A stretch of 64,000 bases of DNA, taken from Candidatus Dadabacteria bacterium. Its GTDB lineage: Bacteria > Desulfobacterota_D > UBA1144 > Nemesobacterales > CSP1-2. Both the position numbers and the translations under genes were made by a program. Shown here piece by piece: positions 1-64,000 of the stretch (positions within the stretch are counted from its first letter, which is position 1; every line of letters starts with the position of its first letter). The stretch spans positions 160,001 through 224,000 of the forward strand of contig CAWDVW010000005.1 in NCBI GenBank assembly GCA_963805855.1, read 5' to 3'. The notes under the pieces were generated by a model that was not told the DNA's origin, did not search any database, and was given only the letters and a program-made list of their open reading frames with translations.

Positions 1-1741
1 AGGCTTCTCCAAATCACAACCCAAACTAAGCCTTGCCACGTTCACTGCGTTATCAGATCCTGTGATACGGAGAAATTGCTGATATCTCGGAAGAAACTCT
101 CTTCCTTCTTTCTTAAACATACGAATAGAGCCCACGACTTAACAGATAGCCAAACGTGTAGGGAAAGTTATAAAATGTCACTCCAGTAATGTAGAAGTGA
201 AGTTTCGATGCCCAGAAATAGGGGTCCACCCCCCTTTTTCAAGTACTTCTCCAAATACGCACCTTTGAGTTTCACTCATCAAATCCTTAAGATCGCTCAC
301 ACTAAGTTCGCCATTTTTGCGTTCCTCATAAAGTGATTTTTCAAATTCATAGCGCACCGGAATATCCATCAAGTATATCGCTCCGTGGTTTATTTCCATA
401 TCCAGCATCAAAGCCTTGAGATCTGAACCTATAGAAGTGTCCTCAAGCAACGCATTGGTAAGGATCATCTCTCCAAATGTCGAGGCCGATTCGGCAAGGG
501 TCATGGGATAGTTTCTTGCGTAGGGACGAAGGTCCCTCATTACGTGGCTGTGGAATGCGTGTCCGGCTTCGTGGGCCAGTGTCATGACATCTCCGATTGA
601 ATCGTTGAAGGTCATGAAGATTCTTGATTCATTATTGAGTAAAGAGCCCGTGCAGAATCCTCCGGGTCGTTTGCCCGAGCGTGGTTCCCATTCGACCCAA
701 TTACTGTCGAATACCATCTGGACAAAATCACCAAGTTTAGGATATGTTGTGGCGAATGAATCTTTTACTAGTGACTTCCCCCTTTCCCAGGAGATACTAT
801 CCATATTCGGTATCTCTAGCGGAGCGCCGAGGTCATACCATGCTATCCCCTCGGTATTCATTGTCTTTGACTTGAGTCGGAGTATTTGTCTGGGGATTTC
901 TAATTCTGAGAATATTGCCTCAATCATAGAATCGAGCGCCTTGCGAGTTATGCAGGATTGAAACAGCGCAACATCCAGGAAGTGGTCTATCCCTCGATAG
1001 CGATTGAGGGTAAGTCGTGTACCTGAAATGGCATTCAGGGCCGCAGCCATTACGTCTTCAACACCTCCCCAGGCATCGTTCCCCCTATAAAAAGCGGCTC
1101 TCCGGATTCGACGGTCCGGATTCTCCATAAGCGAACGCCTCTGGGAAATGGGAAGCCTCTTTATCATACCGTCCGGATATATCATCTCGAACTCTAACTT
1201 TCCGGTGACAGTATCATAGAGACGGCCCCAGGCGCCTATGCCATCTACTCCAAGATCGGTAGCAAGCCTCTCCTTATCGGGCGCCATCCTCATATGTGAT
1301 TCTTCGCGAAGGCGTTTTAGATAGTAAGAGCGTCCTGCAAGCTATCACTATCGATGAAAGAGTAAAATATCCCGTCTGGAGTGATCCTTTATCGATCTTA
1401 AAATCTCGATTTTAAGCTTTGAAAATTCGGCCCCCATGACCGCCAGGTCAGCTTCTTCCTTTAGATATGCTTCATTATTTGCATCACAGGCAGAAAGGCA
1501 GCCTATGTACGAGCTGAGATGAGAAAAACGTTTTACCAGGTTCTCGTTCATCAACAAAACCTCTTCCCACTCGGCCTTGTTTGAATCATCTAACGAAGAC
1601 AAAGATGCAGACTTTTTCCTTGAGCGATTCGATGTCTTTCTTCAGTCTATCCTTGAAATCCCTCATTTCAGGACCATTGAACTCAGGGAAGTAGCTGGAA
1701 AGATCCCAATTCATTTGAGTTGTCATATTTGCTTCAGCCAT
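1..1741 (-). CDS. pepF: M3B family oligoendopeptidase F, frameshifted, runs off the left edge
   Basis: Consecutive ORF pieces give N-terminal MNWDLSSYFPEF, GKRPGGFC, zinc motif HEAGHAFH, LAESASTFGE and C-terminal WASKLHFY..FYNFPYTFGYL. Frame breaks near 1600, 1335-1370, 230 and 122 (assembly errors or pseudogene). Confidence 0.9.
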
Positions 1742-1763
1742 AATCTCTTTCCTTTCCTTATTT

Positions 1764-1788
1764 GTAGGGGCGTTCAATTGAACGCCCC
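1764..1788 (+). repeat. GTAG-type REP palindrome
   Basis: GTAGGGGCGTTCAATTGAACGCCCC: GTAG foot overlapping a perfect palindrome. Similar elements at 2077-2099, 51434-51455 and 51480-51502. Confidence 0.75.
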
Positions 1789-2076
1789 AAATAATCAATT
1801 GTAGATTATACCGTTAAACCCCAGATCTTCGAGAGGTGGGAAAGAAATCGGCATGGGTTTTAAGCGCCGCATCCAACCGCGAATAGACATGTAGTGGAAG
1901 GTTTAAATCTTTCAGTTTTCGATACTCAAAGCTTATTAAAGCCGACCGTTCGCCCTGAGCTGAGTCGAAGGACGTTAGTAACATGAAGTCCGTTACTATA
2001 CTTTCATTATATGATCAACAAAAAGGGTGCTTCTCCCGCCTTTGGATCAGAGCGGCGCCCAGCTCGGAATACACAC

Positions 2077-2099
2077 GTAGCGGAGGACTTCAGTCCTCC
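2077..2099 (+). repeat. GTAG-type REP palindrome
   Basis: GTAGCGGAGGACTTCAGTCCTCC; near-identical to 51434-51455. Confidence 0.7.
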
Positions 2100-2315
2100 A
2101 CTTATATTCTAACTAATAATAAGAATAGAAATGTCTATATCGTGAAGAGAAAAGCATCGACTGATGAGTTTAAAAAGTAGGCTAGGATAGAAGAACAAGT
2201 AAAGGTAATAAGTACATATACATATTTGAGATCGACTTTTCCCTAAGGATATAACTTGTATAAATAAAGTCTAGTGCTAGAAATATCCCTAAGGGTATTG
2301 TGTCCCCTTTATTTT

Positions 2316-2426
2316 TTATAATATCGGTATCCATCGCTGTACATTGACAATATCTTGATATTTCATTAACCCTCCTTTGGTTAATTCATTTTACCAATAG
2401 CGTGACCTAATTACTGAGCATCTACT
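2316..2426 (-). mobile_element. Remnant left end of an IS481-family element
   Basis: Reverse complement aligns with 14895-15003 (IR 23/25 identical). It encodes MKYQDIVNVQRWIPIL*, versus MRHRDIVIVKRWIPIL in the intact transposase. Confidence 0.9.
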
Positions 2427-2478
2427 TATGTCCCTATTTTTTATTTTCTCAAATTCTACTCAATACTCAATCTAGTAG

Positions 2479-2526
2479 TTGACAATATTTTGACTATATA
2501 TTATAATCAACCATATGGTTGATTAT
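2479..2526 (+). promoter_or_regulatory. Consensus sigma-70 promoter with overlapping ArsR-type operator (leaderless gene)
   Basis: TTGACA (2479-2484) -17 bp- TATAAT (2502-2507). The perfect 24-bp palindrome ATAATCAACCATATGGTTGATTAT (2503-2526) spans the ATG at 2515. Confidence 0.85.
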
Positions 2527-2859
2527 CAAGCAAAAAAGCTTGACGCTGTTTTCCACGCTCTGGCTAACCCGGCAAGAAGAAACATAGTTATGCAATTGGT
2601 CCTACGGGACCTTACTGTTAATCAGCTTGCCGAGAAGCATGACATGACTCTGCAAGCAGTGTCTAAACATATTCATGTGCTTGTAAGGTCAGGTTTAGTG
2701 GAGCAGACAAAACTAGGTCGAATCAGGCGATGTAGGGTTAAGATAGAATCTTTTAAGATGGTTTCTGATTTAGTAGAAGAGTGTCGAGAAACCTGGGAGA
2801 AGAGATTAGACCACCTAGAGGCATATTTCGGTAAGAAACAAGTGAGGAGGAAGAAGTAA
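2515..2859 (+). CDS. ArsR/SmtB family transcriptional regulator
   Basis: LDAVFHALANPARRNI...QAVSKHIHVL..SGLV winged HTH; typical partner of SRPBCC genes. Confidence 0.92.
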   Translation: MVDYQAKKLDAVFHALANPARRNIVMQLVLRDLTVNQLAEKHDMTLQAVSKHIHVLVRSGLVEQTKLGRIRRCRVKIESFKMVSDLVEECRETWEKRLDHLEAYFGKKQVRRKK

Positions 2860-3290
2860 TGGGGGAAAAACAAGTAGTTATTAAAAGAATAATTAAGGCT
2901 CCTCGAGGAAAGGTTTTTAATGCCTTTTCTGATCCGGAGATTATGCGTAAATGGTTTTTCCCTGAAGAAGATTGGACCGCTGACATAACTAACGAATTTA
3001 AAATTGGGGGAAGTTATAGTATTAAAATGAATGCGCCGAATGGTGATGTTTACACTCACACAGGGGAATATCGAGTGATCAACCCCCCAGAAAAAATAGT
3101 GTTTACTTGGAATTCTCCTTTAGTCCAAAACACATTGGTAACAGTTACGTTTCAGGAGATGGGTAAGGATACGGAGATTACACTTACTCACGATCTCTTT
3201 CCGACTAAAGAAGTACGTGACAAACATGAACATGGATGGAGGGGTTGCTTAAACAATCTTGAAAAAATTATTCAGTTGAGGGGGACCTAA
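2859..3290 (+). CDS. SRPBCC/AHSA1 domain protein
   Basis: R.IKAPRGKVFNAFSDPE..RKWF...GEYRVINPPEKIVFTW...HEHGW; TAATG coupling with ArsR. Confidence 0.9.
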   Translation: MGEKQVVIKRIIKAPRGKVFNAFSDPEIMRKWFFPEEDWTADITNEFKIGGSYSIKMNAPNGDVYTHTGEYRVINPPEKIVFTWNSPLVQNTLVTVTFQEMGKDTEITLTHDLFPTKEVRDKHEHGWRGCLNNLEKIIQLRGT

Positions 3291-3295
3291 CGATT

Positions 3296-3733
3296 ATGGC
3301 GGATATAAAACACTTACTCGAAATTAACGCAACTAAAGAGAAAGTTTATAAAGCCATAACAACACAAAATGGCTTGGCTAACTGGTGGACACAGGATGTT
3401 GCTGCTAAACGCGAGGTAGGAAGCATAGCCAAGTTTCGTTTTAACGGCATTTTTAGTGCTGATTTGAAAGTCACCGCACTCGAAGAAAACAGAGTTATTA
3501 AGTGGGAATGCGTAGACAGCAGTGAAGAAGAGTGGGTAAAAACTGATTTTACGTTTAGTTTGGAAGATAGCGAGTCAGGCACATTGCTTCGTTTTGCCCA
3601 TGACAACTGGTGGAAAGGCATGACTGATGCATTTCAGCGTTCTAATTTTCTTTGGGGGTATTATTTGCAAAGTTTAAAAGAATACTGCGAGTTGGGTCGT
3701 GGTAGACCTTATGGGCAACCAAGCAATATATAG
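3296..3733 (+). CDS. SRPBCC/AHSA1 domain protein
   Basis: I.ATKEKVYKAITTQNGLANWWT...LRFAHDNW...WGYYLQSLKEYCELGRGRP. Confidence 0.9.
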   Translation: MADIKHLLEINATKEKVYKAITTQNGLANWWTQDVAAKREVGSIAKFRFNGIFSADLKVTALEENRVIKWECVDSSEEEWVKTDFTFSLEDSESGTLLRFAHDNWWKGMTDAFQRSNFLWGYYLQSLKEYCELGRGRPYGQPSNI

Positions 3734-3758
3734 AGTTTAACATTGATGGAAGGTCAAA

Positions 3759-4433
3759 ATGAGTGTTCTTGCAGCTCATGATTGGAAATTTAAGAAAGCA
3801 AATGTTGTAGAACAGGGAATGGAAGCAGCGGCAAAATATACAAAGAAGCTCAAAGGTTTCGATTGTGCTTCAGAGCTCTCAATGTGGTTACGCTCTTGGC
3901 AAGACCTTAACCGCTATTTTCACATCCCCGTTTTCAAAGATGTAGAAGCAATGGAGCAGGTGTTTAATGCCGATGAAACAAAGGAATTTGCAGATATGCT
4001 CTATCCATTAGTGAGCGATGAAGGCGTGAAGCAACCCAAATGTAGTGTCATACTTTCAAGTGGAGGTGGCATACCTGAAGTTAAACAGGGAGAGATTCAC
4101 GGTGCTTGCGTCATAAACGACTTTTCATTTTCTGCTGATGGTAATATTAGTGCCGGAATGGAGGCTGCGGCAAAGTATGTTGATCAACTCAGAAACCACG
4201 ATGAAGTTCTGCTTTCAATTTGGGCGAGAGATCAGGAGCAAAAGCGACGATTCTTTCATATAATTGTTTTTCGTGACGAGGCAAGTTCTGCGGCTGCCCG
4301 CCGATGGAGAGAGACCGGAGAGTTTGCCAATGTGCTCTATCAGGAGGTTGACTGGGACAGCGTAGAGCAAAGTTGGTCGGACATTGTGTTATCGAGTGGT
4401 GGCAAGATGCCTTACATCGCTCTCAATCTATAG
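3759..4433 (+). CDS. Hypothetical protein with two tandem homologous domains (possibly ABM-like dimeric alpha+beta barrel)
   Basis: Internal duplication: GMEAAAKY...FHI.VF.D...ET.EFA..LY..V......Q.....LSSGG..P occurs twice. Confidence 0.75.
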   Translation: MSVLAAHDWKFKKANVVEQGMEAAAKYTKKLKGFDCASELSMWLRSWQDLNRYFHIPVFKDVEAMEQVFNADETKEFADMLYPLVSDEGVKQPKCSVILSSGGGIPEVKQGEIHGACVINDFSFSADGNISAGMEAAAKYVDQLRNHDEVLLSIWARDQEQKRRFFHIIVFRDEASSAAARRWRETGEFANVLYQEVDWDSVEQSWSDIVLSSGGKMPYIALNL

Positions 4434-4745
4434 TAGCTAACATGGATACTAATAAAGGCGGTAGTTCAAGGGAATCATGGCTTGACTTGTGCATGACAAA
4501 AAGGAGAAAGGAATAACAAATATAAAAAGCTGTGGGGTCAGTCCTAAACCTTATATCCATTTAATATGTTAAACTAATGAAAAAGGCTGGTGAACTCCTC
4601 TTGAAAAATGCATTCTAGCAGCCTTTTTTTTAATGCCAGATATAGATATATACTGTTCCATAATGTTTCCCATACCATATATTGAATTGAACTTAGACTT
4701 GTTAGAGAATGGGGATTAAATGGATTGTCCTAAAACACGCCAGAT

Positions 4746-6312
4746 ATGGGGACAACGATCACGACGGAGGTAATTATCATAGGGGCGGGTCCGACAGGGC
4801 TTTCCCTGGCGTGTCAGTTAATCAGATACGCCGTCGATTTCGTTATTCTCGACCAGAAGAAAACAATCACGCCGTATTCAAAGGCGATCGGTGTTCAGGC
4901 GCGGACGCTGGAGATTTACGAGCAAATCAATCTGGCAGACAAATTGATTCAGCAGGGTTGGATCACGGAAAAGGCGCGTTTTGTCGTGGGCGCCGAAGTG
5001 CGCGGCGAAGTGGAACTCTCGAAAATCGGCGAAGGAATGAGTCCTTACCCGTTTCTGCTCCTCGTGGAACAAGGAAAGCACGAAAAGGTTTTGTATGATT
5101 ACATCAAAGAAAACGGGAAAGACGTATCGTGGGACACCAAACTTGAAGGTTTTTCGCAAGATGAAACCGGCGTGCGAGCGAAGGTTAAAACCGCAACAGG
5201 CGAAACTGAAACAATCGAGGCGACATTTCTTGTCGGCTGCGACGGCGCTAAAAGTGCCGGTTCGCAACATGCTCGGTTTGACATTTGAAGGAAGCACGTT
5301 CGAGCGTATGTTTTACGTTGCCGACGCCGAGATTGATTGGAAATTCACCCACGAGGCATTATACGTTTGCCTCGCCAAGAAAGCGCTGACCGCGTTTTTC
5401 CCGATGGTCGGAAAAAACCATTACCGCATCGTCGGTACCTTTCCCGAAGGTCATGAAAAGGACGAGGGCGAGATTTTATACGAGGAAATCGAACAACAAT
5501 TCAAAGAAGATACCGAACTGGAACTCGGTATAGCGGATGTTAATTGGTTTTCCGCCTATAAGGTTCACACACGCCACGTCAATAAATTTTCCGTCGGCAG
5601 ATGTTTTCTTGCGGGCGACGCTGCACATATCCATACGCCTGCCGGAGCGCAGGGCATGAACACGGGCATCCAGGACGGCTACAATCTCGCCTGGAAGATT
5701 TGGTTGGTTTTGCGAGAAAAGGGAAACGAAAATATTTTGGAATCGTACAACGAAGAACGGCTCAGAAACGCGAAAAATTTGCTGAGAACGACCGACCTGC
5801 TTTTTAACCTCGGCGCCAGCCCCGATATATTTCTCTCCTATTTCCGGATTCATATATTCCCGTATATCGTAGGTTTTGCTTTGAATTTCGATACGATTAA
5901 AAGGTTTATCTTCCCGCGCATCTCGCAAATCGGCATCAATTACCGAACAAGTTCACTAAGTGAAAACAACGCAGATTGTTCGGTCAAACCGGGCGACCGA
6001 ATGCCGTATTTCACGGTTGAGGGCAAAAGTATTTACGACCGGTTGCGCCAGCCGAAATTTCATCTTATTGCCTTCTTGGAGACACCAGGCGATTTTCCAG
6101 CGTTGAAAACAGAACTTGAGAACCAAAATGCCGAATCCATTGATTTCAACTTCATCCCGCTTAATCCGCAAGTCGCAGAAGTCTTTGGCACAAACAGTTC
6201 TTTTAATGTGCTGTTAAGACCGGATAACTATATTGGATTTATCTCGAAAGGAACTTCGCTTAGGAACCTGAGAGTCTACTTAAACAAGTTTGTCAAACAA
6301 ACAATAATTTGA
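4746..6312 (+). CDS. FAD-dependent monooxygenase (PheA/TfdB-like, FAD_binding_3), frameshift near 5250
   Basis: GAGPTGLSLA, LVGCDGA, FLAGDAAHIHTPAGAQGMNTGIQDGYNLAWK and C-terminal LLRPDNYIG, split over two overlapping ORFs. Confidence 0.9.
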
Positions 6313-6540
6313 CATAGATAATAGCGGGTCGCGTCGTCACGATTGACAAATAATCAAAACGCATCCTTAGCTAAACAAAAACAGGGAATTATGTCCCTAT
6401 CTTAATCTATTAAATTCTTGCTGCGAGTGAAAAAATTCCAGGGGATTATTTCATATAAAGATAAGCTTACTATATGCAGTTATAGATGCGGAAATAGAGC
6501 CTGAGCTTTCTTTTCTACCATTCCAATGTTTCTTCACTCA

Positions 6541-6966
6541 TCAGCTTTGTAATTTCGCATCCATCGTAATCTTCGCATTCAAAAGGCGGGAAATCGGACA
6601 TCCCTCTTTTGCATTTTTGGCTGCCGTTTCAAAGGCCGACTGGTCTGCCCCCGGAATCTTGGCGGTAACGTCAAGATGAATTTCAGTCACCGTCCAGCCG
6701 GCTTCCAGCTTTTCCATCGTAAGCGTGGCAGCGGTATTTATGCTCTCGGCAACCATACCGGCGTTGGCAAGTTGTGCGGAGAGCGCCATCGAGAAGCAAC
6801 CGGCATGGGCTGCCGCTACTAGTTCTTCCGGATTTGTACCGGCTCCATCTTCAAAGCGTGTGCTGAAGGAATATTGAGTGTCTGATAAAACACCGCTAGC
6901 GGTCGAGATTGCTCCCTTACCGCTTTTAAGATCACCATTCCAAACTGCCGAAGCCTTTCGTTTCAT
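6541..6966 (-). CDS. osmC: OsmC family peroxiredoxin
   Basis: A.WNGDLKSGKG...YSFSTRFEDGAGTNPEELVAAAHAGCFSMALS...AKEGCPISR. Confidence 0.93.
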   Translation of the reverse strand: MKRKASAVWNGDLKSGKGAISTASGVLSDTQYSFSTRFEDGAGTNPEELVAAAHAGCFSMALSAQLANAGMVAESINTAATLTMEKLEAGWTVTEIHLDVTAKIPGADQSAFETAAKNAKEGCPISRLLNAKITMDAKLQS

Positions 6967-7011
6967 GATTACCTCCTTGGTTTTTCTGTTGATTCGGATT
7001 TTTTCATTATA

Positions 7012-8019
7012 TCAGAGTCGAATAACCACTTTCCCAAAGTGTGCGCCGCTTTCCATGTGGCCAAATGCCTCCTTAGTCTCTTCAAACGAAAACACGCGAT
7101 CAATCACCGGATGAAGTTGATTGAAAGTGATTGCACTATTCATTGCTTCAAACATCTCACGAGAGCCCACATATATGCCCTGGATGCGAATATTCTTCAT
7201 CACCGCAGGTAATGGGTTGGCTTCTCCTGCTCCGGTAAGCACCCCAATCAGGCTGATATGTCCTCCCATACGCACCGCGCGGAGTGATTTTGGCAGGGTT
7301 CCCGCGCCGCCGACTTCAACCACATGATCTACGCCCCTCCTGCCGGTTATCTCCAGTACCTTCTTCTCCCAGTCCGGCACTGATTTGTAGTTTATGACAT
7401 CCGATGCACCCAACTCTTTAACCCGCTTCAGTTTCTCATCGCTGCTAGATGTAGCAATCACCCTTGCGCCAGAAATCTTCGCGAACTGTAGCGCAAAGAT
7501 GGAAACCCCTCCCGTGCCAAGCACCAGCACCGTATCGCCAGGCTTCAGGCCCCCGGACGTGATCAGCCCATTCCACGCAGTTACCGCCGCGCAGGGCAGT
7601 GTCGCTGCCTCTTCGTATGACAGATGCTCCGGTACCCGCACCAATCCGTCCTCCTGGAATAAAACGTATTCAGCGAGAACACCGTCAATAGCTCCGCCCA
7701 AAGCCGACTTCGCTTTACCCTCATCCAGCTCCCCGGATATCCAGGTCTGCATGAAGATACCGGCGACCCGGTCTCCCGGTTTTACCCGTGTTACGCCCTC
7801 TCCGATTTCGACAACCTCGCCCGCGCCGTCAGAGCAAGGGACGAGGCCCGGAGGAAGGTTTCGGCTATAGGCTCCCTTAACGACCAGCAAATCGCGGAAG
7901 TTAAGCGATGCTGCTTTTATCTTCACCAGTGCCTGTCCGTAGCTAGGCTTCGGGTCCGGGCGCTCGGCAAGTGCCAGGGAGTCAATACCGGATGGTTGTT
8001 TTATTTCAAAGGCCTTCAT
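7012..8019 (-). CDS. NAD(P)-dependent alcohol dehydrogenase (MDR family)
   Basis: AASLNFRD, VPCSDGAGEV, LPCAAVTAWN, GTGGVSIFALQFA, HFGKVVI. Start set at MKAF after an AGGAGG RBS. Confidence 0.92.
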   Translation of the reverse strand: MKAFEIKQPSGIDSLALAERPDPKPSYGQALVKIKAASLNFRDLLVVKGAYSRNLPPGLVPCSDGAGEVVEIGEGVTRVKPGDRVAGIFMQTWISGELDEGKAKSALGGAIDGVLAEYVLFQEDGLVRVPEHLSYEEAATLPCAAVTAWNGLITSGGLKPGDTVLVLGTGGVSIFALQFAKISGARVIATSSSDEKLKRVKELGASDVINYKSVPDWEKKVLEITGRRGVDHVVEVGGAGTLPKSLRAVRMGGHISLIGVLTGAGEANPLPAVMKNIRIQGIYVGSREMFEAMNSAITFNQLHPVIDRVFSFEETKEAFGHMESGAHFGKVVIRL

Positions 8020-8180
8020 GATTACCTCCTGTGAATTCAATCGAGAATCAAGATAATAACTTGTTTATACCTTATTACTAGTTTGGGAAGACCTGCCCGG
8101 ATCAATCCAAGTCGCAAATAATTATTGAATAAGTTGTCGCCTATTTAGTTTTACAAGCGAAACCATCTTCGTGTTAAGGA

Positions 8181-8206
8181 AGAAAAGGGACATCAGTCCC
8201 TTTTCT
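8181..8206. terminator. Putative intrinsic terminator
   Basis: AGAAAAGGGAC-ATCA-GTCCCTTTTCT hairpin just downstream of the 8224-8664 gene. Confidence 0.55.
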
Positions 8207-8223
8207 TTGGGTGACGGTTATCA

Positions 8224-8664
8224 TCAACTCTTTGGAATATCACCACAAGCCACATAGGTTGAGATCTCCTTTTCTGACTTGTGGACGTTTATCGCATAGT
8301 CTCCGGCCGTAAGATCGCTAAGTTTAGCGTCTATGGTTGTCTCAGAGTTACCATTCTTAACCGCTTCTAGCGGATACTTTGGCCCTCCCAGGTTTTCACA
8401 AGTCCCCTGGTGAATATGTGCCGGTTGGGCAACACCCTCGGGGGCGCCAGTCAGGTTTATAACGACTTTTGTCTTGCCGTCCACAGGTGTCAATGTAGCT
8501 TTGCCAGATTCGCCAGAGTTATTCAGGGCTTTGAACTCCACGGTTACAGCCTCAGATGCTGTGGCTTCCTCGCCCGCAGCTTTACTATAGCTAAATGAGA
8601 CTACAAGCATAAAGACACCTACAGATAACCAAACAATTGTTTTTAACGAATTAAAGTCTCTCAT
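8224..8664 (-). CDS. Exported CHRD/Cu-Zn-SOD-like fold protein
   Basis: Signal peptide; QPAHIHQGTC, YAINVHKS and YVACGDI motifs. Confidence 0.75.
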   Translation of the reverse strand: MRDFNSLKTIVWLSVGVFMLVVSFSYSKAAGEEATASEAVTVEFKALNNSGESGKATLTPVDGKTKVVINLTGAPEGVAQPAHIHQGTCENLGGPKYPLEAVKNGNSETTIDAKLSDLTAGDYAINVHKSEKEISTYVACGDIPKS

Positions 8665-8753
8665 CGGTGACTACCTCCTTAGACTATATATAATCATAGC
8701 CAATCCTGTTTAGCAAATTCAAACACTGTAAAAAAGGGGGAGCAGGCGCCGCA

Positions 8754-9353
8754 TTGGTACCGATGTTGCTTTCATACGCGCTAACGTCTCCGTTTTCAGG
8801 GAAAGTCTACAACTCCCTGGGCGCGAAGATGTCCATATTTATAGGAATGCTATTAACCGCCATTGGAACGTTTTGTATCATAATTTTCGGATTTGAAACC
8901 AGTTATGTATTAATGTGTCTGGCTTCGATAGTGGGCGGTATTGGTTTAGGCATCGCAAATCCGAGTATTACTACAGCCGCAATCGGATCGGTTAAAGAAT
9001 CAAGGGCGAGTTTGGCGGGGGGAATAGTCTTCATGTTTCAACTGTCGGGAGCAGCGCTTGGTCTGGCGGTTATAACAACCATATTTATCGATACTGCAAT
9101 AGTCGATTTTCTTGAAAGGATCTCTCATCTTGATTTAAGCCTATCAGCTACCGATGTCGGTAGTATAAAATCCTTTATGTTAGGAAGCAGCTCAGAGCAA
9201 ATTTTAGAAAGAGATGTTGGTAGCTCCATGCTAAATAAATTGATACCTCATATAAGGGGTTCCTACGTTCAGGGTTTGAAAATCGGATTGGGTGTCTCAG
9301 GCGTGCTTGCATTATTTGGAGCCCTGCTGGCCTTTGTTTTTTCAAAAAAATGA
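8754..9353 (+). pseudogene. 3' fragment of an MFS (DHA2/EmrB-like) transporter
   Basis: Only C-terminal TM helices (GIGLGIANPSITTAAIGSV...LAGGI..MFQLSGAALGLAV). The N-terminal half is absent upstream. Confidence 0.75.
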
Positions 9354-9788
9354 AAATGGGGTCAGGCCAACAATTGAATTTTTCCAAAAGCATATTTGAG
9401 ACAGACAACTATAATTTTTAGATCTTAGTCTACAACTATTGACTTATTATACTGGCTTGATCTATAATGAGGAAAGTAGATAAATAGGTGGAAGACTAAG
9501 ATATTCATCCTTAACCGATTGATGGCAAGTTACATTGATAATGAGAGCTTAATATTGAGTGCATAGTGGAATTCTATGTAAAGATCTAAAGGTCATAGTT
9601 CTACAATAAACTAATGTGTAAAAAAACATACACTTATCTACAGATGATTCAATCCCGCGACACAGCGGCGATGTATATATTCCATAATCAATGTTACTTC
9701 ACTTCATTCCTCTCAACTACTCCTGAAAGATCGAACGCATCCTAAAGCGTCCTAAGGCTTATTAGGTTTTAAAAAATTGAGGTGGGGT

Positions 9789-11260
9789 ATGAAGAGTAAG
9801 CGGATACTCATTATTGAGGATCGAAAAACCACAGTCGAGGACATTCGGGAGAATTTGCTGAGTTCAGGATATGATGTGACCGCGGTGGTCTCTTCGTAGA
9901 AGAAGCCGTCAAAAACGCTGAGGAGACGCCGCCCGATTTGGTTCTTGTTGATAATGGGCTCAATGGTAATCCTTATGGACTGGAAGCTGCGCAAGAGCTG
10001 ACGAGGTCGTTTCGATATTCCCGTTGTATTCACCACTGCCGATGCGGATGATAATGCGCTTCAACAAGCAAAGTCAGCAGAGCCTTCTGGTTTTATCTTC
10101 AAACCTCTAAAAGAGGAAGAACTAAAGTTTGCCATTGAAATTGCTATCTACAAACATAAATTGGAAAAGAAGATAAGAGAAACAGCGAGCTGGCTTAATT
10201 CAACGCTAAAGAGTATGGGAGACGCAGTCATCACTACGGATACAAACTCACGTGTTACATTTATGAATCCTGTTGCCGAGGAGCTGACTCGGCTGGAAGC
10301 GAAAAGATGCTTTGGGGAGAGATTTAAAGCAGATTATGATGGTAGATAAAAATTCCCAAAAGCAACTAGAGAGTTCTGTCATAAAGTCGCTCAGCGAGGA
10401 AAATGAAGAAAGTGCGGCAGGAATTCACAACTACTCTCTTATTGCAAAAGACCAAAAAGTAACAACCGTTTCACTTGCCGTGTCACCCATCAGGGATGAG
10501 GAAGTTAAGGTAGTTGGCGCCGTGCTGGTATTCCGCGAACTAAGCCAACAAAAGGGCGATGGAACATTGCGGGATAAGGAAGGATGCCCAAAGCCGTTCA
10601 GGCGCCGAAAGGGGGATCATTCCAATCAGTATTATAGTAGCTTCTCAATCATGCTTTGTTAAAGAAGGAATCCGTAAAACTGTAGAAATTGAAAATGATA
10701 TTGAAGTCATAGGAGAGGCCTCCAGCCTGCCTGAACTCCTTTCGCTTACCAAGGAGAAAAACCCGGATATATTATGTATTGACACGTCACTGAGCGATCT
10801 TGATTTGATGATAATTCAGCAATCAATAGCTGAAAATAATGGAGATACAAAGATACTTCTTTTGCTCCACAGCCTTGATGATGAGTTCATCACAAGAGCT
10901 ATGTACCTGGGCATTCACGGGTATATAAAAGACACATCGAATCCTGAGGTGTTGCTAAGAGCTATCAGGGCAGTAAACAATGATGAGATTTGGGCAGAAA
11001 GGGATATATTGACAAGAATCTTAAGACGGTTTACAGGCGAAAGAAATGATAATCTGGTACTCTTGATATCCAGGCTCACAATTAGAGAGAAGGAGATCTT
11101 TAAGCTTCTAGCTCAGGGCAACAGCAACAAACAGATTGCTAAGAAGCTATCAATAAGCAGGAACACAGTAAGAAATCATATATCAAACATATTTCAGAAA
11201 CTTGGCGTCAGTAATAGGCTTCAGATCGGATCTAACCTATTTCCTACCGATTTAAAATAA
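9789..11260 (+). CDS. Multidomain response regulator REC-PAS-REC-LuxR HTH, several frameshifts
   Basis: MKSKRILIIED..; AEPSGFIFKP; LKSMGDAVITTD..RVTFMNPVAEELT (PAS); second REC; LTIREKEIFKLLAQGNSNKQIAKKLSISRNTVRNHISNIFQKL. Confidence 0.8.
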
Positions 11261-11263
11261 AAA

Positions 11264-11285
11264 CCGGGGTCAGTTCTGACCCCGG
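11264..11285. repeat. GGGGTCAG-type REP palindrome / possible terminator
   Basis: CCGGGGTCAG-TT-CTGACCCCGG perfect hairpin; same arms as the ends of 17470-17683. Confidence 0.7.
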
Positions 11286-11315
11286 CCGTTACTCCCTGAC
11301 AATCGTGTCAAAAGG

Positions 11316-11377
11316 TAGTACATCGTACTAGTACTTTTATAGGACATCTTCGTCATAAAAATAGTACAAAAGTACCA
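11316..11377. promoter_or_regulatory. Array of NarL/LuxR-type binding sites
   Basis: TAGTAC-atc-GTACTA (11316-11330), TAGTAC (11329), TAGGAC (11340) and TAGTAC-aaaa-GTACCA (11362-11377), between the LuxR regulator and the Cys-rich gene. Confidence 0.55.
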
Positions 11378-11461
11378 TTTACACGTCTATCTCAATTTGA
11401 TAAAAATGGCAAAGGGTATTTCGGTCTTATTGACGGGTAAACAACAGAGGGGGGTGTTGCA

Positions 11462-13867
11462 ATGAGTAGATTTTACATTGGACTTTTTGCTGTAATGACC
11501 CTGGTGGCAGTGTCTTATTCAGGTGTTGTTATTCCTCAACTCAGCGAGCAATCAGAAGCCAGACACTTCAGAAGAAATCTGGTAACGTTTTGTTACACAC
11601 CACGCTATCATTCAGAAAATTCTCGTACTATTAGAGTTGCCAAATTTTGGGCGAATATTCTCATCCGCTTTAACCTCGGCTACCTTGGTGAATGCGACTC
11701 GGACGGAGATGGTGTCCCAGACAACACAGACGAGTGCACGAATGACCCTAACAAGTCCGAGGCCGGGCAATGTGGCTGTGGAAACCCCGATACAGATACC
11801 GACCAAGACGGCATTGCGGATTGTAATGACCTTTGCCCAAACGGGACGATTGATTCTAACGAACAGTGTGACCCACCTGGTAATCCATGTGACAGTGATG
11901 GCGATGGTTTTCTTGACGGGTTTTGTGACGCACAATGTCAGTGCCCACTACCGCCGCCAAACTGTGGAGACGAAAACATCGATCCTGACGAGGAGTGCGA
12001 CGACGGAAACAGTAATAATGGTGATGGCTGTAGGATAAACTGCACTGAAGAAATATGCGGGGATGGAATAAAGGATCCACAAGAGGAATGCGATGATGGA
12101 AACAACGCAGACGATGATGGCTGCCAAGGAGACTGTACGTTACCCAGTTGCGGTGATGGGGTGATAGACCCGCTTGAGGCGTGTGACGATCAAGGCGAAT
12201 CCGCTGAGTGCGATGACGACTGCTCTTTGGTCATGTGTGGTGATGGAAAACTAAATCAGACCGCCGGCGAGGAATGTGATGACGGGAACGACACCAGTGG
12301 TGACGGTTGTAGCAACTCTTGTCAGTCAGAGTCGGTTTGCGGGAACGGAGTTATCGAAGGAAATGAAGCGTGCGATGATGGTAATACAGCTTCAGATGAC
12401 GGCTGCAGCGCTACGTGTTCGATTGTTGAAGACGGGTTTGTTTGTCCACCCGGGGGCGGGTCTTGTCGGCCCATTATTTGCGGCGACGACAACGTCGACC
12501 CCGGTGAGGAGTGCGACCCACCGGGTGGCGCGTGTGATTTCAATATGGACGGAAACATTGATGATGGTAAGTGTGACGATCAATGTCAGTGTCAAGCGCT
12601 ACCAGCAGGATGTGGTGACGCAGTGAAGAACAGAGACGAGACGGATGTTGACTGTGGAGGATCCTGTCTGCCATGTGTCGAAGGAAAGGATTGCTCAACT
12701 AATTCTGATTGTGAGAGTAACTTCTGCGCCGCAAACGTATGCCAAGCCACAGCCTGTGGTGACGGAGTTGTGCAGGGAAATGAGGAGTGCGATGATGGAG
12801 CAGCCAACTCAGATTCAGCACCCGATGCCTGCCGTACAAACTGCATTAACCCATTTTGCGGAGACGGTGTGCAGGATACCAGTGAGGAGTGCGATGATGG
12901 GAATAATGAAACCGGCGACGGTTGTCGCGAAGACTGTACAATACTGGGATGCGGAGATGGAATTGGAGATAGCGAGGTCTTCGTCAACGACGGCGTCTTG
13001 TCGTTCTTCATCGACACATACGAGGCATCGCGCCCCGACGCGGACAGCGTCCTACCCGGCGTCGCCGAGCACCGCGCCTGCTCGAGCCCTGATAAGCAGC
13101 CGTGGGTAAATGTGAGCTGGACCGAGGCCGATGCTGCCTGTACCGCCGCCGGTAAGCGGCTGTGCACCGAGGAAGAGTGGGAGCTGGCGTGCGCGGGCAC
13201 CGCCGACAACATGTTCCCGTACGGGAATGACTACGACGACGAGGCCTGCAATGGCAAGGACTACAATCCAAACTGCAGCGGGGAGGACGTGGATCTGGCG
13301 TTGCCGACCGGAACTGATTACGGCTGCCCGCCGCCGGGGGACAACGCTTGCGAGAGCGAGTTCAGCGCCTTCGATATGAGCGGAAACGTCGAAGAGTGGA
13401 CTGCGACGCAGGTCCTTCTGGATCCGCCGAGCTACCAAGTCCGCGGCGGGTCCTTCGACTCGGTCGGACTCGGGCTCACCTGCCAGTTTGACTTCACAGT
13501 CTTGACGGAGAGTGCCTCTGCTCCTTTCCTGGGATTCCGGTGCTGCCGCGACCCGCAGTGTGCCGCTGGATTTGGCAACTGCGACGGAGACCCCAGTAAT
13601 GGCTGTGAAACGAGTTTGAATACTGTAAGTAACTGTGGCGATTGCGATAGTATTTGTTCAAATCCTAACGGGAGCACAAGTTGTATTGGGGGTGCCTGTG
13701 CGCCGACATGTGCACCTGGATTTGATGACTGCGACGGAGACCCCAGTAATGGCTGTGAAACAGATTTAAATAATGATTTAAATAATTGTGGCGGCTGCGA
13801 TAATGTATGTCCCGATGCTGGTGGGAGTCCAAATTGTGTCGGGGGTATCTGTGGAGTCGAAAGCTGA
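11462..13867 (+). CDS. Secreted cysteine-rich protein: Myxococcus Cys-rich (DUF4215-like) repeats, FGE-sulfatase/SUMF1 domain, C-terminal CDGDPSNGCE repeats
   Basis: Signal peptide; many CGDG...EECDDGN...DGC repeats; FFIDTYEAS..PWVNVSW.EA..AC..AGKRLCTEEEWELAC..FDMSGNVEEW..RGGS..GFRCC. Confidence 0.88.
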   Translation: MSRFYIGLFAVMTLVAVSYSGVVIPQLSEQSEARHFRRNLVTFCYTPRYHSENSRTIRVAKFWANILIRFNLGYLGECDSDGDGVPDNTDECTNDPNKSEAGQCGCGNPDTDTDQDGIADCNDLCPNGTIDSNEQCDPPGNPCDSDGDGFLDGFCDAQCQCPLPPPNCGDENIDPDEECDDGNSNNGDGCRINCTEEICGDGIKDPQEECDDGNNADDDGCQGDCTLPSCGDGVIDPLEACDDQGESAECDDDCSLVMCGDGKLNQTAGEECDDGNDTSGDGCSNSCQSESVCGNGVIEGNEACDDGNTASDDGCSATCSIVEDGFVCPPGGGSCRPIICGDDNVDPGEECDPPGGACDFNMDGNIDDGKCDDQCQCQALPAGCGDAVKNRDETDVDCGGSCLPCVEGKDCSTNSDCESNFCAANVCQATACGDGVVQGNEECDDGAANSDSAPDACRTNCINPFCGDGVQDTSEECDDGNNETGDGCREDCTILGCGDGIGDSEVFVNDGVLSFFIDTYEASRPDADSVLPGVAEHRACSSPDKQPWVNVSWTEADAACTAAGKRLCTEEEWELACAGTADNMFPYGNDYDDEACNGKDYNPNCSGEDVDLALPTGTDYGCPPPGDNACESEFSAFDMSGNVEEWTATQVLLDPPSYQVRGGSFDSVGLGLTCQFDFTVLTESASAPFLGFRCCRDPQCAAGFGNCDGDPSNGCETSLNTVSNCGDCDSICSNPNGSTSCIGGACAPTCAPGFDDCDGDPSNGCETDLNNDLNNCGGCDNVCPDAGGSPNCVGGICGVES

Positions 13868-14023
13868 AACGCTGGACGTGATGACTGCGACGGAAACCCC
13901 AGTAATGGCTGGGAAACAGATTTAAATAATAATGAAGAAGAAAATGGGGACAGGCACTAATGAATTAAAAAGTTAGTATCTGATTCCCCGCTGTCAGGCA
14001 CCTGACATCTCGCGACGCGAAAG

Positions 14024-14071
14024 GAAGGATTTCTTGCTGAAGCTCGAAATGACAAAAATAGAAAACGATAG
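14024..14071 (+). repeat. 48-bp direct repeat, copy 1 (REP-like)
   Basis: GAAGGATTTCTTGCTGAAGCTCGAAATGACAAAAATAGAAAACGATAG; 44/48 identical to 16007-16054. Confidence 0.85.
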
Positions 14072-14102
14072 TAAATAAAGGGGACGCAACCCTTTAGAAC
14101 AG

Positions 14103-14170
14103 GATGCACGATCCATGATGCACGATGCAGGATGCGAAATGCAGGAGACAGAAGACGGAAGACAGAAGAC
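14103..14170 (+). repeat. Degenerate heptamer tandem repeats
   Basis: GATGCAC/GATCCAT/GATGCAC/GATGCAG/GATGCGA followed by GAAGACG/GAAGACA units. Confidence 0.75.
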
Positions 14171-14368
14171 AAACAAAATGGGGACAGAAACTTATTTTTA
14201 TGAGGATTATGGAGTTCGAATTGGAGAAAACATAACATCGATTTTGAAACAATTTTAAGGATTCCCAGAAAAGATTTATTGAAAACAGGGAGAGACACTT
14301 GTTATTTTTCTTAGTATTAGATGCAACGCCGATGTTACTAGAAAAAAACATTTTAAGGAGGATGTAGA

Positions 14369-14653
14369 ATGAAAAAAATCACGTTAGCTTTCCTGATGAT
14401 TATTGCTTTTGTGTTCTCCGTGATACCCAGCGCATCTCCGCTGGCTCATGCACAAGATCTCTGTGAGTACCAGCCTTTTATCTTTTGGACGTGCGAGGAC
14501 ATTCCTGACCCCGAATGCATTAGTGACCCCGGAATAGCCGGTCGGGACCCCGACCGACCCCAGTGCGGGGTACCGAGCAACTTAGACAGTTTCCTAGACT
14601 GTTGCCATGAATGTGACGGAACCGTTGTCCGCAACTTTATACACTCAAACTAA
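14369..14653 (+). CDS. Small secreted Cys-rich hypothetical protein
   Basis: AAGGAGG RBS, signal peptide ending LAHA, 7 Cys in the ~66-aa mature part. Confidence 0.7.
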   Translation: MKKITLAFLMIIAFVFSVIPSASPLAHAQDLCEYQPFIFWTCEDIPDPECISDPGIAGRDPDRPQCGVPSNLDSFLDCCHECDGTVVRNFIHSN

Positions 14654-14894
14654 AGATGTGATCCGTGAGTTACGGTCTGTAACAAAAATGAGCATTTGCA
14701 CAGGTGCTCATCCTGAAAAATGGGGACATACACTAATTATTAAATAGTTAGTGTCTGTTGTCCGATCGTTAGGCGCATATCGTGGCTGTAGAAGCGAGAT
14801 ATTTCCAGAACTAATTTTTAAAAGCATTTTCTTCAAATATCTTATTTTTCTTTCTAACTTCTTTGTCTTGATACTTACAAATAAAGGGGACGCA

Positions 14895-15918
14895 TGTAGA
14901 TGCTCAGTAATTAGGTAACTCTTTTGGTAAAATGAATTAATCAAAGGAGGCCTAATGAGACATCGAGATATTGTTATTGTAAAGAGATGGATTCCTATTC
15001 TTGAGGAATACGAAAGAACAAGGGCCAAAGTAACCCCAAGACCATTTAGATTTGTAAAAGACCTTTGCGAAGCCCACCATATAAAGAAAAAAGAGCTGCG
15101 TCGTTACTATTGCAAATGGATAGAAGGCGGCCGAAAACAAGAGAGCCTTTTACCGGATAAGCGGGGTCCAAAACCAGGGAGTCGTAGAACACCTAAGGAG
15201 ATGGAAAGAAACATAGTAAAGGCATACAGGCGATTCGGATCCAATAGATATGAGTTAGTTCTATTATTTAAACCATATTACTTAGATAAGACACCTTCAC
15301 CAGCCACGATGGATAGAATAAAGGCACGTTATCCATTAAACGGGTCTGCAAAGAAGATTATCAAGCGTTACGAGAAGCAAGCCCCAGGAGAATTGGCTCA
15401 CATTGATTTAAGCAAGGTACCGAGCGACATAAGATATTCTCTTAAGATAAAAGGGCTCTACATTGCAGCTTTGTGTGATGACTGTACACGCATTAGCTAT
15501 GCTGAGATACTTAGGGATAAGAAAGCTTCAACATTAACGTATTTCATGGCACGTTCATTGTCTTGGTTTAAACAAATATACAACTTTGAATTTGAGTCAA
15601 TCATGTCAGATAATGGACCTGAATTTAGGGGCAAGCTGCGATATGAACATCCATTCGAGACGATGTGCCAGGAGTTAGGGATAAAGCATATTAATACAAG
15701 AACGAACAGGCCGCAAACAAATGGGAAGATAGAAGCATTTTTCAAGATAGCTAAGAAGGAGTTCTTTTATCCAAATAAATTTGAATCTGAAGAGGATCTA
15801 ATCTTAAATTTAGGGAATTTCCTATTTGAATATAATCACCTTAGAAGACATGGGGGATTGAATTATGAAACGCCATTTGATAAGTTACAAAAAGTTACCG
15901 AATTAGTGAGCTAGTACA
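14895..15918 (+). mobile_element. IS481-family insertion sequence (1024 bp), complete
   Basis: TGT...ACA ends; imperfect IRs TGTAGATGCTCAGTAATTAGGTAAC / TGTACTAGCTCACTAATTCGGTAAC; 5-bp duplication ACGCA at 14890-14894 and 15919-15923. Confidence 0.93.
14955..15914 (+). CDS. IS481-family DDE transposase (rve integrase core)
   Basis: RYEKQAPGELAHID, DDCTR, MSDNGPEF, RPQTNGKIE, YNHLRRHGGL..ETP. Confidence 0.93.
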   Translation: MRHRDIVIVKRWIPILEEYERTRAKVTPRPFRFVKDLCEAHHIKKKELRRYYCKWIEGGRKQESLLPDKRGPKPGSRRTPKEMERNIVKAYRRFGSNRYELVLLFKPYYLDKTPSPATMDRIKARYPLNGSAKKIIKRYEKQAPGELAHIDLSKVPSDIRYSLKIKGLYIAALCDDCTRISYAEILRDKKASTLTYFMARSLSWFKQIYNFEFESIMSDNGPEFRGKLRYEHPFETMCQELGIKHINTRTNRPQTNGKIEAFFKIAKKEFFYPNKFESEEDLILNLGNFLFEYNHLRRHGGLNYETPFDKLQKVTELVS

Positions 15919-16006
15919 ACGCAACCCTTTATTTCCTGTGATAGAAGCTTGTTTTGATCGAGGTGAAAAACGTTAGAGATTCCTCAGTCGTGTGACTGGT
16001 TCAAAT

Positions 16007-16054
16007 GAAGGATTTCTGGCCAAGGCTCGAAATGACAAAAATAGAAAACGATAG
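16007..16054 (+). repeat. 48-bp direct repeat, copy 2
   Basis: 44/48 identical to 14024-14071. Confidence 0.85.
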
Positions 16055-16219
16055 AGGGGTCAAAAAAAGAGGAGATTGCTTCGCAGGAGCTGGCAATAAC
16101 GTCTTTGTGCATTCCCGATTAATGCATTCGGGACTTACGGCAGATAGAGTACAGGTGCTGAAAAAATTATGGTGAAAGGCAAGATGCTTTGACCCCTCAA
16201 GAACTATAAGGAGATAAAT

Positions 16220-16492
16220 TCATTCATAGTGCGTCCACATTCGTATAATTTTTACCGTCTTTATATCTTCTAAGACCTGATAAACAAGACGATGCTGAAT
16301 GCTTATTCTCCTAGAATAGGCACCCGAGAGGTCGCCAACCGACTTTTCAAATGGTGGGGGAGTTTTGAAGGGATTTTCACGGATGATCTCTAACAAGGAT
16401 TCTGCTTTGTCTCTAAGACCTGCCTGGGAAATGCTCCTTGCGTCCTTTTTGGCTTGTCTGGTAAAAACCAATCGCCAAGGACTAGTCACCAC
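16220..16492 (-). CDS. yoeB: Txe/YoeB family toxin
   Basis: NPFKTPPPFEK.VGDLSGAYSRRISIQHRLVYQV....VKIIRMWTHYE. Confidence 0.93.
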   Translation of the reverse strand: MVTSPWRLVFTRQAKKDARSISQAGLRDKAESLLEIIRENPFKTPPPFEKSVGDLSGAYSRRISIQHRLVYQVLEDIKTVKIIRMWTHYE

Positions 16493-16728
16493 TCAGGTTC
16501 CTCAGAGCACTCCTCTACTGGCGTCTGAAGCCCTTCAATTATTGATTCCCTCATCCCTGGGATAGACAACAAGTGAAGTGTTTCCTGGATGGATCGCCAA
16601 TCCTCTTCAGATATAAGAACGGCATTTGAACGCTTACCGGATATATAAATCGGCTCATGGGATTCACTAGCCTCGTCGATCAACCTGTATAAATTGTTTC
16701 TTGCTTCGGTCGCTTTTATGATCTTCAT
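16486..16728 (-). CDS. yefM: Phd/YefM family antitoxin
   Basis: ATEARNNLYRLIDE...HEPI.I.GKRSNAVLISEEDWRSIQETLHLLSIPGM; overlaps the toxin gene. Confidence 0.93.
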   Translation of the reverse strand: MKIIKATEARNNLYRLIDEASESHEPIYISGKRSNAVLISEEDWRSIQETLHLLSIPGMRESIIEGLQTPVEECSEEPEW

Positions 16729-16744
16729 TTAATCATCTCAACTA

Positions 16745-16770
16745 AAAGTGTACGTTAAGACGTACGCTTT
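16745..16770. promoter_or_regulatory. TA operon operator palindrome
   Basis: AAAGTGTACGT-taag-ACGTACGCTTT just upstream of the antitoxin; TGTAC core typical of YefM operators. Confidence 0.7.
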
Positions 16771-16941
16771 ATCAAATATTTAATCCTTTTGCAGTCTTCG
16801 ATAGTCAAAAAAGCCTTTTAAATCATTAAAGTGGGGCGCTTGCCCCTTTTAACCCCTTCAACCCGAATTTCATGAATTGTGAAACCTTTAAAAACAACAC
16901 GCATCTTACACTAAAACAAAGCTCAATTTAGGAGGTGTAGT

Positions 16942-17463
16942 ATGAAGAGATTAATTCCCGCAGTTGTGATTTTCACGGCTTTTGCTTTTTTATCCGTGAA
17001 TATCGGATACACGGAGTCACACGACTCCTCCAAAATGGCCTCGGATCTCTGGAACAAAATTCAAGGTGAGAAATATACGGAGAACTGGGCTCTTTTTCCC
17101 GGAAAGGGGAAATTATACAAAGGGACGGAACCCCACGGTATGCTGCTGACTACTTATGTAAACAAGACTGCCGAACAGGGATTAACATCGGGCGCTAAGC
17201 AGCTTTCCAAGGGCTCTATTCTGATCAAGGAAAATTATATGCCGGACAAAACCCTTGCAGCGATCACGGTGATGGAAAAGACAGGGGACGGGAAGGATGA
17301 CTGGTTCTGGGCTAAATACAATCCGGACGGCACTATTGCGACAATGGAAATGGAAAAGGACGGAAAGAAGATGACTATGGCGGTAGCCGGAGGCCAGCAC
17401 ACCATGTGTGCAATGTGCCACGCAGCTTCAACAGGCGGGATTCATAATATTATGACGAAGTAA
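16942..17463 (+). CDS. Cytochrome P460 family protein
   Basis: Signal peptide; PHG....YVN; GSILIKENY; TVMEK; DWFWAKY.PDG; C-terminal CAMCH heme motif. Confidence 0.85.
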   Translation: MKRLIPAVVIFTAFAFLSVNIGYTESHDSSKMASDLWNKIQGEKYTENWALFPGKGKLYKGTEPHGMLLTTYVNKTAEQGLTSGAKQLSKGSILIKENYMPDKTLAAITVMEKTGDGKDDWFWAKYNPDGTIATMEMEKDGKKMTMAVAGGQHTMCAMCHAASTGGIHNIMTK

Positions 17464-17469
17464 AACTGA

Positions 17470-17683
17470 CGGGGTCAGTGCTGAACATTATACTGTCTTT
17501 CCTAATTAAGAAGAGAACTTACAACAGTCATTATCGTTCAAACAAATGCCCTGCTTCAGATTACCACGTGCAGTCCGTTGGCGCATGGCCCCTGAAAACC
17601 GTAACATCAATGGCCAGGCCATACCGTTAAGTATACGCAGATTTAAGCAAGGAATTTCAGTGGAAGGTTTAGGGCTGACCCCG
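17470..17683 (-). mobile_element. Internally deleted RAYT (REP-associated tyrosine transposase) element
   Basis: Inverted ends CGGGGTCAGTGCTGAAC / CGGGGTCAGCCCTAAAC. Inside, 17622->17506 encodes MAWPLMLRFSGAMRQRTARGNLKQGICLNDND, resembling the RAYT N-terminus MARPLR.EF.GA.YHVTARGN....IF.DD.D. Confidence 0.75.
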
Positions 17684-17725
17684 GCTTTGTGAAACTTATT
17701 ATGATTATCTTCATCAGATAATTAC

Positions 17726-18702
17726 ATGACCAGAATTTTGTTTGCAGCATTGTTTACTCTCATTGCCCCTAATATTTACTCGCAACCTGCATACTCCACT
17801 GATACACCGAATGGCTTTGACATCTCCAAAAGCCTTATCCCGAAGGACGAGATACATTCCGGCGGTCCACCAAGGGACGGAATTCCGGCAATTCTCGAGC
17901 CAAAATTTGAATCTGCCGGGAAAGCGACATGGCTGAATGACGATGACCTGGTGACCGGGGTTAATATTAACCGTGTTCAAAAGGCATACCCCCTCAGGTC
18001 CTTGTATGGCATGAGGTAGTAAATGACAAGGTAGGAAGTATGCCTATTCTGGTATCTTATTGTCCCCTCTGCAGCTCTACAATCGTGTTTAGCCGTGAAT
18101 TCAGCGGTAAGGAACTAACCTTCGGAATATCTGGACTCCTCTATCAATCTGATGTTTTATTCTACGACCATCAAAACGAAAGCCTGTGGTCACAACTAGA
18201 GATGAAGGCAGTAACGGGAAAGAAAATTGGCACAGACCTAGCGATAGTTCCTTCTGTGCTTGCTACATGGAAGGAATGGAAAGATAAACACCCCAATACT
18301 CTAGTCCTTTCGAGAGACACAGGATTTAGCGGGAATTTTACTCGCGATCCGTATGGCGGATATGAAGACTCAGACCTTTTAATGTTTCCAGTAAAAAACA
18401 GGAGCAATAGGTTCCATCCAAAAGAAAGGGTGCTAGTTGTTATTGTTGGGGATATTGCTAAAGCATATCCATTTTCTGAGCTCGAAAAAGTTGGAACACC
18501 ATTTGAAGATAAGATAGGACAACAGGAAGTAGTAATAAAATATGGAGACGGCCATTATGTCACTGCGACTGATAAATCCGGACAACCAATTAAATCCTTT
18601 GTCGCCTACTGGTTTGCGTGGTACACATTTAGGCCAGATACACTTGTATTCAATTCAAATTCACAGCCCGACTCGATCGGTCATAGTCATAGGGGTTTTT
18701 AA
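17726..18702 (+). CDS. DUF3179 family exported protein, frameshift near 17998
   Basis: SGGPPRDGIPAI.EPKF; KAYPLR|LVWHEVVND; SYCPLCSS; FGISGLLYQSD..FYD..ESLWSQ; YWFAWYTFRPDT. Confidence 0.88.
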
Positions 18703-18969
18703 CCTTCTCACACGGTTTGCGGATACATTCAAGGTAGACCTCGAAAATTAAAGTAAAGTGTGATATTCCGGACTTACTCTGCAATGTCATCGGAATTTCA
18801 TTCTATGGAGTTCCTCGGAACGAACCTGTTTAGTGAGATTGAGTCCATGTCGCAATTCAAATTCAATAACGGTAAGATCAGCCGTGTGTAAGAGTGTTTC
18901 GTAAACCTTTACAAAAAGCCTAGCCCTTGATAACCTTCCACTTACTTTCTCGAATCAAGGAATGCAGCC

Positions 18970-19200
18970 ATGAATAGTAGTATTTCCATTTTTTTTAAAA
19001 ACTTTTTTAGAAAGGAAACTACAAATAGGGCAATAAAAGTCGCACTGGTAGTGGCGCCGATACTAATAATTATCAATCACCACGATGCTATCTTGGAATT
19101 TAAGTTCACACACTTATTCTTTATTAAATGTGTACTAACATTTCTCGTCCCGTATTGTGTTTCGGCTTTTTCTTCCGCCCGCGCATATTCATCAAGGTAA
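18970..19200 (+). CDS. NrtS-like small membrane protein
   Basis: AIKVALVVAPILIIINH.D...K.VLTFLVPYCVS. Confidence 0.8.
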   Translation: MNSSISIFFKNFFRKETTNRAIKVALVVAPILIIINHHDAILEFKFTHLFFIKCVLTFLVPYCVSAFSSARAYSSR

Positions 19201-19268
19201 GGAGTAATTGACCATTCATATCAGTGATAATTAATTTGTTGAACCGGATTTTTTGCGGAGTCAGTCCA

Positions 19269-20183
19269 CTAAGAAGGAGAACCCTTGCCATTTATTTCAT
19301 TAACACTCCAGTCATAACCTAGATAAGAAATCTTGAAATTGTTTTTCAATAAGAAATTCCTCTGTGCTTCAGATTGAAGATACCTCAAAACAACATTAAG
19401 AACCGCTCTCTCTTTTTCATTCCTGTTACTGAACAATTCTGTATTTCCGTAATTTTTGATAAAGTCATCACCAAACCATTTAAAAATCTTTGAAACTTTA
19501 ACCTTATTTTTTTCCTCATCAATATAAACTCCCTTAACGGGGTCGTTTATGAAATCGATGGCTTGACTCTCAAGCTGTTCATAAACGATATCTGGTCTGT
19601 AAGCCTCGCTCCTTAAATTTGGGCATCCCTTCGAAGCGCAATTTATTGCAAAATGTATCCTGGGTTCATTAAACTGTTTCCTGAGTATTTTGTGCTCAAT
19701 CTCCTCCAGCGTGACCAACCTCCCGACCGCGCGGAATTTGAGATCAGACCAAACGCCCGGGATCTGAAGTATACTGTTACTGGGAACAAAAAGGCCTTTT
19801 ATAGTAAAACCCCTTTTTATAGGATAGTTGTCTATGATGGCTTTTATCGTAAATGCATTATAGGCATTTATCCAAAATGCCAATTTTTGCTCCACTGTCC
19901 AGTTTTCATAGCTTGTTTCGCTAACCGAGCCAAGATGTCTCAGATAGGCATCCAATTTGTCTGATGATTTTATGATTCCTTGATAATCAACCCTTGAATC
20001 ATGTACGTAACTCTTCAGTAATGAATCAAAATCCGAATGTGTATGATCAAACGAATCCGAAATTTCATCACTCAATTCGTTGTAAGTAAATGATGACGAA
20101 TCGCTATTTGACCTTATCACAATTGATAACATCGATATTGAGACTATCGTGCCAGTTGCAAGCTTAAACAAAATTGAATTCAT
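19269..20183 (-). CDS. DUF547 domain protein
   Basis: VDY, EQKLAFWINAYNA, IEH.ILR..F.EPRIHFAINCASKGCP.L, SKIFKWF..DF, YDWSVNE. Confidence 0.92.
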   Translation of the reverse strand: MNSILFKLATGTIVSISMLSIVIRSNSDSSSFTYNELSDEISDSFDHTHSDFDSLLKSYVHDSRVDYQGIIKSSDKLDAYLRHLGSVSETSYENWTVEQKLAFWINAYNAFTIKAIIDNYPIKRGFTIKGLFVPSNSILQIPGVWSDLKFRAVGRLVTLEEIEHKILRKQFNEPRIHFAINCASKGCPNLRSEAYRPDIVYEQLESQAIDFINDPVKGVYIDEEKNKVKVSKIFKWFGDDFIKNYGNTELFSNRNEKERAVLNVVLRYLQSEAQRNFLLKNNFKISYLGYDWSVNEINGKGSPS

Positions 20184-20589
20184 TTTATGAAATCTTTGAA
20201 CAACAGTTCAAATTCCTAGATTTATCTATTAGGATGTCTTTCATACGGATAGAGATTCAAAATTAGGGCTGGCTATGGTTGTTACATAATGAGGTTCTAT
20301 TCATGGAAACACCCCTGAAGTAGGCTTCGGGTTGTCTTCTTATAATAACTACGATGTAATAGGTCATTGCTGTAGATGTTAGATATGTCTTGGACAATAT
20401 CTTAGATCTTAAATGGGCATTCAAAAAATTGCCAAAATCAAATCCGGAAGCGTTAAAAAAAGTGACAATCATTACCGTCATCTCGAAGGAACAAAGTGAC
20501 TGAGAGAACTAATTAATTATAGCAATAGATATCTCGCATTCGCTCGATACGCAAGCGTTTTTTGTCAGCCCTCCTGAGCAAGTGGGTTG

Positions 20590-20613
20590 TTTCTTTGTAT
20601 CAAGACAAAGAAA
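20590..20613. repeat. REP-like palindrome TTTCTTTGTATCAAGACAAAGAAA
   Basis: Interrupted copies at 14846-14880 and 58946-59005. Confidence 0.65.
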
Positions 20614-20845
20614 ATAAAAAATTAAACAATGGATCCCCGATAACATTCGAGGATGACGGATGATCGTTATCTTTTTTTTATCCGTGCGGGGTTGGAACCC
20701 CGCTATCGTTATTGATGACGGCATTTATTATGGATAGTCCATAGGTTTTTATGTCATCGATTTCATTGAGTTGAGCCAACGGTTTGTGCTGAACCATGTC
20801 CTGAGGAAAATCAGGATCTATTAGCATAAGACAAATACTAATTAT

Positions 20846-22135
20846 TCACTCCCAATTCCCCATGTACTTATTTTCAAATGGACACCTGCCAAGCTTTATA
20901 TGTTCTTCAAATTCGTGCCTAAACTTTTTAACTGTCGATTCGATAGGCATCGCACATCCGTCGGCAAGTGCGCATATCGTCGTCCCCCGCATCTGTGAAC
21001 ATGCATCTAGCATTGTATCTATGTATTCATCCCTGCCCCTACCCTCTTCAATCTTTGTAAGCATTTTGTCAAGCCACCACGTCCCCTCCCTGCACTGGAC
21101 GCATTGTCCACATGACTCATCACGATAGAAATGAGCCAGATTCTGCGCAACCCTAACCATACAAGTCGACTCATCCATCACAGTAACGCCTGCCGTTCCC
21201 AGCATGGACCCTGCCTTCATCAATGAATCGAAATCCATAGGGATATCCATTTCATCGGCCGTAAGCACGGGAGCAGAGGAACCGCCAGGAGAAACGGCTT
21301 TTACCCGCTTCCCATTTATCGTACCACCACCATATTCAAATATTAATTCACGGAGCGGAATGCCAAGTGGGAGTTCGTATAGCCCAGGTCTTTTTATGCT
21401 GCCGCTGAGCCCGAAAATTTTTGTTCCGGTGTTTTTGGGTGTCCCGATGTTAGAAAACCAATCAGCCCCTCTGTTAATTATATGGGGCACGCAGGCAAGG
21501 GTTTCGACATTATTTACTATTGTTGGGCATCCGAAAAGCCCTATCTGTGCAGGAAAAGGGGGTTTAGGCCTGGGCTCACCGTTCTTGCCTTCAATTGATT
21601 CGAGGAGCCCCGTCTCTTCCCCGCATATGTATGCACCGGCGCCTCTGAATAAAACAACATCAAGATTAAACCCGGATCCGAGAATATTTTCCCCCAGATA
21701 TCTCTTCTCATAAGCCTCATTAATAGCCCTCTCTATTATACTGGCACCCCTGGGCATTTCACCACGGATATAGATGTAGCATTTATGAGAATTTATAGCG
21801 TAAGCGCAGATAATAATTCCCTCCAACATCTGATGAGGGTCCCTTTCAATTATTTCCCTGTCCTTGAAGCTGCCAGGTTCGCTTTCATCGGCATTGCAGC
21901 ACAGGTAAATCGGTTGATTTGTATCCCGAGGTATAAAACTCCATTTGATACCGGTCGGGAACCCTGCACCCCCTCTCCCGCGAAGACCTGAATTTTTCAC
22001 CTCATTAATGATTTCTAGGGGATCCGTTTTAAGAGCCTTTTCAAGCGCCTTATATCCTCCGGCAGCCATGTAAGACTCGATCGACGCTGATTCTGTTCTA
22101 TCAACGTAGTTACGGATAATCCTCATTTCAGGCAT
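20846..22135 (-). CDS. nuoF: NADH-quinone oxidoreductase subunit F
   Basis: GLRGRGGAGFPTG.KW, NADESEPG..KDR, GAGAYICGEETGLLES.EG, ESCGQC..CREG, TICALADG. Confidence 0.95.
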   Translation of the reverse strand: MPEMRIIRNYVDRTESASIESYMAAGGYKALEKALKTDPLEIINEVKNSGLRGRGGAGFPTGIKWSFIPRDTNQPIYLCCNADESEPGSFKDREIIERDPHQMLEGIIICAYAINSHKCYIYIRGEMPRGASIIERAINEAYEKRYLGENILGSGFNLDVVLFRGAGAYICGEETGLLESIEGKNGEPRPKPPFPAQIGLFGCPTIVNNVETLACVPHIINRGADWFSNIGTPKNTGTKIFGLSGSIKRPGLYELPLGIPLRELIFEYGGGTINGKRVKAVSPGGSSAPVLTADEMDIPMDFDSLMKAGSMLGTAGVTVMDESTCMVRVAQNLAHFYRDESCGQCVQCREGTWWLDKMLTKIEEGRGRDEYIDTMLDACSQMRGTTICALADGCAMPIESTVKKFRHEFEEHIKLGRCPFENKYMGNWE

Positions 22136-22271
22136 GACAGGTTACCTAGACAATAGATTAAAACTCAAAGTTATTTTATATGTTTTACAGCCACTGGCAA
22201 GCTGAACAAGCCACAATCAATTTAATACCTGACGGATAAGAAGTGATTAATCGAATGTTTAGGGTTTCTCA

Positions 22272-23462
22272 TCAAAGAAATTTATCTACTGCGTATTTGG
22301 CGAATGCCATGGACGATGTAAATGCAGGGGATATCGCATTTAAGACATGTAGCGAATCACCTTCACTTATCAATACGAAATCCATGACCAGCTTTTTTGT
22401 AGGCCAGTGTACGAGTTGAGGGCGAATACCTATCTTGTCGGTGTCTTCAAGGTCTGTAATCTCAAGCTCAGTCAAAAGCTGTTTTGCTTCCTCGAAAAAG
22501 AATCGCATTGAGTATTTCTTAACTTCTGTCATTGCAGTGGATCGAAAGGCTTCATTTTCGAAGAAGAGGATCCCATCCCGGAATAAAATAGGAATCATTT
22601 CGAGTGATATATTTTCTAAGAAACCGTAATTCTCCCTGCCGAGAGCGGGAATAGCCGTCGGACCGGCATATACCTCTCCCATTACACTCCGGGTAAAGTG
22701 AATACCAAGAAAGGTATTCCTAAGATCGGGTACCGGGTATATATTACCCCTAACTAGATATGAACGCTCTTTCCGGATTTTCTTGTACGTTCCCTTAAAC
22801 GGGAGGATTTTGAAATCCCTGCCCACTCCGAACTGATACGCAACCCTGTCGGCAAACGCTCCCGAGGTATTCACAACCTTATGAAATTCTATTGCACCTT
22901 GGGAGGTTAGCGCTATTTTGTCGCCCTTTAGTTTCAAAAAGGACGTCTCGTAATATATTTTGACCTTACCGGATTTCAAGAGTTCGTCTTTGATCGAATT
23001 CAATATCTCATTTGGGTCAATCACTGCAGTGTCCGGTGAATATAGAGCCTTTTCGCAGGTCGACGCAAACGGTTCAATCTCAGAAAGCTCCTTCGTGTCT
23101 ATAATAGACGACCTTACCCCATTTTGAATTGCCCTCTCATGCAGCTCAAGGAGTCTTTCTAATTCACGGGAGTCCTTCGTAACTATAACCTTTCCTGTTT
23201 CTTTCAGAGTCAATCCGTTTTCACGACAATACCCCTTCATAAGGGCGTTGCCTTTTACACAGAACTGTGCCCTAAAAGAATCCGGAGTGTAATAAATACC
23301 GGCGTGCAGTACCCCACTATTTCTACCACTTGCATGGGCGCCCAGACACCGCTCCTTTTCAATCACCAGAATTTCTTCAATCCCTCTTGTAAGCATTTCT
23401 CGCGCGATTGTGAGACCAGTTATACCGGCGCCTATTATAAGAACTTCACAAGTTTTATCCAT
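22272..23462 (-). CDS. lhgO: L-2-hydroxyglutarate oxidase family FAD oxidoreductase
   Basis: GAGITG, HASGRNSGVLHAGIYY, IYPVPDL..FLGIHFT, GIRPQL, LNAISPAFTSS. Confidence 0.9.
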   Translation of the reverse strand: MDKTCEVLIIGAGITGLTIAREMLTRGIEEILVIEKERCLGAHASGRNSGVLHAGIYYTPDSFRAQFCVKGNALMKGYCRENGLTLKETGKVIVTKDSRELERLLELHERAIQNGVRSSIIDTKELSEIEPFASTCEKALYSPDTAVIDPNEILNSIKDELLKSGKVKIYYETSFLKLKGDKIALTSQGAIEFHKVVNTSGAFADRVAYQFGVGRDFKILPFKGTYKKIRKERSYLVRGNIYPVPDLRNTFLGIHFTRSVMGEVYAGPTAIPALGRENYGFLENISLEMIPILFRDGILFFENEAFRSTAMTEVKKYSMRFFFEEAKQLLTELEITDLEDTDKIGIRPQLVHWPTKKLVMDFVLISEGDSLHVLNAISPAFTSSMAFAKYAVDKFL

Positions 23463-23771
23463 TTAAATAATTAAGCTCAAACTAATCGTCCACAAAAGGC
23501 TATCCCACCCAGTTCGGAGGTTAAACGTAAATAATCTGGAATGATGAGTTATCAACCTCCATGATAAAAATCCGTGCACCTGGCTGCATGCAAGGCTCGA
23601 GCCATAACATAGAATTAATCCTTCCTAACAGGTCTTATTCCGATGAAAATCGAATATTCACTAATTTGCTTTACTACTCATATCTATTTGATTTTTAAGA
23701 CGAAATTTGACCAAAGGGTTAGATTATGATAACATTGTTTATCTCAGATTCCAGCGCCGAGGAAGGAAATC

Positions 23772-24266
23772 GTGTTTAAAAAAGGTGCCAAAGCAGTCTA
23801 CCCAGCTCATGGCGTTGTCAGGATCAAAGGAATTGAAGTCAAAGAAATCTGTGGGACAAGAAAGGCGTTTTATATATTACACGTAGTCGAAAACGATGTA
23901 ACTGTAATGGTTCCCACCGACAATGCAGAATCAGTTGGACTAAGACCAATCATAAGGAAAAACCAGATTCCTAAAATCTACGGGATCCTTAGCGGCAAAA
24001 ATAAGGCATTCAACGCGTCAAATGGTTATCAAAGCTGGAATAAGAGATACCGGGAGTATGCCGAAAAATTAAAAAGTGGAAATATCGTGGAGGTAGCTAG
24101 GGTTCTAAAAAATATCAACCTTCTTCAGAGCGAAAAAGAGCTGTCGTTCGGTGAACGACGGATAATGGATTCAGCTAGGTCACTTTTAGTAAAAGAAATT
24201 TCTATATCCAAAAGTATAGATGAAGAATTCGTCGCCGAAGAAATTGATAAGCTACTTGCCTCTTAG
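23772..24266 (+). CDS. carD: CarD family transcriptional regulator
   Basis: F..G..VYPAHGV..I..I, VMVP.DNA..VGLR, WNKRYRE..EKLKSG, KELSFGERR. Confidence 0.92.
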   Translation: MFKKGAKAVYPAHGVVRIKGIEVKEICGTRKAFYILHVVENDVTVMVPTDNAESVGLRPIIRKNQIPKIYGILSGKNKAFNASNGYQSWNKRYREYAEKLKSGNIVEVARVLKNINLLQSEKELSFGERRIMDSARSLLVKEISISKSIDEEFVAEEIDKLLAS

Positions 24267-24299
24267 CTTAGCACAGCTTATACTTTTCTCCCTCGAAAT

Positions 24300-25172
24300 A
24301 TGTCAGAAGCTTTGATAGACGTAAACGCCTCCTTGCGGCTAAGAGGGTTTTCATTCCGAATATTCCCCAGAATTAAAGGATTCAGATCAGGCATTCATAA
24401 AAGCGTCTATAAGGGAATAAGCCCTGATTTCGTTGAGTATAAGGAATACTCCCAGGGAGATGATCTAAGGCATATAGATTGGCGCCTCTATGGAAGGCTC
24501 GATCGCTTTTACGTGAGAAAATTTGAAGATGAAGTGAATCTAAACTGGTGGATCCTCATCGATGCGAGTGGGTCGATGGGCTACATTTCAAGAGAATCCA
24601 GTAAGCTTGACTACGCAAAAAGACTGGCAGCCACCTTAACATACCTGCTGATTAAGCAGGGAGATGCCGTTGGTATTGTAGATTTCTGTGATGACAACAT
24701 TGCAATACTACCCCCTAGATCGGGAAATCCGGCACTAAATTCCATATTGACCAGGCTAGATTCCTTAAAGGCTTCTGGGAAGGCAGATATCAAAGAACCT
24801 ATAAACAGGGCAATAGAAAAAACCAGGGCTGACTCATGCCTTGTAATAATCTCGGACTTGCTCATCGACTTGAACTTAATAGAAGAATCGCTAAAGCTCT
24901 TGCGCTCTTCGAATAAAGAAGCGATCTTCTTTCACATCCTCGACAGGGACGAAATCGAATTTGAATTTGATGGGTCGATTGAGTTTGAAGATATGGAAGA
25001 TGAAACAAAAATCCTTGTTGATGCAGGAAACATTAGGAAAACTTATAGGAACAGGGTTCAAGCTTTCATAGATAGAGTAAAACAAATATGCCATGAAAAC
25101 GAATCGAGGTATGTTCTGTCTCCGACTTACTCCCCCATCGAGGAAGTTCTTATGCAAATCGCCCAAAAATAG
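24300..25172 (+). CDS. DUF58 domain protein
   Basis: GIHKS..KG.S.DFVEYKEY..GDDLRHIDW....R.DR.YVRKFE.E, IDASGSM. Confidence 0.92.
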   Translation: MSEALIDVNASLRLRGFSFRIFPRIKGFRSGIHKSVYKGISPDFVEYKEYSQGDDLRHIDWRLYGRLDRFYVRKFEDEVNLNWWILIDASGSMGYISRESSKLDYAKRLAATLTYLLIKQGDAVGIVDFCDDNIAILPPRSGNPALNSILTRLDSLKASGKADIKEPINRAIEKTRADSCLVIISDLLIDLNLIEESLKLLRSSNKEAIFFHILDRDEIEFEFDGSIEFEDMEDETKILVDAGNIRKTYRNRVQAFIDRVKQICHENESRYVLSPTYSPIEEVLMQIAQK

Positions 25173-25182
25173 GGAGGAGTAA

Positions 25183-27159
25183 TTGAATTTCTCCCTATTA
25201 AACCCTTACTTCCTTATCGGGCTTGGCGCCGTATTATTACCGGTAATTGCACACCTAATTTCAAAGAAGTCCGGAACCAAGAAAAGATTTGCAGCGCTTA
25301 CCTTTCTCCTTGCTTCTCAGGGAGAAACCGCAAGAAGATCAAACGTCAAAGATTTATTCTTGCTGCTTTTGAGATCTCTGATAATAGTTCTTTTAGTTAT
25401 CGTATTTGCGAAGCCCGCCATTTTTTCTTTCACAAGGCTTGGTGCGCATGATGCCGGGTCCATAGCCTTTATAATCGATAATTCATTTAGCATGGGCTAC
25501 AGCAACAATTTTGGCACTGCAAAAAACAAGGCAAAGGAGCTGATAGAATCCCTACCCGATGGAAGTTTCGCCACAGTCCTACCACTCGTCCAAACCGGGA
25601 AATCAAAACTTGGCGTGACCCAGGATAAAAGGAAAATGAAACGAGACCTAAAAAGCATAGAGCTATCCAATTCCTACACTGACAATGAACGGAGAATTGA
25701 GGAAGCCTTCGGTCTTTTGCAAAACACGCCTAATCAAAGGAAAGAGGTCTTATTCTTCACTGACCTTCAAAAAAATGGCTGGACAAACGAGGATATTCAC
25801 AGGGATTGGTTGACGTTGATAGACGTTTCCGAAGCCGAAGTTTTACACAACAATGCAGTAACAGACTTTAACATAAAGGAAACCGAGGAGCTGATCAGAA
25901 GCGATGTGGCAGTCACAAATTTTCAAGATACCGAATCGGGGAAAATCCTTGCAAGTATTTTCATAAACGACAATGAATTACGCGGATTTTTTCAGATCGA
26001 GCCAGAATCCACGCAGCAGAAACAGTTCAGTTATCACAAATCGCAAATTCCCGCAGGAGAAATTATATCAAGAGTAGAGATTACTCCTGACAATCTTGAA
26101 GTGGATAATAAAAGGTACTTCGTTTTACCCAGGGAAGAAGGTATGCGGGTTTTAATCGTTGACGGGGATCCAAGGGAAATTGCGAGGCTCAGTGAAAGTT
26201 TTTACATAAATGGAGCCCTCGAAACACTCTCAGAGGTTCTAACCCTAAACTTACAATTAAAGGATAATGACTCATTTATATCTGAAGACCTGGAGAATTA
26301 CGATCTAATTTTTATGGCAAATGTTGGAGACATCACCCCCAATAAGTCCGAAGAAATTAAGAAGTTTATAAAAAACGGCGGCACTCTGATAATTTTTCTC
26401 GGTAATAGAATCAGAAGCAACGTTTATAACAAGCTTCTGTATGATGTCCTGCCAGCAGAAATTGGCTCAACAACTGAAGGTGAATTTACATTAGTTCCGG
26501 AAAATTTCTATCTAGAGCTCGTAAAAAACAAAGATAGATTGAAAGGCGTAAATGTAAATAAACTTTATAGCCTGATCCCTACCGAAAAGTCACATATTAT
26601 CATAAGCGCTTCGAACAAATTTCCTTTCATGATAAAGAATGACGTGGCGAAAGGAACCGTAATTTTGTTTGCCTCAACGGCGGATCTGAGCTGGAATAAC
26701 CTTTCGTTATCCCCTCTTTATCTCCCCATCATCAAGAAATTATTTGACCTTCCTGTCTCAAAGAAATCTCTCGATAGAAACATATCAGTTGGTGATGAAC
26801 TTACGATTGAGATTGGAGATGATTTAGACGAAGTCACAGTAATAGATCCGTTGGGAAAGAAATACAATATTAATAGAGAAAATACGAAATTCTTAAATAC
26901 TTATGTCCCCGGAATTTACAAGGTCGAAAACGAAGGGAACACTCTGTACAGCTTTGCGGTAAATATCGACCCAGTTGAATCAAACCTCGAGAAGACCTCA
27001 ACCAATTCCTACTCCTCACCGAATTACCCCGAGTCTCGAGGAGCCAAAGTCTATAAAGAGATTTGGCTCTATTTTTTATGGGCCGCGCTTGCATTGTTCG
27101 TCACCGAGTCTCTTTTTAGAACCAGAACAGTAAAGTCTTTCCTTAGCCTACTAAGCTAA
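25183..27159 (+). CDS. BatA N-terminal + vWA domain membrane protein
   Basis: LNPYFLIGL.AVLLPVIAHL, LLLLRSL....FAKP, IDNSFSM, FTDLQ, C-terminal NIDP.ES.L and a TM helix. Confidence 0.88.
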   Translation: MNFSLLNPYFLIGLGAVLLPVIAHLISKKSGTKKRFAALTFLLASQGETARRSNVKDLFLLLLRSLIIVLLVIVFAKPAIFSFTRLGAHDAGSIAFIIDNSFSMGYSNNFGTAKNKAKELIESLPDGSFATVLPLVQTGKSKLGVTQDKRKMKRDLKSIELSNSYTDNERRIEEAFGLLQNTPNQRKEVLFFTDLQKNGWTNEDIHRDWLTLIDVSEAEVLHNNAVTDFNIKETEELIRSDVAVTNFQDTESGKILASIFINDNELRGFFQIEPESTQQKQFSYHKSQIPAGEIISRVEITPDNLEVDNKRYFVLPREEGMRVLIVDGDPREIARLSESFYINGALETLSEVLTLNLQLKDNDSFISEDLENYDLIFMANVGDITPNKSEEIKKFIKNGGTLIIFLGNRIRSNVYNKLLYDVLPAEIGSTTEGEFTLVPENFYLELVKNKDRLKGVNVNKLYSLIPTEKSHIIISASNKFPFMIKNDVAKGTVILFASTADLSWNNLSLSPLYLPIIKKLFDLPVSKKSLDRNISVGDELTIEIGDDLDEVTVIDPLGKKYNINRENTKFLNTYVPGIYKVENEGNTLYSFAVNIDPVESNLEKTSTNSYSSPNYPESRGAKVYKEIWLYFLWAALALFVTESLFRTRTVKSFLSLLS

Positions 27160-28552
27160 TCCCATCTATCCTTTCCGGTATTTGATGTCCCATGAGGTGA
27201 AGTATGGTTGGATACAAATCAACGGTTCTTGCATATTCTTTATTGATTTTGAAGTTTACTGCGAGTGGAACATGCATATGTTCACTAGACAATGAGCCAT
27301 GCGAAGATCGGTGTTCCGGCTTTTCATGCTTTGCCCTAAGATCGTAACCTGGCTTTGCACTCACCAGCAAATCCCCAGACCGCGGCGATTCCAGGAGTTG
27401 AATTATCTGAAGAATCCCGTCTGGATATTCGGTATTAAAGGTACTCTTCAGGGCTTCATCTATGCTCATCTTGTTTGGTAAGGATCTGTATCCAAATGGA
27501 TCATCCGAGATTCCGTCATACCTCAATAACCCTTCCTCATCCAACCACGAAACTGCTTCTCCTCTTTCGCTCTTTATTCTTACCCTGCCCTCATCATCAA
27601 TCCCAGCTATCAGGTCCACCTCAGGCCTTTCGAGAAAACTGTCTACCAGGCCAGCAAGTTCTTGAAACGTGCCTCTATGTTCCCAACCCTTCGGACTTCT
27701 CACGTATATATGGGTCATTGCATTACCCGATATCATGTTCGCAGCGTCGGCGTTTCTATAAAATCTGAAAATGTTTGGATAATGTAACGTCTTATAACCG
27801 AGGCGATTCATAAATTCTACAGAATCGAAATGTGAATGCGTGATGGAAAGCCCGTGATCACTTGCGATGATCAGTATCGTTTCTTCCAATCTGCCTTCTT
27901 TTTCCAATATCCTTCCGAGAGACCCCACCGTTTCATCGATCCTCAGATACGAATCTATTACTTTCTTATGAAATGGATGATTACAATGTGAGTAAGTATC
28001 AATACTAAGAAATACGACGTATGCAAACTGCGGATTTTCAGCCATAGAATCTAAAAGAATCCTTCCGGCAGCTAAGTCAACTTCGTCAGTCCGGTTTGTG
28101 AAGTGGCTTTTCATTTTATAGTAAATTTTTAGAAGCTTGGTTTTATCACCATTAAAACCGACCCCTCTGTTAAGCTCGTTCAAAATACTAATCGCATTCG
28201 GAAAAACCTCGAAAAGAGTAGGCGTGTCTTTAGAAATATCGCCATTCATCAGAAAAGTTCCAATCCCAACATAACTCCTAAAACGGCGGAGAGAAAACAA
28301 CTTGCCTGAATAACTTTGCCTATCGAACCATCTTATACCCGGAAGATTACATCGTCCTGGGAATTTCCCCAAGATAAATGGAGCATATGCCGGCCCTGTC
28401 GTAGATGGAAACACAGAAACTGCCCTGGTGTGTGTTCCCTTTTCCACAACGTACTTCGCGATGTTTGGAAGTCTTCCGCTAATCAGTAGATCTTCAAACA
28501 CATCGGCTCTGGCGCCGTCGGCCATGATAAATATGCAACTCTTGTACTCCAT
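27143..28552 (-). CDS. Alkaline phosphatase superfamily / nucleotide pyrophosphatase-phosphodiesterase
   Basis: ADGAR, SVFPSTTGPA, DTYSH, ASDHG, SHGSL..EHMHVP, RTVDLYPT. Confidence 0.9.
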   Translation of the reverse strand: MEYKSCIFIMADGARADVFEDLLISGRLPNIAKYVVEKGTHTRAVSVFPSTTGPAYAPFILGKFPGRCNLPGIRWFDRQSYSGKLFSLRRFRSYVGIGTFLMNGDISKDTPTLFEVFPNAISILNELNRGVGFNGDKTKLLKIYYKMKSHFTNRTDEVDLAAGRILLDSMAENPQFAYVVFLSIDTYSHCNHPFHKKVIDSYLRIDETVGSLGRILEKEGRLEETILIIASDHGLSITHSHFDSVEFMNRLGYKTLHYPNIFRFYRNADAANMISGNAMTHIYVRSPKGWEHRGTFQELAGLVDSFLERPEVDLIAGIDDEGRVRIKSERGEAVSWLDEEGLLRYDGISDDPFGYRSLPNKMSIDEALKSTFNTEYPDGILQIIQLLESPRSGDLLVSAKPGYDLRAKHEKPEHRSSHGSLSSEHMHVPLAVNFKINKEYARTVDLYPTILHLMGHQIPERIDGISLVG

Positions 28553-28592
28553 AATTTAAGCCTCGATCTTTAAGAATCTACTAAACGCCTTG

Positions 28593-31382
28593 TCACAGGA
28601 AATACTCATCATAGATCCTTCTTATTTCTTCGGTCTTGAGAATATAGGTCTTCCTCAATTCATCTCCGTCATCTGTCAATTCCATCTCGGCTGCCAGTTT
28701 TTGGAAATCGGATTCATAAACTTCACTAATCGATCTGTCATGAAGAAGCCTGAGTACGTTTTCTAATCTTTTTAGGAAGTAATATCCATCATTCAACACA
28801 TGATAAAACCTTTCGTTGGTTAAATCACACGATTTCAAGCCCTTCAGCGCTTCCATTGTATTCTGCCGCCTTACCTCGATGTGCGAACCACCGAACCTTA
28901 GCTGAAGCATCTGTATAATAAACTCAATATCTACAAGACCACCCCTACCGGTTTTCAGGTTCAACTTGGTCTTACTTTCCCTTGCTATCTCTTTCTCCAT
29001 TCTCTCGCGCAAGTGATGAATCTCTTTGTGAAAATCGTCCGCAAGGGTATTTTCATAAACAAAATAATTTATTATGTTCATCACTTTGCTGCCCAATTGC
29101 ATATTGCCTGCAGATGGCCTTGCTTTGATCAAGGCCTGCCTCTCCCAAAGTTTTGCACTCTCTTCATGATATCTTTTGAACGATTCGAAAGAAGAAACGA
29201 GCGCTCCCGCCCTGCCCGACGGCCTCAATCCCAAATCGATCTTATAGACAAAACCTTCGACTGTCGGAATCGAGAGGATAGATATTATTTTCTGTCCCAG
29301 CCTCGAGAAATATTCTTGATCATCTCCATCATAAATAAAAGTAATATCAAGATCGGAGTTATAGCTCATCTCTATACCGCCGAGCTTTCCCATCCCTATT
29401 ATTACGATATCAGAGGAATTCGCATCCATACCATGCTTTCCGGAATTGGATCCCACCAATTCATATGCGAGTCGGATTGCAATTTCCAGTGAAGCCTCGG
29501 CAATCCTTGTCAGACACCTGCCAACATATAACGAATCAACTTCGTCATTTAAATCCCTGAGGCAAAGTTTTAATGTCTCTGTGTTTTTAAACCTTCTGAT
29601 CGCGTTGAGCTTCCCTTCATAGGAATCCTCCTGATGTATAAGGTTTCTAAGTTCCTCCACCATCTCTTCTTTTGTCTCATATTCCCTTCTCGAATCTTTT
29701 AGAGTTACCACATCCAGATACTCGGGGTGCCTTATTAAGAAATTCGATAGGAAACCACTTGTGGAAAAGAGCCTTGAGAGAAGGTGGAGTATCTCAGGGT
29801 TTTCAGCAAGAATCGCGTAAATGGACGTACGCCAGCCAATGCATGATATGAACCTTTCAATGTTACGTAGCGCTGAATCGGGATCCGATGAGTGCAAAAT
29901 GTTCTTCAAAAAAGCAGGAATTACCCTTCTTGCAAGCATCCTTCCTCGTTGCGTGAGACCACCCTTTTTCGGGTCGAGAAGTACATTGATAATCTGAATT
30001 GAACCCTCTGGGTCACTGAACCCAAGTCCCCTTAGACTCTCTAAGGCTTGCTCCTCAGTTACGTTACCCTCGGTCAAGAAATCAGCGAGTTCCCAGAATC
30101 CCCTTCCCTCTTCTTCTACCTTCTTTGAGGGCTCATAAAAAAGCTGATCAAATATTTCCGATACCTTTGAGGTTCTGTAAGCATATGCCATCTCAAGATC
30201 GTCTACATTCTCGAAGCCAAGGCTTCTCGAAATCATTTGGAGACTACTCGATTCCGCGGGCACTCTATGGGTTTGAAGCTCATCTACCAACTGTATCGCA
30301 TGCTCAACCCTTCTTAAAAAAAGGTAAGAGGAAATTAAATCTTCACTATCTTCCCTCTGTATAAGTTTCTTTTTAGACAGCATTTTAAGCGCTTTTATAG
30401 TATTTTTTTCCCTAATCTCATGTACCGCTCCGCCGTTTACCAGTTGAAGGGCTTGGACAAAAAACTCCACATTCCTTATGCCCCCTTTGCCCAATTTCAC
30501 ATCCCTTTTCAAGCTAAGCCCTTCGAGTTTGGTCTTCATATCTTTTAAGTCCTCAATAGATGCATAATCCAGAAACTTCTTATACACAAAGGGTTCCACC
30601 TGTTTAACAAACTTGTCCCCAAGGGAAATATCACCGGCTACCGGTCTGGCCTTTATAAGGGCAGCCCTCTCCCATGTATCCCCCCAGTAAAAATAGTGTT
30701 CTAATGCCCCATCCAGTGAAACAGCGATCGTGCTTTTACCACCACCAGGGCGAAGACCCAGATCAACCCTATAGACAAAACCGTCTTCTGTAACAGAGCT
30801 GACGGCTTTAGTTAACCTTTCGGCTAGCTTAAAGAATGGATCGGGGTCTCCGGAATCCTGATAGAGATATATTAGATCGATGTCCGAGCTTAGGTTAAGC
30901 TCCCTACCTCCGAGTTTTCCCATCGCGATGATTACGAATTCACCATCTTCAGTGCTTTGGAGATCGTTGTTGTAAAACCTAAAGACCGACTCCAGTATGG
31001 CACTCGCAAGATCTGAAAGCTCTTCCATTATTTCGGGGAACTCGCCTAAAGCTTTAATATCCCTGTAAATGATCCTGCACAGCTCACTGTATTTGTATTT
31101 CCTTATTTCTGAGATAAATTGATCCCGTCGTTCTAGGCCTCCCTGCATACCGACGGTTTCCTCAATAAACGCGTCAAGTGGTTTTTTATTTCCCACAAAA
31201 TCTGAATCAACTAAGGATCCTAAAATGCCGGGATATCGGATTACAGCCCTTCCAAGAAAATGGCTATAAGAGGATAACAAAAAAAGCAAGTCCTCTTCAC
31301 TTGAGGTCATCTTGCCATTAACTTCTTTAAATCTCTGAACAGTGATTTCGGCGTAAGATTTGTCTGGAACGGGTTTAATCAA
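28593..31382 (-). CDS. glnE: Bifunctional glutamine synthetase adenylyltransferase/deadenyltransferase
   Basis: Two NT domains (MGKLGG.EL..SSDIDL; MGKLGG.EMSYNSDLD), RVDLGLRPGG, WERAALIKAR, VKLGKGGIR.VEF. Start taken at a TTG overlapping the upstream stop (uncertain). Confidence 0.93.
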   Translation of the reverse strand: MIKPVPDKSYAEITVQRFKEVNGKMTSSEEDLLFLLSSYSHFLGRAVIRYPGILGSLVDSDFVGNKKPLDAFIEETVGMQGGLERRDQFISEIRKYKYSELCRIIYRDIKALGEFPEIMEELSDLASAILESVFRFYNNDLQSTEDGEFVIIAMGKLGGRELNLSSDIDLIYLYQDSGDPDPFFKLAERLTKAVSSVTEDGFVYRVDLGLRPGGGKSTIAVSLDGALEHYFYWGDTWERAALIKARPVAGDISLGDKFVKQVEPFVYKKFLDYASIEDLKDMKTKLEGLSLKRDVKLGKGGIRNVEFFVQALQLVNGGAVHEIREKNTIKALKMLSKKKLIQREDSEDLISSYLFLRRVEHAIQLVDELQTHRVPAESSSLQMISRSLGFENVDDLEMAYAYRTSKVSEIFDQLFYEPSKKVEEEGRGFWELADFLTEGNVTEEQALESLRGLGFSDPEGSIQIINVLLDPKKGGLTQRGRMLARRVIPAFLKNILHSSDPDSALRNIERFISCIGWRTSIYAILAENPEILHLLSRLFSTSGFLSNFLIRHPEYLDVVTLKDSRREYETKEEMVEELRNLIHQEDSYEGKLNAIRRFKNTETLKLCLRDLNDEVDSLYVGRCLTRIAEASLEIAIRLAYELVGSNSGKHGMDANSSDIVIIGMGKLGGIEMSYNSDLDITFIYDGDDQEYFSRLGQKIISILSIPTVEGFVYKIDLGLRPSGRAGALVSSFESFKRYHEESAKLWERQALIKARPSAGNMQLGSKVMNIINYFVYENTLADDFHKEIHHLRERMEKEIARESKTKLNLKTGRGGLVDIEFIIQMLQLRFGGSHIEVRRQNTMEALKGLKSCDLTNERFYHVLNDGYYFLKRLENVLRLLHDRSISEVYESDFQKLAAEMELTDDGDELRKTYILKTEEIRRIYDEYFL

Positions 31383-31662
31383 TCTTGATCTTCCTCGACT
31401 TCTTTCTTGACCTATCGGTCGACTCCGACTTGTATTCTCTGACCTGTTTAACAATCTCGGGAAGGCTCGTCATAAAACCAATCCCCAATCCTATAAACCT
31501 GCCTGTTAAATTGAAGAAGAGCTCTTTACCATCTGACTCCCTCAGCAGATTCCTCAGACCCTTAACAGCATATTCAACGCCTAAAATGCCTTCGGTAGTT
31601 GCCCTTACCAGATGCTCCCCGGCCTTTTTTAATTCATCTTGTTTTTTCTTTTTCTTTGCCAT
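31375..31662 (-). CDS. Hypothetical protein
   Basis: ATG-started 95-aa ORF coupled to glnE; ends in KIKID. Confidence 0.65.
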   Translation of the reverse strand: MAKKKKKQDELKKAGEHLVRATTEGILGVEYAVKGLRNLLRESDGKELFFNLTGRFIGLGIGFMTSLPEIVKQVREYKSESTDRSRKKSRKIKID

Positions 31663-32162
31663 GTCTCAACGAATTTTATAAAAGCTCTTGAAGTATAAAT
31701 AAATTAGATCCCCGCTCATAAATATTAATATAATATACTTGATTTATTGATACTGGAAATAGACATAGACATACTTGCCCTTCCACCATGGATTGCGGTC
31801 TTTTACGCTGTAATGTTTATTCTCAATAATTTATTTTGTAGAATGTAAAGTTGTCGGATAAATAATAAACCTACATTGGTTGGATCTAAATATGTGCTTA
31901 GGATTAGATTCACGACTCAAGAACCTGCTTAGAAAACCAAGATAATGTTTCTCAACAATTGGAATTCGTTTCTTTTATGTGTTTTGTTTGTATCTTGCGT
32001 CAAATAGCTAAATGAGAAGAACAATAAATAACCCTGCAGTAAGCTGAAGGATATCAGCACGCGAAAAATAGCCTCTTCAGTAATTACCTTTCTTGCCACG
32101 AGCAGGCCTGCCCTGAGTTAGATCGAAGGGACTCGTTGCCTACCCATGAGTAAGGTCACGTT

Positions 32163-32510
32163 CTAGCCGAGTTTCCCGAGGGCTGACTCCTGATCAGTAT
32201 AGATATCGACTATAGTGTCAAAACCGCTTACCCTGAAAATGTCTTTTACACTACCTACCAGACTGCATATGGCCAGCCTTCCGTCTTTTTCCTTCTGATG
32301 CTTTGCTGAAGTAAGAACCACCCGTAGACCGGCACTGCTTATGTAATCTATCATTGAAAAGTCGAGTAAAATTGATTTTTCTCCGCTATCAATACACTGT
32401 AGAACCTTTTCCTGAAAATCTTTCGCCGATCGTGAGTCGAGATGGCCTTGAGCCAGAATAACCAGCGTATTACCAACCCTATGCTCTTTTATATTCATTT
32501 CTTCTCCCAT
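32163..32510 (-). CDS. STAS domain anti-sigma factor antagonist
   Basis: G.LDS.SA, LLDFS.IDYISSAGLRVVL, V..IF.VSGF. Confidence 0.92.
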   Translation of the reverse strand: MGEEMNIKEHRVGNTLVILAQGHLDSRSAKDFQEKVLQCIDSGEKSILLDFSMIDYISSAGLRVVLTSAKHQKEKDGRLAICSLVGSVKDIFRVSGFDTIVDIYTDQESALGKLG

Positions 32511-32559
32511 ACGAAATCATTAAATCATGGAACTAGCAAAATTCCGAGAGTTTTCAGGT

Positions 32560-33213
32560 TTACCAATGATGCAATAACATGACATTCGCTAAGTCTGAAC
32601 GTAATCGCTCGAGCACCTGTGATACCGCCTGTCCTATGAGATCCAGTCTTCTAATCTGTTCGATACGGGGGGCAAGTCTTTCTGCCTCATGCGAGCTGAG
32701 AATTTTCGGAAAGAGCTTACATGCGTCAACAAGACTGACAAGCACGACATCTCTTGGTGCAGGAATTTCATCGCTCAAAAGCAAATCCAGAATCCTCCTC
32801 TTAACCTCCTTTTCTTCGGTATCATCAACTACAGGATACCTCCGCGTCTCAAACACCCAAAGTATTTTCTTCTCTTTAACTTTCAGTATGCCCTTTTCCA
32901 CCAACATGGTAAGAGCCTTATCCTTGATATCATCGCCATTTTTCGCGATTTCTGTAACCCAGTAACGAGTGCTGTAATCCTGGTTCGCCGCAGATATATT
33001 ACTAAGGTAACGATCGAGGATCTCTTCACCTGTTGGCGTACTGTCCACGACAAATAGTTTTTTAAGATCGGTGTCGATTTTGGATCTCAGAGCAAGATCC
33101 ATCAGAACAGCACCGGCCAGAGCATACCGTAATTCCGTCGAATCAGCATACGCAAATCTGCCAGATTCATCATCAAGTGTGAGTAGCAGTATTTCTTCGG
33201 CAAATGTCAGCAT
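32560..33213 (-). CDS. GPP34/GOLPH3 family protein
   Basis: MLTFAEEILLL.LDDESG, LAGAVLMDLAL, LVEKGIL...KKILWVF.TRRYP. Confidence 0.88.
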   Translation of the reverse strand: MLTFAEEILLLTLDDESGRFAYADSTELRYALAGAVLMDLALRSKIDTDLKKLFVVDSTPTGEEILDRYLSNISAANQDYSTRYWVTEIAKNGDDIKDKALTMLVEKGILKVKEKKILWVFETRRYPVVDDTEEKEVKRRILDLLLSDEIPAPRDVVLVSLVDACKLFPKILSSHEAERLAPRIEQIRRLDLIGQAVSQVLERLRSDLANVMLLHHW

Positions 33214-33349
33214 CCATTTCTCCCTGAAACGATAAATATCGTGTCTTAATCTACAACCTCTCGACTACTTAATTATAGGACCACTCACGATTAGCAATAA
33301 TTATCTGATAATTATATTATCGGTTGATAAATCAAGTCAATAAGCCCTG

Positions 33350-33373
33350 AATCTACAAATCTACAAATCTACA
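33350..33373 (+). repeat. Octamer tandem repeat (AATCTACA)x3
   Basis: Three exact copies followed by degenerate units. Confidence 0.8.
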
Positions 33374-33404
33374 AATATCAAAATTAGACAAATAAAAAAC
33401 TTTC

Positions 33405-34247
33405 TTAATCATAAAATATAGCTGAAGCATAACCCACAACGCTGTTATAGTCCTGAGTCGTCTCGCCTGACGTGCCGTAAGAAAGGACCCTGCTTTCAGT
33501 AGCTCCACGCGCTTTTGCAATCATCATAGTCGACATCATCGCACCATAACCACAAGCTTCACATATATTTGACTGTATGTCTTCGAATAGCCTTTTCTCG
33601 TCAAACCCTTCTATATCGCTAATCACGATACCATCCATCTCTTTCGCGATTTTTGCTGGATAATAATGAGAAAGATCACTGCTGCCAACAATTAAACTAC
33701 TTTGATTTTCTAATCCCGGATCCGATAAGACCGTACAGACCGAATTAGATAACTCTTCAGCCATGAGATAATCCTGCTTTCCCATTAATACAGGAATCAA
33801 TTTGAAATCCCGAAGACAAACCTGCAAAAAAGGTATCTGAACCTCCAAGCTGTGTTCCTGAAAATGCCCTTTAGAAGCATTCATTATCGCCGGAGACTGA
33901 GAAACTATTGAGTCAGCAATTTCAATATTTGTACTTACAATTCCAAGCGGAGTTTCATAATTACCAAAGTAAATTGAGCAACCATCAAAGTACTCAAAGT
34001 GGCTGGGAGCTATTACAATAACATTATCATATTGCTTTGATTGTATCTGCTTATAAGCATTCGCCGCAATTCGACCTGAATATATATAACCTGCGTGCGG
34101 AGAAATGATTCCAATAATGCGGCCGTCAAATTGCTCTGAACCAGCATAGGCCAACATCCCCAGCACGATATTTTTTAGTTCATCTTTTTCCCCCGGATAA
34201 AACGTTCCGGCAACTGCAGGCCGCCTGACTAAGTTCTTTCTATCCAT
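33405..34247 (-). CDS. amrB: AmmeMemoRadiSam system protein B (MEMO1 family)
   Basis: RRPAVAGTFYP, SPHAGYIYSG, APSH, EHSLEVQIPFLQ, SSDLSHY, ACG, VVGYAS. Confidence 0.93.
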   Translation of the reverse strand: MDRKNLVRRPAVAGTFYPGEKDELKNIVLGMLAYAGSEQFDGRIIGIISPHAGYIYSGRIAANAYKQIQSKQYDNVIVIAPSHFEYFDGCSIYFGNYETPLGIVSTNIEIADSIVSQSPAIMNASKGHFQEHSLEVQIPFLQVCLRDFKLIPVLMGKQDYLMAEELSNSVCTVLSDPGLENQSSLIVGSSDLSHYYPAKIAKEMDGIVISDIEGFDEKRLFEDIQSNICEACGYGAMMSTMMIAKARGATESRVLSYGTSGETTQDYNSVVGYASAIFYD

Positions 34248-34738
34248 AAAGTTGAAGATACTTAAAACATTTAATTCTTAGCTACTAACATAATTATAAC
34301 CCTCAAAGGCTAATACCCAAATTACAGGCTTCGTATTTGACAAACATCTGTCGCATCAACCTGATCCATATCCAACTATTTAAATTCTCAGAGAATGTAA
34401 ACTAAGTTTGTGAAATATAATCAGGGTTTACGCTATCGGTACTGATTTAATATCATGGTCTACGAATTTTGATTAGCAGATGAAACCCATCAAAAAAAAT
34501 ACTCTACTTCTAAAGATTCTCGAATTTTCACAGCCAAAACCCGGTCTTGAAATAAAAGAATAGAACATTCCCAGGTAGTTACAAATAAACTTTGGGAGTT
34601 ATCATCCACGATATTCAACGACTTTCACGATATTTCGCGAAAATAAGCCGCATAAGGAGGAATATGGAAAATAAATGAAAATTTAAATTTGCCATTAATT
34701 AAAGGCTGTTGACTACATGTGAGTCTTAAAAAAATCCA

Positions 34739-34755
34739 TTGGCATGGATCTTGCA
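34739..34755 (+). promoter_or_regulatory. Sigma-54 -24/-12 promoter
   Basis: TTGGCATGGATCTTGCA, 38 bp upstream of the ATG at 34793. Confidence 0.75.
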
Positions 34756-34792
34756 TCTAATATGATTGAAACCATATTAATGGAGAGAGAAA

Positions 34793-35230
34793 ATGAAAGG
34801 TTTAATCGCTATCACACTTCTAATTACATTTATGACCACATCTAGCTCAATTGCTCAAAGCGATGACAAGCTGGAACCAACGTTGTTGGCAAAAGCTGAC
34901 AGCAAAGAATTATCGATTTCAAAAATCGCTCATGCACATGAGAAAATCAAGAGTAACATTGAAAGTGAATCAATAAGAAATAGTTATTCGGGCAACGGAC
35001 ATCCATATAACCAAGATCCCCAGCATTCTGGCGCCTTGGATTCAAGTGACGGCTCTAAAGATATATCTTTATTGATTAAGAATGAATTGGATTTAGAAAA
35101 GGACCTTGATCTTGAGTATAAAGCACCAAGACTGAAAGCCGAACAATTGCCTCTTCTTATGTCCACCAAGGATAGAAAAACAAAGGGTGCGGTGTTTCCG
35201 CCATTTCTCTATCTTAAGAAACAATTCTAA
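34793..35230 (+). CDS. Exported hypothetical protein
   Basis: Signal peptide; C-terminal FLYLKKQF. Confidence 0.7.
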   Translation: MKGLIAITLLITFMTTSSSIAQSDDKLEPTLLAKADSKELSISKIAHAHEKIKSNIESESIRNSYSGNGHPYNQDPQHSGALDSSDGSKDISLLIKNELDLEKDLDLEYKAPRLKAEQLPLLMSTKDRKTKGAVFPPFLYLKKQF

Positions 35231-35395
35231 CTTTATGAGCCTTACACTCCCTAGCAGCACTTAAATTTCGTTTAATTATTGGGTTAAGTGCATCGTCACC
35301 AGGGTTTCTTTTTAGTCGTACGAGAGTTTGTCGTATTTTTTCAACTTACGCGAAGTAACCTACACACCACAGTTATATTAGAGAATTATCTGACG

Positions 35396-36175
35396 TTACT
35401 TGCTCAGGAAATTAACGAGAAGTATGATTCCCGAGGAGACTAAAACTATTCCTAAAGGAGTGCTGATACGACGCCCCCATGACACATTCTTTTCTATCGC
35501 CATTATAAGGGCCAGAACAAACATCCAACCAACGCTCCCAAAACCCACAATAAACATGAGGAGCATCAATGCCCAGCAGCAACCAACACAAAAAACACCG
35601 TGGTCAATGCCAAGTCGCAGGGCCAGCCATTTATACCTGCGACCCTGCCAGTGCTCAATCACAAAACTAAAGGGGGATCTGCACTTGTCGAGGCAGCGGT
35701 ATTTGAGTGACGTAAATTGGAAAAACCCCGCGAGAATCAGTAATGAAGGCACAGCGACCCAGGAATTGTTTTTTAGGACCGGGATAGAATTTACTAACAG
35801 ATGCAGCAACAGATATGTTACATATACAATTACCCCAAATGATGCCCAGGTCATTATATAACCTATAACCACAAGTCCTAAAAGTAGGAATCTATCCCCT
35901 CGTGCGCTCGCTATTGTATGGAAAGTAGATATGATTGGGAGTGTCGTAGGCAGCATCATCGCGACTATCATCACGGCCCAGCCACCTGTAAAAAGAAGTA
36001 ATATTGACCCGGAAACCCCCGCATGGTGGCCTAGATGGTGTGCATGTAATGCCCCATTCGCAAAATCATCAGCGAACCACAGTGCCACCCATGCCGCTAA
36101 AGCCAGAATAATAATCGAACCAAACAATATAGCTCGTTCCACCGCAGGAGGTGCAGAGCCTCTGTACATTGACAT
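35396..36175 (-). CDS. DUF2182 predicted metal-binding membrane protein
   Basis: W.VMIVAMMLP, QFTSLK..CL.KCRSP, G.FCVGCCWALMLL. Confidence 0.92.
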   Translation of the reverse strand: MSMYRGSAPPAVERAILFGSIIILALAAWVALWFADDFANGALHAHHLGHHAGVSGSILLLFTGGWAVMIVAMMLPTTLPIISTFHTIASARGDRFLLLGLVVIGYIMTWASFGVIVYVTYLLLHLLVNSIPVLKNNSWVAVPSLLILAGFFQFTSLKYRCLDKCRSPFSFVIEHWQGRRYKWLALRLGIDHGVFCVGCCWALMLLMFIVGFGSVGWMFVLALIMAIEKNVSWGRRISTPLGIVLVSSGIILLVNFLSK

Positions 36176-36277
36176 TTATCTCAACCTCATAAGCTACAAG
36201 GATTCTTAAATACGAGCAGTTCTTCCGTGTCTAATACATCAATAGTGTGAATGCCTTCTTTGACAACTTAGAACACG

Positions 36278-36886
36278 CTAACCGACGAAGCGGAATTCTC
36301 CCTGTATGGCATTATGGTTTTTGAGGTCTAAATCCATCAGGCCAAATTTCGAGCTATGTCGTTTGAAGCTCGATGCCTTGCTTAGCCAGGCTGCTGATCC
36401 AGGAATCGTGGTAAAAGCAGAATCAACTAACGTGGTAACCTTACCATCGGGGCCTCTGTAAGGCTCCATCTCAGCTTCTGCATATGGACCGAGTTTTAAT
36501 TTGCCCTTCCCCTCCACTACCTCAAATGTGATCGGCACCCGCTCGACGGCAACAACTTCACCGGTCAATTTAGCCAAATCAGCAAGCGGCCCGCCCAGTT
36601 TGCCACTAAATACATTCAGCAAAGCTTCTTCTTGCTCCTTCGTAGCCTTTTCATCGATAAAAAAGACGACGCGCCAATTGCCTTCAAGAATGTTTCCCGG
36701 AATATGGTTCATAGTACCAAAAACTACACCTGAGACGTCTACCCCGTCGATCGTACCCTTATCTACTCGGTAACCCCACGCTGCATCGCATGTACCTTCA
36801 CCATCCGGGTCCTCGGCAACCCAGCAAGGACAAAGGACATTGCAGGTACAAACTTCTAAAAGACTTCCTTGAAAATCATAAGCCAT
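36278..36886 (-). CDS. DUF1326 family protein
   Basis: LEVCTCNVLCPCW, G.C, G.IDGVDVSG, IDE.AT.EQ..AL..VFSG..GGP; usual partner of DUF2182. Confidence 0.92.
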   Translation of the reverse strand: MAYDFQGSLLEVCTCNVLCPCWVAEDPDGEGTCDAAWGYRVDKGTIDGVDVSGVVFGTMNHIPGNILEGNWRVVFFIDEKATKEQEEALLNVFSGKLGGPLADLAKLTGEVVAVERVPITFEVVEGKGKLKLGPYAEAEMEPYRGPDGKVTTLVDSAFTTIPGSAAWLSKASSFKRHSSKFGLMDLDLKNHNAIQGEFRFVG

Positions 36887-37033
36887 GTTATTCCCTCCAT
36901 TAACGGAATTTAGTTACCCCGCTGAATAGCTTCAATGATAAATTAAATCGAAAAAAATTCAAGCTTAACTAGATCAAAATTTTAGGTTAATGAAATTACA
37001 TTAATTAAAACAGCTCCCTGTAAACTGGTATTT

Positions 37034-38233
37034 TCATCTGCTCTCGCCACCGATCTTTACTGCATCCGGCGATTGCTTTAGTCTATACATTGACACCACA
37101 CCAAATAGCGGCCCGATGGCCAGTACCGAAAATGCCCAATGCCATGACAAGAAGTCTACTAATACCGGTAAGAGACGAATTGAGGCCATAGTTAATAGGA
37201 ATCCCATACATGTTTGCATGGTCAATGCTGTTCCCATATATTCTGGATCCCCCAATTCAGTGACACTGGCAGAAAACTGGGCGGAATCCGCCGGGACAGC
37301 AAACCCCCATATCAGACAAATAGTTATCAGTGCGATTGGATTGTAACCGAAAAGAAAACCGGACAATATACAACAGGTCCCACTAATAAGCATCGATATG
37401 ATCGTAATCGTCGTGCGACCATAACGATCCGCGAGAATTCCAGCAGCCACGCATCCAATACCGCCAATACCTATTACAGAAAATGATGCGAGAGCTGCCC
37501 AGGATTCTGAATCTTCCAGACCACTCCTCTTAAAACTCTCAAACAAAAACAGCGGAACCCATGCCCATACCGCATATAGCTCCCACATATGTCCGAAGTA
37601 ACCAAAATCGGCCAGTCGTACTCCGCGGTCGCTAAGAGACTTTCCAATGTAACGCCAATCGAATCTTGCACCCTCTGTATGATAAGGACCATCTTTTACA
37701 AATATTAAGCAGATTAGCCCGGCAGCAATTGACAAAGCAGAGGCTATAAGCATAAGCTGCCGCCAATCCGGATGACCTATAACTTTTAACAAATGAGGAA
37801 ATGCGGAACCTACAGTCAAAGCACCAACTAATATACCGATTGCCATCCCTCTACCGCTTTTAAACCAGGTCGCCATTATTTTCATAGCGGGAGGATATAC
37901 ACCTGCCAGACAAACACCCGTAAAAAAGCGAAGAATTATCGCGGCACCCGCACCTTCGACAAACAAGCCTATCGAACCATTAAAAATTGCACCAACAAAT
38001 GCGCCAACCGAGAACACATACCGGGCCTTAAATATGTCGGATAAGTTCAAAAGGGCACTCAAAAATGCCCCTACTACGAAACCGATCTGAACCGACATTG
38101 TAAGCCACGCCTCTCCCGATTTGCTAAGTTGCCACTGCTCAACCAAAGTGGGAGCAACAGCCGATGCGGAAAACCACAATGCCATTCCGAGCAACTCTGC
38201 AATCGAGAGCAATATTAAGATGCGCCATTTCAT
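37034..38233 (-). CDS. MFS transporter
   Basis: LWFSASAV, SVQIGFVVG, LAGVYPPAMK, GYFGHMWELYA, DSAQFSA. Confidence 0.92.
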   Translation of the reverse strand: MKWRILILLSIAELLGMALWFSASAVAPTLVEQWQLSKSGEAWLTMSVQIGFVVGAFLSALLNLSDIFKARYVFSVGAFVGAIFNGSIGLFVEGAGAAIILRFFTGVCLAGVYPPAMKIMATWFKSGRGMAIGILVGALTVGSAFPHLLKVIGHPDWRQLMLIASALSIAAGLICLIFVKDGPYHTEGARFDWRYIGKSLSDRGVRLADFGYFGHMWELYAVWAWVPLFLFESFKRSGLEDSESWAALASFSVIGIGGIGCVAAGILADRYGRTTITIISMLISGTCCILSGFLFGYNPIALITICLIWGFAVPADSAQFSASVTELGDPEYMGTALTMQTCMGFLLTMASIRLLPVLVDFLSWHWAFSVLAIGPLFGVVSMYRLKQSPDAVKIGGESR

Positions 38234-38479
38234 ATGATAAGCTCCCTATTTTCTTGAACACACAATCTATTTGACAGGATTAAGACTTTATATCAATTTA
38301 AAAAACTAAACAATTCTGATGTAATTTTAGTTATGATTCTTCAGAAGAGGTTCGGGGAAGAAATGCAGATCCTTGCGCATTTGCAATTTTCAATCAGCTA
38401 CGACGCCGTCTTGTGATCCGGTAATGTTAAGTTGAAATATTGTCTCAGCGTTTTCTACATCTGAGCTTGATTGCGATGA

Positions 38480-38596
38480 TTAAAAAGAATTCGTTGACAG
38501 ATGGTTGGATTTAAGGATGATGAGGGTTCTGCATCGAAACTGACAACTATCGGAACCGAGGTGTATATCTGAGATAAAAATCGTATCTACTTTCAA
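38480..38596 (-). pseudogene. N-terminal remnant of an LpxH/PlcP-like metallophosphoesterase
   Basis: LKVDTIFISDIHLGSDSCQ, then homology is lost. Confidence 0.6.
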
Positions 38597-38905
38597 CTGT
38601 TATATGTTGCGTTTGTTATCGTACTTAAAAAAACATACATTTATCCAAAAATCTCTGCTCAGATTGATACTGTGATAACTTGTTATACTATGATTATAGA
38701 CGGTTAGCTCTGAACTATCAAGTAATGAGTTAAGTGTTTAACAAAGCGTTAACAGTACCTTAATGCTATGCAAATAATTTAGGCAATTCTTGAAGGTAAA
38801 ATATTATCAATTACGTATAAGTTACTTTTATCCTGAAAAAATAGCTAAATGCTCGCTTAAGAATTTAGAAGATGTGCCCTTGGATTTGGTTCCGATAATT
38901 AGAGA

Positions 38906-39292
38906 CTAACGCAGGTCTTGCACAAGTTCGATCAGATGTCCGTCAGGGTCACGAACATACGCAGTGCGTTGTCCCCAAGGACGGGTAGTCGGATGCATTG
39001 CGGCTCTTGCGCCTTTTTGAACAATCTCTACAAACGCTGCATCCACATCTTGAACCTTGAATCCGACTTCAAATGCAGGTGTTTCATCACCGGGAGGCTT
39101 TAGTGAAAAGCCCAAAGTCTTTGCCATAGCCTCCCTTGTATAGAACGCAAGACGAGTAGCTCCGGTATTAAGTTGCGCGTAATCGCCTGAACGGTGTCCC
39201 AATTGAAGCCCTAAAACATCCGTATAAAAGTTTAAGGCTCTGTCCAGATCCTCAACAATCAAAACCACATAATCAGGAAAACTTAGTTCCAA
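38906..39292 (-). CDS. VOC/glyoxalase family protein
   Basis: DYVVLIVEDLDRALNFY..VLG, PWGQRTAYVRDPDGHLIEL. Confidence 0.92.
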   Translation of the reverse strand: MELSFPDYVVLIVEDLDRALNFYTDVLGLQLGHRSGDYAQLNTGATRLAFYTREAMAKTLGFSLKPPGDETPAFEVGFKVQDVDAAFVEIVQKGARAAMHPTTRPWGQRTAYVRDPDGHLIELVQDLR

Positions 39293-39328
39293 TAAATACC
39301 TCTAAATATTTATTCCAAAGAAGCAAAT

Positions 39329-40162
39329 TTAGGCGTACAATACACTCGCAAAAACCTGACGGTACTCCTTCGTTACTTCGTGATCTTCCCCCAAAAATCT
39401 AAAGATAGCAACACATGCTTTCCTTGAACCGTCATTGTCATAATAACGGTCTTTACGAATCACATCTATGAAACTATCCAATGCATCCCCGAAGTCCTGG
39501 GATCTTAAGCTCTTAATAGCAGATAAGTATCTCTCCCTTACCGCACCCTCTTTTAAGGGCGTGGAATCTTCTAGGTACAAAAACAATTCACCGAATGTTT
39601 TTATCGCTTCCGCCATATCTGAATATTCTGAGGTCGGCCCTATACGATCAACAATTTCTAAAGCCTTTCCGGGGTCTGAGAAGACATATGTTCTAGCGAG
39701 CAATGTAATTGCTAAATCGTTATTTTCTTCGGCAGCGACTACTTCCTCAAGAATTTTCCGTGCCTCGATAATCCTCCCTTCATCGAGCAAACGCTGCGCA
39801 TCTTTTATCTGATTATGAAACTTACTGGGCAGTGCTTTGATTAGCCAGCCTCTCACCATGTTCTCAGGCAGTGCGCCTATAAACCCGTCCACAACCTTCC
39901 CGTCAACAAAGAGCTTCACATTTGGTATACTTCGAATACCATAACGAGCCGAAAGCTCAGGGTGTTTGTCCGTGTTCAGCTTTGCTAAAGCCCACCTGTC
40001 GTTGCTTTCTTCAGCTAACCTTTCAAGGACGGGTCCCAAAACCCTGCAAGGACCACACCATTCCGCCCAGAAGTCCACCAGCACAGGCATGCTGTAACTT
40101 CTTTCAAGAACATCTTTTTCGAAGTTATCAGTGTCGTAATTTGCGGAAGTCATATTATTCAT
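39329..40162 (-). CDS. Thioredoxin-TPR protein (YbbN/CnoX-like)
   Basis: VDFWAEWCGPC thioredoxin domain plus TPR C-terminus (D..RKA...F..LG...YR). Confidence 0.9.
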   Translation of the reverse strand: MNNMTSANYDTDNFEKDVLERSYSMPVLVDFWAEWCGPCRVLGPVLERLAEESNDRWALAKLNTDKHPELSARYGIRSIPNVKLFVDGKVVDGFIGALPENMVRGWLIKALPSKFHNQIKDAQRLLDEGRIIEARKILEEVVAAEENNDLAITLLARTYVFSDPGKALEIVDRIGPTSEYSDMAEAIKTFGELFLYLEDSTPLKEGAVRERYLSAIKSLRSQDFGDALDSFIDVIRKDRYYDNDGSRKACVAIFRFLGEDHEVTKEYRQVFASVLYA

Positions 40163-40191
40163 TTCTTCACCTCAAAGTTTCATTAATTCAA

Positions 40192-40920
40192 TCATCGTAA
40201 AAAATTATTCTTCTCTAAATACTTGAGAATTTGTTTAGCAGATTCTCTTACGGATAGATTCTCGGCTTTAATTATTATTTCCGGATGCTTAGGTCCCTCA
40301 TATTCTATCGAGACCCCTACAAAATTGTCCAACTCCCCGTTCATCGCCTTCCTATATAATCCTCGATTATCATTCCTAATGCAATAATCGAGAGTCACAT
40401 GAACGTATATTTCTATATAATTAATTAGATTTTGTCGGAGATAATTCCTCGTCTCTTCAAAGGGACTTTCGAACGATCCTATGACGCTTGTATTATTATT
40501 TTGAAGTATCTTAATCAAAGAACCTATCTTCTTTATATGTTCTTTCCTGTTCTCGGGAGAGTATCCGATTTCCGGGAATATTTCGCGTATTTTTCTTCCA
40601 TTAAAGTATTCAACCCGAATCTTCCTTTCTTGGAGTTTCTCATATATTGATTGCGAAATTTGAGACTTGCCACATCCTGAAAGACCGGTAAACCACAATA
40701 CTAATGGCTTTGTCTCATGAATCCCAAATTCAACTTTTGCCCATGACCGTTCGTGAATAAAATATACCAACATTTTTAAGAAAGCCTCAATCAGCCCAAT
40801 CTGTAGAGCTATATCAATCCTTTTCGTAATCGCCAATGCAATTATGATAGTTGTTATGGTGGCTGTGACACGCCACGATAGGGTCTTCACGAAACTCCTA
40901 ATCTTTGTCTCTATGATCAT
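40192..40920 (-). CDS. cysC: DUF2061-adenylyl-sulfate kinase fusion
   Basis: RSFVKTLSWRV...YFIHERSW (DUF2061); WFTGLSGCGKS P-loop; GLYRKAMNGE..NFVGV...YE.P..PE. Start after a GGAGG RBS. Confidence 0.8.
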   Translation of the reverse strand: MIIETKIRSFVKTLSWRVTATITTIIIALAITKRIDIALQIGLIEAFLKMLVYFIHERSWAKVEFGIHETKPLVLWFTGLSGCGKSQISQSIYEKLQERKIRVEYFNGRKIREIFPEIGYSPENRKEHIKKIGSLIKILQNNNTSVIGSFESPFEETRNYLRQNLINYIEIYVHVTLDYCIRNDNRGLYRKAMNGELDNFVGVSIEYEGPKHPEIIIKAENLSVRESAKQILKYLEKNNFLR

Positions 40921-41454
40921 CGATATCTCCTCCAAAACTTTTATGGAAATCACCAGAAATATTAACCATTGCTATTCGCTATTTCACGGTCCGCGCTCCA
41001 GAAGAAGGATTGTACTATGCCGAGGAGTAGCTATCTCTTCATTCGTAAATTATTTCCCATTTGTTCCTGAATTTCCGTGGGCAACAATTACATCATCCAA
41101 GTTATAAAACCCGAAAAGAGAATGAACTAGGAGTCAAATACTCATTGTCCAAGACAAAGGATGTTAAGGTATGTGTTATTTTCTCTTCTGAAAAAAGGGG
41201 AGCATTAGCGACAAATGTCAAACAGATGTAGAGAAAAAATCGAAAACCCATAGGATCTAGCAATCGCTTCGGTAGATACTATAACAGTGAAGATTTAATT
41301 AGCAAACAAATCCTAGCAGAACCGGACAAAATCAAGTTTAAGACGATCCAACGGAAGATGAAAGTTCCTTATCGGATTCACTCGACATTAGCGATTCCAA
41401 CCTGTAAAGTGTATATTCTTGATAGACTTAACAGGTGTTAGTGGACCTTAGATA

Positions 41455-41655
41455 ATGAGGACAATAATAATAATGGTCGTCCTGGGATTATCGCTGGGAT
41501 TTCTAGGATGCCCCCAGAAAGACGAGCCCATAGATGATGATCAAGATATCGTGATCGAGGATAACGCCGAAAATGTGCAAGAAGAGGAGACGAAAGAAGA
41601 GGATGAAAAACATATGGATGATCCGGGAGACATCTTGCAAGACCTCACATTCTAA
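41455..41655 (+). CDS. Small acidic lipoprotein
   Basis: Lipobox FLGC after a hydrophobic leader; D/E-rich mature part. Confidence 0.65.
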   Translation: MRTIIIMVVLGLSLGFLGCPQKDEPIDDDQDIVIEDNAENVQEEETKEEDEKHMDDPGDILQDLTF

Positions 41656-41783
41656 CATTATAGATTACTTTCGCGTCCGAAACTTATCCTATCCACATGA
41701 TTGCGATAAATTTTATACTCAGTGTCGCTCCGTTATTCTACTTATCCAACAACCCGGACACTTGATCTAAGAGTAAGAGTCAG

Positions 41784-43340
41784 ATGTTGCTGGACCTGTC
41801 CATAATTCTCCTATACTTTGTCGTTATAATGGTGATAGGGGTCAGGGGACGTTTAAAAAAAGATGTAAGTGTCGAAGAGTATTTTTTAAGCTCTCGATCC
41901 CTTAAGTGGCCGTATATAGCTGTCTCCACAATCGCAACAAATATTCAGGCAAACCACTTTATCGCTATGGCTGGCTCTGCCTATATATTCGGCCTAGCAC
42001 AAGCAAACCTCGAGATTAACGCAATTTTCGGGATTTTAGTTGCCACTTTTATTTTTGTTCCCCTCTACCTACGGATGAGGGTTTTTACAATAACTCAATT
42101 TTTTGAGTTCAAACTGGGTCCAAATATTGCACTTGCCTACTCAATCCTAATGATCATATTATCCTCCTTCTTCTATCTCGGGACCGCCTTGTTCTGGGCC
42201 GCTTATGCAATTGATGGAATCTTCGGCGAACTATTTCATTTTTTAAATACCAACACAGCAATCCGCCTGTGCATTCTAATAGGGCTGACGGGGGTTTTTT
42301 CGTCGATCTATACCTATCTCGGCGGACTGAGAGCCGTCGTTCGCACGGATGTCGTACAATTTTCCCTACTCCTGATAGCCGGTTTAGTCACCCTTCTGGT
42401 GGCAATTCATCACCTTGGTGGATGGTCAAAACTCTGGACTACCACAGGGGATCTAATGCATCTCCATCTTCCAAGTAACCACCGTACACTCCCCTGGGTC
42501 GCTATAATAGGTATGTTGCTCCTTGACCTGAACTATTGGGGTGCGAATCAGGTCATCCTTCAGAGAGCACTCGCAGCCAAAGACCTCAGACACGCACAGA
42601 TTGGATTACTGGTAGGTGGCACGCTCAAATACCTGATGGCACTCATAATCATAATACCCGCTATAGCCCTTGCCGGGATCCTGAGAGATCACCCGCTAAA
42701 AGACCCAGACTTTACATTTCTTACCCTTGTTAACAACTTTCTCCCTAACGGAGTTCGGGGGCTTATTTTGACAGGATTGTTCGCGTCCATCATGAGCACA
42801 TTGGACTCTATTTATAACTCCGTTTCCACACTCTGGTCAATCGATATTTACAAACGACACTTAAGGCCAAAGGCCAAAGAATCCGAAATTGTCAGATCCG
42901 GAAGGCTATCGATCATTGCCGCTTTGATCACCGGAACCCTGTTTGGTTTTGTCGTCGTTTATGTTAAGCTCGGGAATCCAACCTTTCCATTGACCCACTG
43001 GTTCAATGAGCTCTCCTATTATGTTAAGAATAGCTTCGTTCTTATCATATGCGCGGCTGTTTTCCTGGTTAGTCCCTCGCGCCGTCTCGTTCTTCTCGCT
43101 ATGCTATTCAGTGTCTTTCTGAACATCTCTTTCAAAGCTGCATTTCCAGAGATGAATTACTTCGTGAGGTCGGCCTGGGTTATTGTGATAAGCTTTGCGA
43201 TGGTCGCTTTACCAACAACGTTCAGGAATGGATGGAATTTACAAAAGGATAGTCTTTTTGTTATCTCAAGTAACTTCGTTGCGAAATTTGGCGTTCTATT
43301 AGCAGTATCACCTGTAGTCGTCCACATTATATTCCACTGA
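41784..43340 (+). CDS. Sodium:solute symporter (SLC5/SSS family)
   Basis: EYFL..RSL.W, ATNI, YTYLGGLRAVV.TDVVQ, YWGANQVILQRALAAK, ASIMSTLDS..NS.STL..IDIY. Confidence 0.93.
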   Translation: MLLDLSIILLYFVVIMVIGVRGRLKKDVSVEEYFLSSRSLKWPYIAVSTIATNIQANHFIAMAGSAYIFGLAQANLEINAIFGILVATFIFVPLYLRMRVFTITQFFEFKLGPNIALAYSILMIILSSFFYLGTALFWAAYAIDGIFGELFHFLNTNTAIRLCILIGLTGVFSSIYTYLGGLRAVVRTDVVQFSLLLIAGLVTLLVAIHHLGGWSKLWTTTGDLMHLHLPSNHRTLPWVAIIGMLLLDLNYWGANQVILQRALAAKDLRHAQIGLLVGGTLKYLMALIIIIPAIALAGILRDHPLKDPDFTFLTLVNNFLPNGVRGLILTGLFASIMSTLDSIYNSVSTLWSIDIYKRHLRPKAKESEIVRSGRLSIIAALITGTLFGFVVVYVKLGNPTFPLTHWFNELSYYVKNSFVLIICAAVFLVSPSRRLVLLAMLFSVFLNISFKAAFPEMNYFVRSAWVIVISFAMVALPTTFRNGWNLQKDSLFVISSNFVAKFGVLLAVSPVVVHIIFH

Positions 43341-43364
43341 CAACAAAGGCGAACCCTTCATTGA

Positions 43365-44444
43365 TTATGGCAAGACCGATGAGGCATCTATTTCGACTGC
43401 AGATGAAAAAACTCGCCTGCATATTGCCTTTGCCAGCTCCATGGTTCGGCCTTCGCTTCCAATAAAGGCAACATGGAAATGAACCGGGATGCATAGAAGC
43501 TGAAGGGCTGCTAATCGGAAGTCGCGAACAGCCTCTTCCCAGGAATAGTCCCTAACTCCCTCTCTTATAAGAGCGTCATACCAATGGCGAAGCACCCCCA
43601 ATTGATGACCGCTGCGCTCGGAGGGTAACTCGCTTCCACCGATAATCCGGGCTACATCAAAGGCGCCTATGCTACGAATTGCAAGCTGCCAATCCAAGAT
43701 CAGTACAGCCTCATCAGAATTTGGGTCACCAAATAATAAGTTGTCCTCTCTCAGATCGGTATGCACTATGGTTTTCGGCCGTTTCTCTATCTCGTTCTCA
43801 AGCCAGGATATTGAATTTCCTAATCTCTCACCAACTTCGAGCCCCTCTTTATCAACATAAGAGCCAAAGTGACTGACGAATGATACCCATTTCTCCTGAT
43901 AGTCTTTACCAACAGCGTTTGTGGTAGGCATCCATTTGAGCTGCTCCAGTGCAAAGTTATTCCAGTATTTAGCCTGAAGTTTCGCTAATATCTCGACAGT
44001 TGCCATGACCTGTCCCCTATGCATACCAATCACCTGATCACCTGGTGTGTAAGCACTCAGATCCTCCATAACCATGGAATAAGCAGGAGGTTCGTCAATG
44101 GAGAAATAAAGAATCGGAAGCCGAATCGGAACGTAGCCAGCTACTTCTTTATAGAAGCGGATTTCTCGCTGAAATGCATTCAGTTCATCACCAAATCTAT
44201 GCAATGTATCTGATTCGGGCTCGATCTTAACTACAACCGATTTCGGCGCGTCTTTTTCCCCTCTATCATAATCGAGACTCGCCCGGACGACGCTGCTTAA
44301 GAAGCCCCTGCCTCCTCCTAATATTTCCCTTTTCACAGTCTTAACGGTTGACTTCTTTAAGACTCCACCCGCCCTGAGGGCAAAAGTGATCCAGTCAGCC
44401 GTAATTTCCTCGGGATGAAGCGGATTTTTAATTCTCATAATCAA
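43365..44444 (-). CDS. Phosphotransferase (EcKL/DUF227, APH-like)
   Basis: REIRFY, VMEDL, TIVHTDLREDNLLF, ILDWQ. Confidence 0.88.
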   Translation of the reverse strand: MIMRIKNPLHPEEITADWITFALRAGGVLKKSTVKTVKREILGGGRGFLSSVVRASLDYDRGEKDAPKSVVVKIEPESDTLHRFGDELNAFQREIRFYKEVAGYVPIRLPILYFSIDEPPAYSMVMEDLSAYTPGDQVIGMHRGQVMATVEILAKLQAKYWNNFALEQLKWMPTTNAVGKDYQEKWVSFVSHFGSYVDKEGLEVGERLGNSISWLENEIEKRPKTIVHTDLREDNLLFGDPNSDEAVLILDWQLAIRSIGAFDVARIIGGSELPSERSGHQLGVLRHWYDALIREGVRDYSWEEAVRDFRLAALQLLCIPVHFHVAFIGSEGRTMELAKAICRRVFSSAVEIDASSVLP

Positions 44445-44482
44445 ATTTTCTTAAGTCTATTCAAACAGAGCAAAAGAATAAA

Positions 44483-44734
44483 TCATTGTGCATACGCTAT
44501 GCCTTTCTCCACTTGTGTAATAGCCTGGTTGACAAGGTCAATGGCTTTGGCACGGTGACCCCCTTTGTTTGCAGAAGCTATCTGGAGTTCGTTCCTCGCG
44601 TTTCTTAAAGCATTAAGAGCGGCTCTCATATGTGGTTGGTCGGCAGATACCCTGCCGCTGACAAAAAACAGGGAACACACAACGATAATCAAAAATATCT
44701 TTAGAATTATGCGTGAAGACATTCTTCCAGTCAT
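44483..44734 (-). CDS. Small secreted helical protein
   Basis: Signal peptide followed by DQPHMRAAL..L..A..EL..A..NKGGHRAKAI.LV.QAI. Confidence 0.75.
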   Translation of the reverse strand: MTGRMSSRIILKIFLIIVVCSLFFVSGRVSADQPHMRAALNALRNARNELQIASANKGGHRAKAIDLVNQAITQVEKGIAYAQ

Positions 44735-44911
44735 TCTAAGTCCTCCTTAAAAAAATGATAATGAATGCAGGTTGAATAAATATTACACCAACATTATAGA
44801 TGAAGCTACAACCATGAGATATAGATAATTATTGTAAACTCAAAAAGTAGCACAATACCCATCAACTGGTATAAAATCTAAAGTTGTTGATTCGAAAAAT
44901 CAGGAAAAGCG

Positions 44912-45598
44912 ATGATTGTCACAACTCACCAGCCAATCTTTTTACCATGGCCGGGATTTTTCTTTAAGGCGATGAGGGCCGACTGTATGGTTTTACTCGA
45001 TGATGTGCAGTTCCCTCGTGGGCGTGGATGGGTCAACCGCAACCGTCTTAAAAATAAACACGGTGAGATGTGGTTGACAGTACCCGTGTGGAAAAAGGGA
45101 CGGGGGCTTCAGATCATTCGAAATGTCGAAATATCCAATGAGTCAGACTGGCAAAGAAATCACCTTATAAGTATTCGGCAACATTACGCGAATGCTCCAT
45201 ATTTCGATGAATACCTTCCAACATTGGAATCCATTTATCGAGAGAACGATCACTTACTTGTCGAATTAAATTTGCAAATGATCAAATTCAATTGGGAGAA
45301 GCTTTCACTGAAAACCGAATTATATCTGCAGTCTGATCTGGGCGTGGATGGAAATGGTACTGACTTAATCATAAATATTTGTAAACATCTAGGTTCAGAC
45401 TCTTATCTAACTTTTCCCATGGTCGAAAAACATCTTGACGTTCCACTGATGAACAAATCAGGAATACAAATCAAATTCGCTAGCTTTAACCCACCAGTCT
45501 ATCCTCAGCTCTGGGGAGATTTTATTTATAATCTCTCAACGCTTGATATGTTGCTTAACTGCGGGGAGAAAAGTATTGAGATTATTTCTGAGGCATAA
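44912..45598 (+). CDS. WbqC family protein
   Basis: HQP.FLPWPGFF.K, LDDVQF, NRNR.K, WLTVPV, YPQLWG.F..NLS.LD.L.NCG. Confidence 0.93.
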   Translation: MIVTTHQPIFLPWPGFFFKAMRADCMVLLDDVQFPRGRGWVNRNRLKNKHGEMWLTVPVWKKGRGLQIIRNVEISNESDWQRNHLISIRQHYANAPYFDEYLPTLESIYRENDHLLVELNLQMIKFNWEKLSLKTELYLQSDLGVDGNGTDLIINICKHLGSDSYLTFPMVEKHLDVPLMNKSGIQIKFASFNPPVYPQLWGDFIYNLSTLDMLLNCGEKSIEIISEA

Positions 45599-45700
45599 AG
45601 CAATGAAGTGGCTCCCTGGAAGCCTATCCAAGGTCGTAAAGCTATTTAAGGCTCGAGAAAGGACTTCATATCCACTTACTGCGCCGGGTTATTGGCTATT

Positions 45701-46342
45701 CTATGATTTAAATTCCAGTTCAGCGGCTTTTTCTGCAAGTTTAATGATTTCTTTTGAAGCCTTCTGAATGGACCCTGAATCAAACGGGGGTCGGGGATCA
45801 TATTCAATCAGGAGTTGAATCATCTCGGCAACATCCTTGCCGGCAATTTGTGATACTAGATGCAAAGCCATATCAATACCGGCTGACACTCCTGCCGCCG
45901 TAATCACTTTTCCTTGCTGGACAATCCTTTTATTTGAATATTCAGCTCCAAACTGCGTAAGGTGCTCCCTAGCAAACCAGTGAGTTGTTGCTAGTAACCC
46001 CTTCAATATCCCGGCAGCGCCAAGGATCAACGCCCCGGTACATACCGATATGGTCCACTTTGAAGATTCGTGAGCTGCTCTTATCCAATTCAGGATTTCT
46101 TCATCAGCCGATGCAATCAATGTCGCTTTTGTTCCTCCAGGTACGATGATTATTTCCGGTTGTTGCACATCGGAGAGCTTGTAATCAGCGACGAGCGACA
46201 AAGCTCTTGTGTGCGTTCTGACCGGTCCTATTTCCTTGGCAACAAAATGAATCTCTGCCTTTGGAAGGCAGCTCAGGACCTCATACGGCCCGACTGCATC
46301 AAGTGCGGTTATTCCATCATAAATAAGGATTGCAATGTCCAT
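45701..46342 (-). CDS. DJ-1/PfpI family protein
   Basis: LDAVGPYEVL, VPGG, SVCTGALILG, TAAGVSAGID, QLLIEYDP.PPF. Confidence 0.93.
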   Translation of the reverse strand: MDIAILIYDGITALDAVGPYEVLSCLPKAEIHFVAKEIGPVRTHTRALSLVADYKLSDVQQPEIIIVPGGTKATLIASADEEILNWIRAAHESSKWTISVCTGALILGAAGILKGLLATTHWFAREHLTQFGAEYSNKRIVQQGKVITAAGVSAGIDMALHLVSQIAGKDVAEMIQLLIEYDPRPPFDSGSIQKASKEIIKLAEKAAELEFKS

Positions 46343-46452
46343 AATTTCTTCCTTTAAGTTTTTATAACATTTCCCTTAAGATGGATTTATGTCAAATTCC
46401 CCGGACAATTTCCATTATGATATTATCCCATCTTATTCTTAACAAAAATATT

Positions 46453-46488
46453 GGAGTCGCATCGCAACTTTGATTGCTTTGCGACTCC
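46453..46488 (-). terminator. Putative intrinsic terminator
   Basis: GGAGTCGCA...TGCGACTCC hairpin just after the 46506 stop, with a T-rich tail on the minus strand. Confidence 0.6.
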
Positions 46489-46505
46489 GCATTTTATGAG
46501 CGATT

Positions 46506-47066
46506 TTATTCAACGACCAGGTTGGAATTAAGCTTGATCTGGTTCGCGATATTGAATCGATTTGGTGAAGTAGCAGTAACTATCTCATGCACTTTCTGAA
46601 ACTGTTCGGGTGTACCTTTTCCCTTGATAAAGACGGTGTACTTAAGCTCATCATATCCAGGACTTACATTGGGATCTATTCCTAGAAAACCTCGAAGGTC
46701 TATGTCACCTTCGGTCTCGATCCTGACATCCTCGAGCTCTATACCCTGCAGAGCGCAGGCAGCAACGTAACCAACCATCATGCAAGCATTGAGGGCGGAC
46801 AATAGATACTCCTGTGGGTTTGCAAATTTGTTTGTACCGCCGAGCTCATTTGGTTCATCGATGTTTACGGTGAACTCCCTCTCGACAAACTGTCCGCCAA
46901 CCTCAAAACCCTTTACATGAGAATCAGAACGCGTTCCACCCTTCCACTGTGTAGATACGTTCCAATGAGTCATACCCTTGGCCGGATCCTCGGATATTTG
47001 ATTAACAACCTCCCAGATGTACTCAACATCTATACCGTTTACCTTCTTTCCTTCTAACTTATACAT
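46506..47066 (-). CDS. OsmC-like family protein
   Basis: VNGID, DEP.ELGGTN.FANPQEYLL.ALNAC, EGDIDLRGFLG, SP. Confidence 0.9.
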   Translation of the reverse strand: MYKLEGKKVNGIDVEYIWEVVNQISEDPAKGMTHWNVSTQWKGGTRSDSHVKGFEVGGQFVEREFTVNIDEPNELGGTNKFANPQEYLLSALNACMMVGYVAACALQGIELEDVRIETEGDIDLRGFLGIDPNVSPGYDELKYTVFIKGKGTPEQFQKVHEIVTATSPNRFNIANQIKLNSNLVVE

Positions 47067-47129
47067 TTTGTTTTACCTCCGTGTTATTGTTTTCCGTCCA
47101 GTCTATTTTTGAACGGTTGCCATTAAAAA

Positions 47130-47146
47130 TGCAAGGCGCGTGCCAA
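47130..47146 (-). promoter_or_regulatory. Sigma-54 -24/-12 promoter
   Basis: Minus strand TTGGCACGCGCCTTGCA, 64 bp upstream of the OsmC-like start. Confidence 0.85.
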
Positions 47147-47358
47147 CTTTGCAATAATGACGTAACCTACTGAATTCATGTATTAATCTTATGGAGTTTG
47201 AGTCATAGTGCTCTCACGAGATGTCGCAAATTACGAGATATCGTAAATCGATTTCACTATATTTCGTGATTTTTCGGGAAGGTTATAAAAAGATCTAAGT
47301 GGGACAATTGAGCATAGATCTTAATGATCCGGATACACGTAATCGGGTTTGACAACGG

Positions 47359-47814
47359 TCACTCTTTTAAATCGTTATAGGTGCTGTAAACATATGTCGA
47401 TCCATCTTTTTTAATTGCAATGACGTCATATCTTTCTTTAGTGTCCCCTTGCTCCATACCGGGAGAGCCAATAGGCATCCCTGGTACCGCTAGTCCTTTT
47501 ATGTCGGGACGCTCTTCTAATAGGCGTTTTATGTCTTCAGCAGGCACGTGGCCCTCTAAGACATAACCGTCCACGACTGCCGTATGACATGATGCCAATT
47601 CCGACGTAATACCAACCGCCTCTTTCATCGCGGGTAACATCGAGTTGTTTTCAGTTTTCACGGTAAAACCCTGATCTTTTAGATATGAGATCCACTTGTT
47701 ACAGCAACCACAGTGAGGATTCTTATATACGTATATCTCTGATGCCATAGCTTGTGAGTTTATAAATAGAGAAATTACTACAAGGCATATTATCAAGCAA
47801 AAAGTTTTTCCCAT
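47359..47814 (-). CDS. DUF411 (CopG-like) exported metal-binding protein
   Basis: YKNPHCGCC..W, SCHTA.VDGY..EGHVPA, LAVPGMP.GSPGME. Confidence 0.93.
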   Translation of the reverse strand: MGKTFCLIICLVVISLFINSQAMASEIYVYKNPHCGCCNKWISYLKDQGFTVKTENNSMLPAMKEAVGITSELASCHTAVVDGYVLEGHVPAEDIKRLLEERPDIKGLAVPGMPIGSPGMEQGDTKERYDVIAIKKDGSTYVYSTYNDLKE

Positions 47815-47945
47815 CTTATACTCCCATGAAAAATGTCGAAAAAATTGTTTAGACTAGATTGATAAATATACATTAAAAGTTTTGGATAGTCTTCTCATAG
47901 TTGGATCAAGAAAAATCTGACAGCCTTAATTATTAGGGAAAAGTC

Positions 47946-48401
47946 TTAGTTATTTGGACTGCACTTTCCGTCATAATATTCCCAAGCATCACACTTTACA
48001 CCATTTTTGAAGGAGCATGTCCCCTGTTCATTTTCCTTGTTACTGTTGGCCGTGATGACATACTGACCACCGGTTATAGCGCAATATTGAGCAGCAGGAG
48101 TAACATACCCAGTTACCTTTATTCCACCAACAGGGCAATTACTTCGAAACATTGCCCATTCTTCACATTGTCTATTGTCTTCAAATAGGCAAATACCGTA
48201 TTCTCCACCGTCTCCGCGTTTTTCAATGACGACCTTCCCTCCCTTTTTTATGCAATTGGCAGAAGCGGGATTCGGCAAATATGAAGGATGCTTTTCATCT
48301 GTAACTGACTGCGAATTACCATCGGTATCAGTCTCTGAGCAAGCTCCTGAAATCATAACGACCAACAAAACACTTATGATAAAGTTTCTCGTGAATAACA
48401 T
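47946..48401 (-). CDS. DUF333 lipoprotein (two repeats)
   Basis: Lipobox SGAC; NPASANC.KKGG..GEYGIC.F...QCEEWA; second PAAQYC..TGG..C..W. Confidence 0.88.
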   Translation of the reverse strand: MLFTRNFIISVLLVVMISGACSETDTDGNSQSVTDEKHPSYLPNPASANCIKKGGKVVIEKRGDGGEYGICLFEDNRQCEEWAMFRSNCPVGGIKVTGYVTPAAQYCAITGGQYVITANSNKENEQGTCSFKNGVKCDAWEYYDGKCSPNN

Positions 48402-48443
48402 AACTCGGCCTCCCTTTAGGGGCGAAAAAAGTGTTGAGTATGT

Positions 48444-49409
48444 TTATAGCGACAACTTGCTTCCCACGGCGAGCGGGTCGATCACCCTTTCTCCAAAGGC
48501 ATTAATAAGAGAGTGTATGGCTCGCCATCCGGTGCAATGCCCTGGAATGATCACCTTCAATCCAAATTTTTTGAGTTCGTCTATCGTCTCTCCAATCAGA
48601 TCTTCATTCGGATGAACCAGGTGAAGACCGCCAACGAGCGCATAGAGCGGAATATCGGGAAAAAGCTCTCTGGCATGATTGCATATGTTGATTACTCCTG
48701 CATGGGAACAGCCCGTAAATATGGCTAGCCCTTTCCCGTTTACATTGGCGATCATAAATCGTTCGTCCATACATAGGGGATCGGGTTCCCACTCACCGGC
48801 CTCGTTCAATCGGACCTGGTTCACTAATCCCCTTTCAAAGCTTCGGCGAGGTATTTCGCCAGTCAGAAAAAAACTTCCCCCGATAATCTCTTCAGGATTA
48901 TCCGACTCGATAAGATCCATCCCTGCGCTCTGAAGCGCCTGGCGGGATGGCACATCCTGAAGCGGAAGAAGCGTCCCATCCGAAAGGCGTAGCGCTCTCT
49001 TCACGAAGGCGCCAGGATGGACATGAAGCGGTATGCGTCTTTTCTTATTCCCAGAACGAATCATCTTGGCAGCGGTCAGTAGCCCCTCTGAATGGTCAAA
49101 ATGACCATGCGATAGTACGATGGCATCGACCCTTTCGAAGTCGAGCTTCAAGTGACCACCATTTCGTATCAATGCATATGGATCCGGACCGGCATCAAAT
49201 AGTACGGTTCGTTCCTCCGTTGCAAAATGCGCAGTCACAGCGAGACACAGGCCATGGTGGGCGGAGCATAGCGCCTCGCCAGCCAGCTCTTTCATGCCCG
49301 CCGCCATTAGGACTCGGAGCTCGGATGTTACGTGGCCGGGCCTGCTCGAGAGCATGTCCGTCGTATTATCGACTACAACTTGGACCGTAAGTTTGTCTAC
49401 CTGTATCAT
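48444..49409 (-). CDS. MBL fold metallo-hydrolase (7,8-dihydropterin synthase-like)
   Basis: HHGL, LFDAG, LSHGHFDH, TGCSHAG..N, GGLHL, PGHCTG. Confidence 0.9.
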   Translation of the reverse strand: MIQVDKLTVQVVVDNTTDMLSSRPGHVTSELRVLMAAGMKELAGEALCSAHHGLCLAVTAHFATEERTVLFDAGPDPYALIRNGGHLKLDFERVDAIVLSHGHFDHSEGLLTAAKMIRSGNKKRRIPLHVHPGAFVKRALRLSDGTLLPLQDVPSRQALQSAGMDLIESDNPEEIIGGSFFLTGEIPRRSFERGLVNQVRLNEAGEWEPDPLCMDERFMIANVNGKGLAIFTGCSHAGVINICNHARELFPDIPLYALVGGLHLVHPNEDLIGETIDELKKFGLKVIIPGHCTGWRAIHSLINAFGERVIDPLAVGSKLSL

Positions 49410-49562
49410 ATTATCCCGAATTCAACGGATGGAGGAACCCTCCCTAGATGTCGAATCACGTAATTGATATTATATCATGTAAAACCACTCAGACGATGCG
49501 AGGCTCGGATTCAGTCGAATTCCCAATCCCATCGAATTTAGGGGCGATCATCCTCTAACATC

Positions 49563-50030
49563 TTAATCTCCTTTTAAGGCCTTCCAGGTTCTATATTCCT
49601 CATAATCTGGCAGAAGACGGTCGTACTCTCCATTCATCAGTGGAGAAGAGATCATGAAATCGGCTGATGCCCTATTGCATGCAATCGGGATGTTCCAGAC
49701 CACCGCCATGCGCAAAAGGGCTTTCACATCCGGGTCGTGAGGCATTGGTTCTAGCGGATCCCAGAAAAAGATGAGAAAGTCGATATCTCCATCGACAATT
49801 TTAGCGCCAATCTGCTGGTCACCTCCCAGGGGGCCACTCTGAAGTCTTAAAATTTCGAAGCCAAGCTCCTGCTCTAGCACCTTGCCAGTTGTGCCAGTAG
49901 CATAGACCTTGTGATTTGCCAGAAGATCACGATTATATTTGGCCCATTCCAGCAGATCAAGCTTTTTATTATCGTGCGCCACGAGTGCAATCTTCTTATT
50001 GTTTTCCATCACTATTCTTTTGTGTGTCAT
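49563..50030 (-). CDS. mgsA: Methylglyoxal synthase
   Basis: IALVAHDNKK, ATGTTG, SGPLGGDQQIGA, FFWDPL...PHDPDVKALLR. Confidence 0.96.
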   Translation of the reverse strand: MTHKRIVMENNKKIALVAHDNKKLDLLEWAKYNRDLLANHKVYATGTTGKVLEQELGFEILRLQSGPLGGDQQIGAKIVDGDIDFLIFFWDPLEPMPHDPDVKALLRMAVVWNIPIACNRASADFMISSPLMNGEYDRLLPDYEEYRTWKALKGD

Positions 50031-50207
50031 AAAATTTTTCTCTTCATCGAAATTGAAATAGCGTCACCCATTAGCCAGCCCCTGTCAATAGGTAAGAGAA
50101 TCTAAAGCAGTAACCATTTGTGGCTAACTTACAAATTAAAGTTCTCATAAATGCAGAAAGATGCAAAGTTCAGGACCCAAGAATCATCAGGATTTCTTTG
50201 TGTAGCT

Positions 50208-50268
50208 GCCCAACTACGCGCTTCAGGCAGCGGGGTTGGACGCGTCGTTCTGCAAGCGGTCATTAGAC
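50208..50268 (-). other. Integron attC site (61 bp)
   Basis: Minus strand GTCTAAT gaccgcttgcag aacgacgcgtccaaccccgctgc ctgaagcgcgta GTTGGGC: RYYYAAC-like...GTTRRRY imperfect palindrome overlapping the gene end. Confidence 0.8.
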
Positions 50269-50660
50269 CTCGTCAGCACCAAAACACCCGAGACAAATAC
50301 AATAGACAATGGCACGAAAAACATTTGCTCCCCCACTAACCCAATCAAAAATGCCACCGGCGAACCATAACCATCAGTCCTTTCCATTCCCCCATTCTCC
50401 ACCACAAACATTGCCCTTTGTGCTGTCTGGAGAAATAGCGGCCACCAAAATAAATTCACTAGAACAAAAGAAATACCAAAAGAGTAACTCTTCTCTTTAC
50501 GAAGTCTCCAATATGTACCCCACCACAAACATAGCATCCCACCCCAAATGAGAATGTGCGCGGCACTCAGATTTACCAACCCGACCACAACAAGAAAGAT
50601 GCATGGGAGGGAGATGAGAGTCACGGCGACTAGAAATGCTCTTTTGTATCTATCCATCAT
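50223..50660 (-). CDS. Integron cassette: hypothetical membrane protein
   Basis: ATG immediately after the upstream attC; several hydrophobic segments; C-terminus reads into the attC (SNDRLQNDA). Confidence 0.7.
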   Translation of the reverse strand: MMDRYKRAFLVAVTLISLPCIFLVVVGLVNLSAAHILIWGGMLCLWWGTYWRLRKEKSYSFGISFVLVNLFWWPLFLQTAQRAMFVVENGGMERTDGYGSPVAFLIGLVGEQMFFVPLSIVFVSGVLVLTRSNDRLQNDASNPAA

Positions 50661-50662
50661 AC

Positions 50663-50761
50663 GTCTATCGGAGGTGCTTAGCCTGCACACTGAACTGCGC
50701 GCCATGTGCGCATGCACGGACAGTGAATCTAGGGACTTTCAGGTTCCGCCACTCGTTGAGC
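50663..50761 (-). other. Degenerate integron attC site (99 bp)
   Basis: Minus strand GCTCAAC gagtggcggAACCTG...cgtgcatgcgcacatgg...GCAGGCTaagcacctcc GATAGAC, between two cassette-like ORFs. Confidence 0.65.
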
Positions 50762-50767
50762 AGCATG

Positions 50768-51031
50768 CTAAATATGCTCATAATGACTAACGATCGCATC
50801 CACCGCCGACTTAGCCGCCTTAAGGTCGACCCCATGAATCTCGCGGTACAGCTTTATAGCTTCGATTTTTCTTCCAAGTCGAACCAGCCGCGCAACATCC
50901 TCCATTGTTCCGCGTTCAGCGGGTGGGTACTCGCCTGATTCCCGAAGTCGACGAATCCTCGCTTTATTAGTGCGATCAAGCAAGAACGCTAACAGGATTA
51001 TTACCAGAGCAACGATGCCAATCGTCTTCAC
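50768..51031 (-). CDS. Integron cassette: membrane-anchored protein with L7/L12 C-terminal-like domain
   Basis: N-terminal TM; GRKIEAIKLYREIHGVDLKAAKSAVD. Confidence 0.75.
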   Translation of the reverse strand: MKTIGIVALVIILLAFLLDRTNKARIRRLRESGEYPPAERGTMEDVARLVRLGRKIEAIKLYREIHGVDLKAAKSAVDAIVSHYEHI

Positions 51032-51135
51032 GCGCCTTTCTTCTCTTCCCGACTAATTATGTGGACAAAAATTTGTATAAACACTCTCTATGTGATGTTA
51101 CTCGAAAAACCTAACCAGTCTTCGCTCTGTCTGAG

Positions 51136-51165
51136 ATTATACGCAATTACGTCTCTTCAGGTCAA
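51136..51165 (-). promoter_or_regulatory. Sigma-70 promoter facing the cassette array (Pc-like)
   Basis: Minus strand TTGACC -18 bp- TATAAT. Confidence 0.6.
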
Positions 51166-51433
51166 TATTTTACAAGAAAAATGCTGGTACAACGCCCAAT
51201 AAGACCCTTCCCGATCGCGTGAATAGCAGGTTGCAAAACAGCAGTTTCTAAATCGAAAAATATCATCAAAGTGAACAATATAAACGCCTCTCTACTCTTG
51301 ATAAAAAATACTACCCCTGTATTTATAAGATCCTGAAACTAGGTCCGAATGACAAGTGACTCTGGATTCCCGATTACTGCATTCGGGAGCAGCAGGTGGT
51401 CGACCAAATACAATAGGGAATAAATATAAAATT

Positions 51434-51502
51434 TAGCGGAGGACTTTAGTACTCCATTTTAAATACTTCGTTTAGCGATGGCGACCTGAAGGTCGCCGCT
51501 AC
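51434..51502. repeat. Inverted pair of GTAG-type REPs
   Basis: TAGCGGAGGACTTTAGTACTCC (+) and GTAGCGGCGACCTTCAGGTCGCC (-). Confidence 0.65.
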
Positions 51503-51525
51503 ATTGATGCTGTGGTAAGAATCTA

Positions 51526-52635
51526 TTAATTATAAACTCTGACAACATTATAGAGAGCGTCGCGTTCAACCGGGGTATAGCCTGAATTTCTTATCATATT
51601 TACCATGAAATCCCTGCTGTGGCCGACCTCGGAGGGAGCGCCCGCATCGTGAATTATCTTCTCTCTGATAATAGTCCCGTCGGCGTCACTGGCACCGTAA
51701 TGAAGGGCAACCTGCGCGGTTTTTTCCCCGAGAGTTATCCAGTAGGCCTTTATATGAGGAAAGTTGTCAAGGTAGAGACGGGCAAGGGCATGAATTTTTA
51801 GATCATAAATCCCGGGGATAAATTTTACCTCTTTCTTGAGTCCTGTATTTTCAGTCTGGAAGAGAACGGGTATAAAGGCAAAGAATCCAGGTGATTCATC
51901 TTCGATCCTTCTGAGCCTCTCAAGGTGATCCACAACATGGAACGGCTCCTCGATATGACCGTATAAAATCGTTGCATTTGTGGGTATCCCCAAGCTATGT
52001 GCTAACTTGTGTATCTCCTCCCACCTTGTGGCAACCGTTTTGGGAGCACATATCTTCTTTCTCACGTCCGGATGAAGGATTTCTGCACCACCTCCTGTGA
52101 GCGCATCCACACCGGTCTCTTTCAGTGTTATCAATACATCCTCTATACCCATACCACTGATCTCCGTAAACCAGTCTATTTCGACCGCGGTAAAGGCCTT
52201 CACATGAGTCTGGGGGAAATGACCTTTGATGAGCTTTACGATGTCCAAATAGTGCTGGAAATCCCATTCAGGATGAAGTCCGCCGACTATATGAACCTCT
52301 CTAATCTCATCATTAAGCATCGATAAAATTTGATCATGTGTCAGTTCATACGCACTGGGCGAGCGTTTGGTGACACCGAAAGCACAAAACCTGCAGGATA
52401 TTGCACAGATGTTTGTGGGATTCACATGCCGGTTTACTACAAAGTAGACCCTGTCGCCTTCCCTCTTCCTCTTTACATAATCCGCCATCATGCCAACCGT
52501 ATGAAGGTCGTCGGTCTCTAGTAACTTGAGTCCATCCTCAAACGTTAATCGCTTTTCCTCCCGCACCTTATCAAGGATTGGTAATAGCGATTTGTCCTGG
52601 CAAAGGATCTCTATCTTTTCCAATAATCCTTCCAT
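51526..52635 (-). CDS. mqnE: Aminofutalosine synthase MqnE (radical SAM)
   Basis: NRHVNPTNICAISCRFCAF, EVHIVGGLHP, GGGAEI, NATILYGHIE, HIKAYW, ERDALYN; clustered with ubiD/ubiX/ubiA. Confidence 0.9.
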   Translation of the reverse strand: MEGLLEKIEILCQDKSLLPILDKVREEKRLTFEDGLKLLETDDLHTVGMMADYVKRKREGDRVYFVVNRHVNPTNICAISCRFCAFGVTKRSPSAYELTHDQILSMLNDEIREVHIVGGLHPEWDFQHYLDIVKLIKGHFPQTHVKAFTAVEIDWFTEISGMGIEDVLITLKETGVDALTGGGAEILHPDVRKKICAPKTVATRWEEIHKLAHSLGIPTNATILYGHIEEPFHVVDHLERLRRIEDESPGFFAFIPVLFQTENTGLKKEVKFIPGIYDLKIHALARLYLDNFPHIKAYWITLGEKTAQVALHYGASDADGTIIREKIIHDAGAPSEVGHSRDFMVNMIRNSGYTPVERDALYNVVRVYN

Positions 52636-54378
52636 CTCTTACTTACCTTCTTCTTAATTTCATCCGACATGTCAATGACCTCAGGATACCACTCTTTTAT
52701 TGTCGCATCTATCCCCATTCTTCCATCATATATTACAGCCGATCCGCTAAGCTCGATATGCTCAAATATTACATCAAGATACGGATCAAACCTAGTAAAT
52801 ATACCCCAAATAACCTCCGTGTCATCATGTATCTCAATATCAGGACTCACAATTGAAATGATTCTTATATCCTCATAACCCGGCGTTTCGAAGATCTTCT
52901 TTATCACATCTTTCGGTTCCTTATGCACCTTCAATACAAGAAAGCCACCGGGGAGCAGTCGGAAATCAATTATCTCCTTATGCTTTTCTCTCGGATCGGA
53001 AACCCGCTTGGGCAGTTTCCTCTTTTTTTCTCCCGGCGCGTCTTACAGCGTTTATACCCATCTTACTCCCGACATTCATTTTTCCGCTTGTAAAGTCTAA
53101 AGTATCGAGCGGCGCCCATGGAATAAGCACAAAATCCTCCCGAGGATCAAAATTCTCCCCAATCTCAGTAAGAACCGCTTCCATGTCCCTGGGATTAACA
53201 TCGCTTGAAACCATTACCATACATTTTGTCAGAAGAAGCTGACCTATACCCCAAAGAGCAAGCATAGCCTTTATACCGTTTTTTGGATATCTCTCATCTA
53301 CCGAAACCGCCAGGAGATTATGAAACCCCGCGGCAGGGTAAGCCCACATGTCCTTAACCTCTGGCTGCACAATCCTTATCAAAGGGGAAAACATCTCGGC
53401 AGCGGCTATTCCAAGATACACGTCCTCCATAGTGGGTTTTCCAACAACTGTAGATGGATAAATGGGATTGTTCCTGAATGTAATTTCCCTAACATTAAAT
53501 ATTGGAAAATCGGCTTCCATAGAATAATGACCAAAATGGTCGCCAAATGGTCCCTCCTCCCTCAAAACTTCCTGAGGGACAACCCCTTCAATTATAAATT
53601 CCGCGTTACCCGGAACTCTGAGGGAAATAGATTTGCCCCGTATCATTGGAATCGGCTTACCCCTCAAATAACTTGCAAAGGCCAATTCATCCATGCCCTC
53701 AGGGAGAGGAGCAATTGCACTAAAGATCATCTTTGGATCACCGCCCAGTATCACAGCCGCATCGAGGTCTCTCCCAAGTTTTGAGGCTTCGTGATAATGT
53801 GCAGCACCACCTTTGTGCGGGTGCCAGTGCATTGCTGTTGTTTTATCATCAAATATTTGCATCCTGTATATTCCGAGATTTCTACGGTTGGATACCGGGT
53901 CCTGGGTCAGAATTAATCCAAGTGTGATGAACCTTCCACCATCCTTGGGCCAGCATTTCATGATAGGAAGTTTGCCAAGATCCGGCTGGATTCGATTCTC
54001 CTGGACGATTCCGTTTTTCACATTCTTTGTCCTCATTGAGAGAAGGCCAAAGAGCTTTGGAAATATCGAGAAGAACGATTTTATTGATGGAGGGTTTAAC
54101 TTTTCAAAAATATTAACAAGCTCCTCACCCACTTCCTTCGGCTTTCTTCCCAGTGCCAGCTCAACTCTCTCCTCAGTTCCAAATAGATTGATTGCCAGAG
54201 GAAAGGAGGCACCCTTTACGTTCTCAAATACAAGTGCCGTCCCCTTTTCCTTAGCGACTCTGGAGTATATCTCTGTGATCTCGAGAATCGGATCAACCTC
54301 AGCTTTGACCCTGGTCAAATCACCAATGGCCTCGAGATAGGTAATATATTCCTGAAGATCTTCAAAATTCTTCTTCAT
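52611..54378 (-). CDS. ubiD: UbiD-family menaquinone biosynthesis decarboxylase (MqnL-like), frameshift in a homopolymer near 53025
   Basis: WPKDGGRFIT, RNLGIYRMQ, EGPFGDHFGHY, VGKP..ED, LDTLD, GSKMGINA; the C-terminal part continues in 52934-52611. Confidence 0.9.
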
Positions 54379-54530
54379 TTATGATTTTAGGACCTTTCGT
54401 TATACGTTTGAACCTTGATTATACCATTTTCCGGCGACTGTTCACCACAGACGTACCGAGCAAGAATTACCACTGAATTTAAACTTAGCTTTCCGATTGT
54501 CTTTACCGCACCGTTAGTTTGAAAAATGAG

Positions 54531-54661
54531 AAAACGAGACGCAAACCTGTTAACTCGAAGCTTTTTGTCATTGGCCAGAAGGCTACGCCTCCCTGGGCCT
54601 GAAGGTTAAAGGTTCTAAGCCCCGCCAAAGTAGCCGGTAGTCGCAGGATGTTGGACTGCGT
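54531..54661 (-). ncRNA. Putative structured ncRNA, copy A
   Basis: Homologous to 55958-56088. Stems ACGCAG/TTGCGT, GGCTAC/GTAGCC and GGGCTT/AGGCCC, loop CCTTTAACC, T-tract. G-U pairs favour the minus strand. Confidence 0.6.
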
Positions 54662-54709
54662 ATAATATAAAACAAACTTTCAGGGGGGTAGCAAAAAAAA
54701 CAACGAAGA

Positions 54710-54739
54710 TGTCCTAAAAAATTTCAGATCCATCGTCGT
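54710..54739 (+). promoter_or_regulatory. ECF-type promoter, copy A
   Basis: TGTCCT-N17-TCGTCGT; repeated at 56134 and 57115. Confidence 0.7.
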
Positions 54740-54876
54740 TATTATGAATATGAAACAAGACCTAGCGAAAGAGTGTATAAAATGATGCGAATCCTGTAGG
54801 CTTGCACCAGACAATAGACAAGTTGGCTGCACATCTGAAATAATTTTGGTCAACTTGATGAAAAGGAGAAATTCAT

Positions 54877-54986
54877 ATGCAAAAAATCACACCATGCCTG
54901 TGGTTCGATAGCAACGACGTGGAGTTCGAGAGTCATGCCTCGTTACTATCGGCCTGGCAAGCTTGACAACGGCCGCTAACATCTAG
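54877..54986 (+). pseudogene. Internally deleted VOC (PhnB/3-dmu-9 3-mt family) gene
   Basis: AAGGAG RBS then MQKITPCLWFDSN; homology is lost after ~13 codons. Confidence 0.7.
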
Positions 54987-55048
54987 AATGTGAAAGCATA
55001 AATATAGTTTGATAATAAATCCAAACGAAACAATGGGAGAATGGAAAA

Positions 55049-55480
55049 ATGGCAACGATTAATCCTTATTTAAACTTTAATGGCAACACCGAAGAGGCAT
55101 TTAATTTTTATAAATCAGTATTTGGCGGAGAATTTATGGTTTTAATGCGTTGGAAAGACGCACCTGAGGCGGACAAGATACCTGCATCAGATCACGAGAA
55201 AATTATGCATGTCTCTTTACCCATCGGAAAAGGAAACGTCCTCATGGCAACCGACGCTTTGGAATCATGCGGACATTCCCTAACCCAGGGAAACAATTTC
55301 TATATTTCGATTAATGCTGAAAGCGAAGAAGAAGCAAATCGTTTATTCAATGGACTTTCAGCAGGTGGGCAGGTAACAATGGCGCTCCATAAGGCTTTTT
55401 GGGGTGCATATTTTGGAATGTTTACCGACAAGTTTGGAATTCAATGGATGGTAAGCCACGACTATAATCAACAGAAATAA
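55049..55480 (+). CDS. VOC family protein (PhnB-like)
   Basis: INPYLNFNGNTEEAFNFYKSVFGG, KIMHVSL, FWGAYFGM.TDKFGIQWM. Confidence 0.93.
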   Translation: MATINPYLNFNGNTEEAFNFYKSVFGGEFMVLMRWKDAPEADKIPASDHEKIMHVSLPIGKGNVLMATDALESCGHSLTQGNNFYISINAESEEEANRLFNGLSAGGQVTMALHKAFWGAYFGMFTDKFGIQWMVSHDYNQQK

Positions 55481-55495
55481 CATGGGAGAATCAAA

Positions 55496-55945
55496 ATGAT
55501 AAGAACAAGTTTGAAGCGCTTCTTTCAGCCCGTTTCTCTGCCGACCTTTGCGTCGGCCGCGCTTCTCGTGCTTCGCCTGATCGTAGGAGCCGCGTTTGTA
55601 TTTCATGGCTGGGGAAAAATCCAGACTCCGTTTGGTTGGAATCCTCCTGAGTCTCCTGTTTTCATTCCCGTTATATTCCAGTTATTGGCGGCAATCTCGG
55701 AGTTCGGTGGCGGAATTGCCTGGATACTCGGGCTCTTGACTCCTATCGCGTCACTGGGAATCGGCTGTACCATGGCGGTGGCTGTTTATTTACACTCGAT
55801 GGTAATGAAGGATCCATTCGTTAATTTGACCGGCGGGTCCTCATACGAGCCGGCCTTGGTCTATCTCGGGATTGCCCTGGTTTTTCTCGCGCTGGGACCC
55901 GGAAAATTCTCGTTAGATGAGGGGATATTTGGAGAGCACAAATGA
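55496..55945 (+). CDS. DoxX family membrane protein
   Basis: LLVLRLIVG..F..HGW.K, SEFGGG...LGLLT, GPGKFSLD. Confidence 0.92.
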   Translation: MIRTSLKRFFQPVSLPTFASAALLVLRLIVGAAFVFHGWGKIQTPFGWNPPESPVFIPVIFQLLAAISEFGGGIAWILGLLTPIASLGIGCTMAVAVYLHSMVMKDPFVNLTGGSSYEPALVYLGIALVFLALGPGKFSLDEGIFGEHK

Positions 55946-55957
55946 GAAGAGTAATGG

Positions 55958-56088
55958 AAAAAAGAGGAGCGCGACCCCTTCTCATCGAAGCAGCTTGCCG
56001 ACAGCCGGAAGCCTAATCCTTTTAGCGCGTCATGGTTAAGGCTTAAAGCGCGCAAGGCACCTGGTAGCCGCAAAAGATTCAATCGCGT
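55958..56088 (-). ncRNA. Putative structured ncRNA, copy B
   Basis: Stems GCGATT/GGTCGC, GCGGCT/AGCTGC and CCTT-GCGCG/CGCGC-AAGG, loop containing CCTTAACC, T6 tail. Upstream promoter TTGCCC-16-TAGATT. Confidence 0.6.
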
Positions 56089-56133
56089 ATAATCTAGGAG
56101 TAATGTTCGGGAGGGCAAGAAAATTAATGAAAG

Positions 56134-56162
56134 TGTCCTTACATGTCTCTCCCATTCGTCGT
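56134..56162 (+). promoter_or_regulatory. ECF-type promoter, copy B
   Basis: TGTCCT-N16-TCGTCGT upstream of DUF899. Confidence 0.7.
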
Positions 56163-56203
56163 ATTCATGAATACGGACAAAACTGTACCAAGGAGAATTC
56201 ATC

Positions 56204-56980
56204 ATGACTAAAAACAAGATAGAGCAACCGAAAGTCGTGTTGCGGGACGAATGGCTCGCTGCACGTAAAGAATTTCTCCGGAAGGAGAAGGAGTTCACTC
56301 GGTTGCGCGACCAGTTGAGCGCTGAGCGGCGTCAGCTGCCCTGGGTCAAGGTGGACAAAAATTACGTCTTCAACGGATCCGGCGGAAAAGAGACGCTCTC
56401 AGACCTCTTCGAGGGACGTAGGCAATTAATCGTTTACCACTTCATGTTTGACCCCGATTGGGAGGAGGGCTGCAAATCGTGCTCATTGCTCGCGGACCAT
56501 TACAACCCGGCAATCGTTCATCTGAATCACAGGGACGTCTCGATGGTCACAATTTCCCGGGCTCCGCTGGAGAAGCTTCTTGCGTTTCGGAAGCGGATGG
56601 GATGGACGTTTAAGTGGGTGTCGTCATTCGATAGTGATTTTAATCGCGACTTTAATGTAACGTTCACGGCGGAAGAGTTGGAAAGCAATACGGCCAATTA
56701 CAACTACGATTTCAAGCCATTTCCGGTGACCGAAGCACCGGGAATCAGTGTATTCTTCAAAGACGATGACGGAAACATCTTCCACACCTACTCTTCCTAT
56801 GCTCGTGGACTTGACATATTCATCAGCGCCTACAATCTTCTTGATATCGTTCCCAAGGGGCGGGACGAGGACGGTTTGCGTTACACCATGGAGTGGATTC
56901 GCCATCACGACCGTTATGACGACGTCACATTCGTTGACCCATATGTAGAGTTGATACCGCGCGGTTCCGGTGAGTCATAA
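56204..56980 (+). CDS. DUF899 (thioredoxin-like) protein
   Basis: EWLAARKE.L.KEKE.TR.RD.L.AERR.LPWVKV, QLIVYHFMF, GCKSCS, HTYSSYARG, LD..PKGRDE, W.RHHDRY. Confidence 0.94.
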   Translation: MTKNKIEQPKVVLRDEWLAARKEFLRKEKEFTRLRDQLSAERRQLPWVKVDKNYVFNGSGGKETLSDLFEGRRQLIVYHFMFDPDWEEGCKSCSLLADHYNPAIVHLNHRDVSMVTISRAPLEKLLAFRKRMGWTFKWVSSFDSDFNRDFNVTFTAEELESNTANYNYDFKPFPVTEAPGISVFFKDDDGNIFHTYSSYARGLDIFISAYNLLDIVPKGRDEDGLRYTMEWIRHHDRYDDVTFVDPYVELIPRGSGES

Positions 56981-57114
56981 AGTCAGGTGGGTTCACCATG
57001 AGAATCGATCTTTTAAGCCCGAGCGCACGCGAGAAATCTGGTTGTACCAATTATTCTGAGTCCGTATAATATAAAAGGAATGTACAGTAGCGGCAAAGAA
57101 AAAATCAACCAAGG

Positions 57115-57143
57115 TGTCCTCAACACTTTCTCTCGCTCGTCGT
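57115..57143 (+). promoter_or_regulatory. ECF-type promoter, copy C
   Basis: TGTCCT-N16-TCGTCGT upstream of the sigma-factor remnant. Confidence 0.7.
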
Positions 57144-57184
57144 ATTAGTGAAACTAAACAGAACCATATTGGTAGGAATATTAT

Positions 57185-57388
57185 GTTCGGAATCGGGAGC
57201 AGTTGAATTCTTACTATTTGCTTTACGCGGCGCTAGGCAAGTTCGAATCGCTTCTCAGCAATCGACAGGCCGCTATCAATTATTTTCGCAAGTCGCTTGA
57301 GCTGGCAACCATCAAATCGGAAATGAAGTTCTTGTCCAAAAGACTACGTGCCCTCGAAGACCCGGGAATAGCGATTAGCGCGTCTTGA
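57185..57388 (+). pseudogene. C-terminal TPR remnant of an ECF42-like (DUF6596) sigma factor
   Basis: LNSYYLLYAALG......RQAAINYFRKSLELAT..SE.KFL.KRL matches the C-terminus of that family; the sigma-2 and sigma-4 domains are missing. Confidence 0.7.
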
Positions 57389-57440
57389 CATAAACCAAAG
57401 TTATTAAGAAAGCACAAAGTCAAACAATGACCCCATTAAG

Positions 57441-57992
57441 CTAATCCAGTTCCTGGTGCATCCAACCGTTCGGAACCTCGACGCCTATGACGTTTAGGAT
57501 CTTATTCACATAACCCTCAACAAGGTCATTTACCGAATTTGCCTTAATATAATGTGGCGGGCTGATTGGCATTATAACGGCACCCTCCCGCGAAAGCTTG
57601 AGTGCATTCTCAAGGGCGATTGAGCTAAGAGGGGTTTCCCTGATAGCAAGTACAATCCTTCTTTTCTCTTTGAGCGCGACCTGTGCAACCCTCGTTATGA
57701 GGGTATCTGCTATCCCGTTGGCGATCTTAGCCAATGTAGAAACGGAGCAGGGAACGATGACAAGAGAGTCGAAATGGTTGCTCCCGGAAGAGAATGGAGC
57801 AGCTAGGTCCCAGTCATCAAAGGTTTTTTTCGCCCAGGGCGCAAGCTCTTCTATCTTAACACCCAATTCTTCATGCAGTACTCTCTTTCCCCACTTACTC
57901 GCAATCAGAAACTTTTCATCGGGGCATCTCCTGAGAAAATCTACGCCATATATTACCCCTGAAGCCCCTGTAATGCCTACAATGGTTCGCAT
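57441..57992 (-). CDS. ubiX: UbiX flavin prenyltransferase
   Basis: VGITGASG..YG, APFSSGS, PCSVSTLAKIA.G, ALKE.R, RETP. Confidence 0.95.
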   Translation of the reverse strand: MRTIVGITGASGVIYGVDFLRRCPDEKFLIASKWGKRVLHEELGVKIEELAPWAKKTFDDWDLAAPFSSGSNHFDSLVIVPCSVSTLAKIANGIADTLITRVAQVALKEKRRIVLAIRETPLSSIALENALKLSREGAVIMPISPPHYIKANSVNDLVEGYVNKILNVIGVEVPNGWMHQELD

Positions 57993-57993
57993 T

Positions 57994-58836
57994 TCAAGGT
58001 AAGTATATCCCAGAGATTACAAAAATAAAAACAAAAAACCCTACCAAGATGTTGATTTTAAAAAAAGCCAGGTCCACATTTGACGACTTCTTGTATTCCA
58101 AGAATAGAAGAAGGCCTGATACAAACAAAAACGGCAGCGCATACAGGGTATTAAACTTATATAAATAAAGAATTACGAGCACAATAAACGCGAAAAAATG
58201 CAGCAAAGCCGAAATCGATAGAGCCCTTTTCGTCCCGAAAACCGAAACAAGAGAGAAGACACCGCTTTCTCTATCAGATTCCTCGTCAAGGGTTGCATAT
58301 ATGATATCAAAACCGGAAACCCAACATAAGGTAAAAAGAGATAGAAGTATAGCTGGTAACAAGCCACCCAGTGAACAAGTAACCGCTACCCAACCTCCTA
58401 GAGGAGCAAGTGCCAGTCCAAGGCCAACCCCAAAATGACAGAGGTAAGTAAATCTCTTCATGTATGGGTATGAGACGAAGACGATTAGCGGAATAGGTGA
58501 GAGATATAGAACGAGATCGCAGATCAAAGATGCGGAAATAATGTATACCAGGATTCCCGCACAGGTTATCGCTAAGGCGCCTCTAAGCGAAATCACGCCC
58601 GAGGGTAGTTCCCTGCCTGCAGTTCGAGGGTTTCTTCTATCAATTTCTCGGTCAATGATTCTGTTCAGTCCGAGTGCCGCTGTCCTCGCTCCAATACCTG
58701 CAAAAAGAATTAGTATCAACAATTTTATATTGGGAACACCGTCGGCAGCTAAAAAGGCGCCTGATAAAATCAAAGGGAGTGAAAAAAGGGTATGTTCAAC
58801 CTTTATAAAGCTCCCATAGTTTCTGAGGTTCTTCAT
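57994..58836 (-). CDS. ubiA: UbiA-family polyprenyltransferase (MqnP-like)
   Basis: IK.EHTLFSLP, ARTAA...NRIIDR.ID..NPRT..RELP.G, WVSGFDIIYA.LD..SD. Confidence 0.93.
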   Translation of the reverse strand: MKNLRNYGSFIKVEHTLFSLPLILSGAFLAADGVPNIKLLILILFAGIGARTAALGLNRIIDREIDRRNPRTAGRELPSGVISLRGALAITCAGILVYIISASLICDLVLYLSPIPLIVFVSYPYMKRFTYLCHFGVGLGLALAPLGGWVAVTCSLGGLLPAILLSLFTLCWVSGFDIIYATLDEESDRESGVFSLVSVFGTKRALSISALLHFFAFIVLVILYLYKFNTLYALPFLFVSGLLLFLEYKKSSNVDLAFFKINILVGFFVFIFVISGIYLP

Positions 58837-58945
58837 TTTCGACAGGATTTTACCCGATTTGGGTTTATTAATAAGGAATATGATCCTATTTGTGGATGTT
58901 AGATAATTCGGAGACAGAACCTTTAAACCTGTTATGTTAAATTAC

Positions 58946-59126
58946 TTTTCTTTTTAACTTCTTTGTCTTGATACTGAAACGGGTTCAGCACAGGTACAAA
59001 GTAACAACCCTTCGACTTTGCTCACGGCAAGGGCATTTAAACCCTGTCATATCGAGCAATGGCGAGATATCTTTCCTCTTTTATAAATAAAGATCTCTCA
59101 GTCACTTTGTTCCTTCGAGATGACAG
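58946..59126. repeat. Cluster of nested REP-like palindromes
   Basis: TTCTTTGTCTTGATAC[insert]TACAAAG, CCCTTCGACTTTGCTCACGGCAAGGG, and CTGTCATATCGA...TCGAGATGACAG. Confidence 0.65.
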
Positions 59127-59354
59127 TATTGATTGATTGTCATTTTTTTAACATCTTCGTTCCTGATTTTCTTAACGCAATTTTTGGAAGGCCATTTAAG
59201 TTTTTTGATTCAGAGTGACAAACACAATTTATGCTGCGATCCTACTAATGCGGATGGCTCTTAAAATTACAGCCAGGCCAAAAGCAATCCTCTGGTTAAA
59301 TGTTATATTATGATGTTGCATACAACCATATAAACCCAAGAAAGGAGAGATATA

Positions 59355-59738
59355 ATGAGCGACGATAGATATGAACGCGGGCTTAAAAACTTCATAGGAA
59401 TCACTGGTGACGTAGGGGAAAAGTTTATTCGGAATTTGAATGAAATCTCACCTGACTTTTCACGCTACTTAGTCGAATATCCCTTTGGAGATATTTACAA
59501 CCGTCCCGGCCTTGATGTAAAAATGAGGGAACTTGTCACATTGTCAGCCCTTGCGGCACTGGGATATGCAGAACCGGAAGTGAAAGCGCACACCAAGGTC
59601 GCACTCAACACAGGTGTTACGCGTGAGGAAATAATAGAGGTTTTTATTCAAATATCCGTGTATGCCGGCTTTCCGGCTGCGATCAATGCACTTCTTGCCG
59701 CAAAAGAAGTCTTCAAAGAATTGGATGAAAAAAAATAG
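59355..59738 (+). CDS. Carboxymuconolactone decarboxylase family protein
   Basis: RYERG, FGDIYNRPGLD.K.REL.T...L.ALG, H...ALN.G.T.EEI.E, YAGFPAA.NAL. Confidence 0.93.
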   Translation: MSDDRYERGLKNFIGITGDVGEKFIRNLNEISPDFSRYLVEYPFGDIYNRPGLDVKMRELVTLSALAALGYAEPEVKAHTKVALNTGVTREEIIEVFIQISVYAGFPAAINALLAAKEVFKELDEKK

Positions 59739-59842
59739 TCACACCAATGATAAGTTCAACTTATGGTACACAGAACACTTTTTTCGTCTTGTTTGGATGC
59801 CAAAAATTACAGACTTTCCTTCACGAGAGGCTTGTTATGCAA

Positions 59843-61030
59843 TTATTTACCGGCTTTCTTTTCCTTCTTCTCAAAGCTAACCTTTAGGACTCCATCATCA
59901 AAACGGGCATCCTCCACTTCAAGCCTTGCGAGGAAATTCGGCAGGAAAACATTACGCCGCTGGTTTTCGATCTGGATAGTAAGCTCATCACCCGTCTGAA
60001 AAAGGTTGATTTTCTCCTTGGAGACAAATGGGAGTTTCAAATGCAGCTGATAACCGCCCTTCTCCTTAACTATATTGTACGGCTTCCCCGTAAAAAAAAT
60101 CTTGGTTGGGTCCTTACCGTCGAATAATGTCTCACCAAATTTCTCAAGTGAGCTTACACCCATTACCTCTCTTGAAAACATCGGCGCCTCGAAGTGGGGC
60201 AGCGGACTGAAAAGTTCCTCAATCTCCTCCCTGTACCCCTGCTGATGTTTTTTCCATTCTTCGAAAAATGGATCGGTTACGCCTACCGGCATTGACCTGT
60301 TTACTATCACCGCATCGGTAGGGTATCCGTATAAATTGAGGTACGTAAATGCCCTCTGGGTCTCCTTAATCACCATCTTCTCTAGATTCAGTACGAGCCT
60401 GATTGATGTTACCTTCGGATCGGAAAACACCTTATGTATTGAGTCTAGTCGATCGAACAGATCTTCCACAGCATCATATGTATGATCCTCCGGGAGCGGC
60501 ATATTACTTACGACCTTAACCGCAGGTCGAATTACCTTTACAAGCTTCCTTTCGATAGGAAATATCTTCACGATCCACCACCTTGCGACGTCAGGCAATG
60601 ATAGTAACCGAAGTGTCTCTCCAGTGGGGGCGCTATCTACAATGATCACGTCATACAAATCATCTTTGAAGTGACTGTGAACCCAGAGAAAACATGAGAC
60701 CTCTTCCATTCCGGGTAGAACACTAAACTCCTCCGATAGTATGTCATCTACCTTCATCCAATTGAACAAGGAATGCAGATACTTTGTTAAACTCCCCCAG
60801 TATTTTTCAACTGAGTAATAAACATCGATCTCCTGGGCGTACAAGTTAGGCATGATTTTTATCGGCTCGGGGCCTAGCTCTATGTCAAAAGCATCTCTCA
60901 GGCTATGAGCAGCATCTGTAGAAATTACTAGTGTCTTGTAACCCCGTTTCGAACATTGAATTGCAGTTGCCGCGGCCGTCGTCGTCTTCCCAACTCCGCC
61001 TTTTCCCGTGTACAAGATTATTCTCTTCAT
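59843..61030 (-). CDS. arsA: ArsA/GET3 family ATPase with C-terminal HSP20-like domain
   Basis: GKGGVGKTT, STDAAHSL, PGMEE, DSAPTGETLRLL, C-terminal GDEL.I.I.NQRRN..LP. Confidence 0.9.
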   Translation of the reverse strand: MKRIILYTGKGGVGKTTTAAATAIQCSKRGYKTLVISTDAAHSLRDAFDIELGPEPIKIMPNLYAQEIDVYYSVEKYWGSLTKYLHSLFNWMKVDDILSEEFSVLPGMEEVSCFLWVHSHFKDDLYDVIIVDSAPTGETLRLLSLPDVARWWIVKIFPIERKLVKVIRPAVKVVSNMPLPEDHTYDAVEDLFDRLDSIHKVFSDPKVTSIRLVLNLEKMVIKETQRAFTYLNLYGYPTDAVIVNRSMPVGVTDPFFEEWKKHQQGYREEIEELFSPLPHFEAPMFSREVMGVSSLEKFGETLFDGKDPTKIFFTGKPYNIVKEKGGYQLHLKLPFVSKEKINLFQTGDELTIQIENQRRNVFLPNFLARLEVEDARFDDGVLKVSFEKKEKKAGK

Positions 61031-61259
61031 TCAATATTATCCTTTACATTTAGCATTAAACGGTAAAGCCGTTATTCTACCCTTTTTATCGACCTCTAAG
61101 AAATTTTTAAGCGATGAATGGTCGGACTGATGGGGTATCAGTCACTACATTTTCAGGAAAGCTTGATGAAGAGAAGCGGGGTTGGAAAACCCCGCCTGTC
61201 GTAGTTGACTCATTTCTCGGCCTTCAAAAAAGCAGAATGTTCCAATTTTGATGGGTAAG

Positions 61260-62030
61260 TTATTCTTCAATAATCGCAACAGGCCTTGCCCAACCTGCGC
61301 TACCGCCTATTACCTTCATCGGAAAACAAGCTACTTTAAATCCATACGATGGCAATTGATCTAGGTTGGTGAGTTTTTCGATCTGGCAATATTCCCTCTC
61401 AATCCCTGCAAAATGTGCCCCCCATAAAACACTGCTGTCCCCTGTTTTCTTGAACTCCTCCACCATAGTCCAAAATGGTCTGTCCCATCCTGCGGAGTCG
61501 GTTCCCATCACCTTTACTCCCCGGTTACACAGCCAGAGGGTGGATTCCCTTCCCAAACCGGGGAACTGAGACCAGTACTCAATGGTGCCCCATAATTTGT
61601 CAGCGCCCGTCATAACAAGAACGATATCATATGGCTTTATTTCATATGGAATTTTACGAAGCGCTTCTTCGAGGTCAGTTATATCTATTAACTCACCCGA
61701 GCCTTTGTGTCTCATATCTATTACTACACCGTCACCGTAAAACCATTCAACCGGAAGCTCATCAATTGTCTTTGCCTTTTTCCCCTCTGACTTTGGATGG
61801 TAATGCCAGGGGGCATCTATATGCGTGCCAACGTGTGTTCCGAGTGTCACATAATCATTAGCCCACCCCAGCCCGTCCGGAAGGTCCTCTTTCTTACAAC
61901 CAAACCTCTTCATCAAATATTCGGCAGTATCCGCGTGATCTTCGTGCTGTATTTCCAAACGCTGGTGCTCTGGCCCAGGAGCTGGCTCAATTCTTATGCT
62001 AAGGTCAATAAGTTTTCTTTTTTCAGACAT
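61260..62030 (-). CDS. Cyclase family (kynurenine formamidase-like) protein
   Basis: HVGTHIDAPWH, TIDELP.EWF.GDGVV.D, GTD..GWD, QIEKL.NL..LP, GSAGWARPVA. Confidence 0.92.
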   Translation of the reverse strand: MSEKRKLIDLSIRIEPAPGPEHQRLEIQHEDHADTAEYLMKRFGCKKEDLPDGLGWANDYVTLGTHVGTHIDAPWHYHPKSEGKKAKTIDELPVEWFYGDGVVIDMRHKGSGELIDITDLEEALRKIPYEIKPYDIVLVMTGADKLWGTIEYWSQFPGLGRESTLWLCNRGVKVMGTDSAGWDRPFWTMVEEFKKTGDSSVLWGAHFAGIEREYCQIEKLTNLDQLPSYGFKVACFPMKVIGGSAGWARPVAIIEE

Positions 62031-62072
62031 TGGAGAGAAGATTGACTCATCCAGGTTAAAATTTTAAATACC

Positions 62073-62519
62073 CTAGAGTTGAGAGGCACAATGAGCACAT
62101 TTTGTAGCTCTTAAGGGTATTGCAGATAAGCAGTAGGTACACTCCTTTGTCGTTGGCTCGGCTGGCGGTGCCTCCTGCTCACGTTTAAGTTTGTTTATAC
62201 TGCGGACAAGCAAATAGACAGCGAAGGCAACGATGATAAAACTGATGATTGTATTTATAAACTTACCATAAAAAATAGCAACGGCCCCTGCCTTTTCAGC
62301 ATCTGCAAGTGAAGCGTATGGACCAGCAGGCGTTCCATCTTTCAGCACAGCGAAGAGGTTTGAGAAGTCAACATTTCCCAAAAGAAGCCCAATCGGCGGC
62401 ATGATCACATCATTTACGAGCGATGTCACAATGGTACCAAAAGCAGCTCCAATTATGATGCCGACAGCCATGTCCACGACATTTCCCTTAACGGCAAACT
62501 CTTTAAAATCTTCTAACAT
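62073..62519 (-). CDS. mscL: Large-conductance mechanosensitive channel
   Basis: [47 protein letters not shown]-terminal CxxC...CxxC. Confidence 0.96.
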
Positions 62520-62765
62520 GTCAATACCCTCTTTGGTCTTACTTCATTTGTACTTTCAGATAAAATTAAATCTCAATGATTGTTACTAATGACTGAGAAA
62601 TTGAAGCACACAAATTGAATTTAAAACATTCTGAGTAGAATAGTCAAGCAAAATTTACGATTGATTCAACTCTCTCATTTACCTGTAAATCAGCTGTCGA
62701 ATTGAGATTTAAAATTTACACATTCGCGAAACAATCGGTTAAAACTAGGCAAGATAATCGTATTT

Positions 62766-64000
62766 TTACCGGAGCTGTGATAATAGGTTTTCAATCTGTT
62801 CTACGGCATTAGCTACCCCTTTCTCAGTCCGTATTTTTTCACTCAGTGCAGTGGCATGCCCCTGAATTTCGGCACTGTTAACGGCGATATTGATTGATGT
62901 TGCTAACCGTTCAGCAGTCAGCTTTTTAAATGGTATCGGCTTAGTACCCACACCCAACTCGGACACCCTTCTCCCCCAAAATGGCTGATCAACAAAGAAC
63001 GGAACAATCACCGAGGGTTTTCCCACCCTTAGAACCGAGGCCGTCGTTCCCGCACCTCCATGATGAACCACTGCAGCCATTCTAGGAAATAGCCAACCGT
63101 GTGGGGCAGAATCGATTTTGATTACACTGTCAGGCAGATCCGTGCCACCAAGACATCCCCAACCGTTTAATAAAACCCCTCTTTGGTTTGAAAGCTTCAA
63201 TGCCTTTAAAACCATAGCTCTTACAGATTGAGGATCATGAAGGGTCATGCTGCCAAATCCTACATAAACCGGCGGCTTACCTCGTGAGAGAAATTCTACT
63301 AATTCGACCGGTGGAGACCAACCTGTTTCGTTCTCGAGAAACCAGTAGCCAGTGACCTTAATATTTTCGCCCCAGTCAGGCGGCTTTGGAAAGACTGATG
63401 GGCTGATGCCGTATAGAACCAAGCTCTCCTTTCTTCGCCTGCTTTGAAAAGATTTTATACCCAGGGGTGGTAAGTCCAAATACCTTCTACGTAATTCATT
63501 TATAATAGCTCTATACGGCAACCAAGTCATCAATTCGTATATCTTCCATGAGAAGAGATTTAACATTCTACCGAGATTGCGCTGAGTTGGTGATAAGAAA
63601 CTGGGTATCTGCGTTGTGGGGTGCGCTGGCGCCAGGTAGGCCGCGACAGCAGAAATATTTAGCTTTTCTGCAACATGGAGAGCAAAAAACGTGCTGAACG
63701 GAGAATAAACTACAAGATCAGATGCCTCGCAAGCATTCAGACAGTCAAGACCGGTTTGGATAAAGCTTGGTCTTACCATCCGGCTAAAGTTTATCCACGA
63801 TCTAAATGGATTAGACCCGTTTTTTAGCGCCTCCTGCCCAGCCCTGCTTTCTAACGTTTTCTTAGGATCCACCTTTATCAAAAAAAACCCCAGCCCATTA
63901 CTCTGGACAACGCCCTCAAATATCGCGTGTGTCGCAACTGCTACGTCATGTCCCTTTGATTTTAGCCCCAAGCCCAGCGCGACAAGTGGTTGAACATCAC
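62766..64000 (-). CDS. GT1 family glycosyltransferase (sterol glucosyltransferase-like), 5'-truncated by the window
   Basis: DVQPLVALG..L...GH.V, P.P.DW, PVYVGFGSM, PHGWLFP, HHGGAGTT, PFFVDQPFWG. Confidence 0.93.
   Translation of the reverse strand, partial: DVQPLVALGLGLKSKGHDVAVATHAIFEGVVQSNGLGFFLIKVDPKKTLESRAGQEALKNGSNPFRSWINFSRMVRPSFIQTGLDCLNACEASDLVVYSPFSTFFALHVAEKLNISAVAAYLAPAHPTTQIPSFLSPTQRNLGRMLNLFSWKIYELMTWLPYRAIINELRRRYLDLPPLGIKSFQSRRRKESLVLYGISPSVFPKPPDWGENIKVTGYWFLENETGWSPPVELVEFLSRGKPPVYVGFGSMTLHDPQSVRAMVLKALKLSNQRGVLLNGWGCLGGTDLPDSVIKIDSAPHGWLFPRMAAVVHHGGAGTTASVLRVGKPSVIVPFFVDQPFWGRRVSELGVGTKPIPFKKLTAERLATSINIAVNSAEIQGHATALSEKIRTEKGVANAVEQIENLLSQLR

Follow-up and report, generated by a model that had tools for sequence, protein, structure and literature searches.

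Triplicated intergenic regions in a Candidatus Dadabacteria genome as probable tandem-promoter cassettes of a decaying ECF42-type island

Three intergenic regions of the 64-kb window analysed here (the whole stretch of DNA, from a 3.1-Mb genome) share one layout, and we consider that they are probably paralogous tandem-promoter cassettes (P1, P2) of an ECF42 regulon, lying in a decaying island, with a copied VOC gene relic as the left part of two of them. Each cassette, read on the plus strand, would consist of P1, a AATGTYCRGGGG box, an A-rich UP-like tract, P2 and a short Shine–Dalgarno leader. P1 would be of the sigma-70-like type, its TATAAT being perfect and its −35-like element (GGTAGTYC or TTGNNC, at 17 nt) conserved but weak, and P2 a promoter of the ECF type (TGTCC-N17-CGTCGT). 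In copies A and B, the ∼120 nt preceding P1 appear to be the decayed 3′ end of a VOC gene (...EAxCHxPEA-stop) and its old downstream spacer, carried along in the duplication. The features are located as follows, with the type of evidence in brackets where it was recorded:

54530–54586, plus strand: left part of copy A, putative decayed VOC-family 3′-end relic (frame translation, tblastn)
54587–54635, no strand: copy A, former intergenic spacer from the relic to P1, poorly conserved (alignments)
54636–54666, plus strand: candidate P1 of copy A, GGTAGTCG, with −35-like TAGTCG at 54638–54643, a 17-nt spacer and TATAAT at 54661–54666
54677–54709, plus strand: box of copy A, CTTTCAGGGGGG, then an A-rich UP-like tract upstream of P2 (alignments)
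54710–54739, plus strand: candidate P2 of copy A, ECF42-type, TGTCCT-N18-CGTCGT (pattern)
54877–54966, plus strand: 29-codon remnant of a truncated PhnB-like (PF06983) gene, behind copy A
55049–55480, plus strand: intact VOC/PhnB-like gene (Pfam)
55496–55945, plus strand: intact DoxX gene (Pfam)
55954–56016, plus strand: left part of copy B, putative VOC 3′-end relic, reading MEKRGARPLLIEAACRQPEA and then a stop (translation, tblastn)
56063–56093, plus strand: candidate P1 of copy B, GGTAGCCG, with a 17-nt spacer and TATAAT at 56088–56093
56102–56133, plus strand: box of copy B, AATGTTCGGGAGGG, with an A-rich tract after it (alignments)
56134–56162, plus strand: candidate P2 of copy B, TGTCCT-N17-CGTCGT, upstream of the DUF899 gene and 94% identical to the ortholog in the relative G006
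56204–56980, plus strand: DUF899 gene (Pfam)
57040–57070, plus strand: candidate P1 of copy C, GGTTGTAC, with −35-like TTGTAC at 57042–57047, a 17-nt spacer and TATAAT at 57065–57070
57115–57143, plus strand: candidate P2 of copy C, TGTCCT-N17-CGTCGT
57183–57388, plus strand: deletion scar, the ATG of YCII (57183) joined out of frame to a sigma remnant

The shared layout had been noticed in a preliminary description of this DNA, and it was borne out: CGTATAAT at 54659, 56086 and 57063 begins the common arrangement, TGTCCT starts 51, 48 and 52 nt after it (54710, 56134 and 57115), and CGTCGT follows after N17/18. Scanning the genome with the pattern GTATAAT-N35-60-TGTC-N16-21-CGTC returned four matches, three of which were copies A, B and C; the fourth, on another contig, was unrelated. 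A stricter composite pattern had 13 sites, spread over 8 of the 101 genomes scanned within the order, as compared with two matches there for a reversed control pattern; at the level of the phylum, 8 out of 120 genomes had it. In relatives, the cassette was found mostly upstream of a YCII gene, with an ECF42-type sigma gene next, and in the genus of this genome it also seems to have been copied before other regulon genes. An unbiased survey of 14 loci, chosen by their YCII ortholog (tblastn, 65–100% identical), recovered GTATAAT together with the ECF motif at nine; at the remaining five, all from one genus, YCII lay directly behind the upstream gene. Searching metagenomes with the P1–P2 pattern gave seven loci, including one chance match (L111, apparently coding DNA), and with the left-block pattern none. 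BLAST of copy B against its own genome did not recover copy A, so the searches relied on patterns and a covariance model. Copy C, previously taken to be internally deleted, is instead the ortholog of the YCII-type cassette of the relatives G006 and G007, which never has the left part; copy C has no relic.

Among 20 unique cassettes, the −10 element of P1 was TATAAT in 19, and a T.G at the fixed 17-nt spacing was present in 18. The twentieth cassette (copy D) pairs a TATCAT −10 with a better −35, TTGCCC. The plus-strand TATAAT element pointed out earlier is thus conserved. All three copies in the window have a −35 that starts with TGTC and a CGTC −10, elements that cluster in the ECF42 loci of relatives and that, at a distance of about 16–18 nt, we take to be the ECF42 promoter motif. 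The proposal that TGTCC-N17-CGTCGT serves as a regulon promoter motif also held up, with 2–4 occurrences within 4–9 kb in the related clusters that were fetched. The distance from P1 to P2 was 46–55 nt across cassettes. Promoter activity of P1 and P2, and the sigma factor assigned to each of them, are inferences. Where the cassette precedes the YCII–sigma operon of relatives, its architecture suggests that P1 would provide basal expression independent of the ECF sigma factor, and P2 ECF-dependent, self-amplifying expression. We also considered a leader switch in which GGGGG would pair with CCCTCC as an anti-SD, and dropped it with an RNAalifold energy of 0.0 kcal/mol (P1 to start codon, plus strand, 15 sequences).

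To the left of CGTATAAT, copies A and B align with 57% identity (65/115 aligned positions), in agreement with the earlier observation. The best-conserved block, when translated on the plus strand, gives the C-terminus of a VOC/glyoxalase protein and its stop, ...(I/L/F)EAxCHQPEA-stop. In five of the six left-part copies, (I/L/F)EAxC(H/R/L)(Q/W)PE(A/G) was found in one plus-strand frame, and in four of the six a stop directly follows, so that the C-terminal similarity is in frame with the stop. A search with this nucleotide pattern also brought up intact VOC genes (a family call judged from their sequence) ending in ...PDGHNIEAVCH(E/A)PEA-stop. With one intact protein (L115) as the tblastn query, the block was matched in five of the six copies at 50–71% identity over 9–16 residues per copy, a short basis for homology that counts against our reading; copies D and C gave no match. 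The best match was DG-stop-NIEAACLQPEA (71% over 14 residues), copy B aligned as IEAACRQPEA/IEAVCHEPEA (70% over 10 residues) and copy A as LEAFCHWPE/IEAVCHEPE (67% over 9 residues). No left part contains an intact VOC ORF, and the homologous codons number at most about 20 in any copy. Internal stops are present in copies A and G006B, copy A (...ENETQTC-stop-LEAFCHWPEGY) has also lost its terminal stop, and the relic of copy E is fused to an apparent N-terminal fragment of a short-chain dehydrogenase.

As in gene-end relics of segmental duplications, the VOC C-terminus and stop are still readable before the promoter, and some copies have internal stops or have lost the stop. Unlike such relics, the same truncated piece recurs with the same left boundary before four distinct genes, in no fewer than four genomes or contigs, and would therefore have spread as part of the promoter cassette. 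In a comparison of G000 with G006, P2 was 94% identical between orthologs, the stretch from P1 to the UP-like tract 83% and the leader 82%; the left core, with 72% (79/110), barely exceeds the 61% (56/92) seen at four-fold degenerate positions in the neighbouring DUF899 gene, our neutral yardstick. Judged from sequence, what had been called an ncRNA beside A and B is most likely what remains of the end of a dead VOC gene, copied with the promoters. A triplicated 'RNA' that seems to covary would then be better explained by duplicated promoter DNA with a gene relic, a combination that is a trap for sequence-only reading.

The preliminary description had instead proposed a family of rod-shaped, structured small RNAs, possibly acting as a 6S-like decoy. 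It had rightly placed the element outside the known RNA families: Rfam gave no match at gathering thresholds in the whole 64-kb window and none at E ≤ 10 over 54300–57400. Folding was no more stable than in shuffles, the minus strand giving z-scores of −0.37, +0.64 and +0.92 and the plus strand +0.46, +1.44 and +0.57. The RNAalifold consensus reached −6 kcal/mol as compared with −35 to −38 for single sequences, hence a structure conservation index of 0.17 (four copies) or 0.155 (six copies). The stems said to differ in sequence and still pair did so in 60.7% of cells versus 61.8% in shuffles (413 of 500 shuffles were at least as high); their covariation score in the four-copy alignment was 0.159 versus 0.163 in shuffles, and sliding the partners by −1 scored as well as the proposed stems, all in structure and covariation tests on only 4–6 sequences and hence of low power. 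G–U wobbles are not confined to the minus strand either, as the left-end hairpin of copy B (GAGGAG/CTTCTC, read by eye) has a wobble on the plus strand and an A–C mismatch on the minus strand. The structured-RNA proposal thus found no Rfam, thermodynamic or covariation signal. Compared with 6S RNA and other structured sRNAs in Rfam, the left element is alike in its size (∼125–145 nt) and the possible pairing of its ends, but differs in having no Rfam match, stability excess or covariation, with an index of 0.16–0.17.

Outside one genus, the left element was found only on two metagenome contigs. Of 101 genomes searched with a covariance model, two had significant matches, four in all and each adjoining the promoter cassette; four further matches (E 0.006–0.9) were taken as chance, the strongest of which (in G020, the only one inspected) was without promoter motifs. 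A dispersed repeat or MITE was rejected, since significant matches were few and confined to the cassette rather than spread over unrelated loci. The heptamers CTTTAAC and GTTAACA misfit the RYYYAAC/GTTRRRY cores of integron attC sites (by eye only). A small peptide was also discarded, its minus-strand frame being open in A and B and stopped in G006B, and the ATG ORFs of the plus strand using different frames in A and B.

Several observations do not fall into place with a housekeeping P1 and a dead left part. The −35 of P1 matches TTGACA at only 2–4 of six positions, a simple consensus promoter scan listed no P1, and a plain sigma-70 promoter leaves unexplained both the invariant CG directly before TATAAT (20/20 cassettes, copy A included) and the conserved GG before the −35. 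It is conceivable, if unlikely, that P1 is a second alternative sigma promoter (CGTA −10, GGTAGT −35) or a regulator site controlling P2. Some ECF promoters have a CGTA-type −10 with a GGTAGT −35, the CG in CGTATAAT and the conserved GGT.G lie outside the sigma-70 consensus, and no RNA structure accompanies the conservation of the AATGTYCRGGGG box between P1 and P2. However, GGTAG-N18-CGTATA showed no genome-wide regulon, with 2 strict and 9 loose matches versus 4 and 10 for scrambled controls, the TATAAT is perfect, and copy D offsets its weaker −10 by the better −35, as a sigma-70 promoter would. The left part, for its own share, retains a ∼7.2-nt periodicity in A, B and G006B (above the 95th–99th percentile of shuffles), which a coding relic does not explain. 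Together with GA(A/C)G motifs near −122, −101, −80 and −58 relative to GTATAAT and a left boundary identical in all six copies, this would suit cis-regulatory GA(A/C)G direct repeats, ∼21–22 bp apart, kept by selection and bound by some regulator. We regard such a role as rather unlikely: the near-neutral identity of the left part between orthologs speaks against it, copy D has no periodicity, Tandem Repeats Finder returned nothing on the left parts, and the YCII-type cassettes of G006, G007 and a second family work without them.

A divergent small RNA is unlikely as well. It would be a transcript of ∼125 nt that starts from a minus-strand promoter overlapping P1, is read from the left part and acts in trans or on RNA polymerase. 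All seven genus-type cassettes (A, B, C, G006B, D, E and F) have a TTG-type −35 at 16–19 nt from a TATATT-like −10 on the minus strand (partly read by eye), but this varying spacer weakens the promoters previously proposed there, only that of copy C passed the simple consensus scan (5 sites versus 4.2 ± 1.9 in shuffles), and no TTG-type −35 was seen in second-family cassettes or the YCII-type cassettes of G006/G007. A scan found a terminator-like hairpin with T6 in copy B (55979–55965, minus strand), and a short hairpin with a T-run was read by eye at the far end of D and E; yet identity in this 3′ end region was 30% between orthologs. The minus-strand RNAalifold energy was lower than in column shuffles (z −4.0, with 1/200 as low, and z −2.7, with 4/200), and in A, B and D the 5′ ACGC... 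end is able to pair with the 3′ ...GCGT end, one pair being compensatory and 71.9% of cells in helix 1 being paired. Against this stand the low structure conservation index, fold z-scores about 0, covariation equal to shuffles and to the −1 slide control, and a closing stem broken in copy F (read by eye), while the plus-strand coding relic accounts for the conserved core. As a ligand or decoy of the ECF holoenzyme, the RNA would also have outlived its target, the cognate sigma gene being lost from the genome. We likewise hold it improbable that the cassette is a bidirectional switch, or that a second alternative sigma factor recognises P1 (with a CGTA-type −10), which would imply a two-sigma cascade. 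In a switch, the P1 −10 would overlap the minus-strand −10 face to face and a ∼125-nt RNA would run through the VOC tail to the hairpin and T-run; polymerase could occupy one promoter at a time, sRNA and basal ECF-operon transcript would alternate, and the conserved CUUCUGGCUGAUGACA stretch of the RNA could act in trans.

Tandem cassettes, our preferred reading, have precedents in the housekeeping and autoregulated promoters that precede ECF sigma operons such as Bacillus subtilis sigM and Streptomyces coelicolor sigR. There, too, the ECF-dependent promoter of the sigma factor's own operon has a sigma-70-type promoter some tens of nt before it, and by analogy basal and inducible expression would be combined. 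The arrangement described here differs in being one conserved cassette with a fixed 46–55-nt distance and a conserved box between the promoters, in having been copied before several regulon genes and in outliving the sigma gene; its promoters are predicted from sequence. ECF42 is a widespread group with poorly understood signals. The conserved P1–box–P2 cassette before YCII–sigma operons, with its invariant CGTATAAT and conserved G-rich box, may offer testable elements for basal expression or extra regulation. Liu et al. reportedly described, in 2018, the ECF42 promoter motif and the link of the group to DGPF/YCII proteins.

The excerpt of PMC8999054 that deals with ECF42 gives its members a TPR-rich C-terminal extension of ∼200 residues, and the group is also covered in part of a classification paper (PMC7826278). 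The relatives' loci agree with this setting, as the earlier assignment to an ECF42-type cluster had anticipated. In both G006 and G007, the cassette is followed by a YCII gene (PF03795) and, directly behind that gene, by a sigma factor with Sigma70_r2, Sigma70_r4_2 and DUF6596, that is, sigma-2/sigma-4 regions and a long DUF6596/TPR-type extension, on which domain architecture, rather than a published classifier, the group assignment was based. VOC, PhnB-like, DoxX and DUF899 genes surround the cassette, whose promoters start with TGTC and have CGTC at −10. The linkage of P2 to a full sigma gene and a YCII/DGPF gene, present in G006/G007, is absent from the window, where both genes are deleted. 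Behind copy C, the former YCII start (ATG at 57183, frame MFGIGSS-stop) is followed by the last 58 codons of the sigma gene (57185–57388), 77.6% identical to residues 374–431 of the G006 protein; tblastn found only these residues of the G006 sigma factor at the locus and no YCII anywhere in the genome. The genome also encodes, at another locus, a sigma paralog with 40% identity, whose upstream region lacks such a promoter. The island thus appears to be decaying, through deletion of the YCII gene and ∼85% of the sigma gene behind copy C and truncation of a PhnB-like gene behind copy A. The locus would show how a sigma regulon decays, with the sigma gene deleted and target genes intact behind cassettes that have a possible sigma-independent promoter. 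The PhnB-like remnant behind copy A is still identical at 14 of 16 residues to the N-terminus of a 168-aa protein (PF06983) of G007.

Three intergenic stretches of the window share one layout, in agreement with the preliminary description: CGTATAAT is found at 54659, 56086 and 57063 (copies A, B and C), followed 51, 48 and 52 nt on by TGTCCT and then, after a further 17 or 18 nt, by CGTCGT. The repeat is real and non-random. The composite pattern has four sites in the 3.1-Mb genome, namely these three copies and one unrelated match on another contig. Below, P1 denotes the upstream sigma-70-like element with its TATAAT and P2 the ECF-type element, both putative plus-strand promoters, and the left part denotes the ∼120 nt upstream of P1. 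The copies lie among small plus-strand genes that fill 54380–57440, between ubiD and ubiX/ubiA.

Genes of the island and its borders
52978–54378, minus strand, ubiD
54877–54966, plus strand, PhnB-like (PF06983) remnant of 29 codons, behind copy A
55049–55480, plus strand, VOC/PhnB-like gene
55496–55945, plus strand, DoxX gene
56204–56980, plus strand, DUF899 gene
plus strand, short ORF overlapping the sigma factor remnant behind copy C
57441–58836, minus strand, ubiX/ubiA

To follow the cassette beyond this genome, we ran the pattern GTATAAT-N35-60-TGTCC-N15-19-TCGTC against the order (101 genomes) and subsequently against the phylum (120). This yielded 13 sites in eight genomes (two matches for the reversed control pattern). 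The sites fall into two families, the first with this genus and another one and the second with a single genus. Since the pattern itself forces GTATAAT, YCII orthologs were also collected regardless of their promoters. Nine of the 14 loci with such an ortholog (65–100% identical, tblastn) had both GTATAAT and the ECF motif in front of YCII; in the five remaining loci, all from one genus, YCII directly followed the preceding gene. The TATAAT element accompanies only some TGTCC...CGTCGT promoters: the one before YCII in the relatives G006 and G007, the corresponding one in the second family and several in this genus. Among 20 unique cassettes, TATAAT was perfect in 19, the exception being a further G006 copy (D) with TATCAT and a better −35, TTGCCC. 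A T.G-type hexamer was present at exactly 17 nt in 18 of the 20, and the distance to TGTCC ranged from 48 to 56 nt. The plus-strand promoter elements noted earlier are supported, and we call P1 a putative sigma-70-like promoter, with caveats: its −35 agrees with TTGACA at only 2–4 of six positions, its invariant CG and GG flanks are unaccounted for by the sigma-70 consensus, and it is absent from the list of a simple consensus promoter scan. P1 is separated from P2 by a conserved AATGTYCRGGGG box and an A-rich tract. The leader from P1 to the ATG had no conserved RNA structure (RNAalifold 0.0, 15 sequences), and conservation therefore acts at the DNA level.

Behind YCII, the relatives encode a sigma factor with Sigma70_r2, Sigma70_r4_2 and DUF6596 domains. 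Judged by its domains, it has the architecture of ECF42 factors, which PMC8999054 describes as an ECF core extended at the C-terminus by a long TPR-type region. In related clusters, two to four TGTCC...CGTCGT promoters are spread over 4–9 kb, along with DUF899, DoxX, PhnB-like, VOC, DUF1579 and SnoaL genes. Because of the sigma/YCII linkage and the clustering of the motif in these loci, we regard TGTCC-N17-CGTCGT, that is P2, as the putative regulon promoter, and the ECF42 context proposed from the window alone is supported. In one genome bin with 7% contamination (G076), three near-identical whole three-promoter ECF42 clusters were present on contigs C2, C13 and C14 (L060, L086, L090), which may reflect strain variation or genuine duplication.

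The cassette has a conserved architecture, in which P1 would provide expression independent of the ECF sigma factor, and P2 would make expression of the YCII-sigma operon and the targets ECF42-dependent and self-amplifying. Other ECF operons are known to combine sigma-independent with self-amplifying ECF-dependent expression. P1 accompanies several target promoters in this genus, and speculatively, this may be why the window's genome could tolerate losing the sigma gene. There, of the sigma factor encoded behind YCII, only residues 374–431 are left, directly behind copy C (57185–57358; 77.6% identity, tblastn with the G006 and G007 proteins), and tblastn with the proteins of the same relatives detected YCII nowhere in the genome. 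From the old YCII start codon at 57183, the sequence now reads MFGIGSS-stop, with the sigma tail in a different frame; gene lengths lead us to estimate a deletion of ∼1.5 kb. Copy C itself, which had been taken to be internally deleted, is not, because it is orthologous to the YCII-type cassette found in G006 and G007, a type without a left part. The PhnB-like remnant, with 14 of its first 16 residues identical to a G007 protein and then divergence and a stop, is a second sign of decay of the island. A sigma paralog of 40% identity, ∼640 kb away (contig C5, 857501–858799; L099 2502–3800), adjoins genes that we read as resembling EgtB/EgtD. It matched DUF6596 and, weakly, TPR, with no Sigma70_r2 or Sigma70_r4 match at E ≤ 0.001 and no TGTC...CGTC site upstream. 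G007 has a second, isolated piece of the sigma C-terminus (L065 13074–13235) ∼750 nt behind its intact sigma gene; over 54 residues it is 67% identical to the remnant in the window, which suggests that these clusters had been rearranged before.

Relatives differ in what lies in the gap between ubiX and ubiD, and of five checked, only G006 has the island adjoining ubiX as here. G007 has ubiA-ubiX, 530 nt and then ubiD, its ECF42 cluster being located elsewhere. Downstream of ubiX, the gap of G007 (L102) and G012 (L104) holds a small two-gene unit, a 72-aa protein and a second short ORF, which by eye resembles a toxin–antitoxin pair; in G001 and G005 it holds other genes.

The left part had been proposed to encode a rod-shaped, minus-strand structured RNA. 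The alignment of copies A and B to the left of CGTATAAT stands, over about 115–130 nt with 57% identity (65/115), but its reading as a structured RNA is not supported. Rfam gave no match at gathering thresholds over the whole window, nor at E ≤ 10 over 54300–57400. Single-sequence folds of either strand were no more stable than dinucleotide shuffles (z −0.37 to +1.44). With a covariance model from A, B and the ortholog of B in G006 (G006B), we found copy D, before a DUF1579-like gene of G006; none of the other 99 genomes, G005 of the same genus among them, gave a convincing match. Copies E and F, each before a YCII gene, came from a metagenome scan with the P1–P2 pattern. The minus-strand consensus folded at ∼−6 kcal/mol, versus −35 to −38 for single sequences, with a structure conservation index of 0.17 for four copies and 0.155 for six (plus strand, 0.08–0.10) and column-shuffle z values of −4.0 and −2.7, respectively. 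Instead of a rod, this consensus retains a small 5′ hairpin, one 5–6-bp stem with a few inner pairs and, with six copies only, an end hairpin. In the four-copy alignment, the proposed structure paired 60.7% of cells versus 61.8% in shuffles, and its covariation score was 0.159 versus 0.163, with a −1 slide control equally good. Copies A, B and D do form the end-to-end stem, which includes one compensatory pair; in G006B this stem is shifted, and in F interrupted. Identity between orthologs was 72% in the left core, versus 61% at four-fold degenerate sites of the neighbouring gene, and 30% at the putative 3′ end with its T-run. A divergent small RNA from the left part is quite improbable.

More probably, the left part is a gene relic. 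We searched its best-conserved block, GAAGC-N4-TGTCAT-N2-GCCAGAAGCCTAA, as a pattern in one genome per species. Among 21 matches, one was G006's own copy and three read as VOC-type gene ends, two confirmed as ORFs (ending ...GPDGHNIEAVCHEPEA-stop and ...DPDGHNIEAVCHAPEA-stop) and the third (L118) read from sequence; nine were unrelated heptamer arrays, and the remainder resemble chance. On the plus strand, the block reads (I/L/F)EAxC(H/R/L)(Q/W)PE(A/G) in five of the six left-part copies, with a stop directly behind it in four, and all six share a left boundary near (K/E)K.G(T/A)(Q/K/R). An intact VOC protein gave its best tblastn match on the block in five of the six; D gave no match, nor did copy C. 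In G006B, DG*NIEAACLQPEA matched DGHNIEAVCHEPEA (71% over 14 residues). The VOC frame is intact in none of the left-part copies; A and G006B have internal stops, and E is, in our reading, fused to an N-terminal fragment of a short-chain dehydrogenase. Because the block reads as a VOC C-terminus, often with its stop, and matches an intact VOC protein, we conclude that the left part probably represents the decayed tail of a VOC gene with its old downstream spacer. Tail and spacer would have been duplicated together with the promoters; the left part now precedes four different genes or gene sets (the PhnB remnant with VOC and DoxX, DUF899, DUF1579 and YCII). Such a relic would account for the sequence conservation of the left half. 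A role as cis-regulatory DNA is kept alive by two features that do not follow from such a relic, a periodicity of ∼7.2 nt in A, B and G006B and a set of GA(A/C)G motifs spaced by about 21 nt.

Directly behind the doxX stop, copy B contains an open 20-codon frame with an ATG (55954–56016; MEKRGARPLLIEAACRQPEA), which could be translated and is probably a chance survival of the VOC relic. The heptamer arrays (GAAGCCT/CCTGAAG), whose matches to the block pattern stem only from the periodicity within that pattern, are located immediately outside genes in genomes from several unrelated phyla (GTDB contigs L112, L114, L117, L122, L123, L124, L130, L131 and L132). In L123, L130 and L132, arrays in opposite orientations face each other and would form a long imperfect hairpin.
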